Shown here one piece after another: positions 1 through 16,016 of a DNA stretch of 16,016 nucleotides. Where the stretch lies: positions 21,047 through 37,062 of the forward strand of contig PSLL01000012.1 in the NCBI GenBank assembly GCA_040289575.1. Reading direction: 5' to 3'. This DNA is from Candidatus Dadabacteria bacterium. Its GTDB lineage: Bacteria > Desulfobacterota_D > UBA1144 > Nemesobacterales > CSP1-2. The translations under genes and the position numbers were made by a program. Within the stretch, counting starts at the first letter, position 1; every line of letters starts with the position of its first letter. The notes under the pieces are model-generated. The model saw only the letters and a list, made by a program, of their open reading frames with translations, was not told the DNA's origin and ran no database searches.

Positions 1-1144
1 TCAAAGTGAACTCGGCACAACTGCTAAACACCCAAGATGGTGCATCGCATATAAATTTAAACCCCGTCAAGCCACAACTAAAATCCGCGACATAGTCATC
101 CAGGTAGGAAGGATGGGACTTCTTACGCCCGTTGCGAACCTTGAGCCTGTTAAGATTGGCGGCGTCACTGTAAGCCGTGCCACCCTACATACAGAAGATA
201 TAATAAGGGAGAAAGACATAAGGGTTGGAGACACAGTGATTGTAGAAAGGGCAGGAGACGTAATCCCGGAGATAGTAAAACCAATAGTTGAGAAAAGAAC
301 CGGAAAGGAAAAACCCTTCAGTATGCCTAAGTTATGTCCTTCATGTGGAACTCAGGTGGAAAAAGCCTTGAGTGAACTGGGTCAAACAGAAGGGAGTTAC
401 TATTATTGCCCTAATGCCTCATGCCCGGCTCAGTTAAAGGGCAGGATAAAACACCTGGCGTCAAGAAAGGCATTTGATATAGACGGACTCGGTGAGAAGG
501 TGATAGAACAGTTAATAAAAAAGGGACTAATAAGGGATCTAGCCGATATTTTTTATCTAAAAAAGAAAGACTTCATTGAACTTGAGCGATTTGCCGAGAG
601 ATCGGCATCGAATCTTGAAAAAGAGATTGAAAGAAGCAAAATAATATCATTTGGTCGTTTTCTTTATGGACTCAGTATCCGTCATATAGGTGAGAGGCTT
701 GCCCAGATAATTGCAGAGAGTTTCTCAAACTTGGAGTCTCTTATGGAAGCATCAGAAGAAAGATTAATAGAAATTCCAACGGTTGGGCCGGAAGTGGCAA
801 AAAGCATCGTGACTTTCTTCGGAGAGGAGAAAAATAGAAGTGTAATAAAAAAGATGCTGGATGCCGGGGTAAAAATCGAATACAAACCCAAAAAGGTGGA
901 GGCAATTTATAAATTGCCCCTATGGGGGAAAACATTCGTCTTTACAGGTGCTCTTGAATCTCTTACAAGAGAAGAGGCAAAGAGGATAGTTGAAGAACTG
1001 GGAGGCCGGGTCTCCTCTTCCGTAACAAAAAAAACCGATTATGTAGTATTAGGAAAGGACCCAGGCTCAAAGCTCGACGTTGCTAAATCTCTAGGGATCA
1101 AAATAATAGATGAAGGAGAATTTAAAAAATTTACCAATAGCTGA
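1..1144 (+). CDS. ligA: NAD-dependent DNA ligase, 5'-truncated by the window edge
   Basis: The frame is open from position 2 (QSELGTTAKHPRWCIAYKF...IQVGRMG), so ATG 113 is internal. Motifs: OB fold (VSRATLH, VERAGDVIP), C4 zinc finger (CPSC...CPNASC), HhH repeats (IDGLGEK, IPTVGPEVA) and C-terminal BRCT (GKTFVFTGAL...PGSKL). Confidence 0.98.
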   Translation, partial: QSELGTTAKHPRWCIAYKFKPRQATTKIRDIVIQVGRMGLLTPVANLEPVKIGGVTVSRATLHTEDIIREKDIRVGDTVIVERAGDVIPEIVKPIVEKRTGKEKPFSMPKLCPSCGTQVEKALSELGQTEGSYYYCPNASCPAQLKGRIKHLASRKAFDIDGLGEKVIEQLIKKGLIRDLADIFYLKKKDFIELERFAERSASNLEKEIERSKIISFGRFLYGLSIRHIGERLAQIIAESFSNLESLMEASEERLIEIPTVGPEVAKSIVTFFGEEKNRSVIKKMLDAGVKIEYKPKKVEAIYKLPLWGKTFVFTGALESLTREEAKRIVEELGGRVSSSVTKKTDYVVLGKDPGSKLDVAKSLGIKIIDEGEFKKFTNS

Positions 1145-1161
1145 TGCCATGCCCTAAACAC

Positions 1162-1908
1162 TCAGGTATGTGTTTTTATCCTTCTCTGTCTCATTATCTC
1201 ATATATCATTATCCCCGCTGCAACAGATGCGTTAAGAGACGAAACCTCCCCCACACTGGGAATGGATACAAGGAAATCGCACTCCTCTTTTACAAGCCTT
1301 CTTAATCCCTTTCCCTCCCCTCCTATGACAATGGCTAAATCCAGACCGCCTATTTCCTCTTCAAAAACCAATTTGGGAGCCGATGGATCGGCCCCTACAA
1401 TCCAAACACCCCTCTTCTTTAAATCATTAATTGTCGTAACGAGATTCACCACCCTGGCAATCCGAACAAACCCCGCCGCTCCAGCCGAAGCCTTTATAAC
1501 AGAAGAGGTCACTGGTGCTGCCCTATCCTTTGGAATTACTATGCCATGCGCTCCTAGTACATTCACAGTCCTTATTATCCCTCCGAGGTTTTGGGGGTCT
1601 TCAATGTGGTCGAGTATGACGAAAAGGAGTTTCTCTCTTTTCTCCTTTGCGTATCCGAGAATCTGTTCAACTTCCTTGTACTTAAACTCCGAAATCCTTG
1701 CTATAATCCCTTGGTGATGAGATGTACCCGAAATTCTTGAGAGCGCATCGCGCGGAAGGAAAGAAACTTTTATCCTCTTCTCCGCCGCGAGTTTCAGTAT
1801 TTCGGATATCCTTTCCTTTTCACTATCCTCAGAGATTAGGATTTCCTCTATCTTAGATGATGGCTGATAAATAGCCTCTTTCACCGGGTTTTTTCCATAT
1901 ATAATCAA
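1162..1908 (-). CDS. rlmB: 23S rRNA (Gm2251) 2'-O-methyltransferase, SpoU/TrmH family
   Basis: IYGKNPVKEA N-terminus, HQG, LDHIEDPQNLGGIIR, KASAGA, IGGEGKG and SSLNASVA SPOUT motifs. TTG start lies 2 nt after the upstream gene's stop. Confidence 0.95.
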   Translation of the reverse strand: MIIYGKNPVKEAIYQPSSKIEEILISEDSEKERISEILKLAAEKRIKVSFLPRDALSRISGTSHHQGIIARISEFKYKEVEQILGYAKEKREKLLFVILDHIEDPQNLGGIIRTVNVLGAHGIVIPKDRAAPVTSSVIKASAGAAGFVRIARVVNLVTTINDLKKRGVWIVGADPSAPKLVFEEEIGGLDLAIVIGGEGKGLRRLVKEECDFLVSIPSVGEVSSLNASVAAGIMIYEIMRQRRIKTHT

Positions 1909-1910
1909 TC

Positions 1911-3329
1911 CTATTGCACCTTACCTTGATAAGGGCTTTGTTCGATGGAGCCACTCTGGGCGTTTTGTGTCGAAAATTCCTCCTCTGCTTCTTTTATCCT
2001 GGTTAGAATCTTGTCATTTATCCACTTCTCATCCCACCACTCGGTTGGAAGCACAGGAACCCCTTGTATGAGCACCGCATAGTGGAGGTGATCTCCCGCC
2101 GCAAGCCCCGTCTCACCGGTTCTTCCGATTATCTGTTTTTTCTTAACTGTATCTCCAACCCTTACCCCTATTGAACTCATGTGCGCATACAGGGTCGAAA
2201 TCCCGAAGCCGTGGTCTATTATGACTGCATTTCCGTATATTCCTAAATCATCCGCAAATACAATCACACCATCGTTTGCAGCCTCGATTGGTGATTTCTC
2301 AGTCACAGCCAGATCATAGCCCAGATGATACTGATGGTCTATTACCTCTCCCTTATAAACGTATGTTCTATAATCCGCAAAATTTGCCTCTACCTTTGAG
2401 TTTGTAAGTTGATGGAAAGCCCCGTTCCAAAGTATCGTGTTCTTTGAGTTTACGCAGATTTTTTTAATCTCAGCTTCGTTTTTCTGTCTTATGTCGCGAT
2501 TCACTTTAAGGAATATATCCTTTAAATCCCCGGTTTGAGAAGAATTTCCGCCTAGAATGGGAGCCGCTTTTCTCTCTATGAAATCATCACTTATATTAAG
2601 TGTACTCTCCCTGTATTTCTTATACTTTAATCTGTATGAGAACCCCACCTCCTTTGAGTTTCCGGCTTCGTCTTCTGCGACAACCACAGGTCTTGCATCA
2701 GGACTCACATTATAGGGGTATGCAAAGAACGCAAGATATATGTTGGGGTCCTTAAAGTAACCCTTGTATCCCGGAAAGAAGTAGTCCCCAACCTTAACCC
2801 CGCTCTTTACTGTATCCGACGAGGCCTTATAAATCACAAGCCCCGAGCCACCAAAATTGATATAGTACTCCCGACCCGCCACCTCAAGCCTTGGGGGTGT
2901 AACATCTATTGTAACGTTTTTGATCACGGTCGTTTTATTGCCCCGAAAGAACCTCCACAATGACCTATCTATAGCCGTAATACTAATCGTTGCAGGTCCC
3001 TCTTTTATACCGACTTTTTTTGGATCGAGGGCAATTGTAATATTCTTTTCCTTTACAGGCATAGAATAATCTTCTTCAATAAACGGATACTCAGTTCCTC
3101 CTTCATTAATCACAACGGAAACCCTTTTCAGCCCGCTTCCTTTGTCTTTTACCTCTACACTAAATGGACGAAGCCCTATGAAGTTGGAGTCTAGTTTTAG
3201 ATTTACAGTCGGCGGATACCACTCAAACCGGGGAATGAAAAATACGACACCTCCAATTATGACAGCAAAGAGCACCAGATAGAAGAATGTTTTTATTATG
3301 CCGCCTATTCTACTTTTATCTCTTCTCAT
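1911..3329 (-). CDS. Membrane-anchored M23 family zinc metallopeptidase (putative peptidoglycan endopeptidase)
   Basis: Basic N-terminus plus one hydrophobic helix; HxxxD (HLGYD), YGNAVIIDHG, TLYAH and HxH (GDHLH). GGAAGGGG SD-like sequence upstream. Confidence 0.93.
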   Translation of the reverse strand: MRRDKSRIGGIIKTFFYLVLFAVIIGGVVFFIPRFEWYPPTVNLKLDSNFIGLRPFSVEVKDKGSGLKRVSVVINEGGTEYPFIEEDYSMPVKEKNITIALDPKKVGIKEGPATISITAIDRSLWRFFRGNKTTVIKNVTIDVTPPRLEVAGREYYINFGGSGLVIYKASSDTVKSGVKVGDYFFPGYKGYFKDPNIYLAFFAYPYNVSPDARPVVVAEDEAGNSKEVGFSYRLKYKKYRESTLNISDDFIERKAAPILGGNSSQTGDLKDIFLKVNRDIRQKNEAEIKKICVNSKNTILWNGAFHQLTNSKVEANFADYRTYVYKGEVIDHQYHLGYDLAVTEKSPIEAANDGVIVFADDLGIYGNAVIIDHGFGISTLYAHMSSIGVRVGDTVKKKQIIGRTGETGLAAGDHLHYAVLIQGVPVLPTEWWDEKWINDKILTRIKEAEEEFSTQNAQSGSIEQSPYQGKVQ

Positions 3330-3594
3330 TTAAAGATCCCCTTCCGTTTCAATCTACACTCACTTTGCTTATACAGCCTCAAAATAGATAAGACGATTAA
3401 ATATTATACAATTTATTACATCGGGCAATATACAATATCAAGTCGCGTTGAACACTGAGTTTATTATTTGAGTTCTTTGATAGGCTTAAAGATAAATCAC
3501 ACGAAGGTCTCAGTCGTCATTCCGAGCGCGTTCGTGAAGCTTATAACGACAAGGATTCGGTATTTCTGTAAGATCCATCCACTATACGACTAAC

Positions 3595-4365
3595 TCATCT
3601 CAATCCTAAAAATACAAGGATTATTCCCCACCCCAAAAGGGCAATCCCAAGGGGCGTGCTGAGCCGCCGCCCCCAAGGCATGTTCTTCTCAACAGCCATC
3701 ACAGTGCCCAGTGCAAGCATCCATCCAATATTCCCCGCACCTACCGAAAACATAAGAAACATTAATGCCCAGCAACAGCCTATGCAAAAGATTCCATGGT
3801 GCACGCCCAGTCGAAAGGCCTGCCCCCTCTCATGGCTTCCATGCCAGTGCTCTGTAATAAAGCTAAAGGGCGAGCGGCATTTGTCGAGACAGTAGTATTT
3901 AAGCGGGGTAAACTGATAAACCCCAGCTAGAATAATGGGCCCTGCTCCCAGAACCCAAGTATTACTCCCAAGCCAGGTATTGTGCTCAACGGTCTCATGC
4001 AGCCCCCAATCGCTTATATGGGCTAAGAAGCCAAATAGTACCCATATAGTTAAATAGCCGGCAATAAGCAGTGATACGAGGAGCATCTGATCCGACCGCC
4101 GACGCGTAATAGAATGAAAGAGAGTAATTAAGGGCAGGCTTGTGGGAAGCATCATAGCTATGGTCATTAATGTCCAGCCCAGAACAAAGATAAGGATTAG
4201 GAGAATATGCTCCCTATTAAGAAAAACATCTACTTCACCCAACCCTTCATGGCTCAAGAACCGTCCATAAGGGGATTGCCCCCATACCCAGAGAACCAGC
4301 CAGGTCAGGACGACCAGTGCCATCAACAAGGTTATGAAAGGTCTTCGGTCACTTACAGTCCACAT
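3595..4365 (-). CDS. DUF2182-like predicted metal-binding integral membrane protein
   Basis: Multiple TM helices with WTLMTIAMMLP, YQFTPLKYYCLDKCRSP, CIGCCWALM and MAVEK. Start moved from 4419 to ATG 4365 because AGGAGG lies 9 nt upstream and 4389-4427 is a hairpin. Confidence 0.85.
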   Translation of the reverse strand: MWTVSDRRPFITLLMALVVLTWLVLWVWGQSPYGRFLSHEGLGEVDVFLNREHILLILIFVLGWTLMTIAMMLPTSLPLITLFHSITRRRSDQMLLVSLLIAGYLTIWVLFGFLAHISDWGLHETVEHNTWLGSNTWVLGAGPIILAGVYQFTPLKYYCLDKCRSPFSFITEHWHGSHERGQAFRLGVHHGIFCIGCCWALMFLMFSVGAGNIGWMLALGTVMAVEKNMPWGRRLSTPLGIALLGWGIILVFLGLR

Positions 4366-4388
4366 ATTTTGAAACCTCCTTGGCTTTG

Positions 4389-4427
4389 CCCTTCCCATGA
4401 GCAACCAGCCTTGCTCCATGGGAAGGG
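4389..4427 (-). other. Strong intercistronic stem-loop
   Basis: + strand reads CCCTTCCCATGAGCAA-CCAGCC-TTGCTC(C)ATGGGAAGGG: 16-bp stem, 1-nt bulge, 6-nt loop. No U-tract follows on the coding strand. Confidence 0.8.
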
Positions 4428-4454
4428 TTACACCGAAGTTCTCTCCACAGCGCC

Positions 4455-5057
4455 TCAGCCTTGGAAGCGGAAATGCCCCTGAATGGCGTTGTGGTTCTGC
4501 AGGTTAATCTCTAAACCTAAGGCAGGTACCCTCGCCTTATATTTCAAGGCCTTCCCTATATACGCAGGGGAGCCTGGAATAGTTGTAAACACGCTGTCGT
4601 GAAGCGTTGTGGATTTGCCCGTCGCCCCTTGGAACGGCACCAGTTCAGCTTCAACGGCTCTGCCGATGTGCAGGGTTCCCCTCCCCTCTTTGACAGCAAA
4701 TGTAATGGGCACCCGCTCTACGCCGACTATTTCACCGACCAACTTTGCCAGGTCCGCGAGAGGCCCGCCAAGCTTACCGCCAAACGCATTCAAAAGGGCC
4801 TCCTGCTGCTGTGGCGTAGCCCTATCATCTACATAGATGGCAACCCGCCAGTTACCCTTCAGGATATTGCCCGGAATATGATTGAGTAAGATAAAGGAGA
4901 GGTTCGATACATCCACCCCGTTTACCGTTCCTTTGTCAATATGATACGCTACTACCCCGTCACATGTGCCGCCATCTGGGTCTTCTCCAATCCAGCAAGG
5001 ACATAGTACATTGCATGTACAGACTTCCAACAATTGTCCTTCTAATTGATATGACAT
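4455..5057 (-). CDS. DUF1326-like Cys-rich protein
   Basis: N-terminal EVCTCNVLCPCW...PDGGTC motif, HIDKG..NGVDVS and YVDDRATPQQQEAL...G.LGGP. GGAGG lies 8 nt upstream of ATG 5057. It has the usual adjacency to a DUF2182-like gene. Confidence 0.88.
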   Translation of the reverse strand: MSYQLEGQLLEVCTCNVLCPCWIGEDPDGGTCDGVVAYHIDKGTVNGVDVSNLSFILLNHIPGNILKGNWRVAIYVDDRATPQQQEALLNAFGGKLGGPLADLAKLVGEIVGVERVPITFAVKEGRGTLHIGRAVEAELVPFQGATGKSTTLHDSVFTTIPGSPAYIGKALKYKARVPALGLEINLQNHNAIQGHFRFQG

Positions 5058-5103
5058 GTTTAACACCTCCTTCTCTGAATTTTTTTACTATACACTCCCG
5101 TCA

Positions 5104-5277
5104 TTACTCGTCGTGAATAAGGGCGCGCACCTTCTCGACAAGCTCCTTCGGAATATCCTTCATACCGTGGTCCTTTTGACAGTGTTCAGCGGCCTTTTTC
5201 AAGACCTCTTCCTCAGTTTTACCACGGGCTACAAAATCGCAGTCCACACCCGCGTCTCTGCATGAAACTACCTTCAT
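5104..5277 (-). CDS. DUF1059-like small metal-binding protein (57 aa)
   Basis: MKVVSCRDAGVDCDFVARGKTEEEVL...EHCQKDHG gives C-x6-C...H-x4-H. AAGGAGGT SD lies upstream of ATG 5277. Confidence 0.88.
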   Translation of the reverse strand: MKVVSCRDAGVDCDFVARGKTEEEVLKKAAEHCQKDHGMKDIPKELVEKVRALIHDE

Positions 5278-5297
5278 CTTTCTCACCTCCTTTTTAT

Positions 5298-5480
5298 TTA
5301 TTCATCTTCCAGCATAGCCCTGATTTGTTCCCGAAGTTCAGGCGTATCAATATGACCATGGCTGGTTACCACATGGTATATAGCAAGCGGCAGAACTTCA
5401 CTCTCCTTGCCGCTAATTGTAACCGTACAGCTATTCTCACTGGGACGTTCCCTACAATCTAAAACCTTTCTCTTGTCCAT
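5298..5480 (-). CDS. DUF1059-like small metal-binding protein, second subfamily (60 aa)
   Basis: MDKRKVLDCRERPSENSCTVTISG...YHVVTSHGHIDTPELREQIR gives C-x8-C...H-x4-H. AAGGAGG SD upstream favours ATG 5480 over 5537. Confidence 0.82.
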   Translation of the reverse strand: MDKRKVLDCRERPSENSCTVTISGKESEVLPLAIYHVVTSHGHIDTPELREQIRAMLEDE

Positions 5481-5497
5481 GATATTTCCCTCCTTTT

Positions 5498-5557
5498 TTA
5501 AACCTCGAATCTGTACTTTAGCCATTTCTCTATCCATACCTTCGCCCTTTCAGCCAA
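5498..5557 (-). pseudogene. 3' remnant of a small gene paralogous to the ORF at 9930-10046
   Basis: Reads LAERAKVWIEKWLKYRFEV* versus ILERAKAFIEDRL*; 5519-5551 matches 9933-9965 at 26/33 nt. The stop lies just before the SD of the first DUF1059-like gene. Confidence 0.6.
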
Positions 5558-5873
5558 CTTCCTCTCCTGAATCACCCTAAGGAGCTTTCGTGAAGACCTA
5601 TATTACAGATTAAATGCAGTTCATATTCAGATGCCTTCTCTCCGTGAGATGAGGGAGGACATTCCAGTTCTTGCGAAGCATTTCTTAAATAGCTTTGGGA
5701 ATGAGATTGGAAAAGGCCTTATGAGCTTTTCTCCTGATGCGATGGGGTGTTTGGTGAGATACAGTTGGCCAGGGAATGTGAGGAGCGGAGGGAATAAACA
5801 AAAGGCCTCTCGGATTCTTGGACTTACGAGGCAGGGGCTGATAAAAAAGATAAAAAGGTATAAGCTATACTAA
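5558..5873 (+). pseudogene. Rearranged remnant of a sigma54 enhancer-binding protein
   Basis: From 5583 the + strand reads SFREDLYYRLNAVHIQMPSLREMREDIP...YSWPGNVR joined directly to a Fis-type HTH (SGGNKQKASRILGLTRQGLIKKIKRY). Walker A/B and the GAFTGA loop are absent. 5587-5558 on the - strand reads KLLRVIQERK. Confidence 0.9.
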
Positions 5874-5909
5874 ATTGATAGCGATAATCTCTAGAGGAGG
5901 CTTTTCAGG

Positions 5910-7121
5910 TTGATTGACTTTGAACTTACCCAAACTCAAAAAAACATAAAACAACTCCTCCACTGGTTTGCAGAAAAAAAGATGAGACCGATTTCTCTCC
6001 AGGTAGATAAGGAAGGAGATGTGCCAAGGGAATTTCTTATTGAAGTAATGAATCTGGGGATAAGCTCAGGCAATCCGCTTCTAGGAGAGATTGAGGCAGG
6101 AGAGGCTGTAAAAGATAAACAAGGAAAATCCCAGAAGGCAAGAATATCTGTAATTGCATCGGAAGAGCTTGCATGGGGAGACCCGGCGTTTGTCATCTCG
6201 TTTCCCGGCCCGGGTCTGGGTGCGCCGCCCGTAAAGATGATAGGGACTAAAGAGCAGAAAGAGAGATTCTTTAGGGTATTTAAAGACATATCGGAGCCCA
6301 GATGGGGAGCCTATGCGCTTACCGAGCCTGGAGCCGGTTCAGATGTCGCGGCGATAAAGACAACAGCCGTGCGGGATGGAAACCAATACATAATCAACGG
6401 AAGAAAGTGTTTTATCACAAACGGGGCAAGGGCATCATGGGTCGTGGTTTTTGCCACAGTTGACCCTAAATTGGGAAGAGAGGGGCATCGGGTATTTGTA
6501 GTTGAAAAAGGGACACCGGGATTCCTTCCCGGAAGGATTGAAGAGAAGATGGGACTTCGCGCATCGGAAACAGCGGAACTCGTATTTGAAGATTGTCGGG
6601 TGCCGATTGAAAACCTTCTCGGCGGCGAGGAATATTACAGCGAAAAGGCAAAAAAGGGATTTAAAACAGCAATGAAAACGTTTGATTCTACGCGTCCCCT
6701 TGTTGCAGCTATGGCAGTTGGAATAGCACGTGCGGCCTACGAATTGGTAAGAGACTGGACAAAAGAAAACCAACTCCTTTCGAGTCAACTCCCCAGATTT
6801 CGTGGTCTTAAGGATACACTCGATGAAATGGATGCAGAGATTAATGCCGCAAGGCTCCTTTGCTGGCGTGCCGCCTGGATGATTGACGAAGGGCTTCCGA
6901 ATTCAAAAGAGGCATCAATGGCAAAGGCCTACGCCGCAGAGGTAGTGGGAAAAGTCACATCAAAGGCAATTGAGATTATGGGAGTCCACGGATGCCTCAG
7001 AGAAAACCTCATTGAGAAACTCTACAGAGACCAGAAGGTCTTTGACATATTCGAGGGCACAGGGCAGATACAGAGAATTATAATCTCACGCCGAATCTTT
7101 GAGGCTATGGGAGTCGAATAA
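5910..7121 (+). CDS. Acyl-CoA dehydrogenase family protein
   Basis: YALTEPGAGSD, INGRKCFITNG, KMGLRASETAEL.FEDC, EASMAK and catalytic IFEGT. TTG start with GAGGAGG SD at 5894-5900. Confidence 0.95.
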   Translation: MIDFELTQTQKNIKQLLHWFAEKKMRPISLQVDKEGDVPREFLIEVMNLGISSGNPLLGEIEAGEAVKDKQGKSQKARISVIASEELAWGDPAFVISFPGPGLGAPPVKMIGTKEQKERFFRVFKDISEPRWGAYALTEPGAGSDVAAIKTTAVRDGNQYIINGRKCFITNGARASWVVVFATVDPKLGREGHRVFVVEKGTPGFLPGRIEEKMGLRASETAELVFEDCRVPIENLLGGEEYYSEKAKKGFKTAMKTFDSTRPLVAAMAVGIARAAYELVRDWTKENQLLSSQLPRFRGLKDTLDEMDAEINAARLLCWRAAWMIDEGLPNSKEASMAKAYAAEVVGKVTSKAIEIMGVHGCLRENLIEKLYRDQKVFDIFEGTGQIQRIIISRRIFEAMGVE

Positions 7122-7178
7122 CCATCCACTTTAAGCTTTTATATTTCGATTCATAGTAATGATTAGGCATTAAGAAGG

Positions 7179-7184
7179 TATAAT
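7179..7184 (+). promoter_or_regulatory. Putative sigma70 -10 box for uvrA
   Basis: Perfect TATAAT ending 11 nt before the ATG. No good -35. TAATG-N6-CATTA inverted repeat at 7157-7172. Confidence 0.45.
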
Positions 7185-7195
7185 TCATTAGAACT

Positions 7196-9949
7196 ATGAA
7201 AGGCGAAATAAATATATTAGGAGCAAGAGAGAATAATTTAAAGAATATAAACATCTCTATTCCCTGGCACAAGTACACTGTCATTACGGGCCTCAGCGGA
7301 TCTGGAAAATCGTCTCTTGCCCTTGATACCCTCTATGCCGAGGGGATGAGAAGGTATGTCGAGTGCCTTTCAACATATGCAAGACAATTCTTTGAACGCG
7401 TTGACCGTCCGGATATGGACGACATCACGGGACTTCCTCCCGTGATTGCAATTGAGAGCAGAAATCAGGTAAAAAATTCGCGCTCTACTGTAGGGACAAC
7501 CACTGAAATATACGACTATCTGAGGCTTCTCTTCGCAAAGATTGGGAGGATATTCTGTCCAAATTGCCAAATAGAGATAAAACGCCATTCGCCTCAGAGT
7601 ATATCAGAAGACCTGATTAAAAATAATAGGGATAAAAAAGCGCTCATAACGTTTCCCATTGGAGAAAATGGTATCTCCCCCCAAGAGTTAATGTCCAAGG
7701 GATTTATCAGGATAATCTATCAAGGAGAAGTGATTGAAGTTGAAGAACTCTCAATGATACCAGAGGGCTCTGAAGCCGTAGTGGATAGAATAGTTATTAA
7801 TAAAAACTCTTCGTCAAGGATTACAGATTCAATTGAAACGGCTTTTTCTGAGAGCAATTATATCAATGTCCATTTTGTTGACAGGAGTGTTCTGAAATAT
7901 TCAAGGGATCTCGAATGTCCGTACTGCCAAAGAAGATTCAATAAGCCAACCCCACTTCTATTTTCTTTTAATAGTCCGCAAGGAGCGTGTCCAGCCTGTC
8001 GCGGGTTTGGAAACATACTCGATATTGACCCGGACCTAGTAGTACCGAATCCCGAAAAGGGCCTAGCGCAGGGAGCGATTGAGCCTCTTACAAAGCCCTC
8101 TCTCAAAGATGAAATGAAAGAGCTGCTCCAATTTGCACGCAGAAAGGGAATAGACATAAACACGCCATTTAAAAGCCTCCCTGAAGATGCAAAAAAGTCT
8201 ATATTTGAGGGTGAGGGAAGATTTCCGGGCGTAAAGGGGTATTTCAGGTATTTGGAAGAGAAGAGCTATAAGCTTCACGTCAGGATTTTTCTCAGCAAAT
8301 ACAGATCGGCTTTTACATGTGGAAGTTGCAATGGGACTAGGCTAAGACCAGAAGCGCTCTGGGTGAAAGTAGAAGGCAAGAAAATCTCCGATATTGCCGA
8401 TATGCCGATAGAAGAATCGAGTATTTTTTTTCAGGGCTTAACTCTCAGTGACTATGAAGAGAAGATCGCAGGAGAGGTTCTAAAACAGATTAGATCAAGG
8501 ATTGATTTTCTACAGAAGGTGGGCCTTGGATACATTACACTCTCTCGGCTTACAAAGACACTTTCGGGCGGCGAAGCACAGAGGGTTGATCTCGCATGTC
8601 AGCTCGGGGCAAGCCTCTCTGAGGTTCTCTACATAATGGATGAGCCGTCAATCGGGCTTCATCCCAGGGATATTGACAAGCTGATTTCGATTATAAGGGA
8701 GTTAAGAGATAGAAACAACACAGTCGTAGTCGTTGAGCACGACTTTGATATGATACGTTCTGCCGACTACATAATCGAACTCGGTCCCCTTGCCGGAGAA
8801 AGAGGGGGAGAAGTTGTATATCAAGGCCCCACCGAGAAGTTTCTAAATAATTCTCATCAATCCATTACGAGACTCTATCTCACACAAAAAGAGAGAATTC
8901 CCATTCCTATAAAAAGGAGAAGGGAAAAAGAGAAAAACCTGACTGTTATTGGCACATCAGAGAACAACCTTAAAAACATCACAGTCTCATTTCCACTTGG
9001 GACCTTTGTATGCGTGACCGGGGTTTCTGGCTCCGGAAAAAGCTCTCTCGTCCATGACGTGGTCTACTCAAGCTTAGCCCGAATCTTCCACAGCGAATTA
9101 GAAAAGGTCGACAAATGCAGAGAAATCTCAGGCACATCCTATATTTCAGATGTCGTGATGCTTGACCAGACGCCGATAGGAAAAAGCTCAAGGTCAAATC
9201 CTGTGACATATATCAAGGCTTATGATGAAATCAGAAGGGTTATGTCAGATACATGGGAGGCACGTGCAAGGGGGTTTTCTGCCTCGCACTTCTCATTCAA
9301 TGTTCCAGGAGGCAGATGTGAGACCTGTCAGGGAGAAGGCAGACAAAAGATTGAGATGCATTTCCTTGCAGATATCTTCGTAACCTGTGAAGAGTGTCAT
9401 GGAAGGAGGTTTAAAAAGGAAGTGCTTGATGTCAGATACAAAGGGAAAAACGTCGCTGAGATACTCAATCTTACGATTGATGAGGGAATATGGTTTTTCT
9501 CAGACGTCCTGACACTTATCAGGAAATTAAAAATACTCCAAGATGTAGGGCTTGGATATTTAAGGCTTGGTCAGCCCGCCCCTACCCTTTCAGGTGGAGA
9601 GGCGCAGAGGATAAAAATCGCAAGAGAACTCGGAAGAAAGGATGGAAAAAACATCCTCTACATACTTGATGAACCCACTGTGGGACTCCACATAGAGGAC
9701 ATAAAAAAGCTCTTGAGGGTTCTAAATAGGCTAGTTGATGCAGGAAATACTGTGATTGTAGTTGAGCACAACCTCGATGTCATAAAATCCGCCGATTATA
9801 TAATAGACCTAGGTCCAGAGGGCGGCGAGAGAGGCGGATATATTATAGCCCAAGGTACACCGGAAGAGGTTGCCAAAATCAAAGAATCATATACAGGAAT
9901 ATATCTAAACAATGTCTTGCAACGACAAACTATAGCCGATCCTCTATAA
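7196..9949 (+). CDS. uvrA: Excinuclease ABC subunit A (probably a second-copy type)
   Basis: Two ABC ATPase domains (GLSGSGKS, GVSGSGKS; LSGGEAQR x2; DEPSIGLH, DEPTVGLH), CxxC zinc pairs, FSFN motifs and GARENNLKNI start. Confidence 0.96.
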   Translation: MKGEINILGARENNLKNINISIPWHKYTVITGLSGSGKSSLALDTLYAEGMRRYVECLSTYARQFFERVDRPDMDDITGLPPVIAIESRNQVKNSRSTVGTTTEIYDYLRLLFAKIGRIFCPNCQIEIKRHSPQSISEDLIKNNRDKKALITFPIGENGISPQELMSKGFIRIIYQGEVIEVEELSMIPEGSEAVVDRIVINKNSSSRITDSIETAFSESNYINVHFVDRSVLKYSRDLECPYCQRRFNKPTPLLFSFNSPQGACPACRGFGNILDIDPDLVVPNPEKGLAQGAIEPLTKPSLKDEMKELLQFARRKGIDINTPFKSLPEDAKKSIFEGEGRFPGVKGYFRYLEEKSYKLHVRIFLSKYRSAFTCGSCNGTRLRPEALWVKVEGKKISDIADMPIEESSIFFQGLTLSDYEEKIAGEVLKQIRSRIDFLQKVGLGYITLSRLTKTLSGGEAQRVDLACQLGASLSEVLYIMDEPSIGLHPRDIDKLISIIRELRDRNNTVVVVEHDFDMIRSADYIIELGPLAGERGGEVVYQGPTEKFLNNSHQSITRLYLTQKERIPIPIKRRREKEKNLTVIGTSENNLKNITVSFPLGTFVCVTGVSGSGKSSLVHDVVYSSLARIFHSELEKVDKCREISGTSYISDVVMLDQTPIGKSSRSNPVTYIKAYDEIRRVMSDTWEARARGFSASHFSFNVPGGRCETCQGEGRQKIEMHFLADIFVTCEECHGRRFKKEVLDVRYKGKNVAEILNLTIDEGIWFFSDVLTLIRKLKILQDVGLGYLRLGQPAPTLSGGEAQRIKIARELGRKDGKNILYILDEPTVGLHIEDIKKLLRVLNRLVDAGNTVIVVEHNLDVIKSADYIIDLGPEGGERGGYIIAQGTPEEVAKIKESYTGIYLNNVLQRQTIADPL

Positions 9950-10046
9950 ATGCCTTAGCCCTTTCTAGAATTCTATCATCAGGCAGGGTTGGATCAAGAA
10001 AGTATTCGTCAGATAAAACCCCAACCGCTATATCTCTAATCGCCAT
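9930..10046 (-). CDS. Small hypothetical protein (38 aa), MAIRDIAVGVLSDEYFLDPTLPDDRILERAKAFIEDRL
   Basis: ATG 10046 with GAGGG SD 7 nt upstream and a sigma54 promoter about 45 nt upstream. A paralogous fragment lies at 5498-5557. It overlaps the uvrA 3' end by 20 nt and is not in the supplied ORF track. Confidence 0.65.
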   Translation of the reverse strand: MAIRDIAVGVLSDEYFLDPTLPDDRILERAKAFIEDRL

Positions 10047-10088
10047 TGATAAGCCCTCACTTTAAATGGGTTTTATAATGGGCTACGA

Positions 10089-10106
10089 TTGCAAGTGCCG
10101 TGCCTA
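10089..10106 (-). promoter_or_regulatory. Sigma54 (-24/-12) promoter
   Basis: - strand TAGGCACGGCACTTGCAA has GG-N10-GC and is near the TGGCACG-N4-TTGCA consensus. It is divergent from a bEBP gene. Confidence 0.85.
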
Positions 10107-10224
10107 ACGTGAGCAAGAGACAACAATTAAAGGAAATCATAAAAAACCACAGAAAGATTCGATAATTAGGTTATTTTTATCCTCGGGTTTCTCAGTGTCA
10201 TGGAATAACCGGTTTTCCATAAGC

Positions 10225-10327
10225 GTCTACTTTGTTAACATACCAAATTCGGCTGGATGGCTTAAATTGATATATCGTGCTCATTGCAGCTGTAAACTCT
10301 GTTATTACTGTGTCAACAAAAGAGACA
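10225..10327. promoter_or_regulatory. Candidate upstream activator sequences (GTCAAC-N3-GTTGAC-like boxes)
   Basis: GTCTACTTTGTTAAC (10225-10239), GTAAACTCTGTTATT (10292-10306) and GTCAACAAAAGAGAC (10312-10326), about 120-220 bp upstream of the sigma54 promoter. Confidence 0.45.
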
Positions 10328-10414
10328 TCAGATGATTCCTCGATTAAAACAGAGAAAATCAAGATCGCTAAACTCAGATTCAGACAGCCAACGGGCCGCA
10401 TTAGCCAAATTCTG

Positions 10415-10444
10415 TTGACGTCAATTTGTCCCCCATGTTAAAAT
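10415..10444 (+). promoter_or_regulatory. Putative sigma70 promoter of the bEBP gene
   Basis: TTGACG-N18-TAAAAT with a TGn extended -10, about 30 nt before the start codon. Confidence 0.55.
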
Positions 10445-10470
10445 AGCCAAAACCCTCAGATGAAGGGTGG

Positions 10471-12011
10471 GTGATGCACTCTATTAAAAAACACATTCCG
10501 CACCAATCGAGCCAGATTCAAGAAAAACTCCCCGCAATACTAGAAATCTGTCAGAAGATGAGCGCAGAAAAGGAACTGGCGGCTCTTCTGAACCTAATAG
10601 CTAAAGAAGCCGCGAGGCTCATGGAGGCAGATCGGGCAAGCATCTTCCTTCTGGATCGAGATAAAAACGAGTTATGGTCAATAATAACACTTGACGGCAC
10701 GCAGATACGCTTTGATGCGCGCCTTGGGATTGCCGGGGCCGCTGCCCTGACCGGGCAGATAATAAACGTGAAAGACGCATACAAAGACCCGCGTTTCTAT
10801 AAGGGGATTGATGGACGCACAGGATACCGCACAAGGAGCCTGCTTGTCGTACCACTCAGGAATCAAGAAGGAAATGTCATTGGGACGTTTCAGGTACTAA
10901 ATAAAAAGAACGGGGTTTTCAATAAATACGATGAGGGAATATTAGAACTGTTGGGCAGCCAGGTATCAACCGCCATTGAAACAGTGCAATTGGTCGAAGA
11001 GTTAAACTGGCATCGCAATGAGCTTCTCCAGGAGAACACACAGCTATTGATGAAGGTCGAAAGGAGGTTCTCAACACAAAACATCCTTGGGACAAGTCCC
11101 CAAATTCAAAATACAGTGAGGTTGATTGAGCAGATCAGCGATAGCTCCGTCAATGTCCTGATTATGGGAGAGAGCGGAACGAGAAAGGAACTCGTTGCTA
11201 AAACGATTCACTATAACAGCCACGCGTCCGCCATCCCTTCGTCGCATTAAATTGCGCGGCTCTCCCCGAAAGCCTAGTAGAAAGTGAACTATTCGGGATT
11301 GAAAAAGGAGTAGCCACAGGCGTAGAGCGAAGGATTGGTAAGTTTGAGATGGCAAATGGCGGAACTCTATTTTTAGATGAGATTGGAGACCTGAGCCTCC
11401 CCGCACAAGCCAAAGTACTTCGCGTGCTCCAAGAAGGGGTGATAGAACGTGTGGGGGGAAGAAAAGAGATTCCCGTGGATATAAGGGTTCTCGCGGCAAC
11501 CAATAAGGATTTAGAGGCGGAGATAAAAAAAGGAAACTTCCGTAAAGACCTTTACTATCGCCTAAAGATAATCCACATTCAGATGCCTGCGCTAAGAGAA
11601 ATCCCGGAGGACATCCCACTCCTGGCGAATTATTTTCTGAGTAATTACTGCCGGGAGATGGGCAAAGAGCCTAAGAAACTAACTCCGGGAGCGCTCAGGT
11701 ATCTCATGAGCTATTCTTGGCCGGGAAATGTTAGGGAGCTGGAGAACAATATCAAGCGGCTTGTAGTTTTGACCCCGCGAAGGGTGATAACCGAAGCGGA
11801 TCTTCCGGAGGATATTCGCAGTGTCGGCGAGAGGACACCAATGTTAAGGACGCACTCATTTAAAGAGACAGTAGAGGAACTAGAGAAGCGCCTTATCTCA
11901 GAAGCCCTTCAAATGTGTCATCAAAACCAGCTACAGGCAGCAAAGGCTTTGGGACTCAGCCGCCAAGGGTTAATCAAGAAAATGAAGAGGTATGGCATTA
12001 GGACACCCTAA
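10471..12011 (+). pseudogene. GAF-AAA+-HTH sigma54 enhancer-binding protein, frameshifted
   Basis: GAF domain (ADRASIFLLD...DAYKDPRF...TRSLLVVPL). Adding one base at about 11221 restores [30 protein letters not shown] and joins the two ORFs. Walker A reads GESGTRKE; Walker [17 protein letters not shown] and the C-terminal HTH are present. Confidence 0.92.
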
Positions 12012-12051
12012 GTATTTCCCAAATCCGATTCTTAAAATCAGAGAGGTTTTC

Positions 12052-12079
12052 TTGACAATTCCTACCCTTCCCTTAATCT
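12052..12079 (+). promoter_or_regulatory. Putative sigma70 promoter for nuoABCD
   Basis: Perfect TTGACA, 16-nt spacer and TAATCT, ending 9 nt before the nuoA ATG. Confidence 0.45.
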
Positions 12080-12088
12080 ATTTATTAG

Positions 12089-12445
12089 ATGCTTACGGAC
12101 TATATTTCAATATTAATAATATTGATCCTTTCTGTAATTCTTGCCGGAGCACTCCTTGGAATCTCTTATATTTTTGGGCCCAAGAGGTACTCAAAGAGGA
12201 AACTCTCTCCTTATGAATGCGGCATTCCACCCGTAGGGGATGCGAGGGAGAGATTCTCAATCAGATATTATTTAATCGCCGCCCTCTTTATGCTCTTTGA
12301 TGTTGAGGCCGTATTCCTTTATGCCTGGGCTGTGGTATTTAAAGAACTCGGTGCTCTGGCATTCGTTGAGATTATAGCCTTCTTTGTCGTGATCTTGGGT
12401 GGCTATTTTTATATCCTTAAGAAGGAGGCTCTTGAATGGGAGTAA
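12089..12445 (+). CDS. nuoA: NADH-quinone oxidoreductase subunit A
   Basis: Three TM helices; [25 protein letters not shown] and ALEWE. Confidence 0.97.
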
Positions 12446-12921
12446 ATATGAACTCCTTCCTGGGCGGAGACGGTTTTATCACAACGAAGATAAGCGAGTT
12501 TGCAAACTGGGCGAGGAAAAACAGCCTATGGCCTATGGCTTTTGGCACTGCCTGTTGCGCAATTGAAATGATGGGAGTTTTTGCATCCCGGTTTGACCTT
12601 TCGAGATTCGGAGCGGAGGTGGTGAGATTCTCGCCAAGGCAGTCAGACCTCATGATAGTCTCTGGCACTATAACCTATAAGATGGCATCCGTATGTAGAA
12701 AGATCTATGACCAGATGCCCGAGCCCAAATGGGTAATCGCAATGGGCTCGTGTACATGCGGCGGTGGTCCGTTCGATAGCTACGCCGTCGTCCAGGGCAT
12801 TGATGAATTTCTTCCCGTAGATGTCTATGTAGGTGGATGCCCACCAAGACCCGAGGCCCTGATTGATGCTGTGATGAAGATTCAGAAAAAAATCGAGATG
12901 CAAGGGGCACCGATTGTATGA
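12436..12921 (+). CDS. nuoB: NADH-quinone oxidoreductase subunit B
   Basis: [28 protein letters not shown] and GCPPRPE (N2 cluster ligands). AAGGAGG SD within nuoA. Confidence 0.98.
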
Positions 12922-13433
12922 GCCTCGAATTGCAGACCGTGATCGATTCTATAAAAACAAATTTCTCCGATACAGTTCAGGACGTAAAAACCTTTAGAGG
13001 AGAAACTACGCTTTTAGTCAAAAAAGAGAAAATCCGAGAGATTTGTCGCCACCTCAAAACCGATTTTGATTTTAAATTCATAGCCGACATTACGGCTGTA
13101 GATTACCTTGAGAAGAAAACTCCCAGATTTGAGGTTGTATATTATCTCCACAGATTTGGTTCCGAATTTGATGAGAATATAAGAATTAGATTAAAGGTCG
13201 AGGTCTCCGAAGAAGATTCAAAGGTAGATTCCGTGACTCCAGTCTGGAGCGGCGCAAACTGGCTTGAGCGCGAGGTCTACGACATGTTCGGGATAGAGTT
13301 TGTAGGGCATCCCGATTTAAGAAGAATCCTAATGCCTGAGGATTATGAGGCTTTTCCCCTAAGAAAGGATTTTGATGTTAGAAATCGCGAGCCATCTAAA
13401 AGGAGTTTTGAAAGGGCCCTGAGAGAGGAATGA
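12918..13433 (+). CDS. nuoC: NADH-quinone oxidoreductase subunit C
   Basis: [39 protein letters not shown] and PLRKDF. ATGA overlap with nuoB. Confidence 0.97.
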
Positions 13434-13479
13434 ATTAAATCTAATGCAATTTACAGCAAATTACAGCTACTAATAAAAA

Positions 13480-14706
13480 ATGGAACGAGTTGAATTTCTT
13501 ACAGAGAAAGTAGACGAAAAAGAGGAAAGGATTCGAACTAAGACCATGATGATTAACATGGGTCCCCAGCATCCCTCTACCCACGGGGTTCTTCGTGTCG
13601 TGCTTCAACTAGAGGGAGAGGTTGTAGTAAAGGCTATCCCATACATTGGTTACCTCCACAGGGCAATTGAAAAACTCTGTGAGAACATAACCTATCAGCA
13701 GTGCATTCCATATACAGATAGGATGGATTATCTCGCATCAATCTGTAATAACATAGGTTTTATTCTCACCGTAGAAAAACTCCTGGGGATTGAAAAGGAA
13801 ATCCCAGAAAAGGCAAAGGTGGCAGAGGTAATTCTCTTTGAATTAGGGAGAATCGAATCACATCTTATCGGAATCGGAACGAATGCAATGGACTTAGGTG
13901 CGGTAAGCACATTTCTCTATTGCTTCAAAGAAAGGGAGAGGATTTATGACATACTTGAGATGGTCTGCGGGGCAAGGATGACAACATCATATCCAAGGGT
14001 TGGAGGATTGCCCGAGGACCTACCTGAGAACTTTGAAGAGGCAATAAGAAATTTTCTTAAAGCCTTTCCAAAGACCCTAGCCGAGATTGACAAGCTCCTC
14101 ACGAGGAATCGAATATGGGTTGATAGAACAAAGGGCGTTGCATACATAAGTGCCGATGATGCAATTGACCTGGGCCTTACAGGTCCGTCACTAAGGGGAA
14201 GCGGGATTCCCTATGATGTGAGAAAGGCAATGCCATATCTGGGATATGAAAACTACGATTTTGAAATCCCCATTTCTACAGATGGCGATGCCTATGCCCG
14301 CTATCTCTGCAGACTAGAGGAGATGCACCAGAGCCTCAGAATCATTGACCAGGCAATAAAGAATCTCCCGGATGGCCCTTATATAGCCGACCTTCCTCAA
14401 ATTGTTCTTCCCCCTAAAGAACTTGTCTACACGAGGATGGAGTCTCTTATAAGGCACTTTGTGATTGTGTATGAAGGGTTTAAGACCCCCCCTGGGGAGG
14501 TTTATCATGCCGTTGAAAATCCCAAGGGCGAGCTGGGCTACTACATAGTAAGCGACGGTTCAGGAAAACCCTACAGAATGCGCGTGAGAGGACCCTCATT
14601 TGTAAACCTCCAGGCGCTTCCCAAGATGGTCGAAGGCAGGCTACTTGCAGATGTCATTGCGGCAATCGGAAGCATTGACATAGTGCTTGGAGAGGTTGAT
14701 AGATAG
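13480..14706 (+). CDS. nuoD: NADH-quinone oxidoreductase subunit D
   Basis: NMGPQHPSTHGVLR, GYLHR, DRMDY, ENPKGELG and GSIDIVLGEVDR. No CxxC Ni ligands. Confidence 0.98.
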   Translation: MERVEFLTEKVDEKEERIRTKTMMINMGPQHPSTHGVLRVVLQLEGEVVVKAIPYIGYLHRAIEKLCENITYQQCIPYTDRMDYLASICNNIGFILTVEKLLGIEKEIPEKAKVAEVILFELGRIESHLIGIGTNAMDLGAVSTFLYCFKERERIYDILEMVCGARMTTSYPRVGGLPEDLPENFEEAIRNFLKAFPKTLAEIDKLLTRNRIWVDRTKGVAYISADDAIDLGLTGPSLRGSGIPYDVRKAMPYLGYENYDFEIPISTDGDAYARYLCRLEEMHQSLRIIDQAIKNLPDGPYIADLPQIVLPPKELVYTRMESLIRHFVIVYEGFKTPPGEVYHAVENPKGELGYYIVSDGSGKPYRMRVRGPSFVNLQALPKMVEGRLLADVIAAIGSIDIVLGEVDR

Positions 14707-14708
14707 TT

Positions 14709-14736
14709 GTATGGATGCATTGCAACACGCCCATAC
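14709..14736. repeat. 28-bp imperfect palindrome between convergent nuoD and eno (REP-like or terminator)
   Basis: GTATGGATGCATTGCAACACGCCCATAC has GTATGG/CCATAC arms around a central TTGCAA and fills almost the whole intergenic gap. Confidence 0.55.

Positions 14737-16016
<1,280 letters not shown>

Follow-up and report, generated by a model that had tools for sequence, protein, structure and literature searches.

The window, that is, the whole stretch of 16,016 nt analysed here, carries a short ORF between uvrA and a divergent GAF-type activator gene (bEBP). The features of this region are listed below.

7196..9949, plus strand: uvrA, convergent with the short ORF (ORF and alignment)
9930-10046, minus strand: 38-aa ORF, reading MAIRDIAVGVLSDEYFLDPTLPDDRILERAKAFIEDRL (ORF reading of the window sequence)
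10026..10031, minus strand: scar of a 138-nt in-frame deletion (alignments with G002 and L033)
10054..10058, minus strand: GAGGG ribosome-binding site, 8 nt before the ATG (sequence)
10106-10089, minus strand: sigma54 -24/-12 element, the 18-mer TAGGCACGGCACTTGCAA (motif and conservation)
10107..10470, no strand: conserved non-coding spacer from the sigma54 promoter to the bEBP start (three-locus comparison)
10415..10444, plus strand: sigma70-like promoter of the bEBP gene, TTGACG-18 nt-TAAAAT, 10/12 (motif)
10471..12011, plus strand: GAF-AAA+-HTH bEBP, a pseudogene (domain and frame comparison)

The initial annotation had pointed out the 38-aa ORF, which was missing from the ORF list, together with a near-consensus sigma54 element above it and a GAGGG Shine-Dalgarno sequence, and all three are found as described, the last at 10058-10054. 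It had also taken the ORF for a member of a small-protein family. Comparison with related loci leads elsewhere: the ORF is very probably a truncated allele of a gene whose ancestor had 84-97 codons and was the only gene between uvrA, which converges on it, and a sigma54 promoter, in a young regulator-target module that is now decaying. A decaying pair is favored over a new family of mini-proteins because the core of the protein is deleted in the ORF and the adjoining activator gene is broken.

An internal deletion in the small gene

At the matching place in the congener G002, between uvrA and a divergent GAF-type bEBP gene, lies an ORF of 84 codons, and the same is true of the metagenome contig L033. 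The G002 locus (uvrA, 84-aa ORF, promoter, and bEBP) aligns with the window over its full length with one clean gap of 138 nt, and L033 gives the same picture. The junction falls between 10029 and 10028 (± 1 nt), and what the window ORF lacks is exactly codons 7-52 of the 84-aa form, codons 1-6 and 53-84 being kept. The stub is 77% identical to the G002 protein over residues 4-38, is matched by the profile of the 84-97-aa family at positions 49-84 (E = 1.6e-11), and retains the C-terminal helix LPDD..LERAKAFIE..L as well as the synteny with uvrA and the bEBP gene. The core motif of the predicted barrel, FGDxCRAK..APARY..G.GK..N.L..DDA, lies within the deleted codons, and the wide-family profile no longer detects the stub, with no match in the window's genome (G000) at E ≤ 0.1.

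All nine database homologs are 84-97 aa long and contain the part deleted in the window, as do the distant relatives retrieved by profile search. The members of the family are thus 84-97 aa in length, not 38 aa, and the window ORF is a deleted stub of a longer protein, an outcome that the initial annotation had itself named as one that would overturn its reading; it had spoken of a longer known protein, while the one found is uncharacterised. In the window's genome, the in-frame deletion would have taken out the whole barrel with codons 7-52, and any product of the stub would consist of the linker plus one helix only. The adjoining uvrA has its usual stop codon changed in the window and, as a result, runs 20 nt into the stub.

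The sigma54 promoter and its surroundings

The core GGCAC-N5-TTGC at 10091-10104 (minus strand) has no second exact copy in the window. When one mismatch is allowed, four matches are found against 2.10 expected, and since 32 of 200 shuffles reach four, the count by itself is unexceptional; the promoter is credible because the same core occupies the same place in the two orthologous loci. It is present in both of the other loci that have the gene (G002 and L033), and the congener G001 has neither the core nor the gene. The sigma54 consensus has GG at -24 and GC at -12, 10 nt apart (TGGCAC-N5-TTGCW), with T before the GG; this base is A in the window and G in G002 and L033. The ribosome-binding site is likewise at the same place in the relatives, as GAGGA in G002 and GAGGG in L033. 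By the textbook -12 rule, which places the start 12 nt beyond the C of TTGC (10091), transcription is predicted to start near 10079, giving a leader of 33 nt; no RNA sequencing runs containing the stretch 9800-11400 were listed.

The spacer upstream (10107..10470) is 76-83% identical among the three loci, compared with a synonymous divergence of 0.7 in the flanking bEBP gene, and its conservation suggests that it probably holds the binding sites of the activator. No site can be named because a search of 10040-10480 for inverted repeats (seed 6, distance ≤ 40) found none. The sigma70-like promoter of the bEBP gene is largely retained in G001, where it reads TTGACGCC, and in G002. From layout and conservation, the divergent GAF-AAA+-HTH bEBP of the intact relatives most likely binds the conserved spacer of ~360 nt and would then activate sigma54 RNA polymerase at GGCAC-N5-TTGC, the resulting mRNA having a leader of ~33 nt and encoding the small protein.

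Divergent pairs of a bEBP gene and a sigma54 target are familiar from norR-norVW, in which the bEBP is also of the GAF type, and from pspF-pspA, where the bEBP gene likewise stands back to back with the -24/-12 promoter of a local target. The activator at 10471-12011, with the domain order GAF, AAA+, and HTH_8, invites comparison with such pairs; unlike in these, the target is one small uncharacterised gene, both partners are damaged in the window, and activation is only predicted.

Decay of the activator and loss in congeners

The bEBP gene of the window carries two inactivating lesions. A base has been lost between 11219 and 11220, in the segment that separates Walker A from Walker B, which leaves ORFs of 259 and 220 aa, and Walker A itself reads GESGTRKE, not GESGTGKE, its second Gly being replaced by an Arg codon (GGC to AGA, 11182-11184). 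GAF, Sigma54_activat, AAA_lid_14, and HTH_8 are all recognizable, but they are spread over two ORFs, with profile positions 50-91 out of frame; an NtrC-type bEBP with all domains in one frame and an intact GxxxxGK is therefore not found here. The relatives have intact proteins of 514 aa (G002) and 512 aa (L033). Sigma54 promoters require an active bEBP, and with its cognate activator frameshifted and altered in Walker A, the promoter in the window is probably silent. The genome does encode RpoN (PF04552, E = 1.7e-56; a 515-aa open frame on contig C40), and activation of the promoter by a different bEBP is conceivable in principle. The dN/dS of the bEBP is ~0.08 on the window's branch and 0.10 between the window and G001, and the lesions are therefore recent; the case for decay rests on the three lesions, not on drift.

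In G001, both the ORF and the promoter are missing, only 213 nt separate uvrA from the bEBP gene, and no -24/-12 match occurs in this spacer; its bEBP gene, as read from the assembled sequence, has a different frameshift, in Walker B. Decay of gene and bEBP in two congeners through different lesions would fit a regulator-output pair. As all DNA contexts of the 84-aa gene come from one genus-level lineage, the link between bEBP and promoter is drawn from the layout and from the loss of both parts. A complex prediction that paired the G002 bEBP and the 84-aa protein gave a score of 0.00, the mark being 0.32, which is evidence neither way. Taken as a loss series, with G002 intact, the target truncated and the activator broken in the window, and the target deleted and the activator broken differently in G001, the three congeners would link a single small gene to a GAF-type activator. 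In its intact, Tudor-like form, the 84-aa protein could conceivably be the sole dedicated output of the GAF-sensor bEBP, in a closed two-gene circuit repeatedly lost in the genus.

Alternative explanations

The genome is a bin of 126 contigs, which makes errors in the deletion and frameshift conceivable, but independent contigs of four runs from two studies match 9800-11400 with no gaps and one substitution (X3 covers 9840-11400; X4 covers 9800-10305 and 10491-11041), although the window's DNA may itself derive from two of the runs, X1 and X2. The deletion junction is gap-free in the contigs of all four runs, and the bEBP lesions are reproduced in those of X1-X3, which makes misassembly extremely improbable. 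Equally hard to believe is that the short form is ancestral and that G002 and L033 gained 46 codons. By bEBP synonymous divergence, the window does lie outside the pair (dS 0.70-0.77 against G002 and L033, vs 0.26 between these two), which speaks for such a gain; against it, the 46 codons hold the motif FGDxCRAK..APARY..G.GK, which is also found in more remote relatives (70-141 aa) from other sources, and the more diverged members of the subfamily (64-78% identity) also have them.

A functional short product is the least improbable of the alternatives and is still unlikely. Such a micro-protein, with its C-terminal helix module acting alone and cross-activated by another bEBP, would be in keeping with a deletion that left the frame, start codon, ribosome-binding site, stop codon, and GGCAC-N5-TTGC core intact, and this intactness could mean that the short product is still wanted; by chance, one deletion in three is in frame. 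The genome has, besides rpoN, 14 matches to a bEBP fragment query, and the retained 38 codons show a dN/dS of 0.25-0.30 against G002 and L033, a value that comes from only 7-11 non-synonymous differences and mostly reflects the time before the deletion. What is gone is the most constrained part, the whole predicted barrel; moreover, no other short form occurs among the nine close homologs or 30 profile matches of near length, the cognate activator is doubly damaged, and G001 does without the gene altogether. If the stub were nevertheless made via another activator and its linker and helix acted alone, it would be a natural case of a micro-protein that arose when a sigma54-controlled gene lost its interior. 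Still less probable is that the promoter serves to make an RNA, such as an antisense transcript of the uvrA 3' end, with the ORF incidental. In G002, the ORF stops 8 nt short of uvrA, and in the window, the two overlap; no terminator-like site was found downstream of the ORF; yet the intact ORF is under coding-type constraint (dN/dS 0.22 overall and 0.10 over codons 1-52), the length differences among ten homologs are whole residues in a variable linker, distant relatives exist at the protein level, and an Rfam search of the window matched no family. The truncated allele remains the preferred reading. For searches aimed at small ORFs, the locus is a warning that an open frame with a good ribosome-binding site under a near-consensus sigma54 promoter can be what is left of a longer gene.

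The 84-97-aa family

The family is real but unnamed, with members of 84-97 aa that are part of a rarer and wider group. The 84-aa protein matches no Pfam, NCBIfam, or PHROG family, in agreement with the initial annotation, which had not recognised the family. Between G002 and L033, dN/dS rises from 0.10 in codons 1-52 to 0.48 in codons 53-84, and no part of the protein is better conserved than the deleted one. The alignments leave out P0011 and P0024, two of 21 profile matches, as long Thr/Ser-rich repeat proteins judged compositional by eye.

A structure model of the 84-aa protein (pLDDT 81.6, pTM 0.65), with all four strands at residues 26-56, predicts a four-stranded SH3/Tudor-like barrel flanked by an N-terminal and a C-terminal helix; an earlier AlphaFold2 model from ten sequences was unusable (pLDDT 49.5). 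Nearly all top fold-search rows are Tudor, PWWP, or SH3-like barrels, including Tudor-SN, TDRD1, the Pdp1 PWWP domain, the PSHCP Tudor domain (6nnb), and the Lon specificity factor 5ycq, and residues 19-66 superpose on Tudor domains at an rmsd of 1.7-2.3 Å over 47-51 residues. The best VIA Z is 4.5, and a Z under 8 can reflect a common arrangement; Foldseek gave no row at E ≤ 0.001 (all E ≥ 0.2), and ESM Atlas gave no usable match by features, its structure rows from a model of pTM 0.25 being disregarded. The likeness to Tudor/SH3-like barrels therefore differs from membership in its weak scores and its lack of a sequence-family match, and the window's stub is without the domain entirely. ZapA had come up as a candidate through weak six-frame matches of the 38-aa query in ZapA genes (E 0.2-1.2) and was ruled out: PF05164 matches the genome's ZapA, but at a threshold as loose as E ≤ 10 it picks up neither the 84-aa protein nor the 38-aa one.

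For the wider family, DNA was available at one locus, from IMG/VR (L037). Pfam assigns five of its seven neighbouring ORFs (Dam methylase, PD-(D/E)XK nuclease, DUF1376 with a DnaT domain, a methyltransferase, and DUF6362) and leaves two without a match; no GGCA-N6-TTGC match is present, and no bEBP is among the seven neighbours scanned. A limited full-text search of the literature turned up nothing relevant on sigma54-controlled Tudor-like small proteins with a bEBP.

A second, unrelated sigma54 module

The initial annotation had drawn attention to a second site in the window as a paralogous fragment beside another divergent bEBP. The features there are as follows.

5104-5286 and 5298-5537 (likely start 5478), minus strand: two DUF1059 genes (Pfam and ORF)
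5498..5575, minus strand: 25-codon 3' remnant of a ~72-aa-family gene, with the C-terminus ELAEKTKVWIEKWLKDRL (alignment)
5571..5873, plus strand: second bEBP remnant, 100 codons with part of the AAA+ lid and the HTH (domain comparison)

The recurrence of ERAKxxIExxL is exact as reported: 5519-5551 and 9933-9965, both on the minus strand, are identical at 26 of 33 nt and in frame (ERAKVWIEKWL vs ERAKAFIEDRL). Only one of 300 dinucleotide shuffles of the ORF reaches the score of this match in the window, and, itself apart, the ORF has no better match in the whole 3.06-Mb genome (score 20, followed by 18, 17, and then ten at 16). Nevertheless, the fragment is no paralog, being the C-terminal end of a member of a different family of ~72 aa, with an hhalign probability of 1% against the 84-aa family (the two comparisons of the families gave 0.06% and 1%). 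It aligns with the invariant C-terminal motif ELAEKTKVWIEKWLKDRL as KLAERAKVWIEKWLKYR and lacks the N-terminal part MTITIAPFT..PITYWGIYLDDK. A blastn comparison of 5281-5920 with 9900-12030 found only generic bEBP similarity (71% over 99 nt) and short chance words.

The window at 5091-5559 is 89% identical to G001 in DNA, and the homology ends at 5559, where ~1.2 kb is missing; this deletion joins the remnant of the 72-aa gene to that of the second bEBP, which has lost ~345 N-terminal and ~65 internal residues. The similar 11 codons at 5519-5551 would come from another sigma54 module, unrelated to the first, that a larger deletion has destroyed. The divergent layout holds at both loci, but neither bEBP is intact, one being split into two ORFs and the other reduced to 100 codons. 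The proposal that the small proteins are the first output of these bEBPs is supported for the uvrA locus (three syntenic loci: the window, G002, and L033) and is not supported for the second, where the intact loci of G001 and G005 have the 72-aa gene second after the sigma54 promoter.

The ~72-aa family comprises 132 proteins at E ≤ 0.01, all of them unnamed or labelled "hypothetical protein", and 37 of the 132 were taken into its alignment. With at least 132 members, it joins the 84-97-aa, possibly Tudor-like family as a second unannotated group of small proteins worth study as sigma54-controlled genes. In G001 and G005, which extend this association to two genera, its gene lies within a sigma54 operon adjoining a divergent bEBP, in the order signal-peptide protein, 72-aa gene, and DUF1059 genes; the DUF1059 pair of the window has lost that promoter.

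Small ORF, promoter and neighbors

The features described in the initial annotation, namely a 38-aa ORF, its promoter, a GAGGG and a 26/33 match at 5519-5551, were all confirmed. The locus is arranged as follows.

7196-9949, convergent with the small ORF: uvrA, overlapping it by 20 nt
9930-10046, minus strand: 38-codon ORF, sequence unchanged from the initial annotation
10058-10054, minus strand: GAGGG upstream of the ORF
10106-10089, minus strand: promoter element TAGGCACGGCACTTGCAA upstream of the ORF
10471-12011, strand opposite to the ORF: gene for a sigma54 enhancer-binding protein (bEBP), starting at 10471 beyond a 364-nt spacer and read as two ORFs (259 aa and 220 aa)

The GGCAC-N5-TTGC core has a single exact occurrence in the window, and rpoN is present in the genome; the motif count alone is little proof, because four matches with at most one mismatch are found vs 2.1 expected. 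The spacer at 10107-10470 (~360 nt, sigma54 promoter to bEBP start) is 76-83% identical among the window and its counterparts at loci L015 and L033, despite a synonymous divergence of the bEBP of 0.26-0.77 across the three. It is non-coding, since some of its indels are not multiples of 3, and it yielded no nameable activator site. The usual uvrA stop is altered in the window (9920-9949), where the gene ends in ...NNVLQRQTIADPL-stop vs ...SKVL-stop in the congeners G002 and G001, resulting in 9 extra residues and the overlap with the small ORF.

A deletion allele of an 84-aa gene

No family was found for the 38-aa ORF in Pfam or NCBIfam. A six-frame search with it across 41 genomes (the host genome and 40 relatives) returned one real match beyond the window, in G002, with 77% identity over residues 4-38 and located within an 85-codon open frame. 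The G002 locus has the same order (uvrA, 84-aa ORF, promoter, divergent bEBP), and the two DNAs are collinear from bEBP start to uvrA, save a few short spacer indels and one gap in the ORF, which is exactly 138 nt in the window and corresponds to codons 7-52. A third syntenic locus, on the metagenome contig L033, carries an 84-aa ORF, an identical promoter core and a 512-aa bEBP. The missing segment is present in all nine homologs in the protein database (84-97 aa, 64-98% identity), whose length varies by whole residues within a variable linker. On these alignments, the window ORF is a deletion allele of the 84-aa gene. The initial annotation, which proposed a small-protein family under a bEBP-dependent promoter, was only partly right: such a gene is present, but the family measures 84-97 aa, not 38 aa, and the window copy is a deletion stub of the longer gene.

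The 84-aa family is rare: of 120 genomes from the phylum, one (G002) was found to have an intact member. Another G002 contig (C390; L026 1501-1566) contains a short frame, MTEKDIDDRLWDYYFASLDQL-stop, that resembles the N-terminal helix of the family (E 0.006); no more similarity was found beyond that stop, and the fragment looks like a decayed second copy.

Constraint, wider family and fold

The deletion took away the important part of the protein. In the G002-L033 comparison, dN/dS over the full ORF is 0.22, with 0.10 in codons 1-52 and 0.48 in codons 53-84. A profile search for the 84-aa family across 1.84 billion representatives (E <= 0.001) gave 21 matches, 18 of which, small proteins of 70-141 aa, are new and share the core FGDxCRAKCxAPARYxGxGKCLxVSxxxNDLxVDDA, followed by LPLPxDxxL; one is a representative of the subfamily itself, and two long Thr/Ser-rich repeat proteins were left out as compositional. 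A second profile search added further members, none named, and no Pfam or PHROG family was found for members of the wider family.

One such member, of 89 aa, lies on an IMG/VR contig (L037 2998-3267), where five of the seven neighboring ORFs scanned match Pfam (Dam methylase, PD-(D/E)XK nuclease, DUF1376/DnaT-domain protein, another methyltransferase and DUF6362) and two do not. Phage-like elements may therefore carry the wider FGDxCRAK family. The sigma54 link is shown only for the subfamily of the genus, because the L037 locus has no bEBP among these seven ORFs and no GGCA-N6-TTGC match.

An AlphaFold2 model of the 84-aa protein (42 sequences; pLDDT 81.6, pTM 0.65) begins and ends with helices, at 3-17 and 70-83; four strands fall between 26 and 56 and are followed by a short helix at 59-64. 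The stub lacks the whole barrel, since only residues 1-6 and 53-84 are retained, and it was undetected by the wide-family profile at E <= 0.1. Foldseek searches of the model gave E >= 0.2, the best VIA Z was 4.5, and Tudor entries superpose on it with an rmsd of 1.7-2.3 Å over 47-51 residues. The modeled intact protein thus weakly resembles Tudor, PWWP and other SH3-like barrels, a lead and not a classification.

Linked damage to the activator

The window bEBP, whose GAF, Sigma54_activat, AAA_lid_14 and HTH_8 domains are spread over the two ORFs, is 92% identical to the intact 514-aa G002 gene, vs which it is one base short between 11219 and 11220 and has GESGTRKE instead of GESGTGKE as Walker A. 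With dN/dS of ~0.08 on its branch, both lesions are recent. Independently assembled contigs from four runs and two studies, two of the runs possibly being the source of the bin itself, matched 9800-11400 gap-free, with a single substitution. Run X3 spans the sites of the deletion and of the frameshift; X4 spans that of the deletion. Misassembly of one bin is thus rejected as the origin of the lesions. The small gene of the window is a deletion stub of young age, and the activator next to it is dead. At 11053, the window has A and the contigs of X1-X3 have G, the sole difference in 1601 bases.

In G001, loss took another route. Its contig C32 aligns collinearly with the window, but the counterpart of 9930-10397 is absent, and the 213 nt from uvrA stop to bEBP start contain neither a small ORF nor a -24/-12 match. 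In the G001 bEBP, Walker A is intact and the 1-nt gap of the window is not present; as assembled, the gene is instead interrupted in Walker B by another 1-nt gap (TLFLDEIGD to TLFLMR-stop), which splits it into 304-aa and 195-aa ORFs. Given a dS of 0.59 and dN/dS of 0.10 between the two bEBPs, the inactivations are separate and recent. Target and activator are both damaged in two lineages and both intact in two others, the best evidence here that they would form a dedicated pair. In the intact relatives, layout, conservation and linked loss suggest that a GAF-sensor bEBP would activate sigma54 at the promoter, yielding an mRNA of a single gene, whose product is possibly Tudor-like.

The second site

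The 26/33 match, taken initially for a paralogous fragment, is unusual: only 1 of 300 shuffles equals it, and no other non-self match in the genome is better. G001 has an intact version of the site, and the same layout recurs in G005, a genome from another genus.

Window 5498-5575: 25-codon ORF, aligning with exactly the C-terminal end ELAEKTKVWIEKWLKDRL of a ~72-aa family
L039 (G001:C32) 1764-2355: sigma54 operon of G001
L042 (G005:C15) 1503-2580: sigma54 operon of G005

Downstream of the promoter TGGCATGGCTTTTGC and divergent to a bEBP, the G001 operon begins with an 89-aa ORF whose start resembles a signal peptide (by eye). A perfect hairpin and a 70-aa ORF follow, then two DUF1059 genes and one DUF1326 gene. 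G005 has the promoter GGCACATCTGTTGC, a GAF-type bEBP and a ~72-aa-family gene shortened to 51 aa. Conserved between them are the small signal-peptide-like ORF (by eye), the ~72-aa gene, the DUF1059 gene(s) and the divergent bEBP. For the 70-aa protein, 132 relatives were found in the database (E <= 0.01), mostly ~72 aa and nearly invariant at the C-terminus, all unnamed and with no Pfam match.

Compared with G001, the window has lost ~1.2 kb, leaving the last 25 codons of the ~72-aa gene joined to the bEBP at codon ~345; ~65 internal residues of the bEBP remnant are also missing, and the remainder shares 59-65% identity with the closest intact bEBPs. Profile comparison of the 84-aa and ~72-aa families gave homology probabilities of 0.06% and 1%, and the fragment is not a paralog. 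The likeness amounts to 11 codons of amphipathic C-terminal helix, heightened by two changes (K to R, T to A) specific to the window remnant, and the second site is what is left of an unrelated, wrecked module.

Between the 89-aa and 70-aa ORFs, L039 1998-2021 (minus strand) is a perfect 24-nt palindrome of two 12-nt arms with no spacer, which could be an attenuator or processing site. The longest ORF call for the adjacent bEBP (L039 2528-3322) starts ~20 residues before the AAA+ domain and thus has no GAF domain; its G005 counterpart has one.
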